Shown here: piece by piece, positions 1-64,000 of the stretch
Numbering within the stretch: the stretch's first letter is position 1
How the letters are laid out: each line of letters starts with the position of its first letter
NCBI RefSeq assembly: GCF_054482525.1
Contig: NZ_CM137006.1
DNA: 64,000 bases
Reading direction: 5' to 3' (one strand)
Notes under the pieces: model-generated
Databases searched by the model: none
The model's input: only the letters and a program-made list of their open reading frames with translations
Told to the model about the DNA's origin: nothing
Position numbers and translations under genes: made by a program

Positions 1-2
1 TC

Positions 3-668
3 GTGCCGGATTACCTCTATCTGGTGGTGGTGCCCGTCTGTTCGCTGATCCTCGCGGTGTTCCTCGCCCATGCGCTGATTGGTCCGTTTGGTCGCATGAT
101 TGGCGATGGCGTTGCCTTTGCGGTACGTCACCTGATGACCGGCAGCTTTGCTCCGATTGGCGCGGCATTGTTTGGCTTCCTGTACGCCCCGCTGGTGATC
201 ACCGGCGTACATCAGACCACGCTTGCTATTGATTTGCAGATGATTCAAAGCATGGGTGGTACGCCAGTGTGGCCGCTGATTGCGCTGTCGAATATCGCTC
301 AGGGTTCCGCCGTGATAGGCATTATCATTTCCAGCCGCAAGCACAATGAACGCGAGATCTCCGTGCCTGCCGCTATCTCCGCCTGGCTTGGAGTCACTGA
401 GCCTGCTATGTACGGCATCAACCTGAAATATCGCTTCCCGATGCTGTGCGCGATGATTGGTTCTGGTCTGGCAGGATTGCTATGCGGCCTGAACGGCGTT
501 ATGGCGAATGGCATCGGCGTAGGCGGCCTGCCGGGAATTCTCTCGATTCAACCGAGCTACTGGCAGGTGTTTGCGCTGGCAATGGCTATCGCCATCATCA
601 TCCCGATTGTACTCACCTCGTTTATCTATCAGCGGAAATACCGCCTGGGCACGCTGGACATTGTTTAA
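3..668 (+). CDS. treB: PTS trehalose-specific EIIBC component, C-terminal part (5' end outside window)
   Basis: ORF-track translation is a polytopic membrane protein; lies directly upstream of treC as in the E. coli treBC operon. Confidence 0.85.
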   Translation: MPDYLYLVVVPVCSLILAVFLAHALIGPFGRMIGDGVAFAVRHLMTGSFAPIGAALFGFLYAPLVITGVHQTTLAIDLQMIQSMGGTPVWPLIALSNIAQGSAVIGIIISSRKHNEREISVPAAISAWLGVTEPAMYGINLKYRFPMLCAMIGSGLAGLLCGLNGVMANGIGVGGLPGILSIQPSYWQVFALAMAIAIIIPIVLTSFIYQRKYRLGTLDIV

Positions 669-717
669 TTTTCTTCGGGGCGCAATTGCGCCCCCTCGCA
701 TTTGCAGGAATAACGTA

Positions 718-2373
718 ATGACTAATCTTCCCCACTGGTGGCAAAACGGCGTTATCTACCAGATTTATCCAAAGAGTTTTCAGGACACCACGGGTAGCGG
801 CACCGGCGATTTACGTGGCGTTATCCAGCGCCTGGACTATCTGCATAAACTGGGCGTTGATGCCATCTGGCTAACCCCCTTTTATGTCTCTCCCCAGGTT
901 GATAACGGTTACGACGTAGCGAACTATACGGCGATTGATCCCACCTACGGCACGCTGGACGATTTTGACGAACTGGTGACACAGGCAAAATCGCGCGGGA
1001 TTCGTATCATTCTCGATATGGTGTTTAACCATACCTCTACCCAACATGCCTGGTTTCGCGAGGCGCTGAACAAAGCAAGCCCTTACCGCCAGTTTTATAT
1101 CTGGCGCGATGGAGAACCAGAAACGCCACCGAACAACTGGCGTTCAAAATTCGGTGGTAGTGCGTGGCGCTGGCATGCGGAAAGCGAACAGTACTATTTG
1201 CATCTCTTTGCACCAGAACAGGCGGATCTCAACTGGGAGAATCCAGCGGTACGCGCAGAGCTGAAAAAAGTCTGTGAGTTCTGGGCCGATCGTGGGGTCG
1301 ACGGGTTGCGCCTGGATGTGGTGAATCTGATCTCCAAAGACCCGCGTTTCCCTGATGACCTGGATGGCGACGGGCGTCGCTTCTACACCGACGGGCCACG
1401 AGCACACGAGTTTTTGCACGAGATGAACCGCGATGTGTTTACGCCACGCGGGTTAATGACCGTAGGTGAAATGTCCTCCACCAGCCTTGAGCATTGCCAG
1501 CGATACGCGGCTCTGACAGGCAGTGAATTGTCGATGACCTTTAATTTTCATCACCTGAAGGTCGATTATCCCGGTGGTGAGAAATGGACGCTGGCTAAAC
1601 CTGACTTTGTGGCGTTAAAAACATTGTTCCGCCACTGGCAACAAGGAATGCACAACGTGGCATGGAATGCCTTGTTCTGGTGTAACCACGATCAGCCGCG
1701 CATTGTTTCTCGCTTTGGTGATGAAGGTGAATACCGCGTGCCTGCGGCAAAAATGCTGGCGATGGTGCTGCATGGCATGCAGGGAACGCCATATATCTAC
1801 CAGGGCGAAGAGATTGGCATGACTAACCCACATTTCACGCGCATTACTGACTATCGCGACGTGGAGAGCCTCAATATGTTTGCCGAGCTGCGCAACGATG
1901 GGCGTGATACCGACGAGTTATTGGCAATCCTCGCCAGTAAATCCCGTGACAACAGTCGCACACCCATGCAATGGAGCAACGGCGATAATGCCGGGTTTAC
2001 GGCTGGCGAACCGTGGATTGGCCTGGGCGATAACTATCAGGAAATCAACGTAGAAGCCGCGCTGGCCGATGAGTCCTCGGTGTTTTACACCTACCAAAAG
2101 TTAATCGCACTGCGTAAGCAAGAAGCCGTCCTGACATGGGGCGATTACCAGGATCTGCTGCCAAACAGTCCTGTATTGTGGTGCTATCGCCGTGAATGGA
2201 AGGGGCAAACCTTGTTGGTCATTGCCAACCTTAGCCATGAGATCCAACCCTGGCAGCCAGGGCAAATGCGCGGCAACTGGCAGCTTGTGATGCATAACTA
2301 CGAAGAAGCCTCACCACAACCCTGTGCCATGACTTTACGGCCTTTTGAGGCTGTCTGGTGGTTACAGAAGTAA
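718..2373 (+). CDS. treC: trehalose-6-phosphate hydrolase
   Basis: 551 aa from ATG at 718; glycoside hydrolase family 13 sequence recognised as TreC; ORF-track frame extends upstream, start chosen to match known length. Confidence 0.93.
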   Translation: MTNLPHWWQNGVIYQIYPKSFQDTTGSGTGDLRGVIQRLDYLHKLGVDAIWLTPFYVSPQVDNGYDVANYTAIDPTYGTLDDFDELVTQAKSRGIRIILDMVFNHTSTQHAWFREALNKASPYRQFYIWRDGEPETPPNNWRSKFGGSAWRWHAESEQYYLHLFAPEQADLNWENPAVRAELKKVCEFWADRGVDGLRLDVVNLISKDPRFPDDLDGDGRRFYTDGPRAHEFLHEMNRDVFTPRGLMTVGEMSSTSLEHCQRYAALTGSELSMTFNFHHLKVDYPGGEKWTLAKPDFVALKTLFRHWQQGMHNVAWNALFWCNHDQPRIVSRFGDEGEYRVPAAKMLAMVLHGMQGTPYIYQGEEIGMTNPHFTRITDYRDVESLNMFAELRNDGRDTDELLAILASKSRDNSRTPMQWSNGDNAGFTAGEPWIGLGDNYQEINVEAALADESSVFYTYQKLIALRKQEAVLTWGDYQDLLPNSPVLWCYRREWKGQTLLVIANLSHEIQPWQPGQMRGNWQLVMHNYEEASPQPCAMTLRPFEAVWWLQK

Positions 2374-2517
2374 ATCTTCGCTAAGCCCCGGTAATGCCTG
2401 TCATTCCGGGCTTTTGCCTGTCAGTATGTTGTTTTTGTTGATTTTATAATCAAAAAATTCATTAAAAAATTTACATATCGTTGTAGCGCCCGTCATCCGT
2501 ACGCTCTGCTTTTTACT

Positions 2518-2531
2518 TTGAGCTACATCAA
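2518..2531. promoter_or_regulatory. FNR-like site TTGAGctacATCAA upstream of nrdD
   Basis: One mismatch to TTGAT-N4-ATCAA; nrdDG is known to be FNR-activated. Confidence 0.5.
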
Positions 2532-2548
2532 AAAAAGTTCAAACATCC

Positions 2549-2562
2549 TTGATGCAAAGCAC
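2549..2562. promoter_or_regulatory. second, weaker FNR-like half-site region (TTGATgcaaAGCAC)
   Basis: TTGAT half-site roughly 30 bp downstream of first site. Confidence 0.35.
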
Positions 2563-2604
2563 TATATATAGACTTTAAAATGCGTCCCAACCCAATATGT
2601 TGTA
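2558..2604. promoter_or_regulatory. putative NrdR boxes (cactatatatag ... cccaatatgttgt)
   Basis: Two AT-rich palindrome-like motifs about three helical turns apart upstream of nrdD, resembling NrdR-box architecture. Confidence 0.4.
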
Positions 2605-2766
2605 TTAATCGACTATAATTGCTACTACAGCTCCCCACGAAAAAGGTGCGGCGTTGTGGATAAGCGGATGGCGATTGCGGAAAGCACCGGAAAACGAAAC
2701 AAAAAAACCGGAAAACGCCTTTCCCAATTTCTGTGGATAACCTGTTCTTAAAAATATGGAGCGATC

Positions 2767-4905
2767 ATGACACCGCATGTGATGAAACGAGACGGCTGCA
2801 AAGTGCCGTTTAAATCAGAGCGCATCAAAGAAGCGATTCTGCGTGCAGCTAAAGCAGCGGAAGTCGATGATGCCGATTATTGCGCCACTGTTGCTGCGGT
2901 TGTCAGCGAGCAGATGCAGGGCCGCAACCAGGTGGATATCAATGAGATCCAGACCGCAGTTGAAAACCAGCTGATGTCGGGTCCATACAAACAACTGGCT
3001 CGTGCTTACATCGAGTACCGTCACGATCGCGACATTGAACGTGAAAAACGCGGTCGCCTGAACCAGGAGATCCGTGGTCTGGTCGAGCAGACCAACTCCT
3101 CGTTACTCAACGAAAACGCCAACAAAGACAGCAAGGTGATTCCAACCCAGCGCGATCTGCTGGCCGGGATCGTGGCTAAACACTATGCACGCCAGCACCT
3201 GCTGCCGCGTGACGTGGTGCAGGCACATGAACGTGGTGATATTCACTATCACGATCTCGATTACTCGCCGTTCTTCCCGATGTTCAACTGCATGTTGATC
3301 GACCTGAAAGGCATGCTGACCCAGGGCTTTAAAATGGGGAACGCCGAGATTGAACCGCCGAAGTCGATCTCTACGGCAACCGCTGTAACTGCGCAGATTA
3401 TTGCTCAGGTCGCCAGCCATATTTATGGCGGCACCACCATTAACCGTATCGATGAAGTGCTGGCACCGTTTGTCACCGCCAGCTACAACAAACATCGCAA
3501 GACCGCAGAAGAGTGGAACATCCCGGACGCCGAAGGCTACGCTAACTCTCGTACCATCAAAGAGTGCTACGATGCCTTCCAGTCGCTGGAGTACGAAGTA
3601 AACACCCTGCACACCGCCAACGGTCAAACACCGTTTGTGACCTTTGGTTTTGGTCTGGGCACCAGCTGGGAATCGCGCCTGATTCAGGAATCTATCCTGC
3701 GTAATCGTATCGCAGGCCTCGGTAAAAACCGTAAAACTGCGGTGTTCCCGAAACTGGTGTTTGCGATTCGCGATGGCCTGAACCATAAAAAAGGCGATCC
3801 GAACTACGACATCAAACAGCTGGCGCTGGAGTGCGCAAGCAAGCGCATGTATCCGGATATCCTGAACTACGATCAGGTAGTGAAAGTCACCGGTTCGTTT
3901 AAAACCCCGATGGGCTGCCGCAGCTTCCTCGGCGTGTGGGAAAATGAAAACGGCGAGCAGATCCACGATGGTCGTAACAACCTCGGCGTGATCAGCCTGA
4001 ACCTGCCGCGTATTGCTCTGGAGGCAAAAGGCGATGAAGCCACCTTCTGGAAGCTGCTGGATGAACGTCTGGTGCTGGCACGTAAGGCGCTGATGACCCG
4101 TATCGCTCGTCTCGAAGGCGTGAAAGCGCGCGTGGCCCCGATCCTCTATATGGAAGGTGCTTGTGGCGTGCGTCTCAATGCTGACGATGATGTTTCTGAA
4201 ATCTTCAAAAACGGTCGTGCGTCTATTTCGCTGGGTTACATCGGCATCCACGAAACCATTAACGCGCTGTTCGGCGGCGAGCATGTTTACGACAACGAGC
4301 AGCTTCGCGCGAAAGGTATCGCGATTGTTGAACGTCTGCGTCAGGCGGTGGATCAGTGGAAAGAAGAAACGGGTTATGGTTTCAGTCTCTACAGCACGCC
4401 AAGTGAAAACCTGTGCGACCGCTTCTGCCGTCTCGATACCGCTGAGTTTGGCGTGGTGCCGGGCGTGACCGATAAAGGTTACTACACCAACAGTTTCCAC
4501 CTTGATGTGGAGAAAAAGGTGAACCCGTATGACAAGATCGACTTTGAAGCGCCTTACCCGCCGCTGGCGAACGGTGGTTTCATTTGCTACGGCGAGTATC
4601 CAAACATTCAGCACAACCTGAAGGCGCTGGAAGATGTCTGGGATTACAGCTATCAGCATGTACCGTATTACGGCACCAATACGCCGATCGATGAGTGCTA
4701 CGAGTGTGGCTTTACCGGTGAGTTCGAGTGCACTAGTAAAGGCTTCACTTGCCCGAAATGTGGTAACCATGACGCCTCCCGTGTGTCGGTGACTCGCCGC
4801 GTGTGCGGATATTTAGGTAGCCCGGATGCACGTCCGTTTAACGCTGGTAAGCAGGAAGAAGTTAAGCGCCGCGTTAAACATTTGGGAAATGGGCAGATCG
4901 GTTAA
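2767..4905 (+). CDS. nrdD: anaerobic ribonucleoside-triphosphate reductase (glycyl radical enzyme)
   Basis: 712 aa; C-terminal RVCGYLG glycyl-radical motif and Cys-rich Zn site; recognised as NrdD. Confidence 0.95.
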   Translation: MTPHVMKRDGCKVPFKSERIKEAILRAAKAAEVDDADYCATVAAVVSEQMQGRNQVDINEIQTAVENQLMSGPYKQLARAYIEYRHDRDIEREKRGRLNQEIRGLVEQTNSSLLNENANKDSKVIPTQRDLLAGIVAKHYARQHLLPRDVVQAHERGDIHYHDLDYSPFFPMFNCMLIDLKGMLTQGFKMGNAEIEPPKSISTATAVTAQIIAQVASHIYGGTTINRIDEVLAPFVTASYNKHRKTAEEWNIPDAEGYANSRTIKECYDAFQSLEYEVNTLHTANGQTPFVTFGFGLGTSWESRLIQESILRNRIAGLGKNRKTAVFPKLVFAIRDGLNHKKGDPNYDIKQLALECASKRMYPDILNYDQVVKVTGSFKTPMGCRSFLGVWENENGEQIHDGRNNLGVISLNLPRIALEAKGDEATFWKLLDERLVLARKALMTRIARLEGVKARVAPILYMEGACGVRLNADDDVSEIFKNGRASISLGYIGIHETINALFGGEHVYDNEQLRAKGIAIVERLRQAVDQWKEETGYGFSLYSTPSENLCDRFCRLDTAEFGVVPGVTDKGYYTNSFHLDVEKKVNPYDKIDFEAPYPPLANGGFICYGEYPNIQHNLKALEDVWDYSYQHVPYYGTNTPIDECYECGFTGEFECTSKGFTCPKCGNHDASRVSVTRRVCGYLGSPDARPFNAGKQEEVKRRVKHLGNGQIG

Positions 4906-4917
4906 TCTTCACTCTGC

Positions 4918-5050
<133 letters not shown>

Positions 5051-5062
5051 CCAGGCGAAATA

Positions 5063-5527
5063 ATGAATTATCATCAGTACTATCCTGTCGACATCGTCAA
5101 CGGCCCCGGCACTCGCTGCACCCTGTTTGTCTCCGGGTGTGTTCATGAATGCCCCGGTTGCTATAACAAAAGCACCTGGCGGGTAAATTCCGGTCAGCCA
5201 TTTACCAAAGCAATGGAAGACCAGATCATTAACGATCTGAATGACACTCGCATCAAACGCCAGGGGATTTCCCTCTCCGGCGGCGATCCGCTGCATCCGC
5301 AAAACGTGCCGGATATTCTGAAACTGGTACAACGCATCCGCGCCGAATGTCCGGGTAAAGACATTTGGGTGTGGACAGGCTATAAACTCGACGAACTCAA
5401 CGCTGCGCAAATGCAGGTTGTTGATTTGATTAACGTACTGGTCGACGGCAAATTTGTGCAGGATTTAAAAGACCCTTCCCTGATCTGGCGCGGCAGCAGC
5501 AATCAGGTGGTGCATCATTTGCGTTAG
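5063..5527 (+). CDS. nrdG: anaerobic ribonucleotide reductase activating protein (radical SAM)
   Basis: 154 aa; CVHECPGC radical-SAM cysteine motif near N-terminus. Confidence 0.95.
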   Translation: MNYHQYYPVDIVNGPGTRCTLFVSGCVHECPGCYNKSTWRVNSGQPFTKAMEDQIINDLNDTRIKRQGISLSGGDPLHPQNVPDILKLVQRIRAECPGKDIWVWTGYKLDELNAAQMQVVDLINVLVDGKFVQDLKDPSLIWRGSSNQVVHHLR

Positions 5528-5818
5528 TCACTCATCCAGCCGTTTAGTCGCGTCTTCATAAACGGCTGAGTTCTCTCTCTTACCAATAGCTATCACCAAC
5601 ACGAGCAACTCTTTATCGTTAACCTGATAAACCAGGCGATATCCCTGTGTGCGCAGCTTAATTTTGTAGCAGTCCGGTAAATCCCGCAGTTTAGCCGATG
5701 GATTGCGCGGCCTTTTCAGCACATCCTCAAGCTTTTTTTTAAATTGTTCCCGGACTGTCACGCCCAGTTTTTGCCACTCTTTCAGCGCCCGCGGATCAAA
5801 CGCCAGCTCATAGTTCAT
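5528..5818 (-). CDS. RelE/ParE-family type II toxin (mRNA interferase-like)
   Basis: About 97 aa from ATG at 5816-5818 (ORF-track frame extends further upstream); RelE-like sequence; start overlaps stop of upstream antitoxin gene. Confidence 0.72.
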   Translation of the reverse strand: MNYELAFDPRALKEWQKLGVTVREQFKKKLEDVLKRPRNPSAKLRDLPDCYKIKLRTQGYRLVYQVNDKELLVLVIAIGKRENSAVYEDATKRLDE

Positions 5819-6050
5819 CCAGTCGGACCTTAATGGCCTCTTGTGGGTTGGCCAGTCGTTCCCTGACAGTGCGTAACAAGGCTTCTTCACTATCACTGAC
5901 AGTGAGCGTTTTTACCGGCATTCGTCCATTTTCCGCAACGTACTGAAACAGCAGTCGCACTGCTTCAGTAGGCGTGATATTTAATTTTTCCAGCACCGCA
6001 TAAGCCTCATTTTTCAGTTTGTCATCCAGGCGGACGTTAAGTGTGGCCAT
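5808..6050 (-). CDS. RelB/DinJ-family antitoxin
   Basis: 80 aa; N-terminal MATLNVRLDDKLK resembles ribbon-helix-helix antitoxins; GGAGG Shine-Dalgarno 5 bp upstream; 11-bp overlap with toxin gene. Confidence 0.7.
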   Translation of the reverse strand: MATLNVRLDDKLKNEAYAVLEKLNITPTEAVRLLFQYVAENGRMPVKTLTVSDSEEALLRTVRERLANPQEAIKVRLDEL

Positions 6051-6074
6051 TATGCCTCCGGTAATTATGAAAAG

Positions 6075-6110
6075 TGTAATGCATTATAGCATTACATATG
6101 CATTACATTC
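6075..6110. promoter_or_regulatory. putative toxin-antitoxin operator: palindrome TAATGCATTA plus three GCATTA(C) repeats
   Basis: Read directly from sequence 25-60 bp upstream of antitoxin start codon. Confidence 0.4.
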
Positions 6111-6241
6111 ATTTCTGGAAAACGCCTCGCAAAAATGAGGACGACACGCAGGAATATGCCGTGGTGAAGATAGATATTGCGGTGATTTTACGAAGGGAGA
6201 AGAAAGCGTTGGGCGGTAACGTTTCACCGCCCAATAAGGAA

Positions 6242-6631
<390 letters not shown>

Positions 6632-6810
6632 TCACTTCCTTTTTTATTTACACTTCATCCTTCACACTGCCTCATCGACGGCTACGCTCATTCGCCCGAG
6701 TCACGTACTGCGAGTACGCTCCCCGGCCCTCATTCACTTTCCGTCTCGATGCAGTGCGAATGATTTTGTGTAATTTTTTAGTTTATAGCGCGGCAGGTCG
6801 CGCCAGTTTT

Positions 6811-8163
6811 TTACTGCCCGGCGATTTTCATCTCCGGCAACAGCACAGAACCACACTGTATATTACTGCGTGTTTCAATATCGTTACCGACGGTGACAAT
6901 ATTGCGCCACATATCTTTTAAATTACCTGCGATGGTGATTTCACTAACCGGATACTGAATTTCGCCATTCTCTACCCAGAAGCCCGCTGCACCACGGGAA
7001 TAATCACCGGTAATGGCACTCACGCCCTGGCCCATCAGCTCCGTCACCACCAGCCCGGTACCCATCTCTTTGAGCATTTGTTCGAAGCTTAGCCCTTGTC
7101 CGGCAATCCGCCAGTTGTGAATACCGCCTGCGTGTCCAGTGCTTTTCAGCCCCAGTTTCCGCGCCGAGTAGCTGGTCAGCAGCCACTGAGTCAGAATGCC
7201 ATCTTTAATAATATCGCGACGCTCGGTGCGCACACCTTCGCTGTCGAATGGCGTAGAGGCCAGCCCTTTCAGCAGATGCGGATGCTCTTCAATGGTCAGC
7301 CAGTCCGGCAGAATTTGTTTACCCAGCGAATCCAGCAGGAAGGTAGATTTACGGTAAACCGATCCACCCGCTATCGCCCCCACCAGATGCCCAAAAAGCC
7401 CGGTTGCCACTTCATTGGCAAAAATGACCGGCGCTTTCATGGTGGAGAGTTTACGCGGTGACAGGCGCGATAAAGTACGGCGAGCACAGTCGGCCCCAAC
7501 CCACTCTGGCGTTTGCAGATCGCTCATCGCACGACCAATGGTGTAGGCGTAATCACGCTCCATATCGCCATTTTCTTCAGCAATTACACAGCTGGAGAGC
7601 GAATGACGCGTAGAGCAGTAACCCTGCAACATGCCGTGGCTGTTGCCGAAAACTTTGACACCGTAGTGGCTGTTAAAGCTGCCGCCTTCGGTATTGGTGA
7701 TGCGTTTGTCCGCCTGCAATGCCGCCTGTTCTGCGCGGGCCGCCAGTTCAATGGCTTCATCCGGGGAAACTTCCGCAGGGTGGAACAAGTCGAGATCCGG
7801 TGCGTCAAAGGCCAGCAGCTCTTTGTCTGCCACGCCGGCACAGGGATCTGGCGAGGTATAACGGGCAATATCCAGTGCCGCCTGTACGGTGCGGGCAATG
7901 GCCTGCGGGCTTAAATCGGTAGACGATGCGCTACCTTTGCGGTTCTGGTGATAAACAGTGATCCCCAACGCGCCATCGCTATTGAATTCAACATTCTCCA
8001 CTTCACCATAACGCGTGCTTACGCTAATGCCGGTGGTCTTGCTGACGGCAACTTCCGCACCGTCCGATTTGCCTGAGGCCAACTCCAGCGCAGTGGAAAC
8101 TGCTTCTTCCAGAATCTTGCGCTGCGCTTCAACTTGAGAGATTACTTTCATTGCAAGTGCCAT
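6811..8163 (-). CDS. pmbA: metalloprotease PmbA/TldE
   Basis: 450 aa; recognised PmbA sequence. Confidence 0.95.
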
Positions 8164-8256
8164 AATGTAGAGAGTTTCTCTGAAGTCTAACAGAGAACCG
8201 TTTTTCAGTGCGCATCTTAACTGGTAACATTAGCCTCTTTTTTTAAGGAGCCTGAG

Positions 8257-8808
8257 ATGACTAAGCAGCCCGAAGACTGGCTCGACGACGTTCCCGGTGA
8301 TGACATCGAAGACGAAGGCGATGAAATTATCTGGGTCAGTAAAAGTGAAATTAAACGCGATGCCGAAGAGCTAAAACGCCTTGGCGCGGAAATTGTTGAT
8401 CTGGGGAAAAACGCGCTGGATAAGATCCCGTTAGATGCGGATCTGCGCGCGGCTATTGAGCTCGCCCAGCGTATTAAGATGGAAGGTCGCCGCCGCCAGT
8501 TGCAGCTCATCGGTAAGATGCTGCGCCAGCGCGATGTTGAACCGATCCGTCAGGCGCTGGATAAGCTGAAAAACCGTCACAACCAGCAGGTGGTACTGTT
8601 CCATAAACTGGAAAACCTGCGCGATCGTCTGATCGACCAGGGTGATGACGCCATCGCTGAAGTATTAAATCTGTGGCCCGATGCCGATCGTCAGCAACTG
8701 CGAACTCTGATCCGCAACGCGAAGAAAGAGAAAGAAGGGAATAAGCCGCCGAAATCCGCACGCCAGATTTTCCAGTATCTGCGCGAGTTAGCGGAGAACG
8801 AAGGGTAA
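8257..8808 (+). CDS. yjgA: ribosome-associated protein YjgA (DUF615)
   Basis: 183 aa; acidic N-terminus and conserved position divergent from pmbA. Confidence 0.9.
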
Positions 8809-8835
8809 TTTTCGTTGTTGATGTGAGTATGGTTT

Positions 8836-9630
<795 letters not shown>

Positions 9631-9734
9631 ATCAGCATACTTGTCCTTAGCCTTCTGCAGTGACAGCTGGTAGTACAGCGTGCTTCTGGCCAGCCCTGCA
9701 GCCTTTAACAGGTCAGACTGGCAGTGTCCGCACC

Positions 9735-10265
9735 TCAGGCTCCGGATGACTTTCGTTTTTTCTCCAGCTCCTGGCGCTTTTTTTCCAGGAGATGCTCCTG
9801 CATGGCTTTCAGATATGCATTTTCTGCGCGAAGATAACGCAGCTCATTCTTCATCTCTTCCGGCGTCATGTTTGCCTCGTTTTCATGGGTATCATCAGAA
9901 CGGGTCATGCTTTTCTCCTTCCTGCGCCTGATAAAGGCCTCATTACCAGATTTGCGGTAGCCTTTTATCCAGTTTTTAACCGTGTTGTGGCTGGGAATGT
10001 TAAACCGGGCAGCTACCCGGGGTAGAGACTCAGAATGCCCGAGAGCATAAAGAACCACGCAAAGTTTATCTTCAGGAGAATAGCTACGCTTGTGTCTGCA
10101 ATCCAGTGCCCGAGGACCGTGAAGAAGAAAAAGATTAATCCAGTGTGAGAGGCTGGTGTGAGAAAGTTGAAAGAGTTTTGCCGTAGAAATGATGCCTGCA
10201 TGACCAGCCAGGTAGTGATTTACAGCGGCAAGTTTTACTTCAAATGAATGTTTCATAAACTGCAC
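9735..10265 (-). CDS. IS3-family transposase OrfA (HTH plus leucine zipper)
   Basis: 176 aa; helix-turn-helix N-terminus and C-terminal heptad-repeat region. Confidence 0.8.
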   Translation of the reverse strand: MQFMKHSFEVKLAAVNHYLAGHAGIISTAKLFQLSHTSLSHWINLFLLHGPRALDCRHKRSYSPEDKLCVVLYALGHSESLPRVAARFNIPSHNTVKNWIKGYRKSGNEAFIRRRKEKSMTRSDDTHENEANMTPEEMKNELRYLRAENAYLKAMQEHLLEKKRQELEKKRKSSGA

Positions 10266-10307
10266 CTTCAGATGTCAGATTATGTCCAACATTTGGGGTG
10301 CAGTTCA

Positions 10308-10380
10308 TCAAGCGTCGCATCAGGCACTATGCTCAAATGCCGGATGCGGCGTAAACGCTTTATCCGGCATACACACACAT
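10308..10380. repeat. REP palindromic unit right half plus adjacent REP
   Basis: agcgtcgcatcaggc ... gccggatgcggcgtaaacgc. Confidence 0.6.
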
Positions 10381-10394
10381 GCAAGGCTTCAGAA

Positions 10395-11768
10395 TTACTG
10401 CGCGGCTTCCGCTTTCTTCGCCAGTCCATCCAGCAGTTTCTGATGGATCCCACCAAAACCGCCATTGCTCATCACCAGAATATGGTCGCCAGGCTGAGCG
10501 GTTTTCACCACCATATCTGCCAGCGTATCCACATCGCCGCTCCAGTGTGCAGGCTGAACGCAGGCTTCTGCCACTTCTGCCACCTGCCACGGAATATGCG
10601 CCGGTTGCAGCAGGAAGACTTCATCGGCACGACCTAATGAAGGTGCCAGATCGTCTTTGCAGATCCCCATTTTCATGGTATTCGAGCGCGGTTCCAGCAC
10701 AGCAATAATGCGCGCCGTACCACCAACTTTGCCACGCAGCGCCGCCAGCGTTGCCAGAATCGCCGTCGGGTGATGGGCAAAATCGTCATATACCGTGACG
10801 CCATTCGCTTCACCACGCAACTCCAGACGGCGACGAGCATTAATAAACGAACCCAGCGCGTTAGCGGCATCTGCCGGCGCTACACCAACATGGCGAGCCG
10901 CCGCAATCGCCATCAGGCCATTGTGCATATTATGTTCGCCTACCAGCGACCATTTCACTTCACCCACTTTTTCGCCATCCAGCAAGACTTCCCATTCAGA
11001 AGCGTCAGTGGTCAGCTTTTTCGCCTGCCAGTGACCTTGCTCGCCCACCAGCTCCTGCTCGCTCCAACAGCCCATCGCCATGGTCTGTTTCAGGTTGATG
11101 TCGTTTTCCGGCCAGATAATACGGCCCTGCCCCGGAACGATACGCACCAGATGGTGGAACTGTTTCTGGATCGCTTTCAGGTCGTCAAAGATATCGGCGT
11201 GATCGAACTCAAGGTTGTTGAGGATCAGCGTACGCGGGCAGTAATGGACAAATTTAGAGCGTTTGTCGAAGAAGGCGCAGTCGTACTCATCCGCTTCGAT
11301 AACAAAGAAGTCGCTTTCGCCCAGACGCGCCGAGACCTCAAAGTTCCCCGGCACACCGCCGATCACAAATCCTGGTTTGTAACCGCACTGTTCCAGAATC
11401 CAGGTCGCCATTCCCGCTGTAGTCGTTTTACCGTGTGTACCGGCGACGGCCAGCACCCAACGGTCACGCAGCACAAAATCGTGCAGCCACTGCGGACCTG
11501 ACATATAAGGGATGTTTTTTTCCAGTACCGCTTCCACACACGGATTTCCACGGGTCATGGCGTTGCCAATAATCACCAGATCCGGCTGCGGTTCGAGCTG
11601 GCTGGCATCGTAACCCTGAATCAGTTCAATGCCTTGCTTCTCAAGTAAGGTGCTCATCGGCGGATACACATTGGCGTCCGAACCCGTTACTTCATGGCCT
11701 AACTGGCGCGCCAGCATCGCCAGACCGCCCATAAACGTGCCACAAATTCCTAAAATATGAATGCGCAT
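10395..11768 (-). CDS. mpl: UDP-N-acetylmuramate:L-alanyl-gamma-D-glutamyl-meso-diaminopimelate ligase
   Basis: 457 aa; Mur ligase fold sequence recognised as Mpl. Confidence 0.95.
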
Positions 11769-11943
11769 ACGTCACTATCCTTTTTTAATCTGCCGCTCAT
11801 TTTACGCATATGTCGGGCAAGTGAGAAACGCATTTCAGGATAATCCGCAATTTGCTGGCGCGATTCACCTGAGCGCAACATTGAGATTATTTGTTAAGAT
11901 TGTTGCGGTCGCTTTACTCCATAAACATTGCAGGGAAAGTTTT

Positions 11944-12942
11944 ATGAAAACGTTAGGTGAATTTATTGTCGAAAAGCAGCACGAGTTTTCTCATGCTACC
12001 GGTGAGCTCACTGCTTTGCTGTCGGCAATAAAACTGGGCGCCAAGATTATCCATCGCGATATCAACAAAGCAGGACTGGTTGATATCCTGGGTGCCAGCG
12101 GTGCTGAGAACGTGCAGGGCGAGGTTCAGCAGAAACTCGACTTGTTCGCTAATGAAAAACTGAAAGCCGCACTGAAAGCACGCGATATCGTTGCGGGCAT
12201 TGCCTCTGAAGAAGAAGATGAGATTGTCGTCTTTGAAGGCTGTGAACACGCAAAATACGTGGTGCTGATGGACCCCCTGGATGGCTCGTCCAACATCGAT
12301 GTTAACGTCTCTGTCGGTACCATTTTCTCCATCTACCGCCGCGTTACGCCTGTTGGCACGCCGGTAACGGAAGAAGATTTCCTCCAGCCTGGTAACAAAC
12401 AGGTTGCGGCAGGTTACGTGGTATACGGCTCCTCTACCATGCTGGTTTACACCACCGGATGCGGTGTTCACGCCTTTACTTACGATCCTTCGCTCGGCGT
12501 TTTCTGCCTGTGCCAGGAACGGATGCGCTTCCCGGAGAAAGGTAAAACCTACTCCATCAACGAAGGAAACTACATTAAGTTTCCGAACGGGGTGAAGAAG
12601 TACATTAAATTCTGCCAGGAAGAAGATAAATCCACCAATCGCCCGTATACCTCGCGTTATATCGGTTCACTGGTTGCGGATTTCCACCGTAACCTGCTGA
12701 AAGGCGGTATTTATCTCTACCCAAGCACCGCCAGCCACCCGGACGGCAAACTGCGTTTGCTGTATGAGTGCAACCCGATGGCATTCCTGGCGGAACAAGC
12801 GGGCGGTAAAGCGAGCGATGGCAAAGAGCGTATTCTGGATATCATCCCGGAAACCCTGCACCAGCGCCGTTCATTCTTTGTCGGCAACGACCATATGGTT
12901 GAAGATGTCGAACGCTTTATCCGTGAGTTCCCGGACGCGTAA
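11944..12942 (+). CDS. fbp: fructose-1,6-bisphosphatase class 1
   Basis: 332 aa from ATG at 11944; ORF-track frame extends upstream. Confidence 0.95.
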
Positions 12943-12950
12943 TCTCCTGC

Positions 12951-12977
12951 GCCTCTCCACACGGAGAGGCGTTTTTA
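12951..12977 (+). terminator. rho-independent terminator after fbp
   Basis: gcctctccacacggagaggc stem-loop followed by TTTTT. Confidence 0.6.
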
Positions 12978-13970
12978 TCGCTGCGCAATATTGACTCTTG
13001 CCACTGGCGAACTCTGGCGATTCTCCCACAGCACCGTTAATCCACGCTGTAATGCTATAAAAATAAACAACAAAATACCGATGGCGATTTTCGTCCACCA
13101 TGAGCTCAGCGTGCCATCAAAGTTTATGTAAGTCTGAATCAGTCCCTGAATCGCCACGCCAAAAAGCGTTCCCAGCACCGTTCCTACCCCACCACTTAAC
13201 AACGTACCACCAATCACCACCGACGCGATGGCGTCCAGTTCCACACCTACGCCCGCCAGCGCATATCCTGCCTGGGTATAAATCGAGAAGACAATCCCCG
13301 CCAGCGTTGCCAGTCCGGTGGAGAGCATATAAATGCGAATAGTGGTGCTGCGAGTGGAAATCCCCATCAGGTTCGCCGACGTTGCGTTGCCGCCAATGGC
13401 GTATACCTGATTACCAAAACGGGTACGATGCGCGAGGAATATGCCGATAACCACCACCGCCAGCATCAGCAGCCCCATCGCACTTAAGCGACCGCCGCCA
13501 GGGATTTTCCATGCAAGGCTTGAGAGCGTGTCATAAATGGGGTGGTTTATCGGGATCGACTCTTCCGAAACGAGATAGCTGACGCCGCGCAAAAAGAACA
13601 TCCCTGCAAGGGTAATGATAAATGCCGGGATCTTCAGGGCGTCGATCAAAAGCCCCATAAATGCGCCAAAGGCACAGCCCATTACCAACACCAGCGGAAA
13701 CGCCAGCAACGGCGAGAGGCCGAAATCGCCAATCACTTTTGCCAGAAACACGCCGGTAAAGGCGATCACCGAACCGACGGAGAGATCGATCCCACCGGAG
13801 AGGATCACAAAGGTCATGCCAACGGCGATGATCCCCAGAAAAGCGTTATCGGTCAGGATATTGCAGATCACTCTTGTGGAAGCAAAACCGGGAAACTGCG
13901 TCAGACAGTAGAGATAACCCAGCACAAAGACGCCGATGGTGATCATCAGCGGCAGGTTACGTTTTATCAC
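12975..13970 (-). CDS. yjfF: galactofuranose ABC transporter permease
   Basis: 331 aa polytopic permease; last gene of ytfQRT-yjfF cluster. Confidence 0.9.
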   Translation of the reverse strand: MIKRNLPLMITIGVFVLGYLYCLTQFPGFASTRVICNILTDNAFLGIIAVGMTFVILSGGIDLSVGSVIAFTGVFLAKVIGDFGLSPLLAFPLVLVMGCAFGAFMGLLIDALKIPAFIITLAGMFFLRGVSYLVSEESIPINHPIYDTLSSLAWKIPGGGRLSAMGLLMLAVVVIGIFLAHRTRFGNQVYAIGGNATSANLMGISTRSTTIRIYMLSTGLATLAGIVFSIYTQAGYALAGVGVELDAIASVVIGGTLLSGGVGTVLGTLFGVAIQGLIQTYINFDGTLSSWWTKIAIGILLFIFIALQRGLTVLWENRQSSPVARVNIAQR

Positions 13971-14982
13971 GGCTACGCACTCCTTTAATCAGACTGATAA
14001 AGCGTTGCGACTGAACAATCAACACGCAAAGCACCACTACCGCTTTCACCACCTGGTTCATCTCTGGCGGAAAGCCCGAAAGCAAAATTCCGGTGTTCAT
14101 CCCCTGAATAATCAGCGCCCCTACCACTGAGAGCAGCAGGTTAAAACGCCCGCCCATCAGCGATCCGCCGCCAATCACCACCGCAAGAATGGCGTCCAGC
14201 TCCAGCCATAATCCGGCGTTGTTGGCATCGGCACCGCGAATATCCGCCGCCACGATAATGCCCGCAATCGCAGCACACAGCCCGCTCAACACATAAGTGA
14301 GCATGACGATGATTCGTGTGTTGACTCCGGTATTTTTGGCCGCCCGAATGTTGATACCAACGGCTTCGATAAACATCCCCAGTGCCGTTCTGCGGGTTAA
14401 CAGCCAGAAGAGGAGAAGCGTCAGTACCGCAATAATGACTGGTGTTGGCAGGAACACCAGCGATCCGCTGCCAAACCAGGAGAGATCCGGCGAGTTAAAC
14501 GTGACGATCTGTCCGGAGGTGATCAGTTGCGCCACGCCGCGCCCGGCGACCATCAGGATCAGGGTGGCAACAAACGGCTGAATTTTGAGGATCGCTACCA
14601 GTATGCCGTTCCACAATCCCGCCAGGATGCCAGTGCCCAGGGCACTTAACAAAACAATTGGCAGGCTGAATCCCGCGACCGTCATCGCAGCCGTTGTGGC
14701 TCCGGCGATAGCCATCACCGCCCCTACGGAGAGATCAATCCCACCAGTGGCGATAACCAGCGTCATGCCAATCGCCAACAGCGCAACGGGGGCCGCACGG
14801 TTAAGAATGTCGATAGGGCTACCGAACAAACGCCCATCCTGAAGCACCACCTGCCAGAAATGCGGGGCCACCAGGCTATCGACCAGCAGCACCAGCAACA
14901 GTGCTACCAGCTGCGGCATTCCTGTTGGCCAGCGAAAGCGCCTTTTCGGCGGCGTAGTGTCCGGGAGAGATTGAGGCATCAC
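13957..14982 (-). CDS. ytfT: galactofuranose ABC transporter permease
   Basis: About 341 aa; start codon uncertain within the first nine codons of the ORF-track frame. Confidence 0.88.
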   Translation of the reverse strand: MMPQSLPDTTPPKRRFRWPTGMPQLVALLLVLLVDSLVAPHFWQVVLQDGRLFGSPIDILNRAAPVALLAIGMTLVIATGGIDLSVGAVMAIAGATTAAMTVAGFSLPIVLLSALGTGILAGLWNGILVAILKIQPFVATLILMVAGRGVAQLITSGQIVTFNSPDLSWFGSGSLVFLPTPVIIAVLTLLLFWLLTRRTALGMFIEAVGINIRAAKNTGVNTRIIVMLTYVLSGLCAAIAGIIVAADIRGADANNAGLWLELDAILAVVIGGGSLMGGRFNLLLSVVGALIIQGMNTGILLSGFPPEMNQVVKAVVVLCVLIVQSQRFISLIKGVRSRDKT

Positions 14983-14992
14983 ACTGTTCTCC

Positions 14993-16495
14993 TTACGCCG
15001 CAATGGCGTTCATGATCGCCGGAACGGAAAGCTCTGCCAGCGGGATCTCCGCCACCTGTTTGCGATCGCGCATGATAATCACCCGGTCGGCATAGCCCAC
15101 CAGCTCTTCCAGTTCAGAGGAGATCACCAGCAGCGCCAGACCATCAGCGCACAGCGTTTCAATCAGGCGGATGATCTCGGCATGCGCACCAACGTCAATG
15201 CCGCGCGTTGGCTCATCGAGGATCAGAAATTGCGGTCGGGTCAGTAGCCAACGTGAAAGCAACACTTTTTGCTGATTGCCGCCGGAGAGAAATTCAATCG
15301 GTTGTTCAGTTGAAGGTGTGCGAATGCCAAGCTGGCGGATAAAGCGTTGGGCAATCTCTTGCTGTTCTTTGCGGGAAATCGGTCGTAGCCAGCCGCGCTG
15401 GGCCTGGAGAGCGAGGATGATATTTTCCCGCACCGAGGCGGCAGCGATGATGCCATCGGTTTTCCTGTCTTCCGGGCAGAAGCCAATGCCCAGTACCGAA
15501 GCCTGATGTGGTGATCGCAGGGTTTGCGGTTTGCCTTTGATCAACGCCGTGCCGCTGTCAGCAGGTTTGATCCCGAAGATCACTTCGGCGGTTTCGGTAC
15601 GTCCTGATCCCAGCAAGCCTGCCAGGCCAACGATCTCGCCGGGGCGTACTTCGAGATCAAACGGTGCGATCGTTCCTTTTTTGCCGTAATTTTTGAACGC
15701 GGCAACGGGTTTGTCGCTCAGCAATGTTCGTCCGGCACGCTGTAGCGCGTGGGTGTCCAGCTCGCGCCCCAGCATCATTTTTACCAGTTCGATCTGCGGT
15801 AGCTCGCGGGTTTCCCGACAGCCTACGAAACTGCCGTTGCGTAAGACGGTGATCCGATCGCTGACCTGATAGACCTGATCGAGAAAGTGAGTGACAAAGA
15901 TCAGGCTGACGCCGCGATCGCGCAACTGACGCATCAGGCCAAACAGTAACTCTACTTCCTGAGTGTCGAGGCTGGCGGTGGGTTCATCGAGGATCAGCAC
16001 TTTGGCAGAGAGATCGATAGCCCGGCAAATGGCGACGATTTGCTGCATCGCGACTGAAAAGCGGTTGAGCGGTTCCCGCACGTCGAGGGAGAAACCGTAA
16101 GATGCCATCAGTTCGGTGGCGCGCTTTTCCATCTCTTTACGGCGTAGAAGGCCGAAACGTTTGGGTTCGCGACCTATGAATAGATTATCAGCGACCGACA
16201 TATTGGGTAGCAGGTTGACTTCCTGATAGACGGTGCCGATGCCGAGTTGTTGTGCATGGGCGGTATTTTTCGGTGAGATAGTCTGGCCTTCCAGCCAGAT
16301 GGTGCCACGATCGGCGTGGTAGACACCGGTTAATGCTTTGATTAGCGTTGATTTTCCCGCCCCGTTTTCACCGAGCAGCGCCATGATTTCACCACGGCGC
16401 AGGCTGAAATCAACGTTGTCTAACGCTTTGACGCCGGGGAAAAATTTACTTAATCCTTCGGTGCGGAGGATTTCCTGGTGTTGGTTAGTATTCAT
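14993..16495 (-). CDS. ytfR: galactofuranose ABC transporter ATP-binding protein (duplicated ATPase)
   Basis: 500 aa from ATG at 16495; two Walker A motifs. Confidence 0.9.
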   Translation of the reverse strand: MNTNQHQEILRTEGLSKFFPGVKALDNVDFSLRRGEIMALLGENGAGKSTLIKALTGVYHADRGTIWLEGQTISPKNTAHAQQLGIGTVYQEVNLLPNMSVADNLFIGREPKRFGLLRRKEMEKRATELMASYGFSLDVREPLNRFSVAMQQIVAICRAIDLSAKVLILDEPTASLDTQEVELLFGLMRQLRDRGVSLIFVTHFLDQVYQVSDRITVLRNGSFVGCRETRELPQIELVKMMLGRELDTHALQRAGRTLLSDKPVAAFKNYGKKGTIAPFDLEVRPGEIVGLAGLLGSGRTETAEVIFGIKPADSGTALIKGKPQTLRSPHQASVLGIGFCPEDRKTDGIIAAASVRENIILALQAQRGWLRPISRKEQQEIAQRFIRQLGIRTPSTEQPIEFLSGGNQQKVLLSRWLLTRPQFLILDEPTRGIDVGAHAEIIRLIETLCADGLALLVISSELEELVGYADRVIIMRDRKQVAEIPLAELSVPAIMNAIAA

Positions 16496-16521
16496 AGTTT
16501 CCCCCGTTGTAAAGCGTGCGC

Positions 16522-16600
16522 CAGATAAGACACAACAGCGTCGCATCAGGCATCTCGCACAACCGCCGGATGCGGCGTGAATGCCTTATCCGGCGGCCCA
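16522..16600. repeat. REP elements in ytfR-ytfQ spacer
   Basis: gataagacacaacagcgtcgcatcaggc and gccggatgcggcgtgaatgcc motifs. Confidence 0.6.
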
Positions 16601-16627
16601 CAAGTCGGCATTAGGCATTGATGCCCC

Positions 16628-17584
16628 TCAATACCCCATGTTTTTCTTCTTCTCTAACTCTTCTTTTGCGGTATTAGGCAGGTAAAGGGTGGACTTGGTC
16701 AGGGTCAGCTTTTCAGGCATGGTGCCGTCTTTTTTATATTTCTCCAGCGCATCAAAAGCGGGGCCTGCCATGTTCGGCGTCAATTCAACACTGGCGTTCG
16801 CTTCGCCATCAATCATCGCTTTGTAGATGTCCGGCACACCGTCGATAGAGCCTGTCAGGATATCTTTGCCCGGTTTCAGGCCCGCTTCTTTAATTGCCTG
16901 AATTGCACCAATCACCATGTCATCGTTATGGGCGTAAACCATGCAGATGTTTTTGCCGTTGTTTTCCGCTTTGATAAAGCTCTCCATCACTTCTTTGCCT
17001 TTGCTGCGGGTGAAGTCACCTGACTGCGAGCGGATAATTTTGATATTTGGCGCATTCTTAATGGCTTCGGCAAAGCCTTTCTTACGGTCAATGGCGACGC
17101 TGGCCCCAACGGTGCCCTGCAGCTCCACCACGTTGCATGGTTTGCCATTCACTTCTTTTACCAGCCAGTCACCAATCAACTTGCCTTCGAGGATGTTGTC
17201 GGCGGTGACAGTGGTCATATAGAGAGATTTGTCTTTCACATCGATGGAACGGTCAAGCAAGAAGACCGGGATTTCGGCATCTTTCGCCTCTTTTAATACC
17301 GGCTCCCAACCGGTCGCTACCACTGGAGCGATAAAGATCGCATCCACCCCTTGCGCGACGAAGGAACGTACCGCTTTAATCTGGTTTTCCTGCTTTTGCT
17401 GACCATCGGCAATTTTCAACGTAATTCCGCGCTTTTCGGCTTCACTTTTCGCCACATTGGTTTCTGCGGCGCGCCAGCCGGATTCCGATCCGACCTGCGA
17501 AAATCCAACGGTTAATGGAGCGGCCAACGCCATAGACGACATGGCTGCCGAGACTGCAGAGACTACAAGTAAGCGTTTCCACAT
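16628..17584 (-). CDS. ytfQ: periplasmic galactofuranose-binding protein
   Basis: 318 aa with signal peptide; periplasmic sugar-binding fold. Confidence 0.9.
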   Translation of the reverse strand: MWKRLLVVSAVSAAMSSMALAAPLTVGFSQVGSESGWRAAETNVAKSEAEKRGITLKIADGQQKQENQIKAVRSFVAQGVDAIFIAPVVATGWEPVLKEAKDAEIPVFLLDRSIDVKDKSLYMTTVTADNILEGKLIGDWLVKEVNGKPCNVVELQGTVGASVAIDRKKGFAEAIKNAPNIKIIRSQSGDFTRSKGKEVMESFIKAENNGKNICMVYAHNDDMVIGAIQAIKEAGLKPGKDILTGSIDGVPDIYKAMIDGEANASVELTPNMAGPAFDALEKYKKDGTMPEKLTLTKSTLYLPNTAKEELEKKKNMGY

Positions 17585-17893
17585 AGGGTTGTCCTCGTCG
17601 GGGTAATTATTATTGGTGAAAAGATGTTCGCGAAAAAACTATAGACAATTCGTTATGTAACGGATTGCGTTACATCACACTTCAAAAAAGTAAATAAAAC
17701 GTTAATCACAAGTTTGTAATCGCTTTCACCTCACTATGAAAAATGCGGCTACGGTTATGGATTTTCCTGCTCTTTAAACCATCTTAAAACTGGCTAAAAA
17801 GGAAAATGAAGAAGAAAACAAGCGAAGACATTCGGCGCGAGTTGGCTATAATACTCGGCACTTGTTTGCCACATATTTTTAAAGGAAACAGAC

Positions 17894-18424
17894 ATGAGCT
17901 TACTCAACGTCCCTGCGGGTAAAGATCTGCCGGAAGACATCTACGTTGTTATTGAGATCCCGGCTAACGCAGATCCGATCAAATACGAAATCGACAAAGA
18001 GAGCGGCGCACTGTTCGTTGACCGCTTCATGTCCACCGCGATGTTCTATCCGTGCAACTACGGTTACATCAACCACACCCTGTCTCTGGACGGTGACCCG
18101 GTTGACGTACTGGTCCCGACTCCGTACCCGCTGCAGCCGGGTTCTGTGATCCGTTGCCGTCCTGTTGGCGTTCTGAAAATGACCGACGAAGCCGGTGAAG
18201 ATGCGAAACTGGTTGCGGTTCCGCACAGCAAGCTGAGCAAAGAATACGATCACATTAAAGACGTTAACGATCTGCCTGAACTGCTGAAAGCACAGATCGC
18301 TCACTTCTTCGAGCACTACAAAGACCTCGAAAAAGGCAAGTGGGTGAAAGTTGAAGGCTGGGAAAACGCAGAAGCCGCTAAAGCTGAAATCGTTGCCTCC
18401 TTCGAGCGCGCAAAGAATAAATAA
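17894..18424 (+). CDS. ppa: inorganic pyrophosphatase
   Basis: 176 aa; recognised Ppa sequence. Confidence 0.95.
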
Positions 18425-18429
18425 GTTCT

Positions 18430-18480
18430 TCTAGCGTAATAACCCTGAACGCCGGGCTTCGGTTAGTAGGGGTTTTTTAT
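18430..18480 (+). terminator. probable ppa terminator
   Basis: GC-rich hairpin-capable segment ending in ggggtttttt. Confidence 0.4.
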
Positions 18481-18502
18481 GCCCGCGATAAATAAACACA
18501 CC

Positions 18503-18853
18503 TTATTCCACCACCGCCTGCAAACGTAATAACGCCTCTTCCACCACCTCACCCGCAGCCAGACCAATACGCTTTGCCAGCCGGGCGCGTAGATCCATCA
18601 TCCGCACCTGATTCACCAGCACCACGCCGTGCACATCGCCTTCTTCGCAATGTAAAGGAACGCTAAATCCGGCATAACGGGCAAAATTTCCGCCCTGCGT
18701 AATGGGGGCCACCAGCGTCATTCCCAGTTGATTAAAGGCTTGAACGGAGAGCACAAGCGCAGGTCGACCAGCACCTTGCTGTTCATGGCCGCTTGCTGGA
18801 TCAAAGCCAACCAGCACAATGTCTCCCCGTTCAAATTCACTTTTCTTTACCAT
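18503..18853 (-). CDS. chpB: ChpB (ChpBK) MazF-family endoribonuclease toxin
   Basis: 116 aa; PemK/MazF fold sequence. Confidence 0.9.
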   Translation of the reverse strand: MVKKSEFERGDIVLVGFDPASGHEQQGAGRPALVLSVQAFNQLGMTLVAPITQGGNFARYAGFSVPLHCEEGDVHGVVLVNQVRMMDLRARLAKRIGLAAGEVVEEALLRLQAVVE

Positions 18854-19098
18854 ATTTCGTCACCCGCAGGGGTGGATTTACCCCAGACATCCTGCTCGCT
18901 AAGTTCCGTGGCGTTCATGTCACACTGTGCCAGCAGTTCATCAAGCGAGTAGCGCCTGGAGATGGGTGTCAGAATCAGTTGATTGTTGCTCACTTGCGCC
19001 TCCACGCTCTGCCCCGGCCGTAAGTTAAGTTCTTTCATCACAACATTAGGAATGACCATACCTGAACTGTTCCCCCATCTTTTTATGGTAATACGCAT
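18847..19098 (-). CDS. chpS: ChpS (ChpBI) antitoxin
   Basis: 83 aa from second Met; AbrB/MazE-like. Confidence 0.9.
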   Translation of the reverse strand: MRITIKRWGNSSGMVIPNVVMKELNLRPGQSVEAQVSNNQLILTPISRRYSLDELLAQCDMNATELSEQDVWGKSTPAGDEIW

Positions 19099-19113
19099 CT
19101 GCACCTCCTTAAG

Positions 19114-19128
19114 TTATACAAAGTATAA
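19114..19128. promoter_or_regulatory. inverted repeat TTATACaaaGTATAA upstream of chpS (candidate operator)
   Basis: Perfect 6-bp arms read from sequence just upstream of the chpS Shine-Dalgarno. Confidence 0.4.
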
Positions 19129-19270
19129 CTCACGGTGCTACAGGAAACGTTTTACCCCTGCGCATTTGTGAACGCCAGCAGAGTTTTTTATGCGTTAACA
19201 GATATGGAAAGCGGCTCGGAGAGAAAAGCAAAAGGTGAGGGAATTACAAAACAGAATGCGAGTCGTCTCG

Positions 19271-19300
19271 CAAAAAACAACGCCACCCGAAGGTGGCGTA
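19271..19300 (-). terminator. rho-independent terminator downstream of ytfP
   Basis: acgccacc/ggtggcgt stem followed by T-run on minus strand. Confidence 0.55.
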
Positions 19301-19309
19301 TGCGTATGG

Positions 19310-19651
19310 TTACTTATCCCTGTCTAACCAGTCGCCGCTTTCAATTAGCTTTAATCCATCGACGGGTCGTTGATAAACGTACATCCATGCACTCCCGTAC
19401 GGCGTCTGAATCAACTGGCGCGCGTATTCACCGCCCCTGGTGCGCAAGGCATCAAGTTCGGCCAGCGTGGCGTTGTCAATACGATAAACTTCACCGTGTA
19501 CTGTTCCGTTCCCCAGAACTGCGCCTGGATAGTGGCCCAGGCTATACAACTGGTAGTTATCGATACTGAAATCGCCCAGTAACTGGGCATTGGTCATCCA
19601 GTGACTGTTGCCTTGTTTGTGGCGTAAACTGCCGTAGACAAATATTCGCAT
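19310..19651 (-). CDS. ytfP: gamma-glutamylcyclotransferase-family protein
   Basis: 113 aa; recognised YtfP. Confidence 0.9.
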   Translation of the reverse strand: MRIFVYGSLRHKQGNSHWMTNAQLLGDFSIDNYQLYSLGHYPGAVLGNGTVHGEVYRIDNATLAELDALRTRGGEYARQLIQTPYGSAWMYVYQRPVDGLKLIESGDWLDRDK

Positions 19652-19653
19652 TG

Positions 19654-25205
<5,552 letters not shown>

Positions 25206-25368
25206 TTAAACGGCTTAACAAAAATCCAGTAATATGGATTAAAAAGCAGACTAAACCCCAAATATTTCTTATGTTTTACTTTAGACCTATTCACGGCGGT
25301 TATTGTGTGCAAATACGCCTCTTGTTACAACCTTAACCCCAATGACCGATTTTCGGGAGAGCGACACC

Positions 25369-26007
25369 ATGAGTTTATTCGATAAAAAGCATCTGGTTTC
25401 CCCCGCCGATGCCCTGCCTGGACGTAACACCCCGATGCCCGTAGCCACACTGCATGCGGTCAACGGTCACTCAATGACCAATGTACCTGACGGAATGGAG
25501 ATTGCCATTTTTGCGATGGGTTGTTTCTGGGGTGTGGAGCGTCTGTTCTGGCAGTTACCCGGCGTTTACAGCACCGCCGCAGGCTATACCGGCGGCTATA
25601 CGCCAAATCCGACTTATCGGGAAGTGTGCTCCGGTGATACAGGTCATGCCGAAGCGGTACGCATTGTTTACGATCCTTCCGTCATCAGCTATGAACAGTT
25701 GCTACAAGTATTTTGGGAGAATCACGATCCCGCCCAGGGAATGCGTCAGGGCAATGACCACGGCACGCAGTATCGTTCAGCGATTTATCCACTGACCCCA
25801 GAACAGGATGCTGCTGCTCGCGCCAGTCTGGAACGTTTTCAGGCGGCGATGCTTGCCGCCGATGACGATCGTCACATCACCACGGAAATCGCGAACGCCA
25901 CACCGTTTTATTATGCCGAAGATGACCACCAGCAATATCTGCATAAAAACCCGTATGGTTACTGTGGAATTGGCGGAATTGGCGTCTGTCTGCCGCCGGA
26001 AGCATAG
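25369..26007 (+). CDS. msrA: peptide methionine sulfoxide reductase A
   Basis: 212 aa; GCFWG active-site motif. Confidence 0.95.
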
Positions 26008-26043
26008 CGTTACGGGTACAAATGTAGATTGTTGATAAAGTGC

Positions 26044-26150
26044 TATTTGTCTATGCCGGATGCGGCGTAAACGCCTTGCCAGGCCTACAAAATCGTCCAA
26101 AATCAATATATTGTGGGGACTGCGTAGGCCTGATCGGCGTAGCGCATCAG
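26044..26150. repeat. REP elements in msrA-ytfL spacer
   Basis: gccggatgcggcgtaaacgcc ... ggcctgatcggcgtagcgcatcag. Confidence 0.6.
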
Positions 26151-26329
26151 CCAGTTTTTCATTTATCAGCAGTCTGAATTTTAACCCTCTGGCGGCTTTA
26201 CAGTACCTTACGCTATACTAGCCACTGAAAATGCCGGTTCACTTTCTTCGAATCGGCTTTCAATGTGTATTTCACACAAATTAATCAACTTCCCCTTCCG
26301 AGGATCTGGCCTGAAAGGTCGGATAAGAT

Positions 26330-27673
26330 ATGTTAAACAGTATTTTAGTCATACTCTGCTTGATCGCTGTAAGTGCGTTCTTCTCGATGTCCGAGATCTC
26401 GCTTGCGGCCTCACGCAAAATCAAACTTAAACTGCTGGCTGATGAAGGCAATATAAATGCCCAACGCGTTCTGAATATGCAGGAAAATCCCGGCATGTTC
26501 TTTACCGTGGTCCAAATCGGTCTGAACGCAGTGGCGATTCTCGGCGGTATCGTCGGTGATGCGGCATTTTCTCCAGCTTTTCACAGCCTGTTCTCCCGCT
26601 ATATGTCGGCAGAACTCTCTGAGCAACTGAGCTTTATTCTCTCTTTCTCGTTAGTGACTGGCATGTTTATCCTGTTTGCGGATTTAACCCCGAAACGCAT
26701 CGGTATGATTGCGCCAGAAGCAGTGGCTTTGCGTATCATCAACCCGATGCGCTTCTGCCTGTACGTTTGCACCCCGCTGGTGTGGTTCTTCAACGGCCTG
26801 GCGAACATAATCTTCCGTATTTTCAAACTGCCAATGGTACGTAAAGATGACATCACTTCTGATGACATCTACGCGGTAGTGGAAGCCGGTGCGCTGGCGG
26901 GCGTGTTACGTAAACAGGAACACGAGCTGATTGAAAACGTCTTTGAGCTGGAATCCCGTACCGTTCCGTCTTCAATGACACCGCGTGAAAACGTGATTTG
27001 GTTTGATCTCCACGAAGATGAGCAAAGCCTGAAGAATAAGGTGGCGGAACATCCGCACTCTAAGTTCCTCGTCTGTAATGAAGATATTGACCACATCATC
27101 GGCTATGTCGATTCTAAAGACCTGCTGAACCGCGTGCTGGCTAACCAAAGCCTGGCACTGAACAGCGGCGTACAAATTCGCAACACGCTGATTGTGCCGG
27201 ATACGTTAACCCTTTCAGAGGCGTTGGAAAGTTTTAAAACCGCAGGTGAAGACTTCGCGGTGATCATGAACGAGTACGCGCTGGTGGTGGGGATCATCAC
27301 CCTCAACGACGTGATGACCACGCTGATGGGCGATCTGGTCGGTCAGGGGCTGGAAGAGCAGATTGTCGCCCGTGATGAGAACTCATGGCTGATTGACGGC
27401 GGCACCCCAATTGACGACGTCATGCGCGTGTTGGATATTGACGAGTTCCCGCAGTCGGGCAACTACGAAACCATTGGAGGCTTTATGATGTTTATGCTGC
27501 GTAAGATTCCGAAACGCACCGATTCGGTGAAATTCGCCGGCTACAAATTTGAAGTGGTGGATATCGATAACTACCGCATCGACCAGCTGCTGGTGACCCG
27601 AATCGACAGCAAGGCCACCGCCCTTTCGCCAAAATTGCCTGATGCTAAAGATAAAGAAGAAAGCGTCGCGTAA
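26330..27673 (+). CDS. ytfL: CNNM/CorC-family membrane protein (DUF21-CBS-CorC_HlyC)
   Basis: 447 aa; recognised YtfL. Confidence 0.9.
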   Translation: MLNSILVILCLIAVSAFFSMSEISLAASRKIKLKLLADEGNINAQRVLNMQENPGMFFTVVQIGLNAVAILGGIVGDAAFSPAFHSLFSRYMSAELSEQLSFILSFSLVTGMFILFADLTPKRIGMIAPEAVALRIINPMRFCLYVCTPLVWFFNGLANIIFRIFKLPMVRKDDITSDDIYAVVEAGALAGVLRKQEHELIENVFELESRTVPSSMTPRENVIWFDLHEDEQSLKNKVAEHPHSKFLVCNEDIDHIIGYVDSKDLLNRVLANQSLALNSGVQIRNTLIVPDTLTLSEALESFKTAGEDFAVIMNEYALVVGIITLNDVMTTLMGDLVGQGLEEQIVARDENSWLIDGGTPIDDVMRVLDIDEFPQSGNYETIGGFMMFMLRKIPKRTDSVKFAGYKFEVVDIDNYRIDQLLVTRIDSKATALSPKLPDAKDKEESVA

Positions 27674-27734
27674 CCCCCAGAAACATCAACGGCTCCTGAA
27701 TCAGGAGCCGTCTTATTACTGCATAGCACTTTGG

Positions 27735-27941
27735 TTAAGCCATCTCTGTTTGCAGACGCATAACCTGACGGTTAACTTCGGACATCACTGACAAATGCAG
27801 CTTATCCTTCACTTTTGGGATAAGAATCTTACCCTTATCAAATTCAAAAGCGCCAACGTCCTTGATGTATAACCGTCCACGGAACAGGATCTTTACGTAC
27901 TTCGCCACCTGAAGTGGGTTGTACCGTTGGAAAATTTTCAT
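27735..27941 (-). CDS. ytfK: small protein YtfK (DUF1107)
   Basis: 68 aa from internal Met of the 90-aa ORF-track frame. Confidence 0.85.
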
Positions 27942-28265
27942 TGTTATCTCCTGCTGAGTATTACGCCTGTGCGGTGCCACAATCGGCCCAACTATTATGA
28001 GGCGCAAATTTTAATGCTTAGTGACTATAGACTATCCGGGCAATGTTTCCACCGCGTATAACTTTTTTTACCTAAAGGTTACAATTATTCAGAATTATCT
28101 TTTTACCGAAGCGCCGTCTTCAGTATAAGCATTCATTTTTCATATGATTTGTGCGCTTGACCGCAAACTGGCATCACACTTGCGGGAAATTCGATAAATA
28201 GCACATATGATTAAAACTCAGACCCAAGTGGTCGGATCACCTGCATATCATAAGAAGGAAACACC

Positions 28266-28820
28266 ATGACCCTACGCAAGATTCTGGCACTCACCTGCCT
28301 GCTGTTGCCGATGATGGCTTCCGCACATCAGTTCGAAACCGGTCAGCGAGTGCCGCCGATTGGCATTACCGATCGGGGCGAGTTGGTGCTTGATAAAGAT
28401 CAGTTTAGCTACAAAACCTGGAACAGCGCGCAGTTAGTGGGAAAAGTGCGAGTACTGCAACATATTGCTGGTCGCACCTCTGCAAAAGAGAAAAATGCGA
28501 CACTGATTGAAGCGATTAAAGCTGCGAACTTACCGCACGATCGTTACCAGACCACCACCATTGTTAACACCGACGACGCAATTCCGGGTTCCGGCATGTT
28601 TGTGCGCAGCAGTCTGGAGAGTAATAAAAAGCTTTATCCCTGGTCGCAGTTTATTGTCGATAGCAATGGCGTCGCGCGCGGTGCCTGGCAGCTGGATGAA
28701 GAAAGTTCCGCTGTAGTGGTGCTGGATAAAGACGGTCGCGTGCAATGGGCCAAAGACGGGGCGCTCACACAGGAAGAGGTGCAGCAAGTGATGGACCTGC
28801 TGCAAAAGTTGCTCAAATAA
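28266..28820 (+). CDS. ytfJ: periplasmic protein YtfJ
   Basis: 184 aa with signal peptide. Confidence 0.9.
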   Translation: MTLRKILALTCLLLPMMASAHQFETGQRVPPIGITDRGELVLDKDQFSYKTWNSAQLVGKVRVLQHIAGRTSAKEKNATLIEAIKAANLPHDRYQTTTIVNTDDAIPGSGMFVRSSLESNKKLYPWSQFIVDSNGVARGAWQLDEESSAVVVLDKDGRVQWAKDGALTQEEVQQVMDLLQKLLK

Positions 28821-28853
28821 TGGCAATAACATAAATTCTGCAAAAATAATTTT

Positions 28854-28880
28854 CCCCTATCGTTATCTATGGGATAGGGG
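28854..28880. terminator. hairpin between convergent ytfJ and ytfI
   Basis: cccctatc/gatagggg stem with AT-rich flanks. Confidence 0.45.
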
Positions 28881-28909
28881 AATTAAGCCTCTGAGTTCTT
28901 ACGCCGAAC

Positions 28910-29821
28910 TCATACTGGTAACGCTAGTTGCTTTTTTTTAAACGCCTCAATGGTCGATTTATATTTCTCGCAAATCTTTTCTTCGGTAATATCACTATCT
29001 GCGGCCAGATTCGCACTTACTATCGCATCCACTTGTTCGGCTAATTCGACTTGTTGGCAACCTGCATTAACCAGAAAATTATAAATAAGAGAGTAGTCTT
29101 CATCCTCCAAAACAACAGAGGAACCATTACGAAAACGTTCATCCCCTCCATAGATTTTAAGCGCAAAGCCCAAAGATTCTATGACTATGGCAAAATTATC
29201 ATCAATTATTTTTTCGTAAATATACCATCCATCGCATTCTTTAATTCCACCTCCTGGAATTTGGAGGTCAAATTTACCCCGTTTTAATTTACTTACTATA
29301 TCATCCAATACAGCATAACCTAAAGACACGTCACCAAACGCCTGGCGAATATAACCTTTAATCCTTTCCGGTATGTCAGACTGTTTTTTCTGCAGAATAT
29401 CCCAGGCATACAATCTTCTGTTTTGTTCTAACGGAAACTCGCGGTTTTTGAAATCCATGAATGAGTTATACTCATTTATTGTTATGGGAATTTCTTCGTA
29501 TTCAAATCCACTGCCTCGCAATGTCATTATATATTCGGCACCGTTATCTTTAAGGCTGAAACTGATAAGAAACTTATCCATGGTGTTAACAGTTTCATTT
29601 TTTGATGAAAGTACCTGATAACTATTTTTATCAATCTGAGTTGCGCAACGAAAGAACTCCCTCAAAGTTAACAGGCTATCATAATTTGAAATCCAATCTT
29701 TTTTATTAAATGCATGCTGGATATTGTTAAAAAAATTGTTTGAATGTGTTTTTGTATGCGATGATTTTACGAATAACTCCACCGCACCAATAAAATTATT
29801 GTGTCTGATCCTGGGTAACAT
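28910..29821 (-). CDS. ytfI: hypothetical protein, AT-rich
   Basis: 303-aa ORF at the K-12 ytfI position; markedly lower GC than neighbours; no recognisable domain. Confidence 0.7.
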   Translation of the reverse strand: MLPRIRHNNFIGAVELFVKSSHTKTHSNNFFNNIQHAFNKKDWISNYDSLLTLREFFRCATQIDKNSYQVLSSKNETVNTMDKFLISFSLKDNGAEYIMTLRGSGFEYEEIPITINEYNSFMDFKNREFPLEQNRRLYAWDILQKKQSDIPERIKGYIRQAFGDVSLGYAVLDDIVSKLKRGKFDLQIPGGGIKECDGWYIYEKIIDDNFAIVIESLGFALKIYGGDERFRNGSSVVLEDEDYSLIYNFLVNAGCQQVELAEQVDAIVSANLAADSDITEEKICEKYKSTIEAFKKKQLALPV

Positions 29822-30032
29822 ATGGCTACCTTATTTTATTTGGTTATTTTATGTCGCCATTAAATATCTCATTATAGAAGTAAACTATCAAAAAACGCTC
29901 ATTATTAAAATGTAACTTATTAGCAATTGAATTTTTGCACTTTAAATACAATCTCTTTTTATTTATAACTTTTTAGGTTGGGAGAAATCAGGATGGCAGA
30001 ATCAGGAAATACACTGTTTCTGCCATCTGAAT

Positions 30033-30773
30033 TTAGTAAATAGACACTCTGAATCCCGGATTTAGGAACGACTCGCGCGGAGTGTAATCCAGCGGTTTAC
30101 CCTGCCAGTCGTGAACGTGCGCTCCGGCAGCTGCAGCCACAGCATGACCAGCGGCGGTGTCCCAAATATTCGTTGGTCCGAAGCGCGGGTACAGCTGCGC
30201 CTGTCCTTCCGCCACCAGGCAGAATTTCAGCGAAGAGCCGATGGACGTGGTCTGATGTTCGCCAAGCTGTTGCAGATACTCTTTCAGCTCCGCATCTGCA
30301 TGGGAACGGCTGATAACCACCAGCGGCGGGCGCGCATCGCGGACCTGAATCTGCTTGCGCACACCGCACTCTTCTTTCCAGGCTTTGCCTTCTGCCGCGC
30401 TGTACATTACGTTCATTACCGGCGCATACACCACACCTAAAATCGGTTTGCCGTGGTCGATGAGCGCAATGTTAACGGTAAATTCGCCATTACGTTTAAT
30501 AAACTCTTTAGTACCATCCAGCGGGTCTACCAGCCAGTAACGCTGCCAGTGCTGACGGACTTCCCAACCGGGAGGATCTTCTTCAGAAAGGACCGGAATA
30601 TCCGGTGTCAGCGTACGTAAACCGTCCATGATAACGGTGTGAGCGGCAATATCCGCTGCCGTTACCGGAGAATTGTCCGCTTTGCTGACGACGTCCATCG
30701 GTTTCGTCCCGTCGTAGACCTGCATAATGGCATCGCCTGCATTCCGTGCAAGCTGGCATACTTGATCTAACAT
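30033..30773 (-). CDS. cysQ: 3'(2'),5'-bisphosphate nucleotidase
   Basis: 246 aa; inositol monophosphatase-family motifs. Confidence 0.95.
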
Positions 30774-30962
30774 TTCTCCACCTCGTCTCTGTGAGCGGTG
30801 TTAACTTATTGTTTTACTTATACCCTATCGTTAATGAATGCGCCAACTGTGATAGTGTCATCATTTTCAAAGCGTAAAATTGTGGCATTCTTCACTGTTC
30901 TATAAGTAAGACGTTTATTCTCCCTTTTCTTTCGTATTCCCGATGATAAAAGGATGTCCCTG

Positions 30963-32906
30963 ATGATTAAGTTTAGCGCAACGCTCCTGGCCACGCTGAT
31001 TGCCGCCAGTGTGAATGCAGCGACGGTCGATCTGCGTATCATGGAAACCACTGATCTGCATAGCAACATGATGGATTTCGATTATTACAAAGACACCGCC
31101 ACGGAAAAATTCGGACTGGTACGTACCGCAAGTCTGATTAACGATGCCCGCAATGAAGTGAAAAACAGCGTACTGGTCGATAACGGCGATTTGATTCAGG
31201 GGAGTCCGCTTGCAGATTACATGTCGGCGAAAGGTTTAAAAGCAGGCGATATTCATCCGGTCTATAAGGCATTAAATACGCTGGACTATACCGTCGGCAC
31301 GCTTGGCAACCACGAGTTTAACTACGGTCTGGATTATCTGAAAAATGCGCTGGCGGGAGCGAAATTCCCTTATGTAAATGCCAACGTCATTGACGCCAGA
31401 ACCAAACAGCCAATGTTTACACCGTATTTAATTAAAGACACCGAAGTGGTCGATAAAGACGGAAAAAAACAGACGCTGAAGATTGGCTATATTGGCGTCG
31501 TCCCGCCACAAATCATGGGCTGGGATAAAGCTAATTTATCCGGGAAAGTGACGGTGAATGATATTACCGAAACCGTGCGCAAATACGTGCCTGAAATGCG
31601 CGAGAAAGGTGCCGATGTCGTTGTCGTTCTGGCGCATTCTGGTCTGTCTGCCGATCCGTATAAAGTGATGGCGGAAAACTCAGTTTATTACCTCAGTGAA
31701 ATTCCGGGTGTTAACGCCATTATGTTTGGTCATGCTCACGCCGTTTTCCCGGGTAAATATTTTGCTGATATCGAAGGGGCTGATATCGCCAAAGGCACGC
31801 TGAATGGTGTTCCGGCGGTAATGCCAGGCATGTGGGGCGATCATCTTGGTGTGGTCGACTTACAACTCAGTAATGACAGCGGTAAATGGCAGGTGACGCA
31901 GGCGAAAGCGGAAGCACGGCCGATTTACGACATCGCGAATAAAAAATCCCTCGCGGCGGAAGACAGCAAGCTGGTAGAAACACTCAAAGCCGATCACGAT
32001 GCCACACGCCAGTTCGTCAGCAAGCCAATCGGTAAATCTGCCGACAATATGTATAGCTATCTGGCGCTTGTGCAGGACGATCCGACCGTGCAGGTGGTGA
32101 ACAACGCGCAAAAAGCGTATGTCGAGCATTACATTCAGGGCGATCCGGATCTGGCGAAACTGCCGGTGCTTTCAGCTGCCGCACCGTTTAAAGTTGGTGG
32201 TCGCAAAAATGACCCGGCAAGCTATGTGGAGGTGGAAAAAGGTCAGCTGACTTTCCGTAATGCCGCCGATCTTTATCTCTATCCCAATACGCTGATTGTG
32301 GTGAAAGCCAGCGGTAAAGAGGTGAAAGAGTGGCTGGAGTGCTCCGCCGGACAGTTTAACCAGATTGATCCTAACAGCACGAAACCACAGTCACTCATCA
32401 ACTGGGATGGTTTCCGCACTTATAACTTTGATGTTATTGATGGTGTGAATTATCAGATTGATGTTACCCAACCCGCCCGCTATGACGGTGAATGTCAGGT
32501 GGTTAATGCCAATGCAGAGCGGATTAAGAACCTGACCTTTAACGGTAAGCCCATTGATCCGAACGCCATGTTCCTCGTTGCCACCAATAACTATCGCGCT
32601 TACGGCGGCAAATTTGCCGGTACGGGCGACAGCCATATCGCTTTTGCTTCACCGGATGAGAACCGCTCGGTGCTGGCAGCGTGGATTGCTGATGAGTCGA
32701 AACGTGCGGGGGAAATTCACCCGGCGGCAGATAACAACTGGCGTTTAGCACCAATAGCTGGCGATAAGAAACTGGATATCCGTTTCGAAACCTCTCCATC
32801 AGATAAAGCCGCGGCGTTTATTAAAGAGAAAGGGCAATATCCGATGAATAAAGTCGCGACCGATGATATCGGGTTTGCGATTTATCAGGTGGATTTGAGT
32901 AAGTAA
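30963..32906 (+). CDS. cpdB: 2',3'-cyclic-nucleotide 2'-phosphodiesterase / 3'-nucleotidase
   Basis: 647 aa from ATG at 30963; signal peptide; metallophosphoesterase motifs (GNHEFN). Confidence 0.95.
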
Positions 32907-32921
32907 TACACTTCTTTTTCG

Positions 32922-33022
32922 GCCTGCAAATCATCAACCGCATCCGGCATTTATTGGCGGATGCGATGCTGGCGCATCTTATCCGTCCTACAAGTCATAC
33001 ACCGTAGGCCGCGCATCCTGCA
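32922..33022. repeat. REP-like palindromic units after cpdB
   Basis: gcatccggcatttattggcggatgcg ... ccgtaggccgcgcatcc. Confidence 0.5.
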
Positions 33023-33023
33023 G

Positions 33024-33404
33024 TTACGCCGCACGTTCATCCCGCACCGCCAACACCTCGGGCAAATTCAACTCAATCCAGTCCGCCAGTGCAGCAACCT
33101 TTTCGCTCACCTGCTCGCCCAGCGGCGTGAGGCTATATTCCACATGCGGCGGCACCACCGGATACGCGATACGGTTAAGAAAACCATCCTGCTCTAGCGC
33201 CTGTAACGACTGCGCAAGCATCTTTTCACTCACCCCGCCGATTTTGCGCCGCAGGTCGCTAAAGCGATGAGTACCTTCGCGTAGCGCCACCAGAATCAAC
33301 ACCCCCCAACGGCTGGTGACGTGTTTCAACACCTCGCGCGACGGGCACTGTTCCGCAAAGAGATTACCCTCTTTCAGTTGTTGCGACAGGCTAACCTGAC
33401 TCAT
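33024..33404 (-). CDS. ytfH: HxlR-family transcriptional regulator
   Basis: 126 aa from internal Met; divergent from qorB. Confidence 0.85.
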   Translation of the reverse strand: MSQVSLSQQLKEGNLFAEQCPSREVLKHVTSRWGVLILVALREGTHRFSDLRRKIGGVSEKMLAQSLQALEQDGFLNRIAYPVVPPHVEYSLTPLGEQVSEKVAALADWIELNLPEVLAVRDERAA

Positions 33405-33492
33405 TTCATACTTACCTTTTTGTGCGTACTTACTAAAAGTAAGTTTAGGTGTTAGCGTATTTAAACACAAGACAAAACGATGGAGACTTCCC

Positions 33493-34353
33493 ATGATCGC
33501 TATTACTGGTGCCACTGGCCAACTTGGTCATTATGTTATTAACTCCTTACTGAAAACAGTTCCTGCCAGCCAAATAGTGGCTATCGCTCGTAATCCGGCA
33601 AAAGCCCAGGCACTGACAGCACAAGGCATTACCGTGCGTCAGGCTGACTACGGCGATGAAGCCGCACTGACATCTGCACTTCAGGGAGTGGAAAAACTAC
33701 TGCTGATCTCTTCCAGCGAAGTGGGTCAACGTGCCCCGCAGCATCGTAATGTTATTAATGCCGCAAAGGCGGCTGGTGTGAAATTTATCGCTTATACCAG
33801 TCTGCTTCACGCGGATAAATCTCCGCTCGGCCTCGCCGATGAGCACATTGAGACGGAGAAAATGTTGGCTGATTCTGGCATCGTTTACACCCTGCTGCGC
33901 AACGGCTGGTACAGCGAAAACTACCTCGCCAGCGCCCCGGCAGCACTGGAACACGGCGTATTTATCGGTGCGGCGGGCGATGGCAAAATCGCCTCAGCAA
34001 CGCGGGCAGATTATGCGGCAGCTGCGGCACGCGTGATTAGCGAAGCCGGTCACGAAGGCAAGGTTTACGAACTGGCGGGCGATAGTGCCTGGACGTTGAC
34101 ACAGTTAGCGGCGGAGCTGACCAAACAGAGCGGCAAACAGGTTACCTATCAAAATCTGAGTGAAGCTGATTTCGCCGCGGCACTGAAAAGCGTCGGACTG
34201 CCTGACGGACTGGCGGATATGCTGGCGGATTCTGACGTTGGCGCATCGAAAGGCGGTCTGTTTGATGACAGCAAAACGCTGAGCAAATTGATTGGCCGCC
34301 CAACGACAACGTTAGCCGAAAGCGTAAGCAATCTTTTTAATGTTAATAAGTAG
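33493..34353 (+). CDS. qorB: NAD(P)H:quinone oxidoreductase (NmrA-like)
   Basis: 286 aa; N-terminal GATGQLG Rossmann motif. Confidence 0.9.
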   Translation: MIAITGATGQLGHYVINSLLKTVPASQIVAIARNPAKAQALTAQGITVRQADYGDEAALTSALQGVEKLLLISSSEVGQRAPQHRNVINAAKAAGVKFIAYTSLLHADKSPLGLADEHIETEKMLADSGIVYTLLRNGWYSENYLASAPAALEHGVFIGAAGDGKIASATRADYAAAAARVISEAGHEGKVYELAGDSAWTLTQLAAELTKQSGKQVTYQNLSEADFAAALKSVGLPDGLADMLADSDVGASKGGLFDDSKTLSKLIGRPTTTLAESVSNLFNVNK

Positions 34354-34452
34354 TTAATTAAAGTGGCATCCTCCCGCATCCTCTCTGATAATGACGGGAT
34401 GCCGGGAGCAATCATGTCTTCTTCCTGAACGTTTCTTCTGACAGATCAATGG

Positions 34453-35427
34453 ATGCCAGTAATGATTAGCGGCGTGCTGTACGCCCTGTTAGCAGGGTTG
34501 ATGTGGGGGCTTATTTTTGTCGGGCCGTTGATCGTACCGGAATACCCGGCGATGTTGCAGTCGATGGGGCGTTATCTGGCGTTAGGGTTAATTGCGCTGC
34601 CCATTGCCTGGCTGGGACGCGTGCGTCTGCGTCAGTTGGCGCGTCGCGACTGGCTTACCGCCTTGATGCTCACTATGATGGGCAACCTCATCTATTACTT
34701 CTGCCTTGCCAGTGCCATTCAACGTACTGGTGCGCCTGTTTCCACGATGATTATCGGCACCCTGCCGGTGGTGATTCCCGTTTTTGCCAATCTGCTTTAT
34801 AGCCAGCGCGACGGCAAACTCGCGTGGGGAAAACTCGCCCCGGCACTGGTTTGTATTGGCATCGGCCTGGCGTGTGTGAATATTGCTGAGTTAAACCACG
34901 GACTCCCCGATTTTGACTGGGCACGTTATACCTCTGGCATCGTGCTGGCGTTAGTTTCCGTGGTCTGCTGGGCATGGTATGCCCTGCGCAACGCCCGCTG
35001 GCTGCGGGAAAATCCCGACAAACATCCGATGATGTGGGCGACGGCGCAGGCGCTGGTCACGCTGCCGGTTTCGCTTATCGGCTATCTCGTCGCTTGTTAC
35101 TGGCTGAATACGCAAACGCCGGACTTCTCCCTACCTTTTGGCCCCCGTCCGCTTGTATTTGTTAGCCTGATGATTGCGATAGCTGTGCTTTGCTCATGGG
35201 TCGGCGCACTTTGCTGGAACGTCGCCAGCCAGCGATTACCAACGGTGATTCTCGGGCCACTGATTGTCTTCGAAACGCTGGCAGGTTTGCTGTACACCTT
35301 TTTGTTACGCCAGCAAATGCCGCCACTAATGACGCTGAGCGGTATCGCACTGTTAGTGGTTGGCGTGGTCATTGCGGTCAGAGCAAAACCAGAAAAACCT
35401 TTAACTGAATCTGTCTCAGAAAGTTGA
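34453..35427 (+). CDS. ytfF: DMT-superfamily inner membrane protein
   Basis: Polytopic membrane ORF at conserved position; exact start uncertain. Confidence 0.85.
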   Translation: MPVMISGVLYALLAGLMWGLIFVGPLIVPEYPAMLQSMGRYLALGLIALPIAWLGRVRLRQLARRDWLTALMLTMMGNLIYYFCLASAIQRTGAPVSTMIIGTLPVVIPVFANLLYSQRDGKLAWGKLAPALVCIGIGLACVNIAELNHGLPDFDWARYTSGIVLALVSVVCWAWYALRNARWLRENPDKHPMMWATAQALVTLPVSLIGYLVACYWLNTQTPDFSLPFGPRPLVFVSLMIAIAVLCSWVGALCWNVASQRLPTVILGPLIVFETLAGLLYTFLLRQQMPPLMTLSGIALLVVGVVIAVRAKPEKPLTESVSES

Positions 35428-35534
35428 CACGCTGGCAGTGAGTTAAATAAGCCTCTGCTACGTAAGGGTTATAGCTTTTGCCTTAAAGGTGCATTTAAAA
35501 TGCATCTTATCTTATTAAGAATGAGGTATCAGCT

Positions 35535-36197
35535 ATGGCTTATCGCGACCAACCTTTAGGTGAACTGGCGCTCTCTATTCCTCGCGCTTCGGCTCTGTTT
35601 CGTAAATATGATATGGATTACTGCTGCGGCGGTAAGCAAACGCTGGCGCGTGCGGCGGCACGTAAAGAACTGGATGTTGAGGTCATTGAAGCTGAGCTGG
35701 CAAAGCTTGCTGAACAACCGATTGAGAAAGACTGGCGTAGCGCCCCGCTGGCAGAAATCATCGACCATATCATCGTGCGCTACCACGATCGTCACCGCGA
35801 GCAACTGCCGGAGCTGATCCTGCAAGCGACTAAAGTCGAACGCGTTCACGCCGACAAACCGAGCGTTCCAAAAGGGCTGACAAAATACCTGACTATGCTG
35901 CATGAAGAGCTTTCCAGCCACATGATGAAAGAAGAGCAGATCCTCTTCCCGATGATCAAACAAGGCATGGGCAGCCAGGCAATGGGGCCAATCAGCGTAA
36001 TGGAAAGCGAGCACGATGAAGCGGGTGAACTGCTGGAAGTAATCAAACACACTACCAATAACGTCACACCGCCGCCGGAAGCCTGCACCACCTGGAAAGC
36101 GATGTATAACGGCATTAATGAACTGATTGATGACCTGATGGAGCACATCAGTCTGGAAAACAATGTGCTGTTTCCGCGCGCACTGGCGGGTGAGTGA
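35535..36197 (+). CDS. ytfE: iron-sulfur cluster repair di-iron protein
   Basis: 220 aa; hemerythrin-like repeats. Confidence 0.95.
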
Positions 36198-36241
36198 TCT
36201 AAAAGCTGGATGGCATTGCGCCATCCAGCATGATAATGCGG

Positions 36242-37654
36242 TTATTTCCGCAGTTCAGCAGCCCGCTTCTTACCAATAAACAACCAGCCCAGCCCCAGAG
36301 CGATAAACCACAGCGGGGTAACCAGCAGCGCCTGGCGGGTATCATCTTCCAGTGTCAGCAGCACGACCACGAACACAAAGAATGCCATACATACCCAGCA
36401 CATCAGCTTGCCGAGCGGCATCTTGTAGATTGATTTCTCATGCAGGTGCGGACGCTGTTTGCGATACACCAGGTACGAGCAAAGGATAATCGTCCAGACG
36501 AACATAAACAGAATCGCGGAAACGGTTGTAATCATCGTGAACGCGCCAATCACGCTGGGATTCACATACAACATCACCACGCCGCCGAGCAGACAGATAC
36601 AAGAGAAGGTCAGCCCTTTCGCGGGTACTGCGCGCTTAGAGAGTTTAGCGAACGCTTTCGGTGCCACACCTTCCTGCGCCAGACCAAACAGCATACGACT
36701 GGTAGAGAAGACGCCGCTGTTAGCGGAAGAAGCGGCAGAGGTCAGCACCACAAAGTTAATCACGCTGGCAGCCGCAGGCAAACCTACCAACACAAACAGC
36801 TCAACGAACGGGCTTTTCTCCGGGACTACCGAACTCCACGGCGTCACGGACATAATCACAATCAGCGCGAAGACGTAGAACATAATGATACGGATCGGAA
36901 TGGAGTTAATCGCGCGTGGCAGTGATTTCTCAGGGTCTTTGGTTTCCGCAGCTGTTGTACCTACCAGCTCAATCCCTACGAAAGCGAAAACCGCTATCTG
37001 GAATCCGGCAAAGAAGCCACTTAAACCTTTCGGGAACCAGCCGCCGTCATTCCACAAATGCGCGAATGACGCTTCCACACCGGTCGGTGACTGAAAGTGC
37101 ATCGCCACCATGACCAGGCCGACGACAATCAGCGACACAATGGCGACAATTTTGATCATCGCAAACCAAAACTCCATCTCACCGAACATTTTCACGGTGG
37201 CGAGGTTGAGCGTCAGCAGCAGCACTATCACCGCCAGCGAGGCGACCCAGTCGGAGAGATCGGGGAACCAGAACTGAGCATAAGCCGTGATCGCCACCAC
37301 GTCTGCCATACCGGTTACAACCCAGCAGAACCAGTAAGTCCAGCCAGTGAAATATCCTGCCCACGGCCCGAGTAAATCGGAAGCGAAGTCACTAAAAGAT
37401 TTGTATTCCAGATTCGAAAGCAGCAATTCCCCCATTGCCCGCATCACGAAAAAGAGCATAAAACCAATGATCATATAAACGAAAATGATCGACGGCCCGG
37501 CAAGGCTAATCGTTTTGCCGGACCCCATAAACAACCCTGTACCAATGGCACCGCCAATGGCAATAAGCTGAATATGTCGGTTTGTGAGATTGCGCCGTAG
37601 CGACTGTTCAGCCGGAGCCTGATCATCGGCAACGACTTTTACCTGATCTACCAT
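36242..37654 (-). CDS. cycA: D-serine/D-alanine/glycine transporter (APC family)
   Basis: 470 aa; recognised CycA. Confidence 0.95.
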   Translation of the reverse strand: MVDQVKVVADDQAPAEQSLRRNLTNRHIQLIAIGGAIGTGLFMGSGKTISLAGPSIIFVYMIIGFMLFFVMRAMGELLLSNLEYKSFSDFASDLLGPWAGYFTGWTYWFCWVVTGMADVVAITAYAQFWFPDLSDWVASLAVIVLLLTLNLATVKMFGEMEFWFAMIKIVAIVSLIVVGLVMVAMHFQSPTGVEASFAHLWNDGGWFPKGLSGFFAGFQIAVFAFVGIELVGTTAAETKDPEKSLPRAINSIPIRIIMFYVFALIVIMSVTPWSSVVPEKSPFVELFVLVGLPAAASVINFVVLTSAASSANSGVFSTSRMLFGLAQEGVAPKAFAKLSKRAVPAKGLTFSCICLLGGVVMLYVNPSVIGAFTMITTVSAILFMFVWTIILCSYLVYRKQRPHLHEKSIYKMPLGKLMCWVCMAFFVFVVVLLTLEDDTRQALLVTPLWFIALGLGWLFIGKKRAAELRK

Positions 37655-37961
37655 GTTTTTTCTTCCTGTACCTGTCTGTGTTGTTCAGGCTCTACGGCCT
37701 TTAGTCAGTCTATGATACGACGAATCTGTATCGGGACTCATCGATATTAGGTAACAATACGCGGGATGAATACTAAGATTTAGATCTAATGTTAATTTTA
37801 TGTTTAAAGTGAGTGTCATATCACGGTGATAACGCGAAACAGCTCACAAAAATACACGCTTACGCGGTCTTTGCAACACAAAATAGCGCCGTTTGGCAAA
37901 CTGAAGGGTTTATTGCTGAATGCCTGCTCCCCTCTGGTTCGAGGGGAACAGAATGCGCTGC

Positions 37962-38582
37962 TTAGAGGATTTCCAGCAGTTCGACTTCAAACACCAGGGT
38001 GCTGAACGGAGGGATGGATGCGCCTGCGCCGCGCTCGCCATATGCCAGTTCCTGCGGGATAGTCAGTTCCCATTTAGAACCTACCGGCATCAGAGTCAGT
38101 GCTTCAATCCAGCCAGGGATCACTCCATTAACCGGGAATTCAGCTGGCTCGCCGCGAGCAACGGAGCTGTCAAACACGGTGCCGTCGATCAGTTTTCCGG
38201 TGTAATGAACACGAACGCGGTCGGTTCGTGCCGGAATTGCGCCTTCACCTTGGTTGATCACGCGGAATTGCAGGCCAGATTCGGTGCTATTCACACCTTC
38301 TTTTTTGGCGTTTTCTTCCAGGTATTTCACACCTTCAGCAGCCATCGCCTGGAAACGCTGACGACGAACGGCATCGGCGCGTTCGTGGATTTCACGCAGC
38401 GCGCGGTGCACCACATCAACCGGAACAGCCGGATGTTTGCCTTCCAGCGCATCAGCAATGCCTGCAACCAGTGCTTCTGGCAGCAGCCCTTCCAGGCCAG
38501 ATTCACTCAGTTGTTGCCCTACCTGCAAACCAATGCCGTAGCTTGCTTGCGCTTCGATGGTGTCAAAAGTTGGGGTGGTCAT
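37962..38582 (-). CDS. fklB: FKBP-type peptidyl-prolyl cis-trans isomerase
   Basis: 206 aa from internal ATG of the longer ORF-track frame. Confidence 0.95.
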
Positions 38583-38799
38583 CGTATTTCCTTTCTTAGG
38601 GTATAAAGTAGCGGGCAGCATATCAGCCACACTTCTTTGGGTAAAACTTTGTCGCGGGAATGATGACAAATCACGGGGAAAAAGAAACAATAGCAATATC
38701 CCGTATGAATATAATAAAGGCGGGTTTACCACGGACATCATAGCGTTAGCATATTCATAGGCTATGATTGAGGAACAAGACGCGGAGCAGGAGGAAACC

Positions 38800-39438
38800 A
38801 TGCCCGGGCGCTTTGAACTAAAACCAACCCTGGAGAAAGTCTGGCACGCGCCGGACAATTTTCGCTTCATGGACCCGCTGCCGCCGATGCATCGTCGGGG
38901 GATCATTATTGCCGCCATTGTATTGGTGGTCGGATTTCTGCTTCCATCTGATGATACGCCCAACGCGCCGGTGGTGACGCGTGAAGCGCAGTTAGATATT
39001 CAGTCGCAATCACAACCGCCGACAGAAGAACAGCTGCGGGCGCAATTAGTCACACCACAAAATGATCCTGATCAGGTGGCTCCGGTCGCTCCAGAACCTA
39101 TACAGGAAGGCCAGCCAGAAGAGCAGCCGCAAACCACCCAAACGCAACCATTCCAGCCAGATAGCGGAATTGATAATCAATGGCGCTCCTATCGTGTCGA
39201 ACCCGGTAAAACGATGGCGCAGCTGTTCCGCGACCACGGACTGCCCGCTACCGATGTCTATGCAATGGCGCAGGTTGAAGGCGCGGGTAAGCCGCTGAGT
39301 AATTTGCAAAACGGGCAGATGGTGAAAATCCGCCAGAACGCCAGCGGCGTGGTGACGGGCTTAACCATTGATACGGGGAATAATCAACAGGTCTTGTTTA
39401 CCCGCCAGCCGGATGGCAGTTTTATTCGTGCGCGGTAG
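38800..39438 (+). CDS. ytfB: OapA-domain cell-division protein with Pro/Gln-rich linker
   Basis: 212 aa from ATG at 38800. Confidence 0.85.
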
Positions 39439-39538
39439 ATGAAGGGTCAACCAAAAGCCAGCTAAGGAGCGTCTCTTTGATGACCTTACGTCTGGCTTCC
39501 AGTGCCTGGGGGGAAACCATACTGATATGTTGACATCC

Positions 39539-39558
39539 TCCACGCCCTGAAGGACGTG
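39539..39558. repeat. sub-terminal hairpin CCACGCCCTGAAGGACGTGG (TnpB-proximal end)
   Basis: Perfect hairpin read from sequence; matches the hairpin at the other end except two stem bases. Confidence 0.55.
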
Positions 39559-39572
39559 GATCCCTGCTACGT

Positions 39573-40781
39573 TCAGGCTGTCGCCTGAATCATTTCGGTG
39601 GGTTCCTGCTTCAACGAGCGGCCTGACTGCACCATCTCTCCACAGGCAAGAACGGCGTGTCCCGCCGCTAAAATGTTACGAGCGCCGTTTACATCGGCGT
39701 TCGCTGTATATCCACATACCTGGCATCTGAATTTACTTTGTGACAGGCGATTTTCTTTCGCTGTATGACCACAGCACGCGCAACGCTGGCTTGTGTACGC
39801 TGGCGGAACAGCAAGCACCTGACCGCCACTCCAGAGCTGCTTGTACTCAAGCTGGCGGCGCATTTCATACCAGCCCTGATCCAGTATCGAACGGTTTAAA
39901 CCTGATTTTGCCCGGACATTGCGCCCCGGCTGGCTGACCGTACCCGCTGCTGACTTTGACATGTTGCTGACCTTCAAATCCTCAATGACTATCATTGCGT
40001 GGTTTTTGCTGACGGTCGTTGTGACTTTGTGAAGGTAGTCCCTGCGGATATTTGCGATACAGGAATGCAGTCGCTGTATTTTGCGTTTCTGCTTCTGCCA
40101 GTTGTTGCTGAATTTGACCTTGCGGCTTAACTGTCGCTGAAGTCTCGCCAGCGTCTTCTGGTTTTTCTGAAAACTGTTTACAGGCTCAAAGACTGTGCCA
40201 TCTGACAGCGTGGCGAGTTTAGCCACGCCAGCATCCAGCCCGACCATTGATGCTGAAGGGTGAACCGGAGTTGATACTTCACTTTCTGTCTGAATACTGA
40301 TGTACCACTTACCGCAGGACTGGCTGACCGTGACATTTTTCACAACACCCGTGACCTGACGGCTATTCCGGTAGCGCATCCAGCCCAGTTTCGGCAGAAA
40401 AATACGGCTGTTTTCCTGATCGAGCTTAACGCCCTGCGGGTAGCGGAATGCATCATTCTGTCCCCGCTTTTTGAATCGGGGAAAAGCAGCCCGCTTCTGG
40501 AAGAAGTTTTTGTAAGCCCGCTCAAGGTCTTTCAGTGATTGTTGCAATGGCTGTGAGGGCGAATCTTTAAGCCATTGCGTTTCAGTGGCGTTTTTCCACT
40601 CAACCAGCCAGGAAGCCATTTTCCCGTAAGGGATGTATTTATTACCGGCCTTATGATTCTCATTCTGAAGCGCCAGAGCACGATTGAAAACGAAACGACA
40701 TGCGCCTGCGAAGCGCCTCATTTCACACTCCTGTTGACCACCTGGTCTTAACTGGAATTTAAATGCCTGTAATCGTTTCAC
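39573..40781 (-). CDS. tnpB: TnpB (IS200/IS605 OrfB; RuvC-like RNA-guided nuclease family)
   Basis: 402 aa; GLDAGV (RuvC-I Asp), VIEDL (RuvC-II Glu), CxxC...CxxC zinc finger, DVNGARNI (RuvC-III Asp). Confidence 0.85.
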
Positions 40782-40788
40782 AGGTCAA

Positions 40789-41262
40789 ATGATACTTTGG
40801 TCTGTGAAAAAAGAAACCGATATCCGACGGGGAAGGCATTGTGTTTTCCTGATGCATGTTCACCTGGTCTTTGTCACCAGATACCGACGTCAGATTTTTG
40901 ACTATGACGCGACAGAAAAACTACGCACTTACTTTTCAAATGTATGTGCTGATTTTGAAGCTGAACTGGTTGAAATGGATGGCGAACCAGATCACGTCCA
41001 TTTGTTAATTAACTATCCTCCCAAACTGGCGATATCCAGTCTGGTAAACAGCCTCAAAGGCGTATCGGGTAGGTGACTGCGACGAGATCGACCAGATATT
41101 GCAGTCAGGTATTACTACAAAGGCGTTTTGTGGAGTCCTGGCTATTTTGCCAGTAGCTGCGGAGGTGCGCCAATATCCGTCATCCGCCAATACATTGAAC
41201 AACAGCAAACACCTGGTCAGGTGGAAAACCGCGCCTTATATCCCCGCCCTGAAGGACGGGGT
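40789..41262 (+). pseudogene. tnpA: IS200-type TnpA (Y1 HuH transposase) interrupted by in-frame TGA at 41074-41076
   Basis: 95-aa N-terminal part with HuH-like HVHLL motif; same frame continues after TGA with the conserved LWSPGYF C-terminal motif, then reads through the terminal hairpin. Confidence 0.7.
41242..41261. repeat. sub-terminal hairpin CCCCGCCCTGAAGGACGGGG (TnpA-proximal end)
   Basis: Perfect hairpin read from sequence. Confidence 0.55.
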
Positions 41263-41280
41263 TTTACGGCGCACTGGATA

Positions 41281-41670
41281 AACCAGGCCAAGCGTATGCT
41301 GGTTGATCAAATAATATCCCCCAAGCGCAGCAATATTAATATTCACCTGCAATGGGTCGCTATCTGCCTTAAAAATATTGTGTTTCTTCCCTTCATCCAA
41401 TAATTCCATTAAATGCAAGTGCGCATGATTAATTTCTAAGAGACGCTGTGATTTTGCATAATGCACACCTTTACTTTGGTTTTCACTATGCACAATTTTT
41501 AAAAACCTGGGATTAGCAATATAATAACCCCAGGTAAAATCGATGATTTTTTCAATGGATTTTTGTGGCTGGTTAACCTGCTGATTAACGAACGCACCGA
41601 TACCGACAGCGTAGAATAATTACATACCGCACAACAAGAATGTATGGTGTAAGGCGTTGTCAGTCATCTC
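41281..41670 (-). pseudogene. ytfA: regulator-like remnant at the ytfA position; frame broken by TAA after a 15-codon N-terminal ORF
   Basis: Open frame continues into the IS end; short MTDNALHHTFLLCGM ORF then stop then about 130 in-frame codons; family not assigned. Confidence 0.35.
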
Positions 41671-41843
41671 CCTCCCTGGGTGCACCTTTATATCCGTGAT
41701 GAGCGATTTTTGATATTAATATCTTTTACTATCCGCTATTTTCACCACTTCAGAAAACAAACTTATTTTTATTAATATCGATTATTTATTCTGTGCACAT
41801 TCAGCTGCGATATTTATAAAAAAATTAAACAGGCAAAAATACA

Positions 41844-42638
41844 ATGACATTACCAACCACTATTTATTCATTTCCTGCATATTCACCCCGTTTTTCGTCC
41901 ACCGACAAACCAGTAAAATTAAAATTTCATCAATACGCACGCGCTACATTACTTTCAAATCGTGGAAGAGACCATAATTGCGATGGCAGACATACTGTTG
42001 AGATCCACAAACTAGATCTCTCAGACTGGCAAGCATTCAATAAACTAGCGATGGCGTGTAATGCTTACGATGGAATAACAATGAATGGTGATAATTCTTT
42101 TGGATGGAACCATGAAGCTACATTAGATAATATTCACGCCCAGAAATACAATAAAGCTTACGCGGGTGCGAGGTTAACCGCAGAACTGAAATATTTATTG
42201 CAAGATGTCGAATCCTTCGAACCCAACAGTAAATACACAATACACGAGGTTGTTTTGGGTCCAGGTTATGGTACTCCAGACTATACCGGCCAAACGATAG
42301 GATACGTTGTAACCCTTCCTGCCCAAATGCCTAATTGCTGGTCATCTGAACTACCAACAATCGATCTTTATATCGACCAACTTCGCACTGTTACAGGCGT
42401 TTCTAATGCCCTCGGATTCATCATTGCTGCATTGCTAAACGCGTATTCTGATTTACCCCATGATTTGAAAATTGGTCTGCGTTCCTTATCAGGTTCAGCC
42501 GCAATCTACTCGGGTTTGGGTTTCGAGCGAGTGCCGCAGGAGCGAGACATCAGTTGCGCTCGTATGTATCTAACGCCAGCAAACCATCCTGACTTATGGA
42601 CACAAGAGAATGGTGAATGGATCTACTTGCGAAACTAA
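41844..42638 (+). CDS. yjfZ: hypothetical protein YjfZ
   Basis: 264 aa; AT-rich; conserved position before rplI. Confidence 0.85.
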   Translation: MTLPTTIYSFPAYSPRFSSTDKPVKLKFHQYARATLLSNRGRDHNCDGRHTVEIHKLDLSDWQAFNKLAMACNAYDGITMNGDNSFGWNHEATLDNIHAQKYNKAYAGARLTAELKYLLQDVESFEPNSKYTIHEVVLGPGYGTPDYTGQTIGYVVTLPAQMPNCWSSELPTIDLYIDQLRTVTGVSNALGFIIAALLNAYSDLPHDLKIGLRSLSGSAAIYSGLGFERVPQERDISCARMYLTPANHPDLWTQENGEWIYLRN

Positions 42639-42660
42639 TACCTGACGAAAAATAGAAAGC

Positions 42661-42687
42661 AAAACGCCGACCAGTGGTCGGCGTTTT
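42661..42687. terminator. bidirectional rho-independent terminator between yjfZ and rplI
   Basis: aaaacgccgacc agtg gtcggcgttttt: perfect stem with A-run and T-run flanks. Confidence 0.65.
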
Positions 42688-42708
42688 TACGTCTCGTTGA
42701 ATAACGAA

Positions 42709-43170
<462 letters not shown>

Positions 43171-43199
43171 TCAAAGTCGTATTAATGGACCGTGACCGA

Positions 43200-43746
<547 letters not shown>

Positions 43747-43752
43747 CAGAAA

Positions 43753-44166
<414 letters not shown>

Positions 44167-44474
44167 TTATTCAGCCTCCTGTCTGGGTCAGCCGAATCCC
44201 GGGGAGGCAAGGAACGTGTTAAAGGTCGGCTGAAAAATGACGCGTTATAGTACTGACATACCCCGCTAAACTCAAGGCCAGCCGACAAATAAATCTCATC
44301 CTTCACCAAATCGTACTAACACGCTGATTTGAAGTTCATCACACTTCATTATGGTGTTTTTTTGAACAACTGCATCAGAAATGGTCACCATCAACTTCTT
44401 TATCATTGATTAAAATTAAATCAGAAGATCATCACAGAGGAGAGCACACAAAGTCAGCCGTCGAGGAGGTATCT

Positions 44475-44750
44475 ATGTTCAGTCGTGTTTTAGCCCTTCT
44501 GGCTGTGCTTTTGCTAAGTGCAAATACATGGGCAGCCATTGAAATTAATAACCACCAGGCCAGAAATATGGACGATGTGCAAAGCTTAGGCGTGATTTAT
44601 ATCAACCATAACTTCGCCACTGAAAGTGAAGCACGTCAGGCATTAAATGAAGAGACAGATGCGCAGGGCGCAACGTACTACCACGTGATTCTAATGCGGG
44701 AACCGGGGAGTAACGGCAATATGCACGCCAGCGCGGATATTTATCGCTAG
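44475..44750 (+). CDS. yjfY: DUF1471-family small periplasmic protein
   Basis: 91 aa from internal Met; signal peptide. Confidence 0.85.
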   Translation: MFSRVLALLAVLLLSANTWAAIEINNHQARNMDDVQSLGVIYINHNFATESEARQALNEETDAQGATYYHVILMREPGSNGNMHASADIYR

Positions 44751-44790
44751 CACCAGGTATAACCAACGAAACATTGCCATAGTTTGCTTT

Positions 44791-44817
44791 GCCCCCTTCG
44801 CAGGGGGCTTTTTTTGA
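44791..44817 (+). terminator. rho-independent terminator after yjfY
   Basis: gcccccttcgcagggggc stem followed by TTTTTTT. Confidence 0.65.
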
Positions 44818-44878
44818 AAAACGGCTGCGGAATTAGACCAGTTATCTCCCGAAGAAGGAAATTTCCGCAGCGCGTGTT

Positions 44879-45565
44879 TTACTTCTGCCCGTAATAAGCG
44901 TTAGGACCGTGCTTACGCATGAAGTGTTTATTCATGAGGTAGCTGTCGATGTGATTCAGTTGCGGGTTTATACTGCGCGCAATCCACGCCATTTTCGCCA
45001 CTTCTTCCATCACCACCGCGTTATGCACCGCATCGTGGGCATCTTTCCCCCAGGCGAACGGTCCGTGCTGATACACCACAATTCCCGGCGTATGCAGCGG
45101 CTCGGCGTTGCCCAGCGTTTCGATAATCACTTTGCCAGTGTTCAGTTCATACTCACCCTGCACCTCTTCTTCGCTTAATCCACGCGTACACGGGATATCA
45201 CCAAAGAAGTAGTCAGCGTGCGTGGTGCCTAACGCCGGGATCGCCAGCCCCGCCTGCGCCCATGCGGTGGCATGAGTGGAGTGGGTATGGACAATGCCGC
45301 CAAGCGACGGGTAACGACGGTAGAGTTCGAGATGCGTCGCAGTGTCGGAAGATGGGCGATACTCCCCTTCCACCACCTTGCCGCTCATATCAACCACCAC
45401 CATATCGGCCGCTTTCATGGTTTCGTAGGCAACGCCGCTGGGCTTGATCACCACCAGCCCGCGTTCGCGGTCGATAGCGCTGACGTTGCCCCAGGTAAAG
45501 GTCACCAGCCCGTAGCGCGGCAGCTCCATGTTGGCTTCAAATACCTGCTGTTTTAGCTTTTGCAT
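44879..45565 (-). CDS. ulaF: L-ribulose-5-phosphate 4-epimerase
   Basis: 228 aa from internal Met; class II aldolase/adducin fold. Confidence 0.95.
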
Positions 45566-46419
45566 TATGCCGCCTCCACCATGCCCGCTTTCGCCATGCG
45601 CGCTTTCACCCAATCACGCGCTTTCGCCACTTCTGCCGCCGGGTCTTCCGCCGTTTCGCTCCACATCTCAATCAGGTACGGCCCGCAATAGCCACTCTGT
45701 TTGAGCGTTTCGAAGCAACGTTCGAAATCCACTACGCCTTCGCCAAACGGCACATTTTTGAAGACGCCTGGTTTGGTGTCTTTCACATGCACCGCGACGA
45801 TATGCCCAATTCCGGCCTGCAATTCCATCTGCACGTCGTTGTCCCACGCCGACAGGTTGCCGATATCCGGGTAGAGCTGGAACCATGGGTTGTTGAGATA
45901 GTGCGCGTAACCCAACGCCTTACTGATGGAGTTCATCAACGGGTAATCCATGATCTCCATCGCCAGCGTCACCTGCGCGCGGCTTGCCATCTCAACGCTC
46001 TCTTTCAGGCCGTCACGGAAACGACGACGCGTTTCGTTATTGGCTTCCTGATAGTAAACGTCATAGCCCGCCAACTGGATCACGCGAATGCCGACGTCCT
46101 GGGCGAACTGGATAGCTTTGCGCATAATCTCCAGCCCCTGCGCCCGCACTGCGTCATCTTCGCTACCCAGCGGGAAACGACGATGAGCAGAAAGGCACAT
46201 GGACGGCACGCGCACGCCAGTTTCAACAATCGCATTCACCAGCGCCAGACGCTGCTCGCGGCTCCAGTCGAGGCGAGACAGTCGATCGTCCGTTTCATCT
46301 ACCGACATCTCGACAAAATCGAAGCCCAGCGTTTTTGCCAGTTGCAGCCGTTCCAGCCAGCACTCCCCGCCGGGGAGCGCTTTTTCATAGATGCCAAGCG
46401 GGATTTGTTTGGACAACAT
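45565..46419 (-). CDS. ulaE: L-ribulose-5-phosphate 3-epimerase
   Basis: 284 aa. Confidence 0.95.
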
Positions 46420-46428
46420 ATCCGCTCC

Positions 46429-47079
46429 TTAGCCCCACAGTTCGGCGATGGAACGTTTGAACTGACGCGCGGCTTCAACCGGAGAAGCGGCATCACGGAT
46501 GCTGCGGCCAGCGATAAAGACGTGGATCGGAATGCCTTTGAACAGCGGCAGATCTTCCAGCGCCAGGCCACCGGTGACGGTTACTTTGAAGCCCATATCG
46601 GAAAGACGTTTGATCGCGGTAATATCTGCTTCGCCCCACGCCACGCCTGCGGCCTGTGCGTCACGGCTGCGGTGATAAACCACCTGCTGAATACCTGCGT
46701 CGCGCCACTGTTGCGCCTGTTCCCAGGTCCAGTAGCCGGTCAGTTCGATCTGCACGTCGCCGTTAAACTCTTTTGCCACGTCCAGCGCGCCTTTGGCGGT
46801 GTTGATATCCGCACAGCAAATTACGGTCACCCAGTCAGCGTTGGCTTCGAAGCACATACGAGAAAGGATTTTGCCCGCATCGGCAATTTTGGCGTCAGCC
46901 AGTACGATTTTGTGCGGGTAAAGCGCTTTCAGGTCACGAACCGCACGCACGCCTTCGCCCACGCACAGAATGGTGCCCACTTCGATAATGTCGACTTCTT
47001 CGGCAATCAGGCGAGTGGTTTCGTAAGCGCTATCCATAGTCTGGTTATCCAGCGCGACTTGCAACATCGGTAATGACAT
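46429..47079 (-). CDS. ulaD: 3-keto-L-gulonate-6-phosphate decarboxylase
   Basis: 216 aa from internal Met. Confidence 0.95.
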
Positions 47080-47092
47080 CTTCAATTCCTTC

Positions 47093-47557
47093 TTAAGCTG
47101 CCGCGTTGGTGCGGTCAATTAAATCCAGTACTTCCTGCTCGGTACGGCAGGCGCGTAAACGGTCGAAATTCTCTTCATCTTCAAACAGGTTGACGATCTG
47201 CATGATGCCCACTTCCTGGTGAGTGTTGGCATCGACCGCCGCCATGGTGATGAGGATATCCACCGGGTCGTTATCTTCGTGGTTGAACTCCAGCGGCTTT
47301 TTCAGCGTTACCAGAGAGAAACCGGTTTTCTTAACGCCCTCTTCCGGACGCCCGTGCGGCATTGCCAGTCCCGGTGCGATAACGAAATAAGGACCAAACT
47401 GTTCAACGCCATCCAGAATCGCCTGGTAGTAACGCGGCTCTACCACATCTGCCGCTACCAGCAGGTCAACACCGATTTTCACCGCTTCCTGCCAGGTATT
47501 TGCTTCGGCCTGCAGGCGGATAGATTTATTTTCAGCCAGCGAATCACGTAATTTCAT
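47093..47557 (-). CDS. ulaC: ascorbate-specific PTS EIIA
   Basis: 154 aa. Confidence 0.95.
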
Positions 47558-47566
47558 GGCGCGTCC

Positions 47567-47872
47567 TTACTTCACATCCTGCGGGAAATGCGCTTTGATC
47601 ACTTCCAGCAGTTTCGGGCCAAAGTCAGCAGGAGAGAGCATGTTGCGCACGCCAACCACATATTTGTTGCCGGTCACGGTGATTTCGCCCGCAATGTGCG
47701 TAGAAGCGATGATGATATCCGCGCCGCTCAACTCGCTTTTGTATTCGCCAACCGCGCAGCTGTTTACCGTGTGGTCAATGTTTGATTGGGTTAAAAACTG
47801 GTCCACTTTCATCTTCATGATCATGGAACTGCCTTGTCCGTTGCCACACACAGCCAGAATACGTACGGTCAT
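47567..47872 (-). CDS. ulaB: ascorbate-specific PTS EIIB
   Basis: 101 aa; CGNGQGSS phospho-cysteine motif. Confidence 0.95.
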
Positions 47873-47887
47873 AATCAAAACTCCTTA

Positions 47888-49342
<1,455 letters not shown>

Positions 49343-49639
49343 TCACTCTAATTTTCAAAAGTAATCACAACAAGATTATTTATGATTAAATGTGACGCGA
49401 CCCGCAAATAATTCCGCATGGATAGAGTGGGATTCACACAACGAAATAATTATTCATTTAAATTCATTTAGTTAATTGAATTACACATTCCATTAAATCT
49501 TTCCACACTCAAAATCAACAACAACTTCCCTGGCAAAAAGTCAAAAAATGGTCATTGCCTTCCTGAAAAAATAGTGTCAGGATTAATCAAAACCAATCAC
49601 ATATTGATTCGAATTGAACTATCATGAAGGTAAATGGCG
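49343..49639. promoter_or_regulatory. divergent ulaG / ulaABCDEF control region
   Basis: AT-rich 297-bp spacer between divergent operons; known site of UlaR, CRP and IHF control; individual sites not resolved here. Confidence 0.5.
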
Positions 49640-50704
49640 ATGAGTAAAGTGAAAAGTATCACCCGAGAATCCTGGATCCTGAGCACTTTCCCGGAGTGGG
49701 GTAGCTGGCTGAATGAAGAAATTGAACAAGAGCAGGTCGCCCCTGGCACATTTGCGATGTGGTGGCTAGGCTGCACCGGGATCTGGCTGAAATCAGAAGG
49801 TGGCACCAACGTTTGCGTTGATTTCTGGTGCGGCACTGGCAAACAAAGTCACGGTAACCCGTTAATGAAACAGGGTCACCAGATGCAGCGCATGGCTGGC
49901 GTGAAAAAACTGCAGCCAAACCTGCGCACCACCCCGTTTGTTCTTGATCCGTTTGCGATTCGCCAGATCGACGCGGTACTGGCGACTCACGATCACAACG
50001 ATCATATCGACGTTAACGTCGCTGCTGCCGTAATGCAGAACTGTGCTGATGACGTACCATTCATTGGACCGAAAACCTGCGTTGATTTGTGGATTGGCTG
50101 GGGCGTACCGAAAGAGCGTTGCATCGTGGTCAAACCTGGCGATGTTGTAAAAGTGAAAGACATTGAAATTCATGCGCTTGACGCTTTCGACCGTACTGCA
50201 CTGATCACCCTGCCTGCCGATCAAAAAGCGGCTGGCGTACTGCCAGATGGCATGGACGATCGCGCAGTAAACTACCTGTTCAAAACCCCTGGCGGTTCCC
50301 TGTATCACAGTGGCGATTCCCACTACTCTAACTATTATGCGAAGCACGGTAACGAACATCAGATCGATGTGGCGTTAGGATCGTACGGTGAGAACCCGCG
50401 CGGTATTACCGACAAAATGACCAGCGCCGATATACTGCGTATGGGTGAAGCCCTGAATGCGAAAGTGGTTATTCCGTTCCACCACGATATCTGGTCAAAC
50501 TTCCAGGCCGATCCGCAAGAAATCCGCGTGCTGTGGGAGATGAAAAAAGATCGTCTGAAGTATGGCTTCAAGCCGTTTATCTGGCAGGTGGGCGGCAAAT
50601 TTACCTGGCCGTTGGATAAAGACAACTTCGAGTACCACTATCCGCGTGGTTTCGATGATTGCTTCACTATTGAACCGGATCTGCCGTTCAAGTCATTCCT
50701 GTAA
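49640..50704 (+). CDS. ulaG: L-ascorbate-6-phosphate lactonase (metallo-beta-lactamase fold)
   Basis: 354 aa from third codon of ORF-track frame; HDHNDH motif. Confidence 0.95.
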
Positions 50705-50811
50705 TCTGTCGTTTATACCGGATAGCGTGGAGTAGTTCGCGCTATCCGGCGTAGTATTTCCTGGCTATTTCAAATATCATCTAAAAAAATCAAATTTTAT
50801 CGGAATAGCTC

Positions 50812-51567
50812 ATGACTGAAGCACAAAGACATCAAATCCTCCTGGAAATGCTCGCACAATTGGGCTTTGTGACCGTTGAGAAAGTCGTTGAGCGTCTGGG
50901 AATTTCGCCTGCCACTGCGCGACGCGATATCAATAAACTTGACGAAAGCGGCAAACTGAAAAAAGTGCGCAATGGCGCAGAAGCTATTACCCAACAGCGC
51001 CCGCGCTGGACGCCGATGAATCTGCATCAGGCGCAGAATCACGATGAAAAAGTACGTATTGCTAAAGCGGCCTCGCAGCTGGTTAATCCGGGCGAAAGCG
51101 TAGTCATCAACTGCGGCTCCACCGCGTTTCTGCTTGGGCGGGAAATGTGTGGCAAGCCTGTGCAAATCATCACTAATTATCTACCGCTGGCAAATTACCT
51201 GATCGATCAGGAGCATGACAGCGTGATCATTATGGGCGGACAGTACAACAAAAGTCAGTCCATCACTTTAAGCCCGCAAGGTAGCGAAAACAGTCTCTAT
51301 GCCGGGCACTGGATGTTTACCAGCGGCAAAGGGCTGACAGCAGAAGGGTTGTATAAAACCGATATGTTGACGGCAATGGCAGAGCAGAAGATGCTGAGCG
51401 TGGTAGGGAAACTGGTGGTACTGGTTGATAGCAGTAAGATTGGCGAACGCGCGGGAATGCTTTTTAGCCGTGCCGATCAAATCGATATGCTGATCACCGG
51501 CAAAAATGCTAACCCGGAAATCCTGCAACAACTGGAAGCGCAAGGGGTCAGCATTCTGCGTGTTTAA
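50812..51567 (+). CDS. ulaR: DeoR-family repressor of the ula regulon
   Basis: 251 aa; N-terminal HTH. Confidence 0.95.
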
Positions 51568-52313
51568 AGATGCTGGCGGAAAAATGTCACGGCAGCATCT
51601 AACGCCTCAGGCGTAATGCGGTGACGCACGCCTGGCTGCCATGAACAGGTTAGCAGTTTATCCCGTCCCGTCTCGCTTAAGGCCTGCTGCAAACGTAGTG
51701 ATTCGTCGGCAGGCACGACGTCATCGTCAAGGCCATGCCACAGCAGTAGAGGTCTGTCACCAAGTTGTTCCAGGTGGTTTGTCGCTTCCCACTCTGCCAG
51801 CGGCGCGACAATGTTATTGAATTCATTCTGCTGTGCTGCCGTTTCAGGTATCAGCGGTGGAAACAGTGAACGGGCGAGCAATGTAAAATAGCCCGCTCCC
51901 ATCATGCTGGCGGTACATTTCACCGTGGGGTGGCGAGCGGTAATTCCCAGTGCCGTCATCGCGCCCATCGACGCGCCACCGACTGCCAGACGGTCATCAA
52001 GCAGCCAGTTTTCTTCGGCTATTGCCGCACGTAAAGTAGTGAATTCCTGCATACTTTGTAGCAAGATTTGCCAGAATTGATTTAACCGCCGCGCTGCGTC
52101 GCCACTAAAACGACTACCGTGATCGGGCGCATCCGGCATGATCACCCGCAAACCAGCCTGCGCCAGCGCAACGGCAAAATAGCTATACACCAGACTGGAC
52201 GAAGTAAAGCCGTGATAAAAAATCGCGCACGGTAACGGGGTATCTTTTTGCCCGACAGGATAAGCATGAAGAACGGGAATATCTGCCAGCTCGCGTGATT
52301 CTATTTCAATCAT
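51564..52313 (-). CDS. yjfP: alpha/beta-hydrolase esterase
   Basis: 249 aa; GxSxG-type motif (GGASMG). Confidence 0.9.
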
Positions 52314-52494
52314 CTGTCTCTCCTTTTTGTCTGGTATGACATGAAGAAATCCTTAGCACAAGTTTCTGCTGGCGGTATTAGTTCATAATGTTGAGATGTG
52401 GGTTACGCTTTCGTCACGTTTTCATTCGAAAATCGCGTACCAGGTAACAATTCGGGAACATTCCCCCAAAGTTAAATTAATAAGGCACTACACT

Positions 52495-52824
52495 ATGGTT
52501 AGCAGGAAACGTAATAGCGTTATTTACCGGTTTGCCAGTTTATTATTGGTGTTGATGTTAAGTGCCTGTAGCGCACTGCAAGGTACGCCACAGTCAGCAC
52601 CGCCAGTAACGGACCATCCGCAAGAGATTCGCCGCGACCAGACGCAAGGGTTACAGCGAATAGGTAGCGTAAGCACGATGGTTCGGGGTTCTCCGGATGA
52701 CGCATTAGCAGAAATCAGAGCGAAAGCTGTCGCTGCAAAAGCTGATTATTACGTTGTCGTCATGGTGGACGAAACCATCGTGACAGGACAGTGGTATTCA
52801 CAAGCCATTTTGTACCGTAAATAA
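52495..52824 (+). CDS. bsmA: biofilm stress and motility lipoprotein
   Basis: 109 aa from internal Met; lipobox LSAC. Confidence 0.88.
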   Translation: MVSRKRNSVIYRFASLLLVLMLSACSALQGTPQSAPPVTDHPQEIRRDQTQGLQRIGSVSTMVRGSPDDALAEIRAKAVAAKADYYVVVMVDETIVTGQWYSQAILYRK

Positions 52825-52972
52825 ATCAGACAACTTACATAGTCAGCTTTACATTGCTTTGCGTCCCTATGCGTTTACCTGTGCACAATAAATTACCGGC
52901 TGGAAGCTCGGGCGTTTATTACCGCGATGGAATGCCCTGCAACATGTGGGGAAACGAAAAATGGAGCTGACG

Positions 52973-53248
52973 ATGAAACAATTACTTGCCTCACCCTCGC
53001 TGCAATTAGTGACTTATCCTGCGAGCGCCACGGCACAGTCTGCAGAATTCGCCAGTGCTGACTGCGTGACGGGCCTGAATGAAATAGGTCAGATCTCAGT
53101 TAGCAATATTTCAGGGGATCCGCAGGACGTGGAACGTATCGTGGCGTTAAAGGCCGATGAACAAGGTGCGTCATGGTACCGCATTATTACCATGTACGAA
53201 GACCAGCAGCCTGATAACTGGCGCGTGCAGGCGATACTGTATGCGTGA
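52973..53248 (+). CDS. yjfN: DUF1471-family small periplasmic protein
   Basis: 91 aa from internal Met. Confidence 0.85.
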   Translation: MKQLLASPSLQLVTYPASATAQSAEFASADCVTGLNEIGQISVSNISGDPQDVERIVALKADEQGASWYRIITMYEDQQPDNWRVQAILYA

Positions 53249-53270
53249 GTGTCATCTACAGCAAATGAAC

Positions 53271-53308
53271 AATGCCGGATGCGGCGCGAGCGCCTTGTCC
53301 GGCCTATA
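53271..53308. repeat. REP element
   Basis: aatgccggatgcggcgcgagcgccttgtccggcc. Confidence 0.6.
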
Positions 53309-53364
53309 ATTTTCACATATTTCATTGAGTTAATCGAAACCAGCGTCGCATTAGTCGTATACGC

Positions 53365-54990
53365 TTACACACACACTCCCCCCGTCGCCCGCAGCAATAA
53401 ATCATTCTGGATCTGCTCTGACAACCGTACGCCGCCGCGCGTATCTAACATCACCTGACACCACGCCTGCGCCATTGGCGGAGAGGCATATTTCAACATT
53501 TGCGCACCGCAGCCCAGCAGGAATAGCTGATGAGTAATCTCTCGCCCCAGTTCTTCAGCTGGCTTACGCAGCTGCTGCTGTAAACGACGAACCGCGCGAT
53601 CAAAATAGCGATCCTGCCCTTTCACTTCCACAAATGCTTCCGACAATAAGTCGTATACGCCCGCTTGCTTATTGAGAACGCGCAGCACATCCAGGCACAT
53701 AATATTGCCGGAACCTTCCCAAATACTGTTTACCGGCATCTCCCGGTAAAGCCGCGGCAGCTCGCTCTCCTCGCAATAACCAATGCCGCCCAGCACCTCC
53801 ATCGCTTCGGCCACAAACGGCATACCTCGTTTGCAGATCACAAATTTTGCCGCAGGCGTAAATAAACGCGCCCACAGGGCTTCTTTGGCATCGGCACGCC
53901 GGTCCCACGCTCGCGCAAGACGAAACAGCAACGCCGTTTGCCCTTCAAGCTGAAGTGCCATGCGACTTAAGACATGACGCATAAGGGGCTGTTGGATCAA
54001 TGGATTACCAAAAACATGGCGTTGATGTGCATGATAAATCGCCAGCGAAAATGCACGGCGCATCATGGCATGGCTACCCAGGGCGCAATCAAAACGCGTC
54101 ATCCCCCCCATTTTCAGGATCAGACGAATTCCTTCCCCTTCCTGCCCCAACAACCAGCCAATGGCATCCTGAAACTCCACTTCGCAGCTGGCGTTAGAGC
54201 GATTACCCAGCTTATCTTTCAGCCGCTCGAGGCGAATCGCGTTGCGTTGCCCGTCAGGCAAAAAGCGCGGCACAAAAAAGCAGGACAAACCGCCCGTAGT
54301 CTGCGCCAGCACCAGATGCGCATCGCTTTGCGGCACCGAGAAAAACCATTTATGCCCCACCAGCCGATAAGAGCCATCTTCCAGACGCTCTGCGCGGGTG
54401 GTGTTGCTCATGACATCGGAACCGCCCTGCTTTTCCGTCATTCCCATGCCAATCAACAAACCGCGTTTTTGCCCACCTGGCAATAAGTGAGAATCGTAGC
54501 GATCGCTCAACAGCGGCGTGGTCCAGTCCTGAAACGGCGTGGGTAACATCTGTAACAACAATGGCGTGGCGGCAAAGGTCATGGTTATCGGACATAACGA
54601 CCCTGCCTCAACCTGTGCGTGCAACATAAAACGCGCTGCGCGCGCCACAAATGCGCCGGAGCGAGCGTCTTCTTCCCAGGCAAGATTGTGCACCCGGTTG
54701 GTACATAGCGCCTGCATCAGCAAGTGCCAGGCGGGGTGAAAACGCACATCGTCCAGATGGCGTCCTTGCGCATCGTAGCGCAATAATTCAGGCGGATTCA
54801 CATTCGCCAGCCGCCCCAGTTCAAGAGATTCAGCCGTTCCTAACTGCTGACCAATACTGGCTAGAAAATCGCTATCCCAGCCAGCACCTTCACGCGTTAC
54901 CGCTTCACAGAGCGCGCCATCAGACAGGTATAAGTTACTGTTATTTAATGGTATAGGTTGATTAAAAACGGTGTGAGTTTGCCAGTGCAC
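53365..54990 (-). CDS. aidB: AidB (acyl-CoA dehydrogenase family, adaptive-response protein)
   Basis: 541 aa assuming GTG start at 54990. Confidence 0.93.
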   Translation of the reverse strand: MHWQTHTVFNQPIPLNNSNLYLSDGALCEAVTREGAGWDSDFLASIGQQLGTAESLELGRLANVNPPELLRYDAQGRHLDDVRFHPAWHLLMQALCTNRVHNLAWEEDARSGAFVARAARFMLHAQVEAGSLCPITMTFAATPLLLQMLPTPFQDWTTPLLSDRYDSHLLPGGQKRGLLIGMGMTEKQGGSDVMSNTTRAERLEDGSYRLVGHKWFFSVPQSDAHLVLAQTTGGLSCFFVPRFLPDGQRNAIRLERLKDKLGNRSNASCEVEFQDAIGWLLGQEGEGIRLILKMGGMTRFDCALGSHAMMRRAFSLAIYHAHQRHVFGNPLIQQPLMRHVLSRMALQLEGQTALLFRLARAWDRRADAKEALWARLFTPAAKFVICKRGMPFVAEAMEVLGGIGYCEESELPRLYREMPVNSIWEGSGNIMCLDVLRVLNKQAGVYDLLSEAFVEVKGQDRYFDRAVRRLQQQLRKPAEELGREITHQLFLLGCGAQMLKYASPPMAQAWCQVMLDTRGGVRLSEQIQNDLLLRATGGVCV

Positions 54991-55073
54991 TGTGTCTCCC
55001 TCCATCAATGGCAGTCACCCTTAGTATGGTCACTGCCATGGATTCCTGATAGAAAGAGATTGCTAAAACATTC

Positions 55074-56237
55074 TTATCCAGCAATGTAATGCGGAACGAA
55101 ACGTGAGGTGTCTTTGGTGATCAGCGTGTTATCTTCACGGATCCCCATTCCGCACGCTTCATCATCGACAATCCAGCTACCGATGAGTGTGTAGCTATCG
55201 CCAAATCGCGGCAGAGGTTGAAACGCCTGGTAGATCATCGGTTCATCGGCGTAATCACCATCAGCGTGGTCAACGACGTTATTCTGACCGTCGAAAATGG
55301 TGACATTGCCGCCTTCGCGCGAGTAGATCGGTTTACGCACATAGCTTTCGCCAGCGGCAATCTGCGATTTTTCACCCTCAAACCAGGATGCAAGAAGGTT
55401 AGGATGACCAGGGAAGAAGCGCCAAAGCAGTGGCATTAGCCCTTTATTACTCAAGATACTTTTCCATAACGGCTCCACCCATTGCTCGCGACGCTTGCGC
55501 AGCAGCGGACCGTTATCGTCACGCATCATCCACTCTAGCGGATACAGCTTAAATGCACGCTGGATGACATTATCATCAAGATCGGTCAGTACGCCGCCGA
55601 CGCCCAAACCGAGATCTTCAATGTAGATAAACCGCGACTCCTGCCCTGCCTGCTGGGCGCAGTCCTGCAAGTACAGCACGGTACTCCTGTCTTCATCGGT
55701 GTCCTGACAGCAGCAAAAATAAAACGGTTCCCGACTGTAAAGCTCACTAAAGCGCGAAATCAGGCGTTCCTGAATAGCATTGTACTGATCGGCATCACGC
55801 GGAATAATGCCGCTGCGCCGGGCATCCTCCAGCCACAGCCACTGGAAATAAGCCGATTCATACAACGAGGTTGGCGTATCGGCGTTGTACTCCAGCAGCT
55901 TCACCGGCGCATTGCCACACCAGGCAAAATCCATCCGGCCATAGAGCGAAGGATCGCGTGCGCGCCAGCTTTCGGCGATCACATCCCAGTACAACGGCGG
56001 GATCGCCAGTTGCGTCAGGATCTCTTCGTCTTTAACCGCGCGATCCACCACCTCAAGGCACATCTGATGCAGTTCCGCAGTTGGTTTTTCGATCTGCTCT
56101 TCAATCTGACGCAGGGTAAAGCGGTAAGCCCGACTCTCATCCCAATAGATTTCATTGTCGATGATATGAAAGTCGAAACCGTTGTCAGCGGCGATCTGGT
56201 CCAGATCCCACCGTACAGGAACGTTGTGTCTCAGCAT
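55074..56237 (-). CDS. yjfC: glutathionylspermidine-synthase-like ATP-grasp protein
   Basis: 387 aa from internal Met. Confidence 0.9.
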   Translation of the reverse strand: MLRHNVPVRWDLDQIAADNGFDFHIIDNEIYWDESRAYRFTLRQIEEQIEKPTAELHQMCLEVVDRAVKDEEILTQLAIPPLYWDVIAESWRARDPSLYGRMDFAWCGNAPVKLLEYNADTPTSLYESAYFQWLWLEDARRSGIIPRDADQYNAIQERLISRFSELYSREPFYFCCCQDTDEDRSTVLYLQDCAQQAGQESRFIYIEDLGLGVGGVLTDLDDNVIQRAFKLYPLEWMMRDDNGPLLRKRREQWVEPLWKSILSNKGLMPLLWRFFPGHPNLLASWFEGEKSQIAAGESYVRKPIYSREGGNVTIFDGQNNVVDHADGDYADEPMIYQAFQPLPRFGDSYTLIGSWIVDDEACGMGIREDNTLITKDTSRFVPHYIAG

Positions 56238-56239
56238 GA

Positions 56240-56878
56240 TTAGCCTCCCCAATGCCCACGGGCGCTGGAAGAACGACCATAGCCGCCGCGAGAAACGGTT
56301 GACGCTTTTTTGGTGGTAAAGCCGCCCGAAGAATAGGACTCTTTTTTGCCAGAACCGGAGCGCCAGGAGTAATCACCGGAAGTGTTGCGCCAGACGGGGC
56401 GCGAAGCAAAAGAGGAACCGCCGCTGTTATACACAAACTGCTCGTCGCGATCTTTACGAATAACCCGGCTTAACAAAAATCCAGAAACAACCGGGATCCA
56501 ACTCTGTTCAACGTTGTCGTAGTAACAATTTTCATACTTAGACTGACAATTCTGCTGAGTCATATTCTTCGGAACATCGGCATAAAACGCCGCTTTGGCG
56601 TTGTTCCAGCCATGAGCACAGATATCTGAATTATTACCGTCATCAATACAATCCTGCACAGTCGAGTAAAACGTTCCGTCGCCGTCGTTATCGACATCGC
56701 CACTATCGCCACAACCTTTCAATACGAAAAAAGCGGCACCGCCCATTAGCGCCAACGTTAAGTATTTTTGTGCGTAACGATTGCGACGCGGTTCAAAAGG
56801 ATTATTCGGTCTACCAATGCGACTGATCGCTCCGTGACCAATTTTACTGTTATTTCTTGATTTGCGTTTTCTGGCCAT
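56240..56878 (-). CDS. yjfM: DUF1190-family protein, Gly/Ser-rich C-terminus
   Basis: 212 aa. Confidence 0.88.
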   Translation of the reverse strand: MARKRKSRNNSKIGHGAISRIGRPNNPFEPRRNRYAQKYLTLALMGGAAFFVLKGCGDSGDVDNDGDGTFYSTVQDCIDDGNNSDICAHGWNNAKAAFYADVPKNMTQQNCQSKYENCYYDNVEQSWIPVVSGFLLSRVIRKDRDEQFVYNSGGSSFASRPVWRNTSGDYSWRSGSGKKESYSSGGFTTKKASTVSRGGYGRSSSARGHWGG

Positions 56879-56887
56879 GATCGTCCA

Positions 56888-57286
56888 TTACCATGTCATA
56901 CAAGCTGCGTTAAAAATACCGCCAGCCAGTGCGGCGGTTCCCATAAACATTCCTGCTGCGGTATTGTGATTAATAATTTTTTCGCTTAATGCGGGCATAT
57001 AAAGTCTGACGCCAGCAAAAACGAGTAACTGAATCACCAGTGCGATCCCGCCCCAGGCGAAATAGTCTGGAATACTCACCGCATTGATTGCCGCACTGGA
57101 TAAGGGGATCACGTAACCCAACAATGTACCGCTGAACGCCAGTGACGCCGCGGTATTATTGTTTTTGATTAACTGCCATTCGTTGTGCGGTGTAATTTTA
57201 GAATAGATAAACAGAAAAATAATCACCATAGCCACGCCAATAAAAAAATAGGCACTAAAGGCAAGAAGAGAATCCAGTATATGCAT
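56888..57286 (-). CDS. yjfL: DUF350-family inner membrane protein
   Basis: 132 aa from internal Met; four hydrophobic helices. Confidence 0.88.
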   Translation of the reverse strand: MHILDSLLAFSAYFFIGVAMVIIFLFIYSKITPHNEWQLIKNNNTAASLAFSGTLLGYVIPLSSAAINAVSIPDYFAWGGIALVIQLLVFAGVRLYMPALSEKIINHNTAAGMFMGTAALAGGIFNAACMTW

Positions 57287-57303
57287 TGTAAACGTCCTTG
57301 TAA

Positions 57304-57963
57304 TTAACCAATAATATGAAGTGATGTCAGCGGGATATCGACACCCAACGCGCGCGAAAATAACCACTCTGGCTCGCCGAGATCGTTAAAAGATTCCTCA
57401 CCATTTAGCAGCAAATATTCGTAAGTATCTTCGGTTACTTGCCGTTGGTAGCCCATGGTAAAATTATGTACTTCCCATTTGGCATGGTTTTGATTTTCTA
57501 CTTTTTCCAGCATGTAGACGGGTTCGATATTTCCCGGTTCTTCGCTGTTAAAAAATCGCTGCCAGCGTTTTTCCTGCCAGTTTAAGGTCATTGCCCCCAT
57601 CGCTTTGGCATTGATCGTCTCGCGCCAGTGACTCTCTTTACTGATACCGTAGCTCTCTTCATAGACAAAGAGCTTGATATCATCAATGTCATCAATATTT
57701 TCGCCGCCGGTGGTATTGATTTGCAGAAACTCATCGCCTGAAGTGTAGTAGCGGAAAATCTGGCTACCGCCGCCCAGATCGATGTGACTGACAGCGGCTA
57801 CCGTAAATTCCTCACCCGGCAGCGCAATCAGCAATTCATCTTCCAGCAAACGAAACGCTAACGTGTCGAGCGTAAAGCCACTATTGAGATGCAGACCCAG
57901 CGGACCGCGAGCGATAGCAGGCTTATTATCCTTGCCAAACAGACGCTGGAAAAAACCAGACAT
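57304..57963 (-). CDS. yjfK: DUF2491-family protein
   Basis: 219 aa. Confidence 0.88.
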   Translation of the reverse strand: MSGFFQRLFGKDNKPAIARGPLGLHLNSGFTLDTLAFRLLEDELLIALPGEEFTVAAVSHIDLGGGSQIFRYYTSGDEFLQINTTGGENIDDIDDIKLFVYEESYGISKESHWRETINAKAMGAMTLNWQEKRWQRFFNSEEPGNIEPVYMLEKVENQNHAKWEVHNFTMGYQRQVTEDTYEYLLLNGEESFNDLGEPEWLFSRALGVDIPLTSLHIIG

Positions 57964-58013
57964 ATTTTATCCTTAAAATAGTTGCCAGCCTTGCAGTGAG
58001 GCTGGCAAAAAAA

Positions 58014-58712
58014 TTACTCGCCCTGTTGGCGTTGCAGTCTTGCTAATACATCCTGGGCGCTACTTTTATTGCTACCGCCTATTCCGGCTTCCGCCAGCTT
58101 TTCATCAAGATCGCGACCGTCTGCGACTTTTTCCAACTGTGCAGCAGCATCCAGGCGAGCCTGACGTTCGGCCTGACGCGTTTGCAGGCGTTTTAAGGAT
58201 TCTGCCGCTGTCGAAACGCTGGAAGATGCGCCAACGGTAGAGGTCGTTACAGCCTGTTGTGCACGCTGCATGGCTTCAGTGGCTTTAACGACTTCCATTT
58301 GCTGCTCAAACTGAGCGATACGCTGCGCTGTCGCTGTAACTGCTTTTTCCACGCCATCACGGGAGACTTCCAGATTCGACAACACTTGCTCTTCAGCGGT
58401 AATGAGATTCTCAAGGCGCGCGATTTCTTCAGCAACTTCGTTAATCAACGACGGATTAACGTTCTTGCTTAACGCTTCCAGCGCACGAGCTTCCAGACTG
58501 GCTTTGCGCTCACGTAAATCTTTCAGCTTATCGTGACTTAATTTCACCCGCGCCAGCAGATCAACGCGAGATTTTCCGGCTTTATCGAGTTCAGCTTTAG
58601 CGTCACGAATATGCTGTTCCAGCATGCGCACGCCCTGGGTTTCTTCAATGGATTCTTCCGCTTGGGAGATAAACGATTTCCCCAGCGTAAATAAACTTTT
58701 TAAAATTCCCAT
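58014..58712 (-). CDS. yjfJ: PspA/IM30-family coiled-coil protein
   Basis: 232 aa; heptad-rich, Ala/Glu/Gln/Arg-rich coiled-coil. Confidence 0.9.
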   Translation of the reverse strand: MGILKSLFTLGKSFISQAEESIEETQGVRMLEQHIRDAKAELDKAGKSRVDLLARVKLSHDKLKDLRERKASLEARALEALSKNVNPSLINEVAEEIARLENLITAEEQVLSNLEVSRDGVEKAVTATAQRIAQFEQQMEVVKATEAMQRAQQAVTTSTVGASSSVSTAAESLKRLQTRQAERQARLDAAAQLEKVADGRDLDEKLAEAGIGGSNKSSAQDVLARLQRQQGE

Positions 58713-58730
58713 AAATACCCGTCCTTGTAA

Positions 58731-59132
58731 TTAGTGTGAATATTCTTCTGTAATTTCAGCCAGATCCAATGCGTTATCTACCAGCGAGGTTATCTCAAGC
58801 AGGATATCTTCAAGAGAAGATTTAAGCGATAACGCCCCGAAAACAATGTAATACTCTTCCTGTTGTACGCTGGAGATCCCTACCGATGACAACGGCATCA
58901 TCTTCTGATTTCTTAATAAGAAGGTATTAAATTCATCTGGATTGCTGATACTACTTACCGGACAAATAAAGGTTTCGATAATCATTTGGCGGGAAGTAAA
59001 TAGAATATTGATTTGCAAATCGCCATAATCATTCATTTTAATAGTTAATGCGTTCTCGCCATTTGTTACATCAATATTTTGTTCAGGTACAGTTTGCAGC
59101 GCCGTCGCCAGCACCAACGGATTCCATGTCAT
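58731..59132 (-). CDS. yjfI: DUF2170-family protein
   Basis: 133 aa. Confidence 0.88.
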   Translation of the reverse strand: MTWNPLVLATALQTVPEQNIDVTNGENALTIKMNDYGDLQINILFTSRQMIIETFICPVSSISNPDEFNTFLLRNQKMMPLSSVGISSVQQEEYYIVFGALSLKSSLEDILLEITSLVDNALDLAEITEEYSH

Positions 59133-59211
59133 ATATTATTCCATATAAATTAAGTTTAAATATTAATAAAATGAATATTTGCAGTACGTAATTATCTTAC
59201 CAGCTAAACAC

Positions 59212-59239
59212 AAAAAAAAAACCATCCAAATCTGGATGG
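59212..59239 (-). terminator. rho-independent terminator (minus strand) downstream of dehydratase gene
   Basis: ccatcca/tggatgg stem with 4-nt loop followed on minus strand by T10. Confidence 0.6.
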
Positions 59240-59323
59240 CTATTTAGAAGAACCAAAAATTTAACGCTATGCATACGATAAAAAATGCGCCAGTCTACAT
59301 ACGCTGACGCTAATGATTAGTCA

Positions 59324-60925
59324 CTACAAGTCTAACGACCGCTTCCACAACATAAAGTCAAACTGTTCAAGTTTGTCTGCCTTCACGACGTAGTCCTTAC
59401 TGGCAGTTTCAATAACTTTTTCAAATAATTCTCTACTCACATCTTCCAGCGGAGTGCCGTCAATCACTGGGCCACAGTCGAAATCAATCATGTCAGACAA
59501 TCGTCTGGCAATCGTGCTGTTGGTGGATATTTTTAACACCGGAACAATCGGGTTACCGGTGGGCGTACCAAGACCCGTCGAGAAGATAACCACATTACAT
59601 CCTGCTGCTACCAATCCGGTTACCGCGTCCACGTCATTGCCCGGAGTACACACCAACGATAATCCACTATCGGGCATCGGTTCAGCGTAATCGCATACAC
59701 TCACAATTGGCGCTCGCCCGCCTTTTTTCGCTGCTCCGGTAGATTTTATTGCGTCAGTAATCAACCCATCCGCAATGTTGCCAAAACTTGGGTTATCCGC
59801 AATGGTGGTATCGAAAAAGTTCGCTGTCTTTTCGTAGCCTTGCATTAGATTGAGGAACTTTTTTTTATCCTCAAGATTAATACAACGCTTAACCATATCA
59901 CCTTCTGCCCCACATAATTCTGGAAATTCTGCTAACCCGGAAGCGCCACCAAGCGTTGTCAACCAGTCAGAAACCAGCCCCATTGCAGGGTTGCCGGAGA
60001 TACCAGAAAAACCATCGGAACCACCACACTTCATCCCCACTTTGAGACAGGAAAGAGGGACCTCTACTCTTTCTGTCGGCTTCACCGCTTTCATTGCCTC
60101 GAAAGTCTGCTGTAAAGCGGTCTGCATCATCCGCTCTTCGCTGTCCCACTCCTGTTGGAGAAAGTAGAGCGCAGGTTTATCAAATTCAGGATTACGTCTC
60201 GCCAGCGCATCCTTAAACATTTTCTGCTGCGCTTTTTCACATCCTAAACTGAATACCGTCATACCGATTACATTCGGATGGTCAGCATAAGCAGCTAATA
60301 CATCGCACATAGTTTCACAGTCTGAAGTTGCACCACCACAACCACTGGTGACCGTAATACAGCGAACACCTTCAATATGCGGGAACATTCTCGCGGTTTC
60401 GATCAGTTCATCGCTACCGGACGTCAGATTAAGAGCAAACTTTTTCAGTGAGTTATTGGTATAACCCAAAGCATCATTCAAAGCATTGGTTAACTTACTG
60501 ACATTACGGTTCTCGCAAAATACCAATGGAAAGACTAACCAGTAACTGGCAGTACCCACTCTGCCATCGTCACGGACATAACCTTTAAAAGTGCGGGTGC
60601 TCCATTCAGAGACATCCGGTGCCTGCCAGTGGTAGGGTTCAACATCCTCCAGTGTGACAGGAGCTGCATAGTGGCGAATATTATCAACGGTAATCGCTTC
60701 TCCCTTAACGATGGGACGCGTGGCCTTGCCAACTGGCGTACCGTACATCGAAACAATGCCATCCAGAGGAATATCTTGCGTCGCAAACTTATGTTTAGCC
60801 TTAACATCAGTTACTAACGTTATGTTGTCGTCATCCCACGAGTACGATTCTCCAGCGTGCAGGTCTTTCAACGCGACAATGAGATTATCGTTACTGTCGA
60901 TACGTAATATTTTTTGCATAATCAT
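59324..60925 (-). CDS. UxaA/GarD-family sugar-acid dehydratase (altronate / galactarate dehydratase-like)
   Basis: 533 aa; N-terminus resembles UxaA (MQYIKIHALDNVAVAL-type SAF region); Cys-rich central region; length between UxaA and GarD. Confidence 0.75.
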   Translation of the reverse strand: MIMQKILRIDSNDNLIVALKDLHAGESYSWDDDNITLVTDVKAKHKFATQDIPLDGIVSMYGTPVGKATRPIVKGEAITVDNIRHYAAPVTLEDVEPYHWQAPDVSEWSTRTFKGYVRDDGRVGTASYWLVFPLVFCENRNVSKLTNALNDALGYTNNSLKKFALNLTSGSDELIETARMFPHIEGVRCITVTSGCGGATSDCETMCDVLAAYADHPNVIGMTVFSLGCEKAQQKMFKDALARRNPEFDKPALYFLQQEWDSEERMMQTALQQTFEAMKAVKPTERVEVPLSCLKVGMKCGGSDGFSGISGNPAMGLVSDWLTTLGGASGLAEFPELCGAEGDMVKRCINLEDKKKFLNLMQGYEKTANFFDTTIADNPSFGNIADGLITDAIKSTGAAKKGGRAPIVSVCDYAEPMPDSGLSLVCTPGNDVDAVTGLVAAGCNVVIFSTGLGTPTGNPIVPVLKISTNSTIARRLSDMIDFDCGPVIDGTPLEDVSRELFEKVIETASKDYVVKADKLEQFDFMLWKRSLDL

Positions 60926-60952
60926 ATTCTTCCAGTCAGATGTTCAATCTTA

Positions 60953-62254
60953 TTAACTGTATGCTTTTGCTGCCTGTTGGCTCTTTTGCAGCAATCCAAT
61001 CAATAATGCGCAGCCGATAGTAATTACAGACAACGCCATCAATCCGGCGATGCTGCTATCCATTGCCCGATCAACCTCAACACGGATAAGAGGAGCAAGG
61101 AACGAGCAGAAAGCGCCCATCGTGGTGCAAAAACCGATCCCCGCAGCCAGTGCCGGACCAGTAAGAAGTTGTGGAGGGAAAGTCCAGAATATTGGCTGTA
61201 CTGAGAGGAAACCAACCGCACTTAAACAAAGTGCACCAATCGCCACAACAGGCCCCGCAAATGCGGAAAGGGCAAGGCCGACAGCAGCAGCCAACATACA
61301 CATAACCGAAATGGCCACACGCCGGGAAGGATTGCGGTCAGCAATTCGCGGAATGTAATAGACGCCAAAAGCAGAGCACGCCCATGGTATTGCCGCGACT
61401 AATGACTGCTTAAAGCCAAGGCTTTCTCCCATCAGCGATGCAACCTGTGACGGAAGGAAAAACATTAAACCATATACTGATATCTGGATGGTGCCGTAGA
61501 TTAATGCCAGATGCCAAACTTTGGCATTTTTCAATGCTGAAATCACTGAACTGGTTTCTGTTTTCTGTCGTTCAGATTCCAGTTGCTTATTCAAAGCGTC
61601 TTTTTCTTCCTGGGTAAGAAATCGCGCTTTCGTCGGATTATCATCAAGGTAGAACCAGGCAAAGATACCAAGCACTAATGCCGGCAATCCCTCAATGACA
61701 AACATCCAGAACCATCCTGGACGTCCCATCCAGCCATGTAGTTCAAGTAAAGCTCCCGATATTGGCGAACCGAGCGTTAACGCCAGCGGCACCCCCAACA
61801 CAAATATTCCCACGACCGATCCGCGAACCTTGTTAGGAAAATAAATGGATGCGAGCAGTAAAATGCCGGGATAGAACCCCGCCTCGCCCAGCCCTAACAG
61901 AAAGCGCAAAATAATAAATTGCGTTTCACTGGTGACAAATCCCGTCATTGCCGAGAGAAGGCCCCAAATTGCAGTTGTAATACTTAACCACTTTTGTGCG
62001 CCGATTTTATTGAGGATCAGGTTAGCTGGAATGCCGAAAAGTGCATAGGCAGCGAAAAATATTCCTGCACCGAGAGCGAATGCCGACTCTGATAATCCAA
62101 TATCCAGTTTCATTGCATCTTTGGCAAAGCCAACATTTACCCGATCAATAAAGGCAACAAAATACATTATGAACATTAAGGGTACTAAACGTTTCCACGA
62201 TTTTTGAATTGCGGAATTCAACAGCGGATTATCGTATTGGGTTATATTAGCCAT
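60953..62254 (-). CDS. ACS-family MFS transporter (hexuronate/aldarate transporter-like)
   Basis: 433 aa; N-terminal FIDRVNVGFA motif typical of ExuT/GudP/GarP-type transporters. Confidence 0.75.
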   Translation of the reverse strand: MANITQYDNPLLNSAIQKSWKRLVPLMFIMYFVAFIDRVNVGFAKDAMKLDIGLSESAFALGAGIFFAAYALFGIPANLILNKIGAQKWLSITTAIWGLLSAMTGFVTSETQFIILRFLLGLGEAGFYPGILLLASIYFPNKVRGSVVGIFVLGVPLALTLGSPISGALLELHGWMGRPGWFWMFVIEGLPALVLGIFAWFYLDDNPTKARFLTQEEKDALNKQLESERQKTETSSVISALKNAKVWHLALIYGTIQISVYGLMFFLPSQVASLMGESLGFKQSLVAAIPWACSAFGVYYIPRIADRNPSRRVAISVMCMLAAAVGLALSAFAGPVVAIGALCLSAVGFLSVQPIFWTFPPQLLTGPALAAGIGFCTTMGAFCSFLAPLIRVEVDRAMDSSIAGLMALSVITIGCALLIGLLQKSQQAAKAYS

Positions 62255-62304
62255 AAATAAATCCTTAGTTCTGTTGGTAAGATATTCTATTTATAGGTTT
62301 TATA

Positions 62305-63198
62305 TTATTTATAATAATCGGTGACAGATAAAATTTCCTGCAATCTCCGGGATTGAATATCATCAAGTATATTAAATGGTGAAGAACACCGTTCTGATTG
62401 AATAACCCCCTTTAACTGAAGGGCTTTTTTGAAAGTGGGAATAAAAGGAGAATTCACGCTGTAAACGGCCATTAGTTGATCGACTATCTGCTGATGCTGC
62501 GCGACTGCAAGTAAATCGTCATTCATGAATGCTTGCATCCAGGAGGCAAAAAATTCAGGGACAATATTGGATAAACCACCAATACAGCCATCTCCACCAG
62601 ATAGTATGTTGTGGGCAAAATTATTGTCATATCCTGCATACACTTCAAAATGAGGGATATTTTTCTTTACGGTATTGATAACCTGCGCAGTATGGAAAGC
62701 ATCAGGGACGGTATCTTTCATACCAATAATATTGGGATACTTATCTGCCAGTCGTAAACAAATCTCTGGTGATACGCTGTACCCGGTTCTCTCCGGGAAG
62801 TTATAAATAAAAATATGAGCCGGGGTTTGGCTTGCAATCGTACTGTAGAAATCAAAAATAGCTTCATCATCCAGAGGGAAATAATAAGGACTGATGATCA
62901 TCACACCATCCAATCCTTGCTCCCAGGCGTAATTGGCCAGTGATATTGATTCATTGACGTCCATGCGACTGGCTCCGGCATAAGCCTTCATATCGCCTCG
63001 GGAAAACTCACTACAGGTTTTAATCATTTGGCGGGCGTTTTCCATATTAAGCGAAAAAAACTCACCAGTACTGCCCATCACAACAAACCCGGACACGTGA
63101 TTTTTAATAAAATCATAAACCTGAGTGTTTTGCTCTGGATCGATTCGCCCTTGTTCATCAAATATGGTGACAACGGGGGTTATGTAACGACTTTTCAT
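62305..63198 (-). CDS. DapA/NAL-family Schiff-base lyase (candidate 2-keto-3-deoxy sugar-acid aldolase or 5-dehydro-4-deoxyglucarate dehydratase)
   Basis: 297 aa; GSTGE motif, YNFPERTGY motif and catalytic-lysine context IGMKDT match the DHDPS/NAL family. Confidence 0.75.
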   Translation of the reverse strand: MKSRYITPVVTIFDEQGRIDPEQNTQVYDFIKNHVSGFVVMGSTGEFFSLNMENARQMIKTCSEFSRGDMKAYAGASRMDVNESISLANYAWEQGLDGVMIISPYYFPLDDEAIFDFYSTIASQTPAHIFIYNFPERTGYSVSPEICLRLADKYPNIIGMKDTVPDAFHTAQVINTVKKNIPHFEVYAGYDNNFAHNILSGGDGCIGGLSNIVPEFFASWMQAFMNDDLLAVAQHQQIVDQLMAVYSVNSPFIPTFKKALQLKGVIQSERCSSPFNILDDIQSRRLQEILSVTDYYK

Positions 63199-63526
63199 GC
63201 CTACCTCATCATAGTTTTATTGTTCATATATACAAACAACGTTTTTAAATACAAACTAAAATGAGTATACCCAACCTCAGAAATGAGTCAAATTTAGCCA
63301 ATCACAGAAGTAATACACATAAGATATTGATATATTTGGAGTAATTATGCAGGGGGCCTGCATAAAAAACAATCACAGTTCTTTTTTTATCCGTTTTATG
63401 ACCAGTATCACGCTAAAAAAGGACTGATGGGGTCAACAGCAGTCAAGGAACGCGAGGGGGTTAATTTACTTGAATTATAATTCTCCCTAGAATGGTGCAT
63501 TACTCATGGTAAGGGAAATAGTCATT

Positions 63527-64000
63527 ATGGAACATAAGCCTACCATCCGGGTGTTAGAGATACTGGAAGCACTGGCAGCGGAGAATCAGGGTGTTTCATT
63601 AACTCACCTTTCGGAAAAAACAGGCATCCTGAAAGGAACGATTTTTCCCATCCTCAAAACGCTGGTTGAACAGCGGTACATCAGTTATGACGCTAATACC
63701 CAGCTTTATAATCTGGGGATCTCCTGCTCGATTCTGTCCCGTGCTTTCCTCGACAGATCGTACTGGTTAAAAATGGTTTACAAAGAGATGAACAACATTG
63801 TCAAAGAGTGCAATGAAGTTTGTCAGATGGGGATCCTGGACGGTGCAGATGTTTTATATATCAATAAGGTGCAGGCGGCACAAACCGTACAACTGGTTTC
63901 ACATATTGGGACTCGTCTGCCTGCTATCTATTCTGCGCTGGGAAAAGCCATTATCTGTGAATACAGTGATCAACAAATTCGGCAACTCTACCCTGACGGT
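63527..64000 (+). CDS. IclR-family transcriptional regulator, N-terminal 158 codons (3' end outside window)
   Basis: ATG at 63527; N-terminal winged HTH typical of IclR regulators; divergent from the catabolic genes. Confidence 0.7.
   Translation, partial: MEHKPTIRVLEILEALAAENQGVSLTHLSEKTGILKGTIFPILKTLVEQRYISYDANTQLYNLGISCSILSRAFLDRSYWLKMVYKEMNNIVKECNEVCQMGILDGADVLYINKVQAAQTVQLVSHIGTRLPAIYSALGKAIICEYSDQQIRQLYPDG

Follow-up and report, generated by a model that had tools for sequence, protein, structure and literature searches.

The window (the whole stretch of DNA that was analysed, 64,000 nt) is 100% identical to the chromosome of Escherichia coli PCN033 over the 1801 bases from 4900 to 6700; we take PCN033 to belong to phylogroup D, and SMS-3-5 to phylogroup F. 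Between nrdG and cybC the window carries two small minus-strand genes, relB and relE, the second of which runs head-on into nrdG:

5063..5527, plus strand: nrdG, the convergent neighbour of relE
5528..5818, minus strand: relE, a RelE-family mRNA interferase toxin of 96 aa with an ATG start (RefSeq WP_001105433.1)
5808..6050, minus strand: relB, a ribbon-helix-helix (RHH) antitoxin and predicted autorepressor of 80 aa with an ATG start (RefSeq WP_000212715.1)

The layout is that of a type II toxin-antitoxin operon: the antitoxin gene directly precedes the toxin gene, both are read from one strand, and their reading frames overlap. The ORF listing and translations confirm the antitoxin-then-toxin order and the 11-nt overlap (5808-5818) that had been noted in a sequence-only reading of this DNA, and an identical overlap is found in all orthologues examined. 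The longest mechanical relE ORF reaches back to a GTG at 5896; homology starts at the ATG at 5818. The same reading had the toxin stop codon touching that of nrdG on the opposite strand, and this is exactly what we find: nrdG ends with TAG at 5525-5527 and relE with TGA (TCA on the plus strand) at 5528-5530, leaving a spacer of 0 nt.

Homology searches of both proteins against solved structures, Pfam and NCBIfam bear out the assignment to a RelB/RelE-type pair. RelE and K-12 RelE share 65% identity over the whole protein without a gap, and residues 1-94 align gaplessly with the RelE of PDB entries 4v7k (E=2e-35) and 4fxe (E=1e-34). The protein matches the Pfams PF05016 (ParE_toxin, E=7.6e-15) and PF15781 (E=2e-8), and scores 29.9 bits on TIGR02385, the RelE_StbE subfamily model, whose cut-off is 27.9. 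Residues K52, K54, R61, R81 and Y87, which we take from RelE-ribosome structures to be the catalytic and ribosome-contact set, all align identically with K-12 RelE and are invariant across 11 nrdG-linked orthologues; a toxin lacking the RelE-fold catalytic residues, which would have spoken against the assignment, is thus not what lies here. R81A is the standard non-toxic RelE allele (PMC2812701).

The antitoxin scores 130.1 bits on NF008412, the NCBIfam RelB equivalog (cut-off 96), and 73.8 on TIGR02384 (cut-off 45.65), and matches the Pfam PF04221 (RelB) at E=6.5e-16. With K-12 RelB it shares 48% identity from end to end, and it matches the K-12 RelB structure 4fxe_A over its full length at E=1e-20, including the C-terminal ...RLDEL; both the N-terminal RHH domain and the C-terminal toxin-binding tail of the family are present. 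Given E-values of 1e-20 and 2e-35 against solved structures, together with the Pfam and NCBIfam matches, relB and relE are not chance ORFs. Both genes already carry RefSeq names, under which identical proteins appear on at least 1000 public contigs. The PADLOC defence models assigned no system here; RelE was marginal to the CARF_RelE fusion model (E=0.0027) and RelB had no match. As a separate observation, the antitoxin evolves about half as fast as the toxin.

Upstream of relB we found the following expression signals:

6055..6059, minus strand: relB Shine-Dalgarno GGAGG, 4 nt ahead of the ATG, read from the sequence
6083..6091, minus strand: putative extended -10 element TGCTATAAT of relBE, an inferred promoter read from the sequence
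6075-6082 (plus strand), 6089-6096 (minus strand) and 6100-6107 (minus strand): three operator-like TGTAATGC repeats flanking the -10 element
6209..6234, minus strand: cybC terminator hairpin, an 11-pair stem followed by a CGCTTTCTTC tail, from the terminator scan

Good Shine-Dalgarno sequences had been claimed for both genes. The claim stands for relB, whose GGAGG is kept in all aligned orthologues, but not for relE, where the ribosome site consists of AAGG alone, about 9 nt upstream and within relB; because this weak site lies inside relB, relE is probably translated by coupling to relB. A simple -35/-10 scan found no canonical sigma-70 promoter in 5400-6700, so the promoter is placed solely by the conserved TGnTATAAT element, which is kept across genera as TGCTATAAT, TGCTATATT or TGCTAAACT. 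The TGTAATGC motif is expected 2.6 times in the window and occurs 7 times, three of them within a span of 33 nt. This repeat block is kept from Escherichia to Kosakonia and Salmonella, and also in an unlinked Erwinia homologue; its repeats contain the TGTAA core common to the K-12 relO hexad, [A/T]TGT[A/C]A (PMC2812701). By analogy we infer that relBE is autorepressed through these repeats, although the K-12 binding stoichiometry is not simply transferable, because the repeat layout is unlike relO. Ahead of the relBE promoter, the strong cybC terminator hairpin insulates it from cybC transcription. Rfam gave no RNA family within the module, and sub-threshold REP-like matches only between nrdD and nrdG.

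The K-12 RelBE system (relB b1564 and relE b1563 in the Qin prophage; PDB 4FXE, 4V7J, 4V7K) shares with the present pair its antitoxin-first order, the 65% toxin and 48% antitoxin identity with identical catalytic residues, the RHH N-terminus and toxin-binding C-terminus of RelB, and the TGTAA operator core. The two differ in several respects. The K-12 pair lies in a cryptic prophage, followed by hokD and away from nrdG, whereas the present pair adjoins nrdG; the K-12 genes overlap by 1 nt rather than 11; relO consists of two adjacent 12-bp palindromes downstream of the -10, in place of the two direct and one inverted repeat around the extended -10 found here; and K-12 relE does not have the 3' hairpin of the present relE, which is described below.

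By homology to K-12 RelBE, the module would work as follows. The two genes would be co-transcribed from the extended -10 promoter within the cluster of three TGTAATGC repeats, to which RelB dimers would bind through the N-terminal RHH domain, with RelE tightening the binding and so giving autorepression. The C-terminus of RelB would wrap RelE and block the toxin. Degradation of the labile RelB (by Lon in K-12) would leave free RelE in the ribosomal A site, where it would cleave mRNA with K52, K54, R61, R81 and Y87 and so stop translation and growth. Toxicity of the present toxin, DNA binding and Lon dependence are carried over in this scheme, the lability of RelB and the role of Lon coming from K-12 RelB (PMC2812701); terminator activity, discussed below, is likewise predicted.

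The pair had been described as wedged between nrdG and cybC, and that description fails once other genera are considered. In a survey of one genome per species, supplemented by plasmid and contig look-ups, we found relB-relE tail-to-tail with nrdG-nrdD in Citrobacter amalonaticus, Klebsiella pneumoniae, Salmonella enterica, three Kosakonia species and four Enterobacter species or MAGs. The distance between the relE and nrdG stops is 3-9 nt in most taxa other than E. coli, and 0-9 nt across six genera. Across the linked taxa identity is 80-91% for RelB, 61-74% for RelE and 88-94% for NrdG, and the divergence of relB and relE correlates with that of nrdG (Spearman 0.58 and 0.47, respectively). 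Mean pN/pS is 0.17 for relB, 0.25 for relE and 0.11 for nrdG, with synonymous divergence near saturation in all three; on these ratios relB and relE are under purifying selection. E. albertii (locus L020) retains a decayed remnant at the same site, with relE frameshifted and relB deleted, and the antitoxin cluster lists members from E. marmotae and E. fergusonii as well. Since nrdG/relE synteny extends across genera and both genes show purifying selection, the simplest reading is that the pair descended vertically from an ancestor of these genera and was lost repeatedly, most E. coli being now without it. Its tail-to-tail arrangement with nrdDG would then predate the split of Escherichia, Salmonella, Citrobacter, Enterobacter, Klebsiella and Kosakonia.

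Within E. coli, a presence/absence survey of the nrdG-cybC spacer detected the 714-nt spacer, with the module entire or partial, in 454 of the 5426 complete genomes. The 456 places involved are all chromosomal and all between nrdG and cybC, with none on a plasmid. A relE-internal segment is present in 393 of the 5426 genomes, so that the term accessory, which the sequence-only reading had applied to the pair, is apt for its presence and absence in E. coli but not as a statement of insertion, given the synteny in further genera. The difference between the two counts gives about 61 genomes in which relB is kept and relE is gone; we use this subtraction (454 minus 393) because a junction-specific BLAST search was confounded by the joining of separate pieces. 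The relB-only alleles point to a short direct repeat:

5532..5539, no strand assigned: left copy of the 8-nt direct repeat TCATCCAG, at the toxin-deletion junction
5815..5822, no strand assigned: right copy of TCATCCAG, at the toxin-deletion junction

Alleles L004 (O145 strain RM9872), L005 and L007 join exactly between these copies. The 283 nt lost leave a 79-aa RelB ending in ...RLDE, which terminates on the former relE stop and still abuts nrdG. Judging by these junctions, relE in the relB-only genomes is lost through 8-nt microhomology. The base directly past the junction differs between L004 and L005/L007, so several deletion events or a later point change are possible. L007 is also missing one 11-nt operator repeat. 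Other alleles have decayed differently: L006 has a frameshift in relE and has lost most of relB along with the promoter, and the relE of strain E69 is shortened to 86 aa.

In K-12 the module is missing, as the sequence-only reading had supposed. Its nrdG-cybC spacer is only 44 nt, without relBE, and carries an unrelated hairpin. On the left, the two alleles part within the last codon of nrdG: the gene ends with CGT TAG in the window and CGA TGA in K-12, placing the third base of the last codon and the stop within the divergent segment. Neither the relBE-bearing allele nor Salmonella has anything that matches the 44-nt spacer, and a search of the junctions for insertion signatures (target-site duplications, flanking inverted repeats, an IS element or an integrase) found none. 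By these comparisons the empty K-12 spacer is a replacement, not a clean excision or simple deletion.

We therefore consider it very probable, from comparison of sequences across these genomes, that this is a canonical type II RelBE module, ancestral in its tail-to-tail position with nrdDG and replaced or eroded in most E. coli. A possible objection is that the pair is a recent mobile accessory cassette, inserted between nrdG and cybC in this lineage; it is, after all, missing in K-12, as in about 92% of complete E. coli genomes, and relBE homologues are common on conjugative plasmids (1140 records at 60-80% nucleotide identity). This is highly improbable when relE stands 0-9 nt from the nrdG stop in six genera where relB is 80-91% identical, when the divergence of both genes tracks that of nrdG (Spearman 0.58 and 0.47), when the junctions are free of repeats, integrases and IS elements, when 0 of 456 E. 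coli places are on a plasmid, and when a decayed remnant occupies the same site in E. albertii. Decay itself invites another reading, that the pair is an inactive relic whose ORFs are intact by chance or were recently disabled, with toxin activity gone. In several Escherichia alleles decay is indeed clear: L006 and E. albertii L020 have a frameshift in relE and a deletion of relB, strain E69 has relE cut to 86 aa, and about 61 genomes have relE deleted. We give this little probability for the window, where the two ORFs run uninterrupted to full length, no catalytic residue is missing and the promoter, operator and Shine-Dalgarno are intact and conserved; both genes are moreover under purifying selection across genera, and the exact protein sequence occurs on at least 1000 contigs. 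As to the activity of the toxin, the name of its best Pfam match, ParE_toxin (PF05016 at 7.6e-15, with PF15781 at 2e-8), might suggest a ParE-type gyrase poison rather than an mRNA interferase. We rejected that candidate, which is scarcely credible: PF05016 spans the entire RelE/ParE superfamily, and the toxin is 65% identical to K-12 RelE, keeps the RelE catalytic set and scores above the TIGR02385 cut-off, while its partner is a RelB equivalog and not ParD.

The convergent junction holds one further feature, inside the 3' end of relE:

5537..5582, plus strand (nrdG-sense): probable nrdDG intrinsic terminator hairpin, with arms at 5537-5546 and 5559-5568, then a AGUUCUCUCUCUU tail

In E. coli the stem is 10 bp, perfectly paired, beginning about 10 nt past the nrdG stop and closing a loop of 12 nt; the fold has z = -3.0 against shuffles. 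The AGUUCUCUCUCUU tail is the antisense of the relE GKREN codons, R81 among them. Hairpin and U-rich tail occur in every nrdG-linked orthologue (weakest in K. cowanii), placed 9-12 nt beyond the nrdG stop and within the last ~18 relE codons. They are tied to the locus: K-12 relE does not have the hairpin, and a close Erwinia amylovora homologue that is not beside nrdG keeps the operator with the hairpin absent. Mean MFE is -15.4 kcal/mol across the 11 linked genes and -9.1 (sd 3.8) across 71 unlinked homologues of relE. The rare codon CGG encodes Arg93 in 12 of 13 linked genes but in 14 of 65 unlinked ones (Fisher p = 2e-6), although synonymous divergence is saturated. Neither contrast is phylogenetically independent, because the nrdG-linked genes form one clade.

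Compensatory changes in the stem tell the same way. When 12 sequences are aligned in codon register, pairing is seen in 78% of cells, and sliding the partner columns lowers this to 26-58%. Four stem pairs have changed on both sides, as where U-A becomes C-G, a Val-to-Ala change being matched by AAA to AAG, and the observed number of doubly changed cells was reached in 0 of 500 shuffles. Taken together, these patterns point to a conserved structure under selection. Asymmetry of G·U pairs does not distinguish the strand on which it acts (122 versus 119 pairs on the two strands).

As to what the hairpin does, we lean, by a modest degree, towards an intrinsic terminator of nrdDG that lies within the coding part of relE: the last ~18 relE codons would encode, on the opposite strand, a hairpin and U/C-rich tail that most likely terminate nrdDG. 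The E. coli version of this terminator looks weak. A simple terminator consensus scan makes no call on it, missing it because its loop is 12 nt and its tail U-poor. Alternatively, the hairpin might have no part in nrdDG termination and act on the relBE mRNA, stabilising its 3' end or modulating translation. The stem can form almost equally on both strands, and since no minus-strand relBE terminator was found, a protective 3' stem-loop could help. We think this unlikely: the structure is present only in copies abutting nrdG and absent from K-12 relE and the Erwinia copy, the U/C-rich tail follows the stem on the nrdG-sense strand only, and on the relE-sense strand the hairpin precedes the stop codon, an odd place for a terminator.

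A terminator of nrdDG at this position bears on the earlier proposal that nrdDG transcription would read antisense into the toxin gene. By geometry the proposal holds, but its extent needs trimming, as a hairpin 10-55 nt inside relE probably halts much of the traffic. The nrdDG transcript may, speculatively, run antisense to the final ~55 nt of relE, and reach further where termination leaks. In the other direction, scanning the minus strand past relE and inside nrdG revealed nothing resembling a relBE terminator, so derepressed relBE transcription may, again speculatively, run antisense into nrdG.

The toxin-antitoxin pair itself is already known: it belongs to one of the best-studied families, is named in RefSeq, and its apparent Salmonella counterpart has been tested. 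Salmonella enterica relBE (STM4449-4450 / SL4379-4380) occupies the same locus, in the order pmbA-cybC ... relB-relE tail-to-tail with nrdG-nrdD; its RelE is 72-74% identical, its operator nearly identical, and it has the same relE 3' hairpin. It differs in a 9-nt spacer between the relE and nrdG stops and a RelE of 94 aa (0 nt and 96 aa in E. coli), and in extra genes between cybC and relB. The pair is widespread in S. enterica, where the exact protein is found in 4829 collection blocks, whereas in E. coli it is a minority allele. The genes SL1344 4379-4380 / LT2 4449-4450 were named 'RelBE' in a study in which induction of the Salmonella relE caused growth arrest, relieved by co-expression of relB, and raised ciprofloxacin tolerance (PMC4669091). 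The same locus appears elsewhere as relBE2ST, with RelE2ST counted among functional toxins (PMC4366850), and STM4449-4450 is catalogued as relBE in PMC8708949 and in the retracted PMC3868539. The cloning primers of PMC4669091 specify MTYELEFDP and MATLNV, the peptides with which the Salmonella orthologues of our survey begin, and map with 2-5 mismatches to the gene ends of the non-Typhimurium loci L090 and L092. The E. coli pair thus appears to be the counterpart of STM4449-4450, a link drawn from locus order, primer-encoded N-terminal peptides and primer matches rather than from the LT2 sequence itself.

A literature search on relBE and nrdG yielded nothing specific to E. coli, and no study of the E. 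coli copy; the E. coli toxin-antitoxin pangenome paper gives the nrdG-cybC locus no individual mention (PMC10790755). The plasmid StbDE/RelBE modules of Enterobacterales belong to the same RelE_StbE subfamily (TIGR02385), with DNA 60-80% identical over 1140 plasmid records. Those modules reside on mobile replicons, whereas the present pair is chromosomal, syntenic across genera and equipped with the nrdG-tied hairpin.

The novelty here is accordingly modest, and lies in the embedded terminator, the natural allele series and a slow-evolving, sometimes orphaned RelB. The locus is a clear case of an ancient, vertically inherited, non-mobile chromosomal toxin-antitoxin module. The allele series at this one locus in E. 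coli (intact, relB-only, relE-pseudogene and empty) offers a way to probe the function of chromosomal RelBE and of orphan RelB. We offer as a tentative idea, which we rather doubt, that the relE 3' end doubles as the nrdDG terminator and places ~55 nt of antisense, covering the R81 and Y87 codons, on the nrdDG mRNA, and that this may explain fixation of the pair and couple both operons. If so, anaerobic (FNR-driven) nrdDG transcription could affect the toxin through transcriptional interference or antisense pairing, and derepressed relBE transcription could conversely link to nrdG; the orphan relB of the ~61 genomes would suggest that RelB has a function apart from the toxin, either regulatory or as a shield against RelE encoded on plasmids. 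A terminator of the neighbouring operon that apparently lies inside the toxin gene would be a concrete candidate reason for the lasting linkage of relBE to nrdDG.

Flanking the relBE pair within the window are a spacer with putative palindromic repeats, an insertion sequence and another toxin-antitoxin module:

4892-5043, nrdD-nrdG spacer, with three overlapping matches to Rfam naRNA4 (RF02564), on both strands and all sub-threshold
8908-10256, IS1397 transposase (IS3 family) with a programmed frameshift, inserted between yjgA and mpl
18503-19098, minus strand, chpS-chpB, a type II toxin-antitoxin pair of the MazEF family between ytfP and ppa

The three sub-threshold RF02564 matches suggest that the nrdD-nrdG spacer carries palindromic repeats of the REP/BIME type. 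In the PGAP annotation of PCN033, chpS-chpB is the second such pair in the window, lying ~12.5 kb from relBE.

The K-12-type allele, in which nrdG and cybC are separated by an "empty" spacer, takes this form:

L002/L003 (K-12-type loci) 2129-2172, empty nrdG-cybC spacer, 44 nt

This spacer has its own hairpin (TTCCCTGTT...AACAGGGAA), and no homology was detectable between its 44 nt and either the relBE-bearing spacer or the Salmonella region; on this sequence comparison the empty allele is therefore a replacement.

A different allele retains the antitoxin. In L004, L005 and L007, relE was removed by a precise 283-nt deletion via TCATCCAG microhomology, and an intact 79-aa relB was kept with its promoter; ~61 E. 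coli genomes, among them O145 strain RM9872, are of this relB-only kind. L007 additionally lacks one 11-nt repeat of the operator upstream of relB. Because the base following the deletion junction varies among these alleles, it is possible that relE was deleted more than once.

Outside E. coli, relE of Enterobacter sp. Bisph1 (L031 2501-2854) has lost its stop codon and runs 23 codons further into nrdG antisense, giving a 117-aa product. In Erwinia amylovora (L094/L095) a close relBE homologue that shares the operator palindrome lies in an island, adjoining genes for a SymE toxin, a WHH/colicin DNase and SUKH immunity proteins; nrdG is not its neighbour, and the hairpin within the relE 3' coding end is absent.

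Across genera, the antitoxin is better conserved than the toxin: among nrdG-linked orthologues (L010-L031, L089-L093) identity is 80-91% for RelB versus 61-74% for RelE, and relB dN is about half that of relE. This is the reverse of the usual pattern in type II modules.

Follow-up and report, generated by a model that had tools for sequence, protein, structure and literature searches.

A probable relO-type operator of variant layout at a relBE-family toxin-antitoxin operon of Escherichia coli

In relO, the operator of the relBE operon in the Qin prophage of E. coli K-12 (TTGTAATGACAT·TTGTAATTACAA), four hexads of the form [A/T]TGT[A/C]A are arranged in two abutting 12-mers (PMC2812701, PMC3507626), and the TGTAA hexad has been mapped as the recognition element of the antitoxin RelB (PMC2812701). 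In relO, positions -10 to +17 are protected, the -10 box GATACT lies upstream of the operator, and each 12-mer is occupied by one RelB dimer, both dimers being on one face of the helix (PMC2812701, PMC3507626). Both RelB2 and RelB2E bind relO cooperatively and repress the operon; optimal binding involves a pair of adjacent RelB2E trimers, excess RelE leads to a clash and to release of the complex, and insertion of 2 bp between the relO half-sites causes 45-fold derepression (PMC2812701, PMC3507626). In the model of K-12 RelB on DNA, S3, the residue at position 5 and R7 contact bases whereas K13 and S28 contact the backbone, and the R7A, K13A and S28L/R substitutions result in 83- to >100-fold derepression (PMC2812701). 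The template for that model was the complex of the phage P22 Arc operator, the paradigm of the ribbon-helix-helix (RHH) family. A further pair of genes, STM4449-STM4450 of Salmonella Typhimurium, is listed as a relBE-family toxin-antitoxin (TA) pair (PMC3868539, retracted; PMC8708949). A search of the open-access literature found no study of the promoter of the paralogue described here, nor of the operator of the Salmonella module.

The window that we analysed, a stretch of 64,000 nucleotides from an E. coli chromosome, contains nrdD, nrdG, cybC (cytochrome b562) and pmbA, and a variable module of two minus-strand genes sits between nrdG and cybC. The antitoxin gene (5808..6050, minus strand, with the ATG at 6050..6048) encodes an 80-aa RelB-family RHH protein, and the toxin gene (5528..5818, minus strand; RelE family toxin in the RefSeq annotation) encodes a 96-aa RelE-family protein. 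The antitoxin comes first and the toxin follows directly downstream on the same strand, with an 11-nt overlap at the antitoxin stop. Pfam assigns the antitoxin to RelB above the cut-off (6.1e-16), and over its full length the protein matches the PDB structures of K-12 RelB (4FXE chain A and 2K29; 1.2e-20), with 38 of 80 residues identical (47.5%). The toxin matches Pfam ParE_toxin (6.6e-15; RelE/ParE superfamily) and is identical to K-12 RelE at 61 of 96 residues (63.5%), and all five catalytic residues of RelE-type mRNA interferases (K52, K54, R61, R81 and Y87) align in it. By gene order, antitoxin family and toxin residues, the module is assigned to the RelBE type II toxin-antitoxin systems. 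A Shine-Dalgarno sequence, GGAGG (6055..6059, minus strand), precedes the antitoxin ATG by 4 nt, and the block from this sequence to the ATG is 95% conserved; upstream, the promoter region of the operon is delimited by the terminator-like hairpin of cybC (6209..6234, minus strand; 11 pairs followed by CGCTTTCTTC).

The module (window positions 5525-6240) is a presence/absence polymorphism, with the whole 851-bp stretch found in 390 and the promoter region in 452 of 5,426 complete E. coli genomes. Other genomes, such as L001, have an empty site between nrdG and cybC, with a different cybC terminator, and at least one (L002) has a decayed copy in which relE is frameshifted and relB is deleted together with the promoter/operator. 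A metagenomic E. coli-like copy (L127, around 3270-3330) carries a 1-nt deletion in the distal repeat arm described below (atgaataatgc vs. atgaatgtaatgc) and an antitoxin open reading frame of 73 aa with an altered C-terminus; this copy, too, may be decaying. The module also adjoins nrdG in Salmonella and Klebsiella, where it lies downstream of a gene for a PRD-type regulator; STM4449-STM4450, which adjoin nrdG (STM4451), are presumably the orthologous locus. The copies in S. enterica subsp. arizonae and diarizonae (L011 and L012), whose antitoxin is 89% identical to that of the window, have the same three repeat arms upstream, with TATAAT as the spacer, and L012 likewise adjoins nrdG. Unlike in E. 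coli, the Salmonella and Klebsiella module is preceded at about 50 nt by the end of the PRD-type regulator gene. That gene (L012, 1201-1422; L030, 74-1423) ends in ...AMECVSRF and stops about 50 nt upstream of the putative operator, whereas the E. coli intergenic region (window 6140-6200) retains a recognisable remnant of the 3' end of the PRD gene and has cybC in its place. The E. coli arrangement thus seems to be what remains of a larger ancestral locus and not a recent insertion.

The original prediction placed a perfect 10-bp palindrome, followed by GCATTA repeats at 8- and 11-bp spacing, immediately upstream of the antitoxin start. All of these elements are present: the palindrome TAATGCATTA occupies 6077-6086 (plus-strand coordinates), the GCATTA copies start at 6081, 6089 and 6100, and the element is 24 nt upstream of the ATG. 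GCATTA also occurs in inverted orientation at 6077-6082, both copies further downstream are actually 9 nt long (GCATTACAT at 6089-6097 and 6100-6108), and the 8-mer GCATTACA occurs three times, once on the minus strand (6075-6082) and twice on the plus strand (6089-6096 and 6100-6107). Two larger symmetries had been overlooked, namely an 8-bp inverted repeat with a 6-nt spacer (TGTAATGC at 6075-6082 and GCATTACA at 6089-6096) and a 10-bp inverted repeat (6075-6084 and 6098-6107). Read on the coding (minus) strand from 6107 to 6075, the element is TGTAATGC-ATA-TGTAATGC-TATAAT-GCATTACA. It comprises a distal arm, TGTAATGC (6100..6107), which is a direct repeat of the middle arm at 11 bp start to start; the middle arm, again TGTAATGC (6089..6096), which is the left arm of a 22-bp inverted repeat; and a proximal arm (6075..6082), which reads GCATTACA on the coding strand and TGTAATGC on the plus strand and is the right arm of that repeat. 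Measured between centres, the inverted arms are separated by 14 bp, a distance that is not a whole number of helical turns. Hexads of the RelB type occur here as ATGTAA (6097..6092 and 6108..6103) and GTGTAA (6074-6079, plus strand).

The spacer of the inverted repeat coincides with a predicted -10 hexamer, TATAAT (6083..6088, minus strand). Together with the TG at 6091..6090, where the TG(C) is the end of the middle arm, it reads TGcTATAAT, a perfect match to an extended -10 element. In an alignment of 32 upstream sequences (defined below), the TG one base before the spacer is invariant, and the spacer columns are T (32), A (32), T or A, A (30), A, C or T, and T (32); the variants TATAAT, TAAACT, TATATT, TAAAAT, TATTAT, TATACT and TATAGT all fit TAnnnT. 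The combined pattern, TGnTAnnnT, looks like an extended -10, read by eye and supported by the column pattern, and with this signature in the spacer the arms would flank and overlap the predicted core promoter. The arms flank the predicted extended -10 at 24-38 nt upstream of the antitoxin ATG, and the proximal arm spans about -6 to +2 of the predicted promoter. A sigma-70 consensus scan of positions 5500-6700 found no promoter and no -35/-10 pair, as a result of the poor -35 (2-3 of 6 matches). We rejected TCCAGA (6119..6114) as the -35 element of TATAAT because the spacer would be 25 nt; TCCAGA followed after 17 nt by TGTAAT (6119..6091) is a weak alternative promoter candidate. The surrounding block TTTTTGCGAGGCGTTTTCCAGAA (6113..6135, minus strand), in which each of the TCCAGAA bases is kept in 26-31 of the 32 sequences, is retained where the sequence further upstream is unrelated, and it may belong to the promoter.

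To compare these elements among orthologous loci, we scanned one genome per species and identified 35 loci encoding antitoxin relatives at 58-100% identity, in Escherichia, Citrobacter, Salmonella, Trabulsiella, Enterobacter, Huaxiibacter, Pseudocitrobacter, Silvania, Kluyvera, Kosakonia, Klebsiella, Pluralibacter, Erwinia, Rosenbergiella, Volucribacter and a Thiotrichaceae metagenome-assembled genome (MAG). The upstream alignment comprised 32 sequences, the window and 31 of the 35 loci, from at least 15 genera. The middle arm (6096..6089) is invariant (32/32), the proximal arm (6082..6075) is 99% conserved and the distal arm (6107..6100) is 96% conserved, compared with 66% for the 3-nt gap between the distal and middle arms, 63% for the 5'UTR and 66% for third codon positions of the antitoxin. 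The arms are the most conserved non-coding bases across the orthologous loci, above the neutral rate. The core of two inverted 8-mers separated by 6 nt is found in 33 of the 35 loci and the third copy, at exactly 11 bp, in 31; the distal copy is absent in Erwinia, in Volucribacter and on an Acinetobacter plasmid.

The same comparison does not bear out the units originally proposed. The palindrome TAATGCATTA (6077..6086, on neither strand in particular) is found in just 12 of the 35 loci, those with a TATAAT spacer, since it arises as a by-product where the -10 hexamer abuts the proximal arm, and we rejected it as the binding unit. Similarly, the GCATTA 'copy' at 8-bp spacing (GCATTAtA) is the -10 hexamer plus GC rather than a conserved repeat, and was rejected as a third direct repeat. 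As judged from the alignment, it is three 8-mers that are conserved as units: two in direct orientation, 11 bp from one another, and a third in inverted orientation across a 6-bp spacer. The parse that accords with conservation on the coding strand is TGTAATGC-N3-TGTAATGC-N6-GCATTACA.

Comparison of this element with relO shows both a common vocabulary and a different layout. The antitoxins are homologous RHH proteins, and T3, N5, R7, K13 and T28 here correspond to S3, N5, R7, K13 and S28 of K-12 RelB and are invariant or conservatively replaced in the 35 orthologues. The sites have the TGTAA/TTACA word and approximately the same length; in a gap-free alignment, 15 of 22 positions match between the 22-bp core TGTAATGCTATAATGCATTACA and relO (TGTAATGACATTTGTAATTACA), with the outer TGTAATG and ATTACA identical. 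In both, the repeats recur at roughly one helical turn (12 bp in relO, 11 bp here), and relO overlaps the core promoter of its own operon, as the element here would do with the predicted promoter. However, both inner hexads of relO are missing here and are replaced by GC-TATAAT-GC, so that the element lacks the two 12-mers of four hexads; it has instead three arms of the 8-mer TGTAATGC, where relO has two 12-mers that are each an inverted pair of hexads, and the third, upstream direct copy has no counterpart in relO. The -10 hexamer, a predicted one here, lies inside the inverted repeat, but in K-12 it is upstream of the operator, and binding has been demonstrated for relO whereas here it is predicted from the sequence. 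On this comparison, the reading head and the DNA word are conserved, and the layout of the site and its register with the promoter differ. Because of the different layout, the stoichiometry and cooperativity rules of K-12 may not transfer to this locus. The P22 Arc operator is a more distant parallel: it is a partly symmetric, promoter-overlapping site of about 21 bp on which two RHH dimers occupy adjacent major grooves, as would be the case on the inverted repeat here, but its sequence is unrelated, and Arc has no TA module, no toxin co-repressor and no third site. In the Thiotrichaceae MAG (L038, 1440-1475), the N-terminus of the antitoxin, MATLNVRLDDKLKS, is the same as in the window, and the sequence upstream consists of two abutting 12-mers, TTGTATGTACAC and TTGTCATTACAA, that is, the layout of K-12 relO and not the 8-N6-8 layout, which suggests that one reading head can serve both.

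The inverted repeat also occurs with more distant RelB proteins. An Acinetobacter lwoffii plasmid encoding a RelB of 41% identity has TGTAATGC-AATTT-GCATTACA upstream, and Volucribacter (58% identity) has TGTAATGC-CAAATT-GCATTACA; plasmid-borne RelBs of the K-12 type are preceded by a relO of the K-12 type. A metagenome scan for TGTAATGC-N5/6-GCATTACA yielded at least 121 sites; at least 37 of them have a RelB-like open reading frame no more than 450 bp away, and these represent at least three RelB clades. The occurrence of the repeat with RelB on a plasmid, in Volucribacter and in metagenomes indicates that it is a feature of this branch of RelB, and, by its distribution among these loci, the third copy is placed as an addition specific to Enterobacteriaceae. 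A scan of viral contigs for the 22-bp pattern gave 8 matches, none of which adjoins a RelB or RelE homologue. In three phage-like contigs (L041, around 10794-10880; L042, around 69-150; and L100), a single TGTAATGC-N6-GCATTACA is followed by tandem copies of TGTAATGC (cattgtaatgcttgtaatgcttgtaatgcttc), with no RelB or RelE homologue detectable near the palindrome.

At least 16 of the metagenomic sites lie directly upstream of a gene for an antitoxin of the AbrB/MazE/PrlF type (M[AT]TLTVTARGQVTFRK...) that is followed by a PIN toxin. In these VapB-VapC loci (L059, L060, L072, L077, L086, L087, L102, L129, L130, L157, L162, L164 and L169), the palindrome is GTAATGC-N6-GCATTAC. Members of the family that were fetched by protein and not by DNA pattern (L172-L178, palindrome around positions 330-400) have relaxed versions of it in the same place, and the distance to the start codon ranges from 14-30 nt in the pattern-selected loci to about 40 nt in the protein-selected ones. 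The family comes from metagenomes, Pseudomonas syringae and Ramlibacter. The inverted repeat and its position upstream of the antitoxin start are nearly the same as in the RelBE module, but the VapB fold is a swapped-hairpin AbrB/MazE fold, the toxin is a PIN domain and the candidate operator has no third direct copy. Two unrelated DNA-binding folds behind almost the same inverted repeat may reflect convergence, cassette exchange or coincidence. It is a tentative idea, which we consider rather doubtful, that GTAATGC-N5/6-GCATTAC does not belong to a single antitoxin but is a portable operator word common to several RelB clades, from Enterobacteriaceae to Acinetobacter plasmids, and to a large family of AbrB-fold VapB-VapC modules. 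If it were true, promoter-operator cassettes would have been exchanged between TA families of differing folds, or different folds would have converged on a palindrome of promoter-like hexamers (TGTAAT resembling a -10 and ATTACA a -35), and cross-repression between paralogues through the shared TGTAA hexads would be possible in E. coli strains that have this module as well as the Qin relBE. The VapB palindrome, if more than coincidence, would bear on the evolution of TA operators and on cross-talk between modules.

The repeats are probably, in our reading, a relO-type autoregulatory operator of the RelBE-family operon that occludes the predicted extended -10 promoter. Of the four other explanations that we weighed, chance clustering of a short AT-rich word without function is the least probable. 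Within the window, GCATTACA occurs 7 times compared with 2.5 expected, 3 of the 7 being in this element, and the only cluster of any 8-mer present at least three times within 35 bp on either strand is the one described here; such clusters also appeared in 12 of 200 dinucleotide shuffles (6%; mean 0.065 per 64 kb), so that the window taken by itself is only of borderline significance (about 0.06). The case for more than chance comes from the position in the 191-bp promoter region and from conservation in other genera, at 96-100% vs. about 65% at neutral positions, and the cluster is associated with RelB genes in independent contexts; conservation has already effectively refuted this explanation. 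It is improbable, if less so than chance, that the inverted repeat acts as RNA, either as a weak terminator or attenuator of read-through from upstream (from cybC, or from the PRD-type regulator elsewhere) or as a stabilising mRNA stem. The scan lists a terminator-like stem of 8 bp with a 6-nt loop followed by CTTTTCATAA, the RNA from 6112 to 6060 folds at -14.5 kcal/mol (z = -4.2), and the arms show just two substitutions (A>G, in L035 and L037), both of which would leave G-U pairs in place. However, arms that are invariant and free of compensatory changes are the pattern of protein recognition and not of pairing, and since the arms do not vary, covariation cannot serve as a test of the hairpin. 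Moreover, conservation does not extend to the T-run that follows the stem, the distal third copy lacks a partner with which to pair, and cybC has its own, stronger terminator (6234..6209); if the spacer is the -10, transcription of the operon begins no earlier than the proximal arm, and its transcript cannot fold into the stem.

Slightly less remote, and still unlikely, is the possibility that a different protein binds the arms, for instance a host regulator or a factor common to several TA families. The presence of GTAATGC-N6-GCATTAC at the same position in VapB-VapC loci shows that the word is not exclusive to RHH proteins, and because the palindrome also precedes a non-RHH VapB, sequence alone does not identify an RHH protein as the binder. 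Nevertheless, the palindrome loci span Enterobacterales, Pasteurellales, Moraxellales and unidentified metagenomic organisms, on chromosomes and plasmids, a taxonomic spread that makes a common third-party factor unlikely, and in the one relative that has been tested RelB itself contacts TGTAA hexads. Sites of the CytR, FNR and NrdR type were considered and appear not to fit the conserved bases. The strongest of the competing explanations, although we give it only a small probability, is that the element is simply a promoter, in which the TGTAAT and TATAAT hexamers are overlapping -10-like sigma-70 boxes conserved for RNA polymerase. The three same-strand hexamers match TATAAT at 5/6, 5/6 and 6/6 positions, the spacer hexamer behaves like a -10, and TCCAGA with TGTAAT at 17 nt would provide a second possible promoter, and conservation extends to the TCCAGAA block. 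Promoter function would, however, leave unexplained the invariant GC after each hexamer, as well as the invariant inverted arm GCATTACA at about -6 to +2, an arm that plays no part in recognition by sigma-70; relatives keep both inverted arms around a spacer that does not resemble a -10 (AATTT, Acinetobacter), and the same hexads are the proven RelB site in K-12.

Under the operator reading, RelB-like dimers would insert the two-stranded N-terminal beta-sheet (T3, N5 and R7) into the major groove at the TGTAATGC arms, with two dimers on the 22-bp inverted repeat bracketing the -10 hexamer and a further dimer on the direct copy upstream, at a distance of one helical turn (11 bp). With about -31 to +2 covered in this way, RNA polymerase would be excluded. 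If the operon behaves like K-12 RelBE, the toxin would serve as a co-repressor at a low toxin:antitoxin ratio, excess toxin would destabilise the complex (conditional cooperativity), and Lon-dependent loss of the antitoxin would derepress the operon. The original prediction of an autoregulatory operator for an RHH antitoxin is thus favoured as regards function, by the Pfam RelB match, the TGTAA hexad and the conservation of the arms, whereas its proposal of a dimer of dimers has no simple fit to three sites. Most likely, as far as the sequence comparisons go, the arrangement is ordinary, well-understood TA autoregulation of the relO kind with a variant layout.

The analysis supplies a regulatory annotation for a variable relBE-family module whose orthologues occur in many Enterobacteriaceae, subspecies of Salmonella enterica among them. 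The element would represent a natural variant of relO, with the same reading head and outer half-sites but with the -10 inside the operator and an extra site upstream, and this variant layout would be a convenient test of how the conditional cooperativity of RelB-type antitoxins depends on the spacing and number of sites.

Follow-up and report, generated by a model that had tools for sequence, protein, structure and literature searches.

The window, the 64,000-nucleotide stretch of DNA analysed here, contains two short overlapping genes between ppa and ytfP with a palindrome immediately upstream. An initial annotation had assigned positions 18503 to 19128 to chpSB, described as a known core module of the type II toxin-antitoxin class. 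This raises three questions: whether the pair is chpSB itself or a related module, whether chpSB belongs to the core genome of E. coli, and what role the palindrome and the sequences around it might play in control of the operon.

Identity of the gene pair

A 901-bp query spanning the pair matched sequences annotated as chpB/chpS in numerous E. coli chromosomes at 100% identity, SMS-3-5 and PCN033 among them. Elsewhere in the window, 100% matches were obtained to PCN033, SCU-102 and 19KM1776, which places the window on an E. coli chromosome of that lineage. The toxin scored 226.8 bits against the ChpB equivalog of NCBIfam (NF007320, cut-off 129) and the antitoxin 192.8 bits against the ChpS equivalog (NF008463, cut-off 101), both above cut-off and both over the full length of the protein. 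Pfam identified PemK_toxin (PF02452) in ChpB with an E-value of 3.7e-25 and a score of 88.7 bits (gathering threshold 23.1), and MazE_antitoxin in ChpS with an E-value of 1.5e-11. An identical ChpS sequence is carried on at least 1000 public contigs. The gene neighbours are those of K-12 and SMS-3-5, with the pair lying between ppa and ytfP in the order ytfQ, ppa, chpB-chpS, ytfP, tamB.

Comparison with K-12 MG1655 revealed few differences. ChpB is identical at 114 of 116 residues, R89 and G101 of the window being H and D in K-12, while ChpS is identical at 79 of 83 (differences S12A, V19I, R27Q and T64A). At the DNA level, identity over the coding region is 98.3%, with 10 nucleotide differences of which six change an amino acid. 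The protein lengths, the 7-nt gene overlap, the Shine-Dalgarno sequence and the palindrome are all the same as in K-12, and the allele of the window is that of PCN033, SMS-3-5 and related strains. The K-12 genes (chpBI-chpBK) have reportedly been described since 1993, in work said to be that of Masuda et al. in that year and of Zhang et al. in 2005.

A different member of the MazF family, either mazEF (chpA) or a recently acquired copy of the plasmid module pemIK/kis-kid, would present the same Pfam families, and PemK, at 44% identity, has a homologous operator. However, ChpB scored only 62.7 bits against the MazF equivalog (NF007386, cut-off 120) and ChpS only 34.8 bits against the MazE equivalog (NF007312, cut-off 113), far below the cut-off in each case. 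The identity to PemK is itself only about 44%, and the pair is chromosomal, occupies the chpSB position of K-12 and is syntenic across genera. The equivalog scores, the K-12 position and the near-identity to K-12 refute an assignment to mazEF or pemIK, and we regard such an origin as having a negligible chance of being correct.

Judged by sequence and position, the locus is chpS-chpB (chpBI-chpBK), a type II toxin-antitoxin operon of the E. coli chromosome, at its usual site; it is the module itself and not a relative. The initial identification was thus confirmed at the levels of DNA (the 100% match), protein (near-identity to K-12), HMM (the equivalog scores) and position (the ppa-ytfP site), and on this evidence no divergence from chpSB was found.

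The overlap of chpS and chpB (ATGGTAA), with the chpB ATG placed within the end of chpS, is the usual arrangement for translational coupling and suggests that the two genes are coupled. An 85-aa form of ChpS, two residues longer, could be read from a GTG at 19104; this codon falls within the spacer between the Shine-Dalgarno sequence and the ATG, and the RefSeq start is the ATG. A terminator scan of the minus strand gave no convincing intrinsic terminator for chpB, the fold being no better than those of shuffled sequences, and Rfam and tRNA scans gave no match inside the chpSB locus. The coordinates of all features are collected in Table 1.

Table 1. Features of the chpSB locus, and of other loci in the window that are referred to in the text.
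Feature	Position	Strand	Basis or remark
Terminator-like hairpin and U-run (UUUUUU) of the convergent gene ppa	18441..18478	plus	RNA fold
chpB, ChpB (ChpBK) toxin, MazF/PemK-fold endoribonuclease, 116 aa	18503..18853	minus	ORF and Pfam/NCBIfam
chpS, ChpS (ChpBI) antitoxin, AbrB/MazE/SpoVT-type DNA-binding N-terminus, 83 aa from ATG	18847..19098	minus	ORF and Pfam/NCBIfam
Shine-Dalgarno sequence AAGGAGG, 5 nt before the chpS ATG	19104..19110	minus	Read from sequence; GGAGG kept in orthologues
Perfect palindrome AGTTATAC-AAA-GTATAACT, 8-3-8; putative ChpS/ChpS-ChpB operator	19112..19130		Core 7-3-7 at 19113-19129
C/U-rich sequence flanking the palindrome on its 5' side; can pair, if transcribed, with the Shine-Dalgarno sequence and AUG, extending the hairpin	19131..19150	minus	RNA fold; putative
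CRP-S-type core motif TGCGA-N6-TCGCA (TGCGA-GTCGTC-TCGCA) with T-rich 5' flank	19257..19272		chpS ATG lies 166 nt downstream
Intrinsic terminator of the upstream ytfP/tamAB unit, ACGCCACC-TTCG-GGTGGCGT and T-run	19270..19299	minus	Stem invariant in all orthologues
RelE/ParE-type toxin gene	5528-5818		Pfam ParE_toxin
RelB/DinJ-type antitoxin gene	5808-6050		Pfam RelB
IS3-family element, IS1397 in matching genomes (orfA HTH, orfB rve)	8908-10265		Between yjgA and mpl
303-aa ORF between ytfJ and cysQ	28910-29821		No Pfam match; annotated ytfI or hypothetical in matching genomes

chpSB is variably present in E. coli

Of 5426 complete E. coli genomes, 3097 (57%) were found to contain the chpSB coding region, and a separate search with 45 nt returned the same number, whereas the flanking genes ppa and ytfP are present in 5425. 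The module is therefore known, as initially stated, but it is not core: chpSB is a presence/absence polymorphism. PCR surveys in the literature also describe its presence as variable.

Strains without chpSB possess a ppa-ytfP spacer that is shorter by about 500 bp, and two of them, 1506 and Nissle, were examined. Both retain the last bases of chpB together with a fossil of the 5' third of the gene, approximately 70-125 bp long at 72-83% identity, but have lost chpS, the Shine-Dalgarno sequence and the palindrome, and their alignment with the window picks up again at position 19148. The fossil of Nissle is the shorter, and this strain additionally carries esiB, encoding a secretory-IgA-binding protein, beside a duplicated ytfP terminator. 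In E. coli, the spacer at 18484-19148 accordingly takes at least three forms, containing either intact chpSB, a fossil of chpB some 125 bp long, or a shorter fossil with esiB. In the fossil haplotype the flanking sequence is also unusually divergent (87-93%), and such divergence of both the fossil and its flanks suggests that two old haplotypes exist.

A first search for homologues of ChpS returned E. coli variants only. Scanning of contigs yielded at least four loci, and the wider orthologues were reached via an Enterobacter ChpS. Twelve spacers, each covering the interval between the ytfP stop and the start of chpS, were aligned, comprising the window, K-12 and ten further orthologous loci from E. 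whittamii, Enterobacter asburiae, another Enterobacter, two Lelliottia, Leclercia, Trabulsiella and three further assemblies. The order tamB-ytfP-chpS-chpB is present in nine of the ten further loci, four of which also show ppa downstream; in Trabulsiella, where gene calling gave nothing upstream of chpS, only chpS-chpB-ppa is seen. With synteny extending over at least five enterobacterial genera, chpSB is by gene order ancient at the ytfP-ppa site. Together, the fossil and the cross-genus synteny point to the loss of an ancestral module from some lineages of E. coli, as opposed to a recent insertion.

Two observations concern individual records. In two Logan assemblies (L017 and L018) whose loci are closely related to that of E. 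coli, a 104-aa ChpB was called at 1782-2096, with a start 36 nt downstream of the usual overlapping one; this may reflect a change of start codon or an artefact of gene calling. Separately, ChpB at 99% identity or above was found in seven E. coli records of a plasmid collection, with lengths between 94 kb and 4.9 Mb. The longest (NZ_CP134663.1, 4.9 Mb) has the size of a chromosome and was probably mis-filed, while the plasmid record NZ_AP023207.1 (93.8 kb) encodes chpS-chpB at 19509-19856 with 99% protein identity and could represent a captured chromosomal segment or an assembly artefact.

The variable presence of chpSB also bears on a rival reading, in which the locus is in this strain a decaying, inert remnant whose reading frames look intact but whose toxin activity and regulation have gone. 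Complete genomes without chpSB make up 43% of the total, the two examined keep only a fossil, the majority of the substitutions relative to K-12 are non-synonymous, and ChpB is described as less processive than MazF. Against this, both reading frames are full length, with equivalog matches spanning 1-116 of 116 and 1-83 of 83 positions, and many unrelated isolates carry exactly this allele (100% identity). Furthermore, the control region is under visible constraint, and the two ChpB positions that differ from K-12 (89 and 101) also vary among orthologues. Decay to an inert state is thus very improbable. Nevertheless, since six of the ten differences from K-12 alter an amino acid and 43% of genomes have lost the module, selection on chpSB is not strong.

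A palindrome upstream of chpS is a likely operator

The coding strand ahead of chpS reads ...CACCGTG AGTTATAC TTT GTATAACT TAAGGAGGTGCAG ATG, the palindrome adjoining the ribosome-binding site. A candidate -10 element, TATACT, is located at 19127-19122 in the upstream (minus-strand) half of the palindrome. Because the 8-3-8 repeat extends from 19112 to 19130, the end coordinate of 19128 given initially trims its last 2 nt and should be corrected. When the 211-nt upstream spacer was randomised under a Markov-1 model, a perfect inverted repeat with arms of at least 8 nt and a loop of at most 10 nt arose in 3% of cases, a rate that taken alone is suggestive but not overwhelming.

A precedent for such an element exists in the parD system of plasmid R1, whose "region I" operator, 5'-GGATGTTATATTTAAATATAACTTTTATGG-3', is bound by Kis and by Kid-Kis in hydroxyl-radical footprinting and overlaps the -10 element with its left half. 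Upstream of pemI on an IncF plasmid the sequence reads GAT GTTATATTTAAATATAAC TTTTATGGAGGTGAAGA ATG, a layout that is the same as that of chpS. Region I of parD/pem (GTTATATTTAAATATAAC) has the same outer half-sites as the chpS palindrome, GTTATA...TATAAC, and both palindromes lie 13-17 nt before the ATG, at a shared distance from the ribosome-binding site, and are followed by an (A/T)-rich stretch and GGAGGTG. TATACT of chpS is in register with the -10 element of parD. The two are not identical in design, the parD palindrome comprising 18 bp without a spacer (9+9) and that of chpS being 7-3-7 (8-3-8). In addition, parD possesses a second pseudo-symmetric site 33 bp upstream, whereas chpS has no conserved second site. 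A sequence resembling this "region II" operator, GTTAACGCATAAAAAAC at 19200-19184, is found in E. coli; it is not conserved in other genera and was rejected as a second operator.

Within the 12 syntenic spacers, GTTATACT-T-TGT-TAAC is invariant or nearly so; the mean column identity of the spacers is 75%, and long stretches of them are scrambled. The only change in an arm is an A to C substitution in Trabulsiella, which is uncompensated, while the loop varies between TTT, TAT and TCT. As the arms never covary, this pattern fits recognition of DNA by a protein better than it fits an RNA stem. A similar contrast is seen among E. coli strains. Of the 3097 complete genomes that possess chpSB, 3066 (99%) show 100% identity over the 45 nt at 19099-19143, whereas only 559 reach at least 99% identity over the 602-bp coding region; both counts are inflated by the relatedness of the genomes, although the contrast is still large.

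Taken together, the randomisation, the homology to parD and the conservation both across genera and within the population make a convincing sequence-based case for the palindrome as a protein-bound element. Its homology to the parD operator and its invariance across genera indicate that it is likely to be the operator through which ChpS, or ChpS with ChpB, represses its own operon. The literature searched contained no experiment on operator binding or on the transcription start of chpSB, and transcription-start supplements listed nothing for chpS. A scan of 18300-19400 with the sigma-70 consensus returned no minus-strand promoter, and manual searches likewise revealed nothing conserved, neither a -35 element to accompany TATACT, TATAAC or TAAAAC nor a sigma-54 spacing.

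Control signals further upstream

On its upstream side, the chpSB control region is bounded by the intrinsic terminator of the ytfP/tamAB unit. Immediately beyond this terminator lies a perfect CRP-S-type core motif, TGCGA-N6-TCGCA, the only match in 64 kb where 0.09 would be expected. TGCGA is the half-site of the CRP-S (Sxy-dependent CRP) class of sites, which are 22 bp long with half-sites 6 nt apart, and overexpression of sxy induces chpSB according to a 2025 review citing Sinha et al. 2009. The candidate site probably accounts for this reported induction.

The same sequence was flagged by a scanner as a terminator-like hairpin, raising the possibility of a second terminator. In the orthologues, however, the half-sites survive in part, whereas the 6-nt spacer and the extension of the stem vary. 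Retention of half-sites around a varying spacer fits a protein-binding site better than a terminator.

Between this site and the palindrome, three blocks (GCTGG, TCACA and GTAAAAC; 19179-19149, minus strand) are conserved across genera. They fit no sigma-70 or sigma-54 spacing that could be found, and hint at a possible transcription start further upstream than the palindrome.

Possible control at the level of the leader RNA

A start of transcription upstream of the palindrome would give the inverted repeat a second potential role. In this alternative, the palindrome acts mainly in the RNA, as the apex of a 5'-UTR hairpin that covers the Shine-Dalgarno sequence and AUG of chpS and controls the translation or stability of transcripts started upstream, for example from a distal promoter dependent on Sxy and CRP-S; it would then not be a DNA operator, or not only that. 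A hairpin burying the Shine-Dalgarno sequence and AUG would form if transcription began upstream of approximately 19143.

Folding of the 65-nt leader at 19086-19150 gave a minimum free energy of -22.6 kcal/mol (z -3.8) with both the Shine-Dalgarno sequence and the AUG paired, and comparable leader folds were obtained for E. whittamii and Ent. asburiae. The native 5' flank gave a more stable fold than shuffled flanks in 8 of 11 orthologues (p <= 0.06). The conserved blocks and the CRP-S-like site upstream of the palindrome are compatible with this alternative, and hicAB, with one CRP-S promoter and one repressed by the antitoxin, supplies a precedent.

Other comparisons argue against it. RNAalifold supported only the invariant core hairpin, with a covariation term of -0.17, and swapping of flanks among seven lineages revealed no lineage-specific complementarity (p = 0.21). 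No excess leader stability was seen in Enterobacter P0125 or at the two Lelliottia loci. Moreover, the palindrome arms are invariant in sequence and do not compensate, and the palindrome of parD, its homologue, has been proven to be a DNA operator and has a leader fold that is not unusual (z -1.2). On the RNAalifold and flank-swap results, the long stem occluding the Shine-Dalgarno sequence was rejected as a conserved structure and is retained as a minority hypothesis; a mainly RNA-level function for the palindrome is, in our judgement, unlikely.

Slightly less probable again is a combined scheme of two-level control resembling that of hicAB. Here, a proximal promoter embedded in the operator would produce a short leader with a free ribosome-binding site, whereas a distal promoter, possibly dependent on Sxy and CRP-S, would produce a long leader; here the palindrome would nucleate a hairpin, about 21 bp in length, that buries the Shine-Dalgarno sequence and AUG of chpS. 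If this were true, two-level control would shift the ratio of antitoxin to toxin output under competence-inducing or starvation signals, and a single element of 17-19 nt would serve both as DNA operator and as a translational gate in the RNA.

A second toxin-antitoxin locus and other features of the window

The window contains a further pair of RelB/RelE-like genes (5528-6050), situated between nrdG and cybC. The initial annotation had placed this pair 13 kb from chpSB; the measured distance from chpB is 12,975 bp, and Pfam RelB and ParE_toxin were recovered in its two genes. Upstream of the RelB-type gene, nested inverted repeats TGTAATGCAT/ATGCATTACA (6075-6107) surround a TATAAT. As these repeats flank TATAAT, the accompanying statement that the window holds two type II loci, each with a palindrome upstream of its antitoxin gene, also holds, the counterpart at chpS being the repeat of 19112-19130. 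The RelBE-like pair is present in 389 of the 5426 complete E. coli genomes, so no more than about 7% of them can carry both loci.

Additional features were noted elsewhere in the window. A query comprising IS1397 and its flanks was covered to at least 80% in about 25 genomes, and the element occupies the yjgA-mpl site in about five of the genomes listed. The 303-aa reading frame between ytfJ and cysQ is present in approximately 1600 of 5426 genomes and is absent from SMS-3-5. Rfam matches at gathering level were obtained for naRNA4 (REP-derived; 16519-16595), STnc450 (26211-26268), the ES239 sRNA (30840-30962) and the RpsF leader (44146-44230).

Proposed mode of control

By analogy with MazE and Kis, ChpS is a labile protein that blocks ChpB by means of a disordered C-terminal tail. 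According to published work, ChpS is the protein antitoxin of ChpB in K-12, and ChpB is a ribosome-independent endoribonuclease of the MazF/Kid type that cuts single-stranded RNA at ACD (ACA/ACG/ACU) triplets. A ChpS dimer, helped by ChpB, would bind GTTATAC-N3-GTATAAC through its AbrB-type N-terminal domain. Bound ChpS or ChpS-ChpB would in turn repress an operon promoter whose -10 element, TATACT, would be embedded in the upstream half of the palindrome, an arrangement shared with the parD operator of R1, its homologue. The distal CRP-S site would probably underlie the reported induction by Sxy. We hold this explanation as a whole, combining the identity and orthology of the operon with the proposed repression at the operator and a probable CRP-S/Sxy connection, with high confidence.

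The chpSB module was already known and is annotated automatically, so the refinements made here are annotations and not discoveries, and nothing is overturned. What the second look adds is that chpSB is not core yet ancient at its site, that the palindrome can be assigned as the likely operator of ChpS, and that the perfect CRP-S core motif offers a concrete candidate site for the reported Sxy induction. These points should be useful in studies of toxin-antitoxin regulation or where chpSB serves as a strain marker.

Comparison with related systems

The nearest other systems to chpSB are PemIK/Kis-Kid and MazEF. Among solved structures, the closest to ChpB is Kid (1m1f, E 6e-21), ahead of MazF structures at E-values of about 1e-9, and the GHEQQG, RP and PxT(Q/S)GG motifs align between ChpB and Kid. 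The nearest solved structure to ChpS is that of MazE (1mvf/1ub4), with an alignment over the full length that includes the C-terminal ...E(I/V)W. In Kid, R73 and D75 are the proposed catalytic residues. The ChpB residues aligned with them are L79 and N81, and the Kid mechanism is for this reason not simply transferable to ChpB. By contrast, R30 and T52 of ChpB are the conserved counterparts of Kid R23 and T46 in the alignment, and we take them to correspond to the catalytic residues R29 and T52 of MazF.

The parD (kis-kid) module of R1 and pemI-pemK of R100 share with chpSB the toxin fold and the placing of the antitoxin gene first, at a toxin identity to PemK of only about 44%. They are plasmid modules and serve plasmid addiction, whereas chpSB is chromosomal here; chpB and parD have been described as cross-interacting functionally. 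ChpB-family pairs with approximately 61% identity occur on Burkholderia plasmids, and more distant loci of the family (Massilia, Rheinheimera and Burkholderia plasmids; 55-62% toxin identity) possess short symmetric elements of the TAC-N3-GTA or AAC-N3-GTT type just before the antitoxin gene.

The mazE-mazF (chpA) module of E. coli is a paralogous type II system, with a ribosome-independent RNase of the MazF fold and an AbrB-type antitoxin whose C-terminal tail ends in Trp. It differs from chpSB in its locus and, according to published work, in RNA specificity, MazF cutting at ACA and ChpB at ACD. Finally, hicAB of E. coli is also reported to be induced by Sxy, although its proteins are unrelated to those of chpSB and its gene order is reversed; the two-promoter design that has been shown for hicAB is conjecture only for chpSB.

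What the first reader, a model, noticed from the sequence alone, without database searches (positions are those of the whole stretch)
28910..30032. AT-rich ORF ytfI and AT-rich upstream region
The 303-aa ORF and about 200 bp upstream are much more AT-rich than neighbouring core genes and the protein has no recognisable domain. This fits an old horizontally acquired gene, possibly H-NS silenced.
Basis: seen in the sequence. Interest (0 to 1): 0.25.

Follow-up and report, generated by a model that had tools for sequence, protein, structure and literature searches.

The report
AT-rich accessory gene ytfI islet
This is ytfI, a 1.2-kb AT-rich piece of foreign DNA carrying one orphan gene, wedged between two core E. 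coli genes and already published as an H-NS-bound strain-specific insertion, so the finding is real but ordinary.

Summary
ORF 28910-29821(-) has 35.7% GC and 32.9% GC3, the lowest of 53 long ORFs in a 50.6% GC window. The 211 bp upstream have 28% GC. The ORF is the ytfI allele of E. coli PCN033 (100% identity; 96.7% nt identity to K-12).

ytfI sits on a ~1.22-kb insert between the stop codons of the convergent core genes ytfJ and cysQ. It is present in 1,622 of 5,426 complete E. coli genomes. In the others, and in about 74 of 80 species-representative loci (Citrobacter, Salmonella, Klebsiella, Enterobacter and others), the two genes abut or overlap, so the empty site is ancestral.

The protein is a true orphan. 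It has no Pfam or NCBIfam hit, and no relative outside Escherichia/Shigella among 1.84 billion representative proteins, phages, plasmids or viral contigs. It is coding (dN/dS 0.21-0.44; intact alleles down to 70% identity at the same locus) but dispensable (frameshift, IS1 deletion). Its AT-richness is at equilibrium and is not ameliorating.

H-NS binding to ytfI in K-12 is published (Higashi 2016, S10 Fig). The protein's function remains unknown because structure prediction failed. Three unrelated cargos occupy the same junction in other lineages.

The parts
28817..30036 (.). The ~1.22-kb AT-rich insert (islet) between the ytfJ stop and the cysQ stop. Boundaries are good to about +/-5 bp because of AT-rich microhomology.
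   Evidence: Empty sites read ...GTTGCTCAA|TAAATAGACAC..., while occupied sites read ...GTTGCTCAA[ATAATGGC...GAATTTAG]TAAATAGACAC. The ytfJ-start to cysQ-start span is 1,288 bp in empty genomes and 2,508 bp here.
28910..29821 (-). ytfI coding sequence: 303 aa, 34.9 kDa, pI 5.3, soluble, with no transmembrane segment. The window allele has TGA at codon 304 where K-12 has TTA (312 aa).
   Evidence: dN/dS is 0.21-0.44 among alleles, with no internal stops. The stop-codon difference was read from the sequences.
29822..29984 (-). Very AT-rich upstream region of ytfI: a Shine-Dalgarno-like TAAGGT 7 nt before the ATG, and a weak sigma-70-like match (TTGATA, 17 nt, TG-GATATT at 29891-29863).
   Evidence: The promoter match is only a consensus hit, no more frequent than in shuffles (5 found against 4.8 expected).
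29985..30034 (.). Strong hairpin (arms of 21 nt) that overlaps the first two bases of the cysQ stop codon (30033-30035) and lies inside the insert. It is probably the cysQ transcript's 3' stem-loop, supplied by the insert.
   Evidence: I1; dG -21.4 kcal/mol on the minus strand and -25.8 on the plus strand, z -4.8 and -5.0, with 0 of 200 shuffles as stable. It is conserved in the 78% allele locus.
28852..28882 (.). Perfect 10-bp stem hairpin between the ytfJ stop and the ytfI stop. On the minus strand it is followed by AAAAUUAUUUUU, making it a terminator-like element for ytfI and possibly a bidirectional one.
   Evidence: I13. MFE of the 80-nt stretches containing it is -17.3 (plus strand) and -19.5 (minus strand) kcal/mol, with z only -1.5 and -1.9. 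The simple terminator scan did not call it.
28266..28820 (+). ytfJ, the core gene on the left flank. Its last codons were remodelled by the insert (...QKLLK* here against ...HKLINK* or ...HKLLNK* at empty sites).
30033..30773 (-). cysQ, the core gene on the right flank. Its C-terminus (...VSIY*) is unchanged by the insert.

Best explanation
The finding is a single-gene islet of foreign, AT-rich DNA about 1.22 kb long. It was inserted, early in the diversification of Escherichia, exactly where the stop codons of the convergent core genes ytfJ and cysQ overlap. The insert carries a complete gene unit: an AT-rich upstream region with a Shine-Dalgarno sequence, the ytfI ORF, and hairpins that now end the ytfI and cysQ transcripts.

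Because the DNA has 28-36% GC and twice the window's density of A/T tracts and TpA steps, it is a nucleation site for H-NS. H-NS coats the insert in K-12 and reaches the neighbouring genes, so ytfI is probably kept largely silent under ordinary growth. Binding is published; silencing is inferred.

The product is a soluble, acidic 35-kDa protein found only in Escherichia and Shigella. It is a real coding gene under relaxed purifying selection, but it is dispensable: absent from about 70% of E. coli and inactivated in some lineages. Its biochemical role is unknown. My guess, held at low confidence, is a conditionally expressed accessory protein of the conflict or host-interaction type rather than a housekeeping enzyme.

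Shown here: composition, insertion polarity, orphan status, coding constraint, dispensability and lack of amelioration. Taken from the literature: H-NS occupancy in K-12. Inferred: silencing in this strain, the role of the hairpins, and the protein's role.
For: Composition. Identity as ytfI at the K-12 locus.

Accessory status: 1,622 of 5,426 genomes carry it, and about 3,800 have a uniform 1,288-bp empty span.

Polarity: among 80 species-representative loci, about 74 have 29 bp or less between the ends of the YtfJ and CysQ alignments, including four Escherichia representatives. Only one (L014) has ytfI.

Age and vertical residence: the 70%, 78% and 88% alleles all lie between cysQ and ytfJ. 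ytfI dS tracks flank dS, for example 0.71 against 0.62 for cysQ.

Coding: dN/dS is 0.21-0.44, and the alleles have no internal stops.

Orphan status.

No amelioration: 53 AT>GC against 51 GC>AT polarised changes, giving an implied equilibrium GC of 0.366 against the actual 0.357.

H-NS: Higashi 2016, PMC4720273, S10 Fig.

Dispensability: IS1-mediated deletion, a 1-bp deletion in a T7 run in the P0007 lineage with 729 member sequences, and truncated Shigella forms.
Against: H-NS binding and silencing were not and cannot be measured here for this strain, and no paper in the searchable library reports ytfI derepression in an hns mutant. The high-affinity H-NS motif TCGATAAATT is barely enriched (1.65 per kb against 1.06). 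The promoter and the 28852-28882 terminator are weak consensus-level calls. No donor, mobility gene, tRNA or convincing target duplication was found, so the insertion mechanism is unknown. dN/dS is about 10-fold higher than in cysQ and cpdB, so the constraint is weak. Nothing supports any particular protein function: AlphaFold pLDDT is 49.9 and 42.4, and fold searches are non-significant.
Confidence: 0.8

Rival explanations
1. ytfI is functionless cargo: an old insert whose ORF persists by drift and is slowly being lost. On this view the only biological effect of the locus is that of its AT-rich DNA on local H-NS binding.
For: It is absent from about 70% of E. coli. It has been inactivated independently by a frameshift, an IS1 deletion and truncations. 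dN/dS of 0.21-0.44 is far above the flanks (0.01-0.15). There are no homologues anywhere else. AlphaFold finds no confident fold. The literature offers no phenotype beyond screen hits.
Against: dN/dS stays well below 1 over dS up to 0.85. The reading frame is intact in alleles only 70% identical. A neutral 900-bp AT-rich ORF would be expected to acquire stop codons over that divergence. A long block of residues (177-293) holds 56 invariant positions among the alleles.
Confidence: 0.2
2. ytfI is ancestral to the region and the 'empty' genomes are deletions, so it is a native gene whose AT-richness has another cause.
For: ytfI occurs in at least two Escherichia species-level lineages at the same site, which on its own could suggest ancestry within the genus.
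Against: About 74 of 80 species-representative loci across at least 15 genera have the same abutting or overlapping ytfJ/cysQ ends as empty E. coli. The empty junction sequence is conserved from E. coli HS to other Escherichia species. The insert's GC is 15 points below its flanks.
Confidence: 0.03
3. YtfI is a conflict or host-interaction protein: a single-gene anti-phage defence, an immunity protein or a secreted effector, kept silent by H-NS until needed.
Against: All the hits are sub-threshold or come from a low-confidence model. There is no partner gene, no known defence-system architecture, no homologue in phages or plasmids, and no published phage or virulence phenotype. K-12 retains the gene without a functional T3SS (own knowledge).
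Confidence: 0.12

Closest known systems
[quoted passage not shown] 2016 (PLoS Genet, PMC4720273, S10 Fig)
   Same: Same gene at the same locus between ytfJ and cysQ. It is 96.7% nt identical over the 1,212-bp ytfJ-cysQ spacer (28821-30032), and about 95% aa identical to the 312-aa form P0001 that ends like K-12 YtfI. It has the same AT-rich upstream region and hairpins.
   Different: The window allele (PCN033 type) ends 9 codons earlier (TGA instead of TTA at codon 304) and belongs to a separate allele class, which RefSeq annotates as 'hypothetical protein'. H-NS occupancy was measured only in K-12.
Xenogeneic silencing of AT-rich horizontally acquired genes by H-NS (established concept in Salmonella and E. 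coli; own knowledge plus PMC4720273)
   Same: GC far below the genome mean, enrichment in A/T tracts and TpA steps, strain-variable presence, faster protein evolution than the core flanks, and published H-NS occupancy.
   Different: This is a minimal single-gene islet with no mobility genes, rather than a pathogenicity island or prophage. Derepression in an hns mutant is not documented in the searchable literature.
Classical genomic islands and integrative elements (integrase, tRNA or other att site, flanking direct repeats)
   Same: A discrete insert with sharp boundaries at a site used repeatedly by unrelated cargo in different lineages.
   Different: There is no integrase or transposase, no tRNA within +/-5 kb, and no terminal inverted repeats. 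At most there is an ambiguous AT-rich microhomology of 4-5 bp at the ends.
Taxonomically restricted (orphan) genes of Enterobacteriaceae
   Same: No detectable homologue outside one genus, low GC, short to medium length, elevated dN/dS and low AlphaFold confidence.
   Different: Its origin by insertion of foreign DNA is demonstrable from the empty sites. That argues against de novo birth from local non-coding sequence.

Membership tests
YtfI protein (E. coli K-12 b4215 orthologue) | Full-length high identity to K-12 YtfI, encoded between ytfJ and cysQ | tested here: met
   96.7% nt identity over the 1,212-bp query spanning the gene, and about 95% aa identity to the 312-aa form P0001, which ends like K-12 YtfI. 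The flanking genes are the same.
H-NS-silenced horizontally acquired DNA | AT content markedly above the genome or flank average | tested here: met
   GC is 0.357 (ORF) and 0.28 (upstream) against 0.506 for the window; z is -3.3 to -3.8. A/T tracts are 23 per kb against 10, and TpA steps 88 per kb against 46.
H-NS-silenced horizontally acquired DNA | Acquired: absent from related genomes, with an intact ancestral empty site | tested here: met
   Absent in about 3,800 of 5,426 E. coli genomes. About 74 of 80 species-representative loci have abutting ytfJ/cysQ ends.
H-NS-silenced horizontally acquired DNA | H-NS physically occupies the segment | not testable with these tools
   Published for the K-12 allele by ChAP-seq (PMC4720273, S10 Fig). 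It has not been measured for this strain.
H-NS-silenced horizontally acquired DNA | Transcription rises when hns is deleted | not testable with these tools
   None of the 12 papers mentioning ytfI, as far as I read them, reports this.
Genomic island / integrative mobile element | Integrase, recombinase or transposase gene within or next to the insert | tested here: not met
   The only ORF of 100 aa or more in the insert is ytfI, and the neighbours are core genes.
Genomic island / integrative mobile element | Flanking direct repeats (att sites or target-site duplication) or terminal inverted repeats | tested here: inconclusive
   Only an AT-rich 4-5 bp motif (AAATA) recurs at both ends. The best terminal inverted repeat is 22 nt at 73% complementarity.
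Genomic island / integrative mobile element | Insertion next to a tRNA or tmRNA gene | tested here: not met
   ARAGORN finds no tRNA in 24000-35000.
Any curated protein family (Pfam-A, NCBIfam) | Match above the curated threshold | tested here: not met
   No families even at E <= 10. A profile search against PDB sequences gave 0 hits.
Known anti-phage defence proteins (PADLOC-DB) | Significant match to a defence-system model, with the system's partner genes nearby | tested here: not met
   The only hit is Cas6b at E = 7.6e-4 and 17.4 bits over 41 residues. There is no CRISPR or cas context.
Orphan / taxonomically restricted gene | No homologue outside a narrow clade in exhaustive searches | tested here: met
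   phmmer against 1.84 billion representatives found only fragments at 68% identity or more, plus one chance repeat-protein hit. The word-indexed search of 5.8 billion clusters found only E. coli and Shigella. Phages, plasmids and viral contigs gave nothing.

The most novel reading that the evidence does not exclude
YtfI founds an unrecognised protein family with a role in conflict or host interaction (phage defence, immunity or a secreted effector). In addition, the overlapping ytfJ/cysQ stop codons are a genuine integration hotspot, served by an unknown mobility-gene-free mechanism that has delivered at least four unrelated cargos in different enterobacterial lineages.
Probability: 0.08. Interest if true: 0.5.

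Novelty: already known. Interest (0 to 1): 0.15.

Why it matters
The finding matters little in its own right. ytfI is a named K-12 gene, and its status as a strain-specific, H-NS-bound insertion is already published. The added value here is descriptive. The insertion polarity is now fixed by outgroups. The gene is shown to be an Escherichia-restricted orphan under weak purifying selection. Its AT-richness is at compositional equilibrium rather than ameliorating, a small counter-example to the simple amelioration clock for dating transfers. The ytfJ/cysQ stop-codon overlap turns out to be a recurrent landing site for unrelated single-gene or two-gene cargo. It could serve as a compact model for how H-NS-coated orphan genes persist for long periods, but nothing here opens a long-standing question.

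Tried and rejected
**Protein family scans.** Pfam, NCBIfam and a PDB-sequence profile search returned nothing. PADLOC and PHROGs gave only marginal hits (Cas6b E = 7.6e-4; phrog_3250 of unknown function, E = 1.1e-3). I rejected these as noise because the scores are low, the stretches short and the sequence compositionally biased.

**Homology searches.** The exhaustive phmmer search found no distant relatives. The single outlier, P0036, is a 1,100-aa repetitive surface protein and a chance hit.

**Search for a donor.** tblastn against phages gave only E >= 0.1 hits to Dickeya jumbo phages. The four 'plasmid' hits are records of 0.66-4.9 Mb at 95-99% identity, which I take to be chromosomal DNA filed as plasmid. 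The viral-contig scan found nothing.

**RNA and transcription signals.** Rfam found no RNA family in 28600-30200. Promoter-like sites are no more frequent than in shuffles.

**H-NS motif.** The high-affinity H-NS motif is barely enriched.

**Literature.** A search for b4215 found nothing relevant. The other ytfI mentions are list entries: an ASKA overexpression hit for HOCl resistance, a lactoferricin-B chip hit, a multi-stress network, and a disputed sigma-32 ChIP site.

**Deletion hypothesis.** I considered and rejected the idea that the empty sites are deletions.

Full report
**1. The observation**

The ORF reported at 28910-29821 exists on the minus strand and encodes 303 aa. Its GC content is 35.7% and its third-position GC is 32.9%. 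Both are the lowest of the 53 ORFs of at least 120 aa that I extracted from the window, whose overall GC is 50.6%. The adjacent genes have GC3 of 58.9% (ytfJ-like, 28266-28820) and 57.9% (cysQ-like, 30033-30773). The 211 bp between the ORF's start and the next gene (29822-30032) have 28% GC.

Compared with all sliding windows of the same lengths, these values lie 3.3 to 3.8 standard deviations below the mean. The few windows that are as low overlap this same locus. Codon usage referenced to 30 ordinary genes of the window is also atypical: CAI is 0.575 against 0.686 +/- 0.05, and rare codons are 8.3% against 3.4%. No Pfam-A or NCBIfam model matches, even at E <= 10.

**2. Identity**

The 1,212-bp spacer segment (28821-30032) is 100% identical to E. 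coli PCN033 and 96.7% identical to K-12, where the gene is annotated 'ytfI: protein YtfI' (312 aa). The neighbours are msrA, paeA (ytfL), ytfK, ytfJ, cysQ and cpdB. The window allele stops nine codons earlier than K-12 because codon 304 is TGA instead of TTA (sequences).

**3. An accessory insert, not a core gene**

Only 1,622 of 5,426 complete E. coli genomes carry the segment. Almost all genomes (5,420) carry the flanks. In about 3,800 of them the distance from the ytfJ start to the cysQ start is a uniform 1,288 bp instead of 2,508 bp. In strain HS the two convergent genes overlap by 11 bp at their 3' ends.

Base-level comparison places the insert between ...GTTGCTCAA and TAAATAGACAC..., at window ~28817-30036, about 1.22 kb. 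Only an ambiguous AT-rich microhomology of 4-5 bp is shared at the ends.

To decide between insertion and deletion, I fetched the ytfJ neighbourhood from 80 species-representative genomes and located YtfJ, CysQ and YtfI in each by tblastn.

- In about 74 loci, the gap between the ends of the YtfJ and CysQ alignments is 29 bp or less. These cover Citrobacter, Salmonella, Klebsiella, Raoultella, Enterobacter, Kosakonia, Kluyvera, Trabulsiella, Leclercia and others, as well as E. whittamii and three other Escherichia representatives.
- Only one locus has ytfI: L014, a species-level Escherichia lineage labelled E. coli, carrying the 70% allele.

The empty, overlapping arrangement is therefore ancestral and ytfI is an insertion.

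**4. How old, and is it a real gene?**

Database searches recovered intact alleles 88%, 78% and 70% identical to the window protein. All of them lie between cysQ and ytfJ. Pairwise synonymous divergence of ytfI tracks that of the flanks. For the window against the 70% allele, dS is 0.71 for ytfI, 0.62 for cysQ and 0.35 for cpdB. For the window against K-12, it is 0.106 against 0.073 and 0.116.

So the gene has resided at this site for as long as these Escherichia lineages have been diverging. It has been inherited, or exchanged by homologous recombination, together with its flanks. 'Old' is justified.

dN/dS is 0.21-0.44, and none of the alleles has an internal stop. The ORF is therefore protein-coding and under purifying selection. 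That selection is roughly ten-fold weaker than on cysQ (0.00-0.03) or cpdB (0.02-0.04).

The gene is also dispensable:

- One strain has lost most of it to an IS1-associated deletion.
- A lineage represented by 729 database sequences carries a 1-bp deletion in a T7 run at about codon 30.
- Shigella entries are truncated.

**5. No amelioration**

I polarised substitutions among five alleles, using the most divergent one as the outgroup. This gave 53 AT>GC and 51 GC>AT changes. The implied equilibrium GC is 0.366, essentially the current 0.357. The same procedure on cysQ gives 0.50 against 0.548.

The numbers are small and the parsimony is crude. Even so, the gene shows no drift towards host composition despite its long residence. 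A plausible reading (inference) is that a weakly expressed, H-NS-covered gene simply sits at the AT-biased mutational equilibrium.

**6. Orphan status and failed attempts at function**

An exhaustive phmmer search of 1.84 billion representative proteins returned only fragments of the same protein (68% identity or more). The single exception was a chance hit to a repetitive surface protein. Nothing was found in phage genomes (best E = 0.1) or viral contigs. The four 'plasmid' hits are records of 0.66-4.9 Mb at 95-99% identity, which I take to be chromosomal DNA filed as plasmid. A profile search against PDB sequences gave no hit.

The protein is 34.9 kDa, acidic (pI 5.3) and hydrophilic, with no transmembrane segment.

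Marginal hits to PADLOC Cas6b and PHROG 3250 are treated as noise.

The literature offers only list entries: an overexpression hit for HOCl resistance (PMC8228696), a lactoferricin-B chip hit, a multi-stress network and a disputed sigma-32 ChIP-chip peak (PMC3870955).

**7. Anatomy of the insert**

- Upstream of the ATG there is a Shine-Dalgarno-like TAAGGT at 7 nt.
- There is one weak extended -10 promoter match at 29891-29863, but such matches are no more frequent here than in shuffled sequence.
- A perfect 10-bp stem at 28852-28882 lies just 3' of ytfI. On the minus strand it is followed by a U-rich run.
- A much stronger hairpin at 29985-30034 overlaps the first two bases of the cysQ stop codon. 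Its dG is -21 to -26 kcal/mol, z is about -5, and 0 of 200 shuffles fold as well. It is conserved in the 78% allele locus.

Ancestrally the two flanking genes overlapped, so the insert now supplies the 3' end structures for their transcripts (inference). No Rfam family matches, and there is no tRNA within 5 kb. No integrase or transposase and no convincing terminal repeats were found.

**8. H-NS**

I cannot measure binding. Higashi et al. 2016 (PMC4720273) use exactly this locus as their example (S10 Fig). In K-12, ytfI is a strain-specific inserted sequence bound by H-NS, with signal extending to cpdB, cysQ, ytfJ and ytfK. In SE11 and SE15, which lack ytfI, no H-NS binding occurs there.

The window's insert is 96.7% identical to K-12's, with twice the window's density of A/T tracts and TpA steps. 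The same behaviour is therefore expected here (inference). I found no report of derepression in an hns mutant, so 'silenced' remains an inference from occupancy.

**9. A recurrent landing site**

The same few base pairs have received unrelated cargo in other lineages:

- A 385-aa pentapeptide-repeat protein (33% GC) in E. albertii and in an albertii-like 'E. coli'.
- A radical-SAM/SPASM enzyme with a Cys/Gly/Ser-rich membrane protein in Citrobacter youngae.
- An S11 D-Ala-D-Ala carboxypeptidase homologue in Kluyvera.

Whether this reflects a targeting mechanism is open. The alternative is that the stop-codon overlap of two convergent genes is one of the few places where an insertion is harmless.

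**10. Verdict**

It is also essentially already published for K-12. The protein's function remains unknown.

I commit to 'xenogeneically silenced, dispensable accessory orphan gene' at about 0.8 confidence for the locus-level mechanism. I assign about 0.2 to the view that the protein has no current function. I assign about 0.1 to a conflict or host-interaction role. Interest is low.

Noticed in passing
L019:5792-6949 (E. albertii NBRC 107761) and L005:2733-3890 (albertii-like 'E. coli' SCPM-O-B-9504): A different AT-rich (33% GC) single gene sits at exactly the same ytfJ/cysQ junction. It encodes a 385-aa pentapeptide-repeat protein (Pfam PF00805, E = 7.6e-12).
   Followed up: partly
L051:5550-7681 (Citrobacter youngae ATCC 29220); L073:5550-6462 and L077:5550-6463 (Kluyvera): There are further independent cargos at the same junction. 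C. youngae has a Cys/Gly/Ser-rich predicted membrane protein plus a radical-SAM/SPASM enzyme, possibly a peptide-modification pair. Kluyvera genomosp. 1 has an S11 D-Ala-D-Ala carboxypeptidase homologue; in K. cryocrescens the equivalent 0.9-kb gap has no intact long ORF.
   Followed up: partly
window 41844-42638 (+): yjfZ (DUF2686 family, 264 aa) is a second compositional outlier, with GC 42.8%, GC3 36.6% and the lowest window-referenced CAI (0.503). It may be another old acquired gene.
   Followed up: no
window 39573-41214: Next to yjfZ there is an IS200/IS605 tnpA pseudogene, a TnpB/InsQ RNA-guided endonuclease gene (382-aa ORF at 39573-40721) and a TetR-family gene fragment, according to the PCN033 annotation.
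   Followed up: no
window 58731-59132 and 59324-63198 (-): yjfI is AT-rich (GC 38.8%). The adjacent IclR / DapA-family / MFS / UxaA-family cluster has GC 41-47% and looks like a strain-variable sugar-acid utilisation islet.
   Followed up: no
L095:1134-2256 (P0007 lineage) against window 29730-29736: The T7 homopolymer at codons ~29-31 of ytfI is T6 in a lineage with 729 database sequences, which frameshifts the gene. I did not examine whether this tract varies repeatedly (slippage) or the change happened once.
   Followed up: partly
L006:5967-6421 and L007:4146-5126: In genomes with the 70% ytfI allele (P0010), an IS (DDE_Tnp_1/DUF772 transposase) lies immediately downstream of ytfI, where ytfJ would be expected.
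   Followed up: no
window 28812-28820 against L004:1040-1058: The insertion changed the C-terminus of YtfJ (...QKLLK* in occupied sites against ...HKLINK* or ...HKLLNK* in empty ones). It also removed the antisense overlap between the ytfJ and cysQ 3' ends, which could alter convergent-transcription interference between the two genes.
   Followed up: no

Follow-up and report, generated by a model that had tools for sequence, protein, structure and literature searches.

IS609 in ytfA of Escherichia coli PCN033: a dead transposase beside a functional-looking TnpB and its predicted guide RNA

An insertion sequence with a broken transposase gene raises the question as to whether the nuclease that it also encodes still looks functional and, if so, at which DNA it would be directed. 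This question is posed by an IS200/IS605 element in the window, i.e., the whole stretch of 64,000 nucleotides analysed here (NCBI RefSeq assembly GCF_054482525.1, contig NZ_CM137006.1). The window is a 100% match to E. coli PCN033, and the PGAP annotation of that genome was mapped onto it (window position = locus position + 37799). We consider, with a probability of about 0.85, that the locus represents an IS609 copy in ytfA with a dead transposase and a functional-looking TnpB and guide RNA, for which we infer RNA production, TnpB binding, cleavage, and homing in PCN033. The features of the element and its flanks, in window coordinates, are as follows.

39422..39529, minus strand: ytfA 3' fragment (TetR/AcrR), from PGAP, overlapping the end of ytfB
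39530..39563, minus strand: right end (RE), from 30 related loci, the ssDNA fold, and the end of the K-12 IS609 feature
39573..40781, minus strand: tnpB (insQ-type), 402 aa, apparently intact, called alike by the open reading frame list and PGAP
40776..40809, no strand assigned: palindrome with 14-bp arms, an inverted repeat spanning the gap between the tnpB and tnpA starts
40789..41220, plus strand: tnpA (Y1/HUH transposase), pseudogene, from the PGAP 'internal stop' and comparison with intact copies
41230..41277, minus strand: left end (LE), with the element start at 41277, from the empty site, other loci, and the K-12 feature
41278..41282, minus strand: target site and predicted TAM 5'-TTTAT-3', core TTAT, in flanking DNA directly 5' of the left end

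The element is IS609, which belongs to the IS200/IS605 family and has its tnpA and tnpB genes in divergent orientation, and spans positions 39530-41277 (1748 bp). The K-12 IS609 feature has the same length and the same end bases, and differs from the window copy at 32 positions (98.2% identity). IS609 is already known: it has a name, K-12 carries it, and RefSeq applies the label "RNA-guided endonuclease InsQ/TnpB", which is found at the PCN033 locus together with a tnpA pseudogene. A preliminary interpretation made from the letters alone (the sequence-only reading) had assigned the element to the IS200/IS605 family, as is borne out by NF033573 matches, subterminal hairpins, and the near-identity to K-12 IS609; its span of 39520-41280 was correct to within a few bases, the exact ends being 39530 and 41277. 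The PCN033 chromosome holds two IS609-like places.

These ends are supported by the empty site, by four other insertion loci, and by the K-12 IS609 feature. When the left and right flanks are joined, the resulting empty site is matched exactly (41/41) in 1,857 of the 5,426 complete E. coli genomes over which the count was taken; hence, there is no target duplication. Other placements of the right end were considered because the empty site of APEC O18 seemed to be off by 2 nt, and were rejected once the other loci and the exact 41-mer reduced this difference to one C/T polymorphism, at position 3 of the guide. In APEC O18, ytfA is an uninterrupted gene of 215 aa. In the window, IS609 interrupts this TetR/AcrR gene, fragments of which remain to its left and right (39422-39529 and about 41278-41568), so that the element sits inside ytfA and not, as had been supposed, between ytfB and a regulator-like remnant. 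The insertion is old and common to about a third of E. coli.

Comparison with K-12 and other E. coli genomes, which the sequence-only reading had proposed, defined the target motif as well as the exact ends. The left-end flank reads TTTAT or CTTAT at five E. coli loci, and TTAT (n=11) or TTAC (n=7) at 18 loci of other genera; TTAT or TTAC is therefore found 5' of the left end across 23 insertions. The LE hairpin, CCCCGTCC-TTCA-GGGCGGGG, occupies positions 41261-41242, and the AAAA immediately 5' of its foot (41265-41262) presumably serves as the internal guide to cleavage at TTAT. In what is a sequence correlation only, AAAG is present in six of seven TTAC-flanked elements and AAAA in nine of 11 TTAT-flanked elements, the remaining two having an A run one base shorter (AAAC). 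The last base of the flank covaries with the base 5' of the LE hairpin, which fits the IS608 model. The RE, in order, is composed of GGAT, the hairpin CCACGTCC-TTCA-GGGCGTGG, AGGATG, and the cleavage site TCAA, which finishes at 39530. All 30 of 30 related loci have the common terminus GGAGGATGTCAA, beyond which the flanks differ; the shared terminal sequence of related elements is also given as GGAGGAUGUCAA, after which the flanks diverge.

The two subterminal hairpins repeat one another in direct orientation over 21 nt (39539-39559 and 41241-41261, 90% identical), and each folds as minus-strand ssDNA (LE at -14.1 kcal/mol, z -3.9; RE at -7.7 kcal/mol, z -2.6), in agreement with the matching hairpins that had been noticed at both ends. 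The element thus lacks terminal inverted repeats and carries an imperfect subterminal hairpin at either end, both on one strand, lies 3' of a short specific motif with its target site not duplicated, and encodes a Y1 HUH transposase, here as a pseudogene, all of which are features of IS200/IS605 elements.

The start codons of the two genes are divergent and separated by a 7-bp gap (tnpB GTG at 40781; tnpA ATG at 40789, alternative GTG at 40804), and the palindrome at 40776-40809 folds as a plus-strand RNA at -14.4 kcal/mol (z -2.7). The in-frame TGA by which tnpA had been judged to be disabled was confirmed: PGAP reports an internal stop, and codon 96, which is TTA (Leu) in intact copies, is TGA at 41074-41076. 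A second lesion, absent from the sequence-only reading, has changed the normal stop codon 144 from TAG to CAG (41218-41220), and consequently the frame is open to 41403. The internal stop separates the HUH motif (HVH), on its upstream side, from the presumed catalytic tyrosine, in RQYIEQQ, on its downstream side; both tnpA halves match NF033573 (profile positions 2-84 and 89-126 of 126). The window copy cannot move by itself, since its Y1 transposase gene is cut before the presumed catalytic tyrosine, and, with its own tnpA dead, its excision needs a transposase in trans. The codon-96 TGA is a widespread, old allele that this copy shares with many others: 3,370 of about 7,850 IS609 tnpA copies (about 43%) carry it, at a minimum of four loci, K-12 included, and it mostly goes together with loss of the normal tnpA stop. 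K-12 IS609, which has the same allele, gave 0/758 new insertions in mutation-accumulation lines (PMC5009759). The TGA was also considered as a conserved recoding signal, which was rejected since relatives from other genera have Leu at this position.

The TnpB module looks functional on comparative grounds. The protein has the HTH/WED-REC, RuvC, and zinc-finger (TNB) architecture, contains the Pfam domains HTH_OrfB_IS605 (PF12323), OrfB_IS605 (PF01385), and Cas12f1-like TNB (PF07282), and scores 385 bits against NCBIfam NF040570 'guided_TnpB' (cut-off 100). Residues D183, E267, and D363 align to the catalytic D/E/D of ISDra2 TnpB (8h1j/8bf8, phmmer E 2e-54). In a set of 28 homologues, these residues and the zinc cysteines C334, C337, C353, and C356 do not vary, and no TnpB residue is private to the window copy. 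The claim of intact RuvC motifs and an intact zinc finger therefore stands, and the alignment on which it had been staked, against ISDra2 TnpB and the 28 homologues, contains no substitution at the three catalytic positions.

Judged by its substitution ratios, tnpB is under purifying selection, with a dN/dS of 0.32 for eight copies from five loci and of 0.27 for 12 copies at ytfA. The open reading frame is kept in 12 of the 13 sampled ytfA copies and frameshifted in one, and two of the 13 have lost the last four TnpB residues; loss of tnpB is therefore tolerated. In a simple scan for promoters, no sigma-70-like site was seen ahead of tnpB on its own strand; promoter-like sites were no more numerous than in shuffles and none was usefully placed. 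From reading the sequence, there is no strong Shine-Dalgarno before the GTG start codon.

A structured RNA is predicted to be encoded across the 3' end of tnpB and the RE, on the tnpB strand. Its elements are listed below, the helices being those obtained with RNAalifold.

39530..39699, minus strand: predicted omega-RNA (reRNA) scaffold, from RNAalifold, pair counts, and the covariance model
39699-39683, minus strand: scaffold helix
39676-39671 with 39538-39533, minus strand: scaffold long-range pairing
39668-39652, minus strand: scaffold helix
39646-39642 with 39609-39605, minus strand: scaffold helix, RAGATH-18-like core
39637-39631 with 39622-39616, minus strand: scaffold helix
39593-39584 with 39577-39569, minus strand: scaffold helix
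39560-39539, minus strand: scaffold RE hairpin
39514..39529, minus strand: predicted 16-nt guide 5'-CAUAUCAGUAUGGUUU-3', placed by the TnpB paradigm (PMC10097598)

The scaffold measures about 147-170 nt (39676/39699 to 39530) and covers the final 42 codons of tnpB together with the stop codon, as well as the RE. An RNA near 39515-39760 on the minus strand had been proposed, of which the position and strand were right and the scaffold is shorter. The structure was assessed in an alignment of 28 sequences by means of RNAalifold and pair counts: of the cells in this alignment, 97.1% are paired, and 15 pairs have changed on both sides (compensatory), against 4.5 in shuffles and at most 10 in slid controls. 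Furthermore, in the covariance-model search that the sequence-only reading had suggested, a model derived solely from 22 homologues of genera other than Escherichia matches 39699-39530 on the minus strand at full length (193 bits, E about 5e-51). Both analyses concern the structure as encoded in the DNA. In a permissive-threshold Rfam scan, the scores were below the gathering thresholds of HgcC (RF00062; 24.6 vs 50 bits), sot0042 (RF02656; 18.7 vs 88 bits), and RAGATH-18 (RF03064; 29.5 vs 44.9 bits), and this sub-threshold likeness reflects shared omega-RNA modules, not membership. The possibility that a 16-nt inverted repeat (39622-39637/41094-41109) serves for RNA-RNA pairing was rejected: it would be present in the same sense, and not as complementary sequences, in both the omega RNA and the tnpA mRNA.

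The predicted guide would come from the ytfA 3' fragment, directly after the RE and from 39529 downwards, which supports the earlier proposal of a guide taken from the ytfB-side flank. TTTAT followed by CAUAUCAGUAUGGUUU is the exact empty ytfA site in the 1,857 genomes, and the guide sequence itself occurs once in the window, with TCAA in front of it rather than the TAM. No terminator was found after the guide in the promoter and terminator scan. A literature search returned no report of a transcript corresponding to an IS609 omega RNA; insQ with TnpB returned incidental mentions only, and insQ with sRNA returned nothing.

These results suggest a mechanism that draws directly on the identity and ends of the element, its target motif, the catalytic residues, selection on tnpB, the covarying structure, and the natural target. 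IS609 inserted into ytfA, a TetR-family gene, 3' of a TTTAT. An RNA of about 165-190 nt from the tnpB strand, consisting of the scaffold (39699/39676 to 39530) and then about 16 nt of flank (39529-39514) as guide, would be bound by TnpB. The complex would cut DNA bearing TTTAT and CATATCAGTATGGTTT, i.e., the IS-free ytfA allele, and repair of the break from the IS-bearing copy would retain the insertion or copy it back. Such a scheme has precedents: ISDra2 TnpB acts with an omega RNA, a TAM, and a 16-nt guide (PMC10097598), and TnpB-driven homing and element retention have been published (10.1101/2023.03.14.532601, PMC10690162). IS609 TnpB is among nine TnpB proteins that were purified in one study (PMC12781874), the available part of whose text states no activity specific to it.

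An alternative is that the whole element is an inert relic, in which tnpB is silent or inactive and its intact look derives from gene conversion and a short decay time. The immobility of K-12 IS609 in mutation-accumulation lines (PMC5009759), the promoter scan without a promoter-like site for tnpB, and the frameshifted tnpB in one of the 13 ytfA copies are consistent with such a relic, and copies from different loci are as alike as those at the same locus, which fits sequence exchange among copies. A dN/dS of 0.27-0.32 at a synonymous divergence of about 3.7% is, however, unlike that of a neutral open reading frame. In the same 13 copies, there is one disabling lesion in tnpB compared to at least five in tnpA, although tnpB is 2.8 times longer. 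The TnpB catalytic residues are invariant, and the RNA structure is held by compensatory changes across genera; we therefore regard a relic as unlikely.

It is more improbable still that the UGA-C at tnpA codon 96 is leaky and yields some full-length transposase and weak autonomy, with the stop serving as an attenuator. The base following the stop is C (TGACTG), and UGA stops followed by C terminate weakly in E. coli; the number of copies and loci with this TGA, and the well-conserved protein sequence past it among copies, would also suit readthrough. Yet Leu is present at codon 96 in 20/20 other-genus relatives whose alignment spans it, and the K-12 copy with the same allele did not transpose (PMC5009759). 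The spread of the TGA can be explained by mobilisation in trans from the many TTA copies, or by gene conversion, and the allele is usually joined to normal-stop loss. Finally, other copies carry unrelated frameshifts, and tnpA is therefore visibly decaying. Host takeover of TnpB, as an RNA-guided (TldR-like) regulator or in some other function that no longer serves the element, would suit an old insertion inherited at a fixed locus and a tnpB under purifying selection while tnpA decays, but is hardly credible given that the RuvC triad, which known domesticated TnpB-derived regulators have lost (PMC10705468 and general knowledge), is intact, that the same gene is present in mobile copies at many loci, and that the guide is merely local flank which differs between strains.

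Within the preferred reading, in which the transposase is dead and the TnpB module looks functional, a more speculative extension is that the ytfA copy persists as a transposase-free drive allele. tnpA has been lost repeatedly (nonsense, two different frameshifts, stop loss), and the guide matches the IS-free ytfA allele of a third or more of E. coli. Since the guide matches the empty allele and tnpB and the guide RNA appear to be under purifying selection, empty alleles that arrive from outside or arise by recombination may be cut by TnpB, which would bias inheritance species-wide without transposition. We hold this extension to be possible, though rather doubtful.

The closest relative is K-12 IS609 (insQ/b1432 and the pseudogene yncK/b4578, at ydcO), which shares the divergent genes, the TGA at codon 96, and the CAG at codon 144, and whose InsQ differs from the window TnpB at 9/402 residues. 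The window copy lies in ytfA whereas the K-12 copy lies beside ydcO, and their guides differ because the insertion sites do. ISDra2 of Deinococcus radiodurans (PDB 8h1j, 8bf8, 8exa) has the same TnpB architecture and catalytic D/E/D, and its RNA likewise overlaps the tnpB 3' end and the RE and takes its guide from the flank, as predicted for IS609. Both RNAs have a long-range pairing between the bases that immediately precede the guide and a segment far towards the 5' end: -5..-3 with -103..-105 in the ISDra2 pseudoknot (PMC10097598), and -9..-4 with -147..-142 in the predicted IS609 RNA. The TAM is TTGAT in ISDra2 as opposed to the predicted TTTAT/TTAT of IS609, the IS609 scaffold is longer and has a RAGATH-18-like module, and the divergent gene layout of IS609 is unlike that of ISDra2. 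Activity has been shown for ISDra2, and would be expected by inference for IS609.

IS608 of Helicobacter pylori resembles IS609 in its one-strand subterminal hairpins, its lack of target duplication, and an RE that ends in TCAA. Both insert 3' of a tetranucleotide (TTAC in IS608; TTAT or TTAC in the IS609 group), and the base 5' of the LE hairpin covaries with the last target base in the IS609 group as in IS608. The IS608 hairpins, TTAC target, and recognition rules were reportedly described by Barabas et al. in 2008. The tnpA and tnpB genes of IS608 overlap in the same direction, whereas those of IS609 are divergent, with starts 7 bp apart. The closing helix and core of the IS609 RNA (CCUGUGGAG...CGUUGAAGCAGGAA), invariant in the 28-sequence alignment, match the consensus of the RAGATH-18-derived reRNA of IS607 TnpB (RF03064; PMC11061315). 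The internal stem is 17 nt in IS609 compared to about 44 nt in the RAGATH-18 family model, and the module lies within the tnpB coding sequence of a Y1 element in IS609, but is intergenic in IS607, a serine-transposase element.

As IS609 is named, present in K-12, and annotated in RefSeq, and TnpB homing has been published, the discovery value of this locus is small. The analysis yields a precise inventory of a TnpB system native to E. coli (ends, TTTAT/TTAT motif, scaffold limits, and guide), in which the predicted 16-nt guide has an exact target in 1,857 sequenced genomes. The population picture is that of a nuclease module outliving its transposase, and the locus could be a natural test case of the retention/drive model in the best-studied bacterium.

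The window matches the chromosome of E. coli PCN033 at 100% identity, and its genes, in RefSeq order and with two frames from the ORF list, are as follows.

Genes of the region
ytfB, first gene
TetR/AcrR gene, 3' fragment
39573-40781, minus strand, tnpB ("RNA-guided endonuclease InsQ/TnpB family protein"), 402 aa, GTG start
40789-41076, plus strand, first part of tnpA (pseudogene, flagged "internal stop"), 95 codons, TGA end, frame open beyond
TetR/AcrR gene, second fragment
yjfZ, last gene

The sequence-only reading had placed the element between ytfB and a regulator-like remnant; the neighbours were rightly named, while the arrangement was not, as fragments of the TetR/AcrR gene ytfA flank it on both sides. 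In APEC O18 (comparison locus L003), this gene is uninterrupted at the same position (215 aa). Beyond an intact ytfA, other strains differ, carrying 3-ketoacyl-ACP reductase and sugar phosphate isomerase (L003 1623-3456 versus window 41278-42638), and a 5'-truncated ytfA followed by yjfZ occurs in PCN033 and K-12-like strains, which suggests that a separate, second event damaged ytfA in the PCN033 lineage.

Alignment with APEC O18 gave flank positions of 39526/39529 and 41277/41278, a seeming 2-nt discrepancy that four more insertion loci (ydcO, yedK, yeaQ-side and yfeD) settled as one C/T polymorphism of the flanking DNA. On the minus strand, each E. coli copy compared starts with CCGGTGCGCC... 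or CCAGTGCGCC..., directly 3' of TTTAT or CTTAT, and finishes with ...GGAGGATGTCAA. Given this shared start and finish, the element extends from 41277 down to 39530 (1748 bp). The earlier estimate of 39520-41280 was thus correct in approximate position, its exact limits being amended by the other loci and empty sites, and the proposed comparison with K-12 and other E. coli also defined TTTAT/CTTAT as the left-end target. The annotated IS609 feature of K-12 MG1655 is likewise 1748 bp, with the same end base and 32 differences from the window copy. Furthermore, 30 of 30 related loci of other species finish at GGAGGATGTCAA, with flanks that differ from there on. A synthetic 41-mer joining the left and right flanks matched exactly in 1,857 complete genomes, and comparison of the joined flanks with empty sites revealed no target duplication.

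The two sub-terminal hairpins, already noted as matching, are direct repeats of one another, and each folds as single-stranded DNA on the minus strand. In other genera, 18 loci have TTAT (11) or TTAC (7) as the 5' flank of the left end (LE), and the last target base covaries with the base directly 5' of the LE hairpin (AAAA with TTAT; AAAG with TTAC, 6 of 7). In the work of Barabas et al. in 2008, the IS608 element itself reportedly recognises its cleavage site through base pairing, and the covariation in IS609 relatives is the pattern that would be expected under such a model. GGAT/GAAT lies 5' of the hairpin at the right end (RE), which finishes in TCAA, as in IS608.

TnpB carries the Pfam domains HTH_OrfB_IS605, OrfB_IS605 and Cas12f1-like TNB, scores 385 bits against NCBIfam NF040570, and has ISDra2 TnpB as its best natural match among solved structures (E 2e-54). 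Residues D183, E267 and D363 align with the catalytic positions of ISDra2 TnpB. Neither these nor the four zinc cysteines vary across 28 aligned homologues, among which PCN033 TnpB has no unique residues; the RuvC residues and zinc finger are indeed intact, as had been claimed. Pooled Nei-Gojobori analysis of eight tnpB copies from five loci gave a dN/dS of 0.32 (0.28 upstream of the overlap with the predicted RNA, 0.65 inside it), and twelve ytfA-locus copies gave 0.27 at a synonymous divergence of 3.7%. K-12 InsQ (L086) has Tyr at codon 336 where the window TnpB has Cys336, within a CACC motif; both zinc ligands of the CxxC, C334 and C337, are retained, and 9 residues differ overall. A 2026 study purified nine TnpBs, IS609 TnpB being one of them (PMC12781874).

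The RNA families HgcC, sot0042 and RAGATH-18 overlap tnpB 3' ends, and all three matched minus strand 39517-39700 in Rfam, every match being sub-threshold. Sixty-seven related loci were taken from species-representative genomes and the final 200 nt of 28 elements aligned, from which RNAalifold derived 48 pairs in nine helices. Standard pairs fill 97.1% of cells (shuffles, 93.2%; slid partners, 40-51%), and both sides have changed at 15 pairs (shuffles, 4.5; slid partners, at most 10), with compensatory changes in three helices within the coding region and in the RE hairpin. Many G-U pairs of the predicted RNA become C-A mismatches on the opposite strand. The suggested covariance-model search for a TnpB-associated (omega) RNA, using a model trained on 22 non-Escherichia sequences, yielded one full-length match in the window, 39699-39530(-) (193 bits, E ~5e-51), the only other signal being a weak echo at the LE hairpin. 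Scaffold-end bases -9 to -4 are predicted to pair with -147 to -142, which recalls the ISDra2 omega RNA pseudoknot (-5..-3 with -103..-105; PMC10097598); covariation speaks neither for nor against this helix, as it hardly varies.

The predicted scaffold also holds a module matching the consensus of RAGATH-18 at 39603-39646(-), CCUGUGGAG...CGUUGAAGCAGGAA, which scores 29.5 bits, short of the 44.9 threshold, and is invariant in 28 relatives. RAGATH-18 was reported only with IS607-type TnpB (PMC11061315), whereas the element here is of IS605 type, has a Y1 transposase and holds the module within the coding sequence of tnpB. TnpBs of Photorhabdus and Klebsiella pneumoniae (L032, L034-L038, L050, L070) share ~61-64% protein identity with the query; the same loci reach 84-88% nucleotide identity over 200 nt (~2497-2696 in each, equivalent to window 39800-39601), and similarity ends there. 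This pattern suggests that the RNA-encoding 3' part is mosaic through exchange, or that the RE is a different one.

In the TnpB paradigm, the guide is the flank directly past the RE (PMC10097598; 10.1101/2023.03.14.532601), by which the predicted guide would be CAUAUCAGUAUGGUUU (39529-39514) and the predicted target-adjacent motif (TAM) the LE target TTTAT. Within the window, the only copy of the guide sequence is that at the RE of the element itself, where TCAA precedes it instead of the TAM. Among 5,426 complete genomes, 1,745 have the occupied ytfA junction, 3,216 an uninterrupted site, and 1,857 exactly TTTAT plus the predicted guide's target; guide position 3 is C in other strains, whether the site is occupied or empty.

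The tnpA gene is disabled, as previously proposed. Relative to intact copies (e.g. FORC_043, WP_000604912.1), codon 96 has changed from TTA to TGA (41074-41076; following base C), in agreement with the RefSeq flag, and the normal stop, codon 144, from TAG to CAG (41218-41220). The tnpA halves match positions 2-84 and 89-126 of the IS200 transposase profile, so that the stop leaves the HUH motif on one side and the presumed catalytic tyrosine, in the C-terminal helix, on the other. The TGA allele is not private, occurring in copies at ytfA, ydcO (K-12 included), yedK and yfeD (comparison loci L004, L007, L008, L010, L085, L086); a TGA-centred 41-mer matched 3,370 places across 2,726 genomes, and the TTA allele 4,481 places across 2,532 genomes. 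Since all 20 other-genus relatives whose alignment spans codon 96 have Leu, TGA is a derived nonsense allele within E. coli, presumably spread by trans mobilisation or gene conversion. Same-locus copies are no more alike than different-locus copies. In mutation-accumulation lines, none of the new insertions, 758 in all, came from the K-12 copy, which has the TGA allele (PMC5009759).

Codon 144 is polymorphic (TAG or CAG) among E. coli copies: of the ytfA copies sampled, 11 have no tnpA frameshift, and 8 of these carry CAG. With CAG, the frame crosses the LE hairpin, leaves the element and runs to 41403. The start codons of the divergent tnpB and tnpA lie 7 bp apart. A palindrome with 14-bp arms (40776-40809) spans this gap and would enclose the start codon of either gene in its mRNA (plus-strand RNA fold, -14.4 kcal/mol), where it may brake translation, a role described for IS200. 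The tnpA frame of other genera begins at the codon equivalent to GTG at 40804, which may therefore be the true start. A 16-nt inverted repeat (88% complementary) links 39622-39637, a helix of the predicted omega RNA, to 41094-41109, in tnpA just past the TGA; pairing of the two transcripts was rejected because both sense transcripts carry the same, not complementary, sequence, and the repeat is probably due to chance.

Thirteen ytfA copies were sampled, eight of them at even steps down the ranked list of occupied-junction matches.

State of the two genes in thirteen sampled ytfA copies
tnpB, full length: 10
tnpB, four residues shorter: 2
tnpB, frameshifted: 1
tnpA, canonical: 3
tnpA, normal stop lost: 5
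tnpA, TGA at codon 96: 3
tnpA, frameshifted (two different frameshifts): 2

The longer gene, tnpB, has fewer lesions, in agreement with its dN/dS, in a small sample of copies that are not phylogenetically independent. Apart from small corrections of coordinates and context, the sequence-only reading of an IS200/IS605 element is correct. The element is already known, being named by RefSeq and the K-12 annotation, and the finding is real and ordinary: all features match IS609 and the published TnpB model.

Follow-up and report, generated by a model that had tools for sequence, protein, structure and literature searches.

A single TGA codon, in frame with the ATG at position 40789, interrupts the Y1 transposase gene, tnpA, of an insertion sequence in the DNA described here, a 64,000-nucleotide stretch of NCBI RefSeq assembly GCF_054482525.1 (contig NZ_CM137006.1) that we refer to below as ‘the window’. 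The interruption raises several plain questions: is the codon genuine, which codon did it replace, how old is it, and what has become of the element that carries it? With high confidence, we interpret the TGA as a nonsense mutation that turned TTA (Leu96) into a stop in the tnpA of the IS609 copy at the ytfA locus, as an old and widespread allele, and the copy as immobile. The TGA is real, but it is ordinary and already known: the common L96* allele, accompanied by a common stop loss, in a fixed and immobile IS609.

The insertion sequence is 1,748 bp long (39530-41277) and is a copy of IS609, of the IS200/IS605 family, in Escherichia coli. It lies inside the ytfA pseudogene, and its neighbours are ytfB and yjfZ. 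The features of the locus are as follows.

39422..39529, minus strand: C-terminal fragment of the ytfA pseudogene (TetR/AcrR family), from the PGAP annotation of the identical PCN033 locus
39530..41277, minus strand: complete IS609, from junction alignments against the empty ytfA site of K-12 BW25113 and against the K-12 ydcL-locus copy
39540..39559, minus strand: subterminal hairpin of the right end; the terminal ...GTCAA comes after it and ends at 39530
39573..40781, minus strand: intact open reading frame of 402 aa, tnpB (insQ), of the RNA-guided endonuclease family (ORF list, Pfam, PGAP)
40789..41073, plus strand: tnpA codons 1-95, the N-terminal part with the HUH motif (ORF list, Pfam Y1_Tnp profile)
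41074..41076, plus strand: in-frame TGA at codon 96, in place of the TTA (Leu96) of intact IS609 tnpA
41077..41217, plus strand: tnpA codons 97-143 in the same frame, with WSPGYF (from 41131), Tyr135 (41191-41193) and Gln139
41218..41220, plus strand: the lost stop at codon 144, CAG here and TAG in intact copies
41221..41403, plus strand: read-through tail of the tnpA frame (translation, element boundary)
41231..41272, minus strand: left-end subterminal imperfect hairpin, core stem 41242-41261 (DNA fold, shared core)
41278..41568, minus strand: upstream fragment of the ytfA pseudogene beyond the insertion (PGAP annotation, junction alignment)

The top strand of IS609 is the minus strand of the window, and the left end of the element is thus at 41277 and the right end at 39530. 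Read along the top strand, the flank leading up to the left end finishes ...TTTAT, and the element itself finishes ...GTCAA. Alignment with the empty K-12 ytfA site reveals a clean insertion after TTTAT with no duplication of the target; at the K-12 ydcL site, too, the left end follows TTTAT. IS200/IS605 elements typically insert 3' of a short, specific sequence and do not duplicate their target site, and in place of terminal inverted repeats they have a subterminal imperfect hairpin at each end. The DNA around the left end (41225-41290) folds with an energy of -16.7 kcal/mol (z -3.3), and the hairpin core, GCCCTGAAGGACG, occurs at both ends in the same orientation (39544 and 41246), whereas two matches were found in 0 of 100 shuffles. 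The accessory gene of the IS605 group, tnpB, is also present, recognizable by three Pfam domains in the 402-aa frame (HTH_OrfB_IS605, OrfB_IS605 and the Cas12f1-like TNB; PF12323, PF01385 and PF07282), transcribed divergently from tnpA, and annotated as intact by PGAP in the identical PCN033 genome. The transposase of the family—a Y1_Tnp protein with an HUH motif and a catalytic tyrosine—is present at the level of sequence only, its gene being broken by the TGA. The name IS609 rests on near-identity in the tnpA region: 97.6% to the copies in O157:H7, in which PGAP gives tnpA the name ‘IS609 family transposase’, and 98.4% to the K-12 copy, known in the literature as IS609. By this measure of sequence, the element qualifies as IS609.

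Even where K-12 has no insertion sequence at the site (L006, 12512-12913), the annotated ytfA lacks its N-terminus, and IS609 therefore entered a gene that is already a pseudogene in K-12. A scan of the locus for promoters and terminators returned nothing above shuffle expectation.

The local sequence at the interruption is GGT AGG TGA CTG CGA. The ORF list places a frame of 95 amino acids (aa) at 40789..41076 and, in the same frame, a second at 41128..41403, which starts at a TTG 51 bp past the TGA and reads MWSPGYF. The upstream half matches positions 1-78 of the Pfam Y1_Tnp profile (PF01797; E 8e-26) and the downstream half positions 81-121 (E 1e-8). Since the two halves match consecutive parts of one profile, they represent one gene with one stop rather than two chance ORFs. 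The description in the earlier note, of a TGA that splits a Y1 transposase gene and of a same-frame segment resuming 51 bp later with a conserved WSPGYF motif, is thus accurate, although this motif is not the catalytic tyrosine.

What the TGA replaced is clear from copies in which tnpA is whole. The orthologous ytfA-locus copies of O157:H7 and E300010 read TTA at codon 96, end with TAG (codon 144), and encode an uninterrupted, 143-aa TnpA. Leucine occupies the position of Leu96 in nine of nine aligned homologues from seven or more genera (the alignment draws on E. coli, Salmonella, Photorhabdus, Morganella, Proteus, Klebsiella, Yersinia and Hamiltonella), and in two archaeal homologues with crystal structures as well. 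The earlier note expected the lost sense codon to be CGA or TGG; alignment with intact copies identifies it as TTA. Near the TGA, the E. coli W ytfA copy differs from the window only at the TGA base itself.

The TGA is not the only lesion. Codon 144, TAG in intact copies, is CAG in the window, and the tnpA frame runs on through the hairpin of the left end, passes out of IS609 at 41277, and stops at a TAA (41401-41403) in antisense ytfA DNA, 126 bp past the end of the element. The TnpA homologues from outside E. coli are 138-146 aa long and all finish ...QQQTP(G/S/D), at the point that corresponds to codon 144. Judged from such alignments, the tnpA of the window carries two derived changes, L96* (TTA to TGA) and a stop loss (TAG to CAG). 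The earlier note had described a frame with no stop of its own that reads through the terminal hairpin into the flank, and it does so. It had also spoken of a single lesion; there is indeed one in-frame stop, but the change of TAG to CAG, which the note had registered merely as a missing stop, is a second mutation. In PCN033, whose copy is identical, PGAP marks tnpA as a pseudogene, with the description ‘internal stop; incomplete; missing C-terminus’.

Stop loss has a consequence for annotation where it occurs without the TGA. In such copies (CAG at codon 144), tnpA becomes an ORF of 204-224 aa that extends into flanking DNA (P0007, P0012 and P0014), and gene callers report these ORFs as normal proteins; P0014 alone has 2,552 member sequences. 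These protein calls are a systematic annotation artefact of IS609.

The TGA separates the HUH motif from the catalytic tyrosine. The histidines of the metal-binding HUH motif, H69 (40993-40995) and H71 (40999-41001), lie upstream, and H69, V70 and H71 are invariant in the homologue alignment. Y135 (in RQYIEQQ, 41191-41193) and Q139 lie downstream. A phmmer comparison with IS608 TnpA (2a6m) aligns residues 16-141 of the query with residues 11-133 of the chain, and the C-terminal offset of this alignment, assuming that the last seven residues are ungapped, places Y135 on Y127 and Q139 on Q131. In IS608 TnpA, established structural work has identified Y127 as the catalytic nucleophile and Q131 as a metal ligand. 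The 95-aa product keeps the HUH motif and is without Tyr135 and Gln139, and strand cleavage and transfer are therefore predicted to be lost. Translation would end after residue 95, and the truncated TnpA would be unable to cut and rejoin the single-stranded hairpin ends. The change of TAG to CAG at codon 144 is a second lesion, which removed the natural stop, and the outcome would be an immobile, non-autonomous element that keeps both hairpin ends and an intact tnpB.

Published work on K-12 bears on this prediction. The IS609 of K-12, which carries the same allele, is described as inactive in transposition, with its transposase gene interrupted by a stop codon (PMC2891674, PMC5009759), and mutation-accumulation lines yielded 0 new IS609 insertions (PMC5009759). 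By analogy with the residue roles in IS608 TnpA and with these K-12 data, the IS609 copy in the window is very probably non-autonomous, as the earlier note had fairly supposed.

The K-12 element, between ydcL and ydcO, resembles that of the window closely. It has the same divergent tnpA and tnpB, with both lesions in tnpA (TGA at codon 96, CAG at codon 144) and a tnpB that is intact at 402 aa. It differs in its site (ydcL-ydcO rather than ytfA) and in point substitutions: V27L and V106F in K-12, H39Y in the window copy. The elements of O157:H7 (tnpA WP_000604943.1, 143 aa) and E300010 are, instead, the orthologous insertion at ytfA, sharing its junctions and its tnpB, and they differ in having tnpA uninterrupted; the TnpA of the window departs from that of O157 also by H39Y, K51N and A131V. 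More distant relatives are IS608 of Helicobacter pylori and ISDra2 of Deinococcus. These share the Y1 HUH transposase (E 3e-19 to 2a6m, E 2e-17 to 2xm3), a TnpB partner, subterminal hairpins, and insertion 3' of a short sequence without duplication. The right end of IS608 finishes in TCAA, and that of the window copy does likewise. In the window tnpA and tnpB diverge, as they do in IS605, whereas in IS608 and ISDra2 they are co-directional; the target in the window is apparently TTAT or TTTAT, in contrast to TTAC or TTGAT in IS608/ISDra2; and the transposase gene of the window copy is broken.

How common is the allele? We searched 5,426 complete E. coli genomes with allele-specific short queries, 45-mers with the variable base at the centre, so that no 28-base seed survives a mismatch at that base. 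Matches with one mismatch were checked, and in these the named allele was present and the mismatch lay elsewhere; cross-matching of the 45-mers to the other allele was rejected on this ground. The counts were:

Codon 96, TGA: 3,376 places, in 2,728 of 5,426 genomes
Codon 96, TTA: 6,322 places, in 3,890 of 5,426 genomes
Codon 144, CAG: 6,678 places, in 4,201 of 5,426 genomes
Codon 144, TAG: 1,616 places, in 1,440 of 5,426 genomes

The TGA allele thus occurs in about half of complete E. coli genomes, K-12 included, and L96* accounts for roughly 35% of IS609 tnpA copies; among E. coli IS609 copies, CAG at codon 144 is commoner still. The same TGA is found in the K-12 ydcL-ydcO copy, in the yedK-locus copies of ACN001 and EcPF16, and in the ytfA-locus copy of KKa019, which is on a different haplotype of both the element and its flanks; altogether, it occupies three or more loci (ydcL, yedK and ytfA) and several haplotypes. 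Other copies are damaged in other ways. At the ytfA locus, tnpA has a 1-bp deletion in E. coli W, Y75* in RIVM_C019217, and the stop loss only in NDM6; at the ydcL locus of EcMAD1 it has E62*. The tnpA gene has undergone long-standing, repeated decay across E. coli, and L96* is the commonest allele of that decay. All four combinations of codon 96 (TTA or TGA) with codon 144 (TAG or CAG) occur. When single-nucleotide polymorphisms (SNPs) are tabulated for nine IS609 copies (loci ytfA, ydcL and yedK), the pattern is strongly reticulate, a sign that paralogous copies have exchanged sequence by gene conversion or recombination, or that mutations have recurred.

The yedK-ybcM locus has some peculiarities of its own. 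The copies there in ACN001 and EcPF16 are missing the right-end hairpin and have a shortened tnpB (1,164 bp) with a divergent 3' end, interrupted additionally by an internal stop in EcPF16, and Rb-23 retains only a remnant of IS609 at this site. A locus with a partial copy in other strains (H93), considered as a further site, proved to be the yedK site again.

The earlier note read the TGA as a recent point inactivation rather than old decay, and the distribution of the allele speaks against this on both counts: an allele found at 3,376 places in 2,728 of the 5,426 genomes, at several loci and on several haplotypes, is not recent, and orthologous ytfA copies in other lineages, where they are not intact, carry independent lesions (a frameshift, Y75*, or the stop loss only). 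Might the TGA at this particular site, nevertheless, have arisen privately, as a recent point mutation that inactivated an otherwise intact tnpA in one lineage? The exact ytfA haplotype is found in three genomes only, and E300010, which comes next in flanking similarity with 98.7% identity over 10 kb, has an intact tnpA. The usual homes of TGA copies, ydcL-ydcO and yedK-yedL, are both empty in PCN033, and offer no IS609 donor at ydcL or yedK. The lone base that sets the window apart from the E. coli W ytfA copy near the TGA fits the same idea. Yet tnpA is not otherwise intact, as its stop codon has been lost too, and the identical allele exists in 2,728 genomes and on the second ytfA haplotype of KKa019. 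The sources of the three carriers are a pig isolate, a human and a dog, and the TGA is therefore older than the common ancestor of PCN033, SCU-102 and 19KM1776. The branch beyond that ancestor is long (1.3% divergence), and so ‘recent’ cannot be demonstrated on it; the genome collection passes from three identical genomes directly to 98.7% identity, with no intermediates by which to date the change. A recent, lineage-private inactivation is consequently an unlikely account. How the allele came to be at ytfA in the PCN033 lineage is a narrower matter. Independent recurrence is possible, because E300010 is intact, E. coli W differs only at the TGA base, and the ydcL and yedK sites of PCN033 are empty; gene conversion from a second IS609-like sequence is possible as well. 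Our searches reported a second IS609-like place in the PCN033 chromosome (NZ_CP006632.1), at neither ydcL-ydcO nor yedK-yedL.

Three alternatives remain. Against a sequencing or assembly error that masks a sense codon, the 10 kb around the TGA are 100% identical in three independent complete assemblies (PCN033, SCU-102 and 19KM1776), and the same 45-mer is exact in about 2,600 other records; this explanation has a negligible probability, and the independent assemblies rule it out. A naturally short, functional TnpA that ends at codon 96 has virtually no chance of being correct, either. Such a protein would be without Tyr135 and Gln139, and the homologues of Salmonella, Proteus, Photorhabdus, Klebsiella, Yersinia and Morganella have leucine here and are 138-146 aa long; the alignment rules this reading out. 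The third alternative is programmed recoding, with UGA read as tryptophan or selenocysteine to yield a low, regulated level of functional full-length TnpA. UGA followed by C is a weak stop context in E. coli, which is a point against a plain nonsense mutation, and the TGA allele is frequent and present on several haplotypes; a trace of read-through product from the UGA-C stop is, going by this context, possible. But the residue conserved at position 96 is leucine, in nine of nine homologues; a scan of 39000-42000 with Rfam found no SECIS element or other recoding RNA family, only matches below threshold, at the 3' end of tnpB; stops and frameshifts of other kinds are found in other copies, which is what neutral decay would produce; and any read-through product would bear an unnatural tail of 61 residues. 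The K-12 copy with the same allele, moreover, does not transpose (PMC2891674, PMC5009759). Recoding is accordingly very improbable, and a nonsense mutation of old and wide distribution is the reading that we prefer.

The partner gene has fared differently. In seven of seven full-length IS609 copies compared, tnpB is an intact, 402-aa ORF, whereas tnpA exhibits at least five different inactivating or altering lesions across genomes. The pN/pS ratio is approximately 0.24 for tnpB versus approximately 0.61 for tnpA, values from a small sample that are indicative only. This limited comparison suggests that tnpB has been maintained after loss of the transposase. The TnpB guide RNA (omega, or right-end, RNA) is expected where tnpB finishes and the element reaches its right end (39517-39700, minus strand), and the Rfam matches in this interval—HgcC (24.6 bits, E 0.007), RAGATH-18 (29.5 bits, E 0.0085) and sot0042 (18.7 bits)—all fall below the gathering score. 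Our search of the literature on InsQ/TnpB found nothing specific to the function of E. coli IS609 TnpB. The L96* allele always has a conserved tnpB next to it. It is conceivable, if very doubtful, that the frequency of L96* reflects selection rather than drift and gene conversion, either for immobilised copies that retain a working unit of TnpB and guide RNA, a ‘domestication’ by host or element, or for a leaky UGA-C that throttles the transposase to trace amounts.

The TGA is, in sum, a pseudogene lesion in a well-known insertion sequence of E. coli, and alone it matters little. In annotation, the IS609 copy described here is best regarded as immobile, and no genes should be called for the 95-aa and 91-aa ORFs or for the long read-through frame. 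That tnpA is broken in many ways in E. coli, with tnpB intact, may be of modest interest to work on how TnpB outlives the transposase.

Follow-up and report, generated by a model that had tools for sequence, protein, structure and literature searches.

Among the relatives of the element at this locus, IS608 and ISDra2 insert as single-stranded DNA 3′ of their target on the lagging-strand template and are excised seamlessly, and their TnpB proteins work with a right-end RNA that takes its guide from the flank beside it (PMC8612924; PMC10055086). IS609 resembles both in inserting 3′ of a short target (TTAC/TTGAT there, TTAT here), without duplication and with seamless empty sites, and the right end TCAA occurs in IS608 and IS609. 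Unlike the two, it has the gene order of the IS605 type, in which tnpA and tnpB are divergent; IS608 and ISDra2 are the experimentally characterised elements of the IS200/IS605 family. The IS609 copy of E. coli K-12, located between ydcO and ydcL, has the same length (1748 bp) as ours and is 98.2% identical over exactly 39530-41277 of our sequence, with the same divergent tnpA and tnpB, subterminal hairpins, left TTAT flank, right-end TCAA and tnpA TGA. It differs in its insertion site and by 32 substitutions in 1748 bp.

The gene which carries the insertion is likewise known in other forms. An intact 215-aa TetR/AcrR regulator (WP_047928953.1, e.g. in strain H2) lies at the same position in 3131 of 5426 complete E. 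coli genomes (~58%) and comprises the Pfam domains TetR_N (residues 19-61) and TetR_C_29 (residues 83-201). Its gene is convergent with ytfB, which it overlaps by 17 nt, and divergent to a nine-gene operon that reaches rplI and encodes an SDR reductase, a sugar-phosphate isomerase, an enoyl-CoA hydratase, a CoA-transferase, an FAD oxidoreductase and a TRAP transporter. In K-12, ytfA (b4205) lies between ytfB and yjfZ and is a pseudogene of 402 nt in NC_000913.3, corresponding to residues 83-215, which are 133 codons of the TetR C-terminal domain.

The sequence analysed here, referred to as the window, is a stretch of 64,000 nucleotides. A 751-bp query across the region of interest is 100% identical to the chromosome of E. 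coli PCN033. Over a 6.75-kb stretch of PCN033 the window differs by one base, at 42928; it has C where the RefSeq PCN033 record has A, which is synonymous in rplI codon 77. We read the locus as a twice-damaged, non-functional TetR/AcrR regulator gene, ytfA, which was truncated and then split by IS609, and assign this reading a probability of about 93%. The features are compiled in Table 1.

Table 1. Features of the ytfB-yjfZ region, in window coordinates.
Feature	Position	Strand	Basis or remark
ytfB	38800-39438	+	RefSeq PCN033
TetR/AcrR pseudogene fragment, 'missing N-terminus'	39422-39529	-	RefSeq PCN033
ytfA 3′ fragment, native last 35 codons and stop	39422-39529	-	alignment; 17-nt overlap with ytfB 3′ end
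IS609 (IS200/IS605 family), 1748 bp	39530-41277	-	left end 41277, right end 39530 ending TCAA
Right-end subterminal hairpin TCCACGTCC-TTCA-GGGCGTGGA (top strand)	39538-39559	-	hairpin scan
tnpB/insQ, intact, 402-aa RNA-guided endonuclease gene	39573-40781	-	RefSeq, Pfam
tnpA (Y1 transposase) pseudogene	40789-41214	+	in-frame TGA at codon 96 (41074-41076)
IS-encoded tail of chimeric ORF (13 codons) and TGA (41238-41236)	41236-41277	-	translation
Left-end subterminal hairpin CCCCGTCC-TTCA-GGGCGGGG (top strand)	41243-41262	-	z = -3.3
Second TetR pseudogene fragment, 'missing N- and C-terminus'	41257-41568	-	RefSeq PCN033
TTAT target (ATAA on +), directly 5′ of IS609 left end	41278-41281	-	empty-site comparison
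ytfA middle fragment, 97 codons, residues 83-180 of the 215-aa TetR/AcrR regulator (TetR_C_29)	41278-41568	-	alignment, Pfam
3-ketoacyl-ACP reductase (SDR) remnant, about codons 30-64	41573-41678	+	blastn to strain H2 locus L004 1654-1758
TAA ending the 15-codon ORF	41620-41622	-	outside the ancestral TetR coding sequence; same TAA in K-12
15-codon ORF MTDNALHHTFLLCGM	41623-41667	-	antisense to reductase-gene remnant, not regulator
yjfZ (DUF2686)	41844-42638	+	RefSeq, Pfam; replaces the operon once under the regulator in K-12-type genomes

Translation of the minus strand from 41685 to 41230 yields the 15-codon ORF, directly followed by a TAA and then by 127 sense codons (41619-41239) up to a TGA. 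The 127-codon frame crosses the IS boundary at 41277/41278, gains 13 IS-encoded codons, traverses the left-end hairpin and ends at a TGA which lies 4 nt beyond the hairpin and 39 nt inside the IS. The original prediction had described just this arrangement, a regulator-like remnant of about 130 open codons fused in frame to the IS end, and its start coordinate, 41281, misses the actual junction of IS and flank by no more than 4 nt. This observation is confirmed, with 127 as the actual count, and the interpretation attached to it is partly supported. The frame is not fortuitous, because 97 of its 127 codons match TetR_C_29 (PF17938; Pfam E=6.7e-23, profile positions 1-109 of 119) and residues 83-180 of the intact E. 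coli TetR regulator; the rest of TetR_C_29 is found in the displaced 3′ fragment.

The domain match and the comparison with K-12, in which both the orthologous position between ytfB and yjfZ and the 5′ truncation junction of b4205 are found again, identify the predicted regulator remnant as ytfA. The sequence is a non-functional remnant of a TetR/AcrR family member. In a tblastn search with the intact protein, residues 83-187 were recovered at 41568-41257 and residues 177-215 at 39541-39425, and no match to residues 1-82 was obtained anywhere in the 64-kb window. Pfam analysis of the remnant likewise gave no TetR_N helix-turn-helix (PF00440), which the intact orthologue contains at residues 19-61 (E=1.9e-14). 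Residues 83-215 of the intact protein are collinear with the two PCN033 fragments; the nine-gene operon to which its gene is divergent is lacking in PCN033. With K-12 ytfA the PCN033 copy has in common the N-terminal truncation point, the adjoining reductase debris and the TAA; it differs from it by IS609 after codon 180 (ancestral numbering), a one-codon deletion and ~6% divergence of the middle fragment. Against the intact protein, the middle fragment shows the one-codon deletion and 7 substitutions in 97 codons. On the DNA level, this fragment, which also has the 3-bp deletion, is ~6% diverged, compared with ~2% for the ytfB region beside it and 0.4% for rplI-rpsR, and from these values the decay in PCN033 looks neutral. 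The convergent overlap, in which the stop-proximal 17 nt of ytfB (39422-39438) cover the ytfA frame on the opposite strand, is kept in alleles of all three kinds (intact, K-12-type and IS-bearing).

Homology to the intact regulator ends at 41568/41569. Beyond this point lies a decayed piece of the adjacent SDR reductase gene, 80% identical to nt 89-193 of the intact gene of H2 and with two stops in frame; in its plus-strand translation a 23-residue stretch is still recognisable in comparison with FNLLINDLPDADSVEKLHITQQEC of the intact gene. Hence the 15-codon ORF, its TAA and 17 codons at the start of the 127-codon frame are debris of the neighbouring gene read in antisense, and their earlier assignment to the decaying regulator gene does not hold. 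Comparison with the intact locus shows the first step: in the ancestor of K-12-type genomes about 545 bp were deleted, comprising codons 1-82 (with the helix-turn-helix), the promoter region between the divergent genes and the initial 88 nt of the SDR reductase gene next to it. In place of the remaining operon of nine genes (8.8 kb), which the regulator once controlled, stands yjfZ. The deletion left 133 codons of the ligand-binding domain abutting the antisense reductase debris, from which the 15-codon ORF and its TAA derive. In H2, the regulator and the nine-gene operon (L004 706-10488) stand in place of window 41570-42655. By our counts, yjfZ is present at the ytfB-rplI locus in only ~41% of complete E. 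coli genomes. This gene has been proposed as an E. coli-wide marker (PMC11057252), and the qPCR primers of that study are absent from the yjfZ of the window.

Of 5426 complete genomes, 1744 contain the IS/ytfA junction of the window according to a junction-spanning query, and 483 have the truncated, IS-free configuration of K-12; together they account for essentially all of the 2226 genomes with the truncated-type ytfA-yjfZ arrangement. With a chimeric query consisting of IS end, remnant and intact N-terminus, no combination of IS609 and an intact N-terminus was found among the best matches. Since the truncation is common to K-12, no IS with an intact N-terminus was detected among the best matches and the counts leave essentially no room for one, the IS insertion most probably hit an already dead gene, judging from these comparisons. 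The original prediction had also supposed a gene in decay before the element arrived, and the N-terminal truncation which PCN033 has in common with the IS-free K-12 allele makes this very probable. The order of truncation before insertion is a parsimony argument, and as such most probably correct; alternatively, the insertion may have come first and been followed by precise excision in K-12-like lineages, as this IS family excises precisely.

For a comparison of haplotypes, K-12 (L002) and O158:H23 (L010) were set against L006, L008 and window 41278-42638. The IS-free truncated alleles fall in two groups ~4.5% apart, each of which also holds IS-bearing alleles at a distance of 0.5-0.9%: K-12 is 0.88% from IS-bearing M7638 and O158:H23 is 0.51% from IS-bearing 98222. 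Among 11 IS-bearing alleles, the distances of the IS copies and of their flanks are weakly congruent (r=0.36, Mantel p ~0.02), and in the pair C012 and S42 the flanks are 0.37% and the IS copies 2.06% apart. This co-divergence test on 11 alleles established neither a single ancient insertion nor repeated insertion. The two haplotype groups and the weak congruence hint at precise excision that happened more than once, at re-insertion or at conversion between IS copies at this single TTAT site.

It is very unlikely that the open frame is a live gene for a TetR C-terminal-domain protein without helix-turn-helix, possibly with an IS-encoded tail, that would serve as a ligand sink or as a dominant-negative partner. 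TetR_C_29 is still recognisable in the frame, but the IS deprives it of its last 35 residues. The frame persists in many strains, and in one of them, M11957, PGAP calls a 95-aa hypothetical protein; however, the codon deletion, the 7 substitutions in 97 codons and the ~6% DNA divergence are those of a neutral-looking sequence. An RpoD promoter and H-NS binding were mapped by genomic SELEX in the yjfZ-ytfA spacer of K-12 (PMC3946193), whereas our promoter and terminator scan of 39300-41900, with 5 promoter-like sites against 3.2 +/- 1.6 expected, showed no minus-strand promoter-like site upstream of the remnant in 41570-41843, and the remnant shows no ATG preceded by a recognisable ribosome-binding site. 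In addition, the intact partner and its operon are lost from genomes of the truncated type. We infer that the chimeric ORF is without function, because it lacks both the helix-turn-helix and an evident start codon, its remaining domain is interrupted by the IS, and it evolves at an approximately neutral rate.

According to the original prediction, the insertion had removed and replaced the native 3′ end, so that the gene would now terminate inside the IS and have lost its C-terminus. The open frame does enter the IS and stop 39 nt inside it, but the last 35 native codons and the stop are intact on the other side of the element (39422-39529), and alignment of the empty sites rules this proposal out, which leaves it extremely improbable. 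K-12, without an element at this site, aligns to window 39129-39529 and then straight to 41277-41977, with one ambiguous G common to both blocks; at position 3001 of the K-12 locus, the counterparts of window 39529 and 41277/78 are directly adjacent. In both K-12 and O158:H23 the empty site corresponds to the PCN033 flanks put together, without the loss of a base. When 39530-41277 is removed in silico, GLVY is joined to HISMV and the reading continues to STAHE and the stop, in frame as in K-12 ytfA and in the 215-aa protein of H2. The IS thus sits exactly between codon 180 (TAT, Y180) and codon 181 (CAT, H181) of 215, inside the ancestral coding sequence as had been supposed. The notion that the 15-codon ORF, the TAA and the 127 codons are one nonsense-mutated gene with a regulator start at or upstream of 41667 has practically no chance of being right, for although both ORFs lie in one frame, alignment to the intact locus (L003/L004) rules it out: the match to the intact regulator extends no further than 41569, the counterpart of 41573-41678 is the neighbouring reductase gene on the opposite strand, and the true N-terminus of 82 codons with the helix-turn-helix is absent from the window.

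In the second step, IS609 inserted between codons 180 and 181, on the 3′ side of TTAT, by the single-strand 'peel-and-paste' route of its family. The empty sites show that no base was deleted or duplicated in this event, which left the pseudogene in the pieces 41278-41568 and 39422-39529. The top strand of the element is the minus strand of the window, and it has neither terminal inverted repeats nor a target duplication. Its junctions read TTTAT/CCAGTGCG at the left end and GGATGTCAA/flank at the right end. The left end is preceded by TTAT at two independent loci, as the K-12 ydcO/ydcL copy has the same flank. The element is 97.4-98.7% identical to IS609 copies labelled by RefSeq and to the K-12 insQ element; the RefSeq name for intact copies is 'IS200/IS605-like element IS609'.

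Both genes of the element are readily recognised. TnpA matches Y1_Tnp (E=3e-40) and NF033573 (E=1.3e-39), and TnpB contains HTH_OrfB_IS605, OrfB_IS605 and a Cas12f1-like TNB domain, with 384.7 bits for NF040570 against a cut-off of 100. Because of the TGA at codon 96 of tnpA, this IS609 copy is probably non-autonomous. The usual TAG stop of tnpA at codon 144 (41218-41220) is CAG here. Most copies have CAG where the 143-aa reference TnpA has its TAG as codon 144, and the frame then exits via the left end into the flank. The codon-96 TGA is also present in K-12 IS609 (ydcO/ydcL) and in the ytfA copy of strain 98222; other copies at the ytfA site have TTA (Leu). The same nonsense codon at independent loci points to mobilisation in trans or to conversion between IS copies. 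In the O111:H8 strain 02-3334 (L007 1-2232), the IS609 at the ytfA site has a truncated tnpB, and on the ytfB side the flank has given way to an IS481-family remnant and an espL2 type III effector pseudogene; the IS here therefore marks the edge of a further rearrangement.

An Rfam scan of 39000-42800 (E<=1) gave no match at gathering score and no RNA element in 41281-41843. Sub-threshold matches were obtained on the minus strand at 39517-39700, around the 3′ end of tnpB and the right end of the IS (RAGATH-18 with 29.5 bits against a gathering score of 44.9, HgcC with 24.6 against 50, and sot0042). A putative omega-RNA would have its expected position here, at the tnpB 3′ end and right end. 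By analogy to IS608 and ISDra2, the intact tnpB together with the putative right-end RNA, whose guide would be the flank CATATCAGTATGGTTT next to TTAT, would cut the empty allele, and such cutting would favour retention of the insertion. In the literature on InsQ/TnpB in E. coli we found no biochemistry specific to the TnpB of IS609. The window has a GC skew of -0.045 on the plus strand, which makes the top strand of IS609 the G-rich strand; this is consistent with a position of the IS609 top strand on the lagging-strand template.

The original prediction expected consequences for the annotation of ytfA. It is right that ytfA is a pseudogene; however, RefSeq already lists two pseudogene fragments flanking the IS in PCN033, labels tnpA 'internal stop' and continues with yjfZ and then rplI. 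In M11957, the chimeric ytfA-IS609 ORF (L012 2287-2574, corresponding to window 41236 to ~41520) is the 95-aa 'hypothetical protein' WP_230278486.1. PGAP is inconsistent among strains, with pseudogene fragments in PCN033 and a hypothetical protein in M11957. The proper annotation is one ytfA pseudogene, complement 41278-41568 joined to complement 39422-39529, with IS609 in between, and neither the 15-codon ORF nor the chimeric 127-codon frame should be called a gene. All parts of the locus (ytfA pseudogene, IS609, TetR_C_29) are known entities and already annotated in RefSeq; in the literature on ytfA, yjfZ and IS609 no study of this junction was found. The main relevance is annotation hygiene, and the finding itself brings no new biology. 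The locus is an example of a pseudogene 'ORF' assembled from three sources that have nothing to do with one another: reductase debris in antisense, a domain of a regulator and the end of an IS.

At this point we can only tentatively suggest, with the odds somewhat against it, that the TTAT site in ytfA is a natural population-scale record of the 'peel-and-paste' dynamics of IS609. If this were true, the site would reflect repeated precise excision, TnpB-guided re-homing or conversion between IS copies, or several of these, at one nucleotide position of the chromosome, and not a single frozen insertion.
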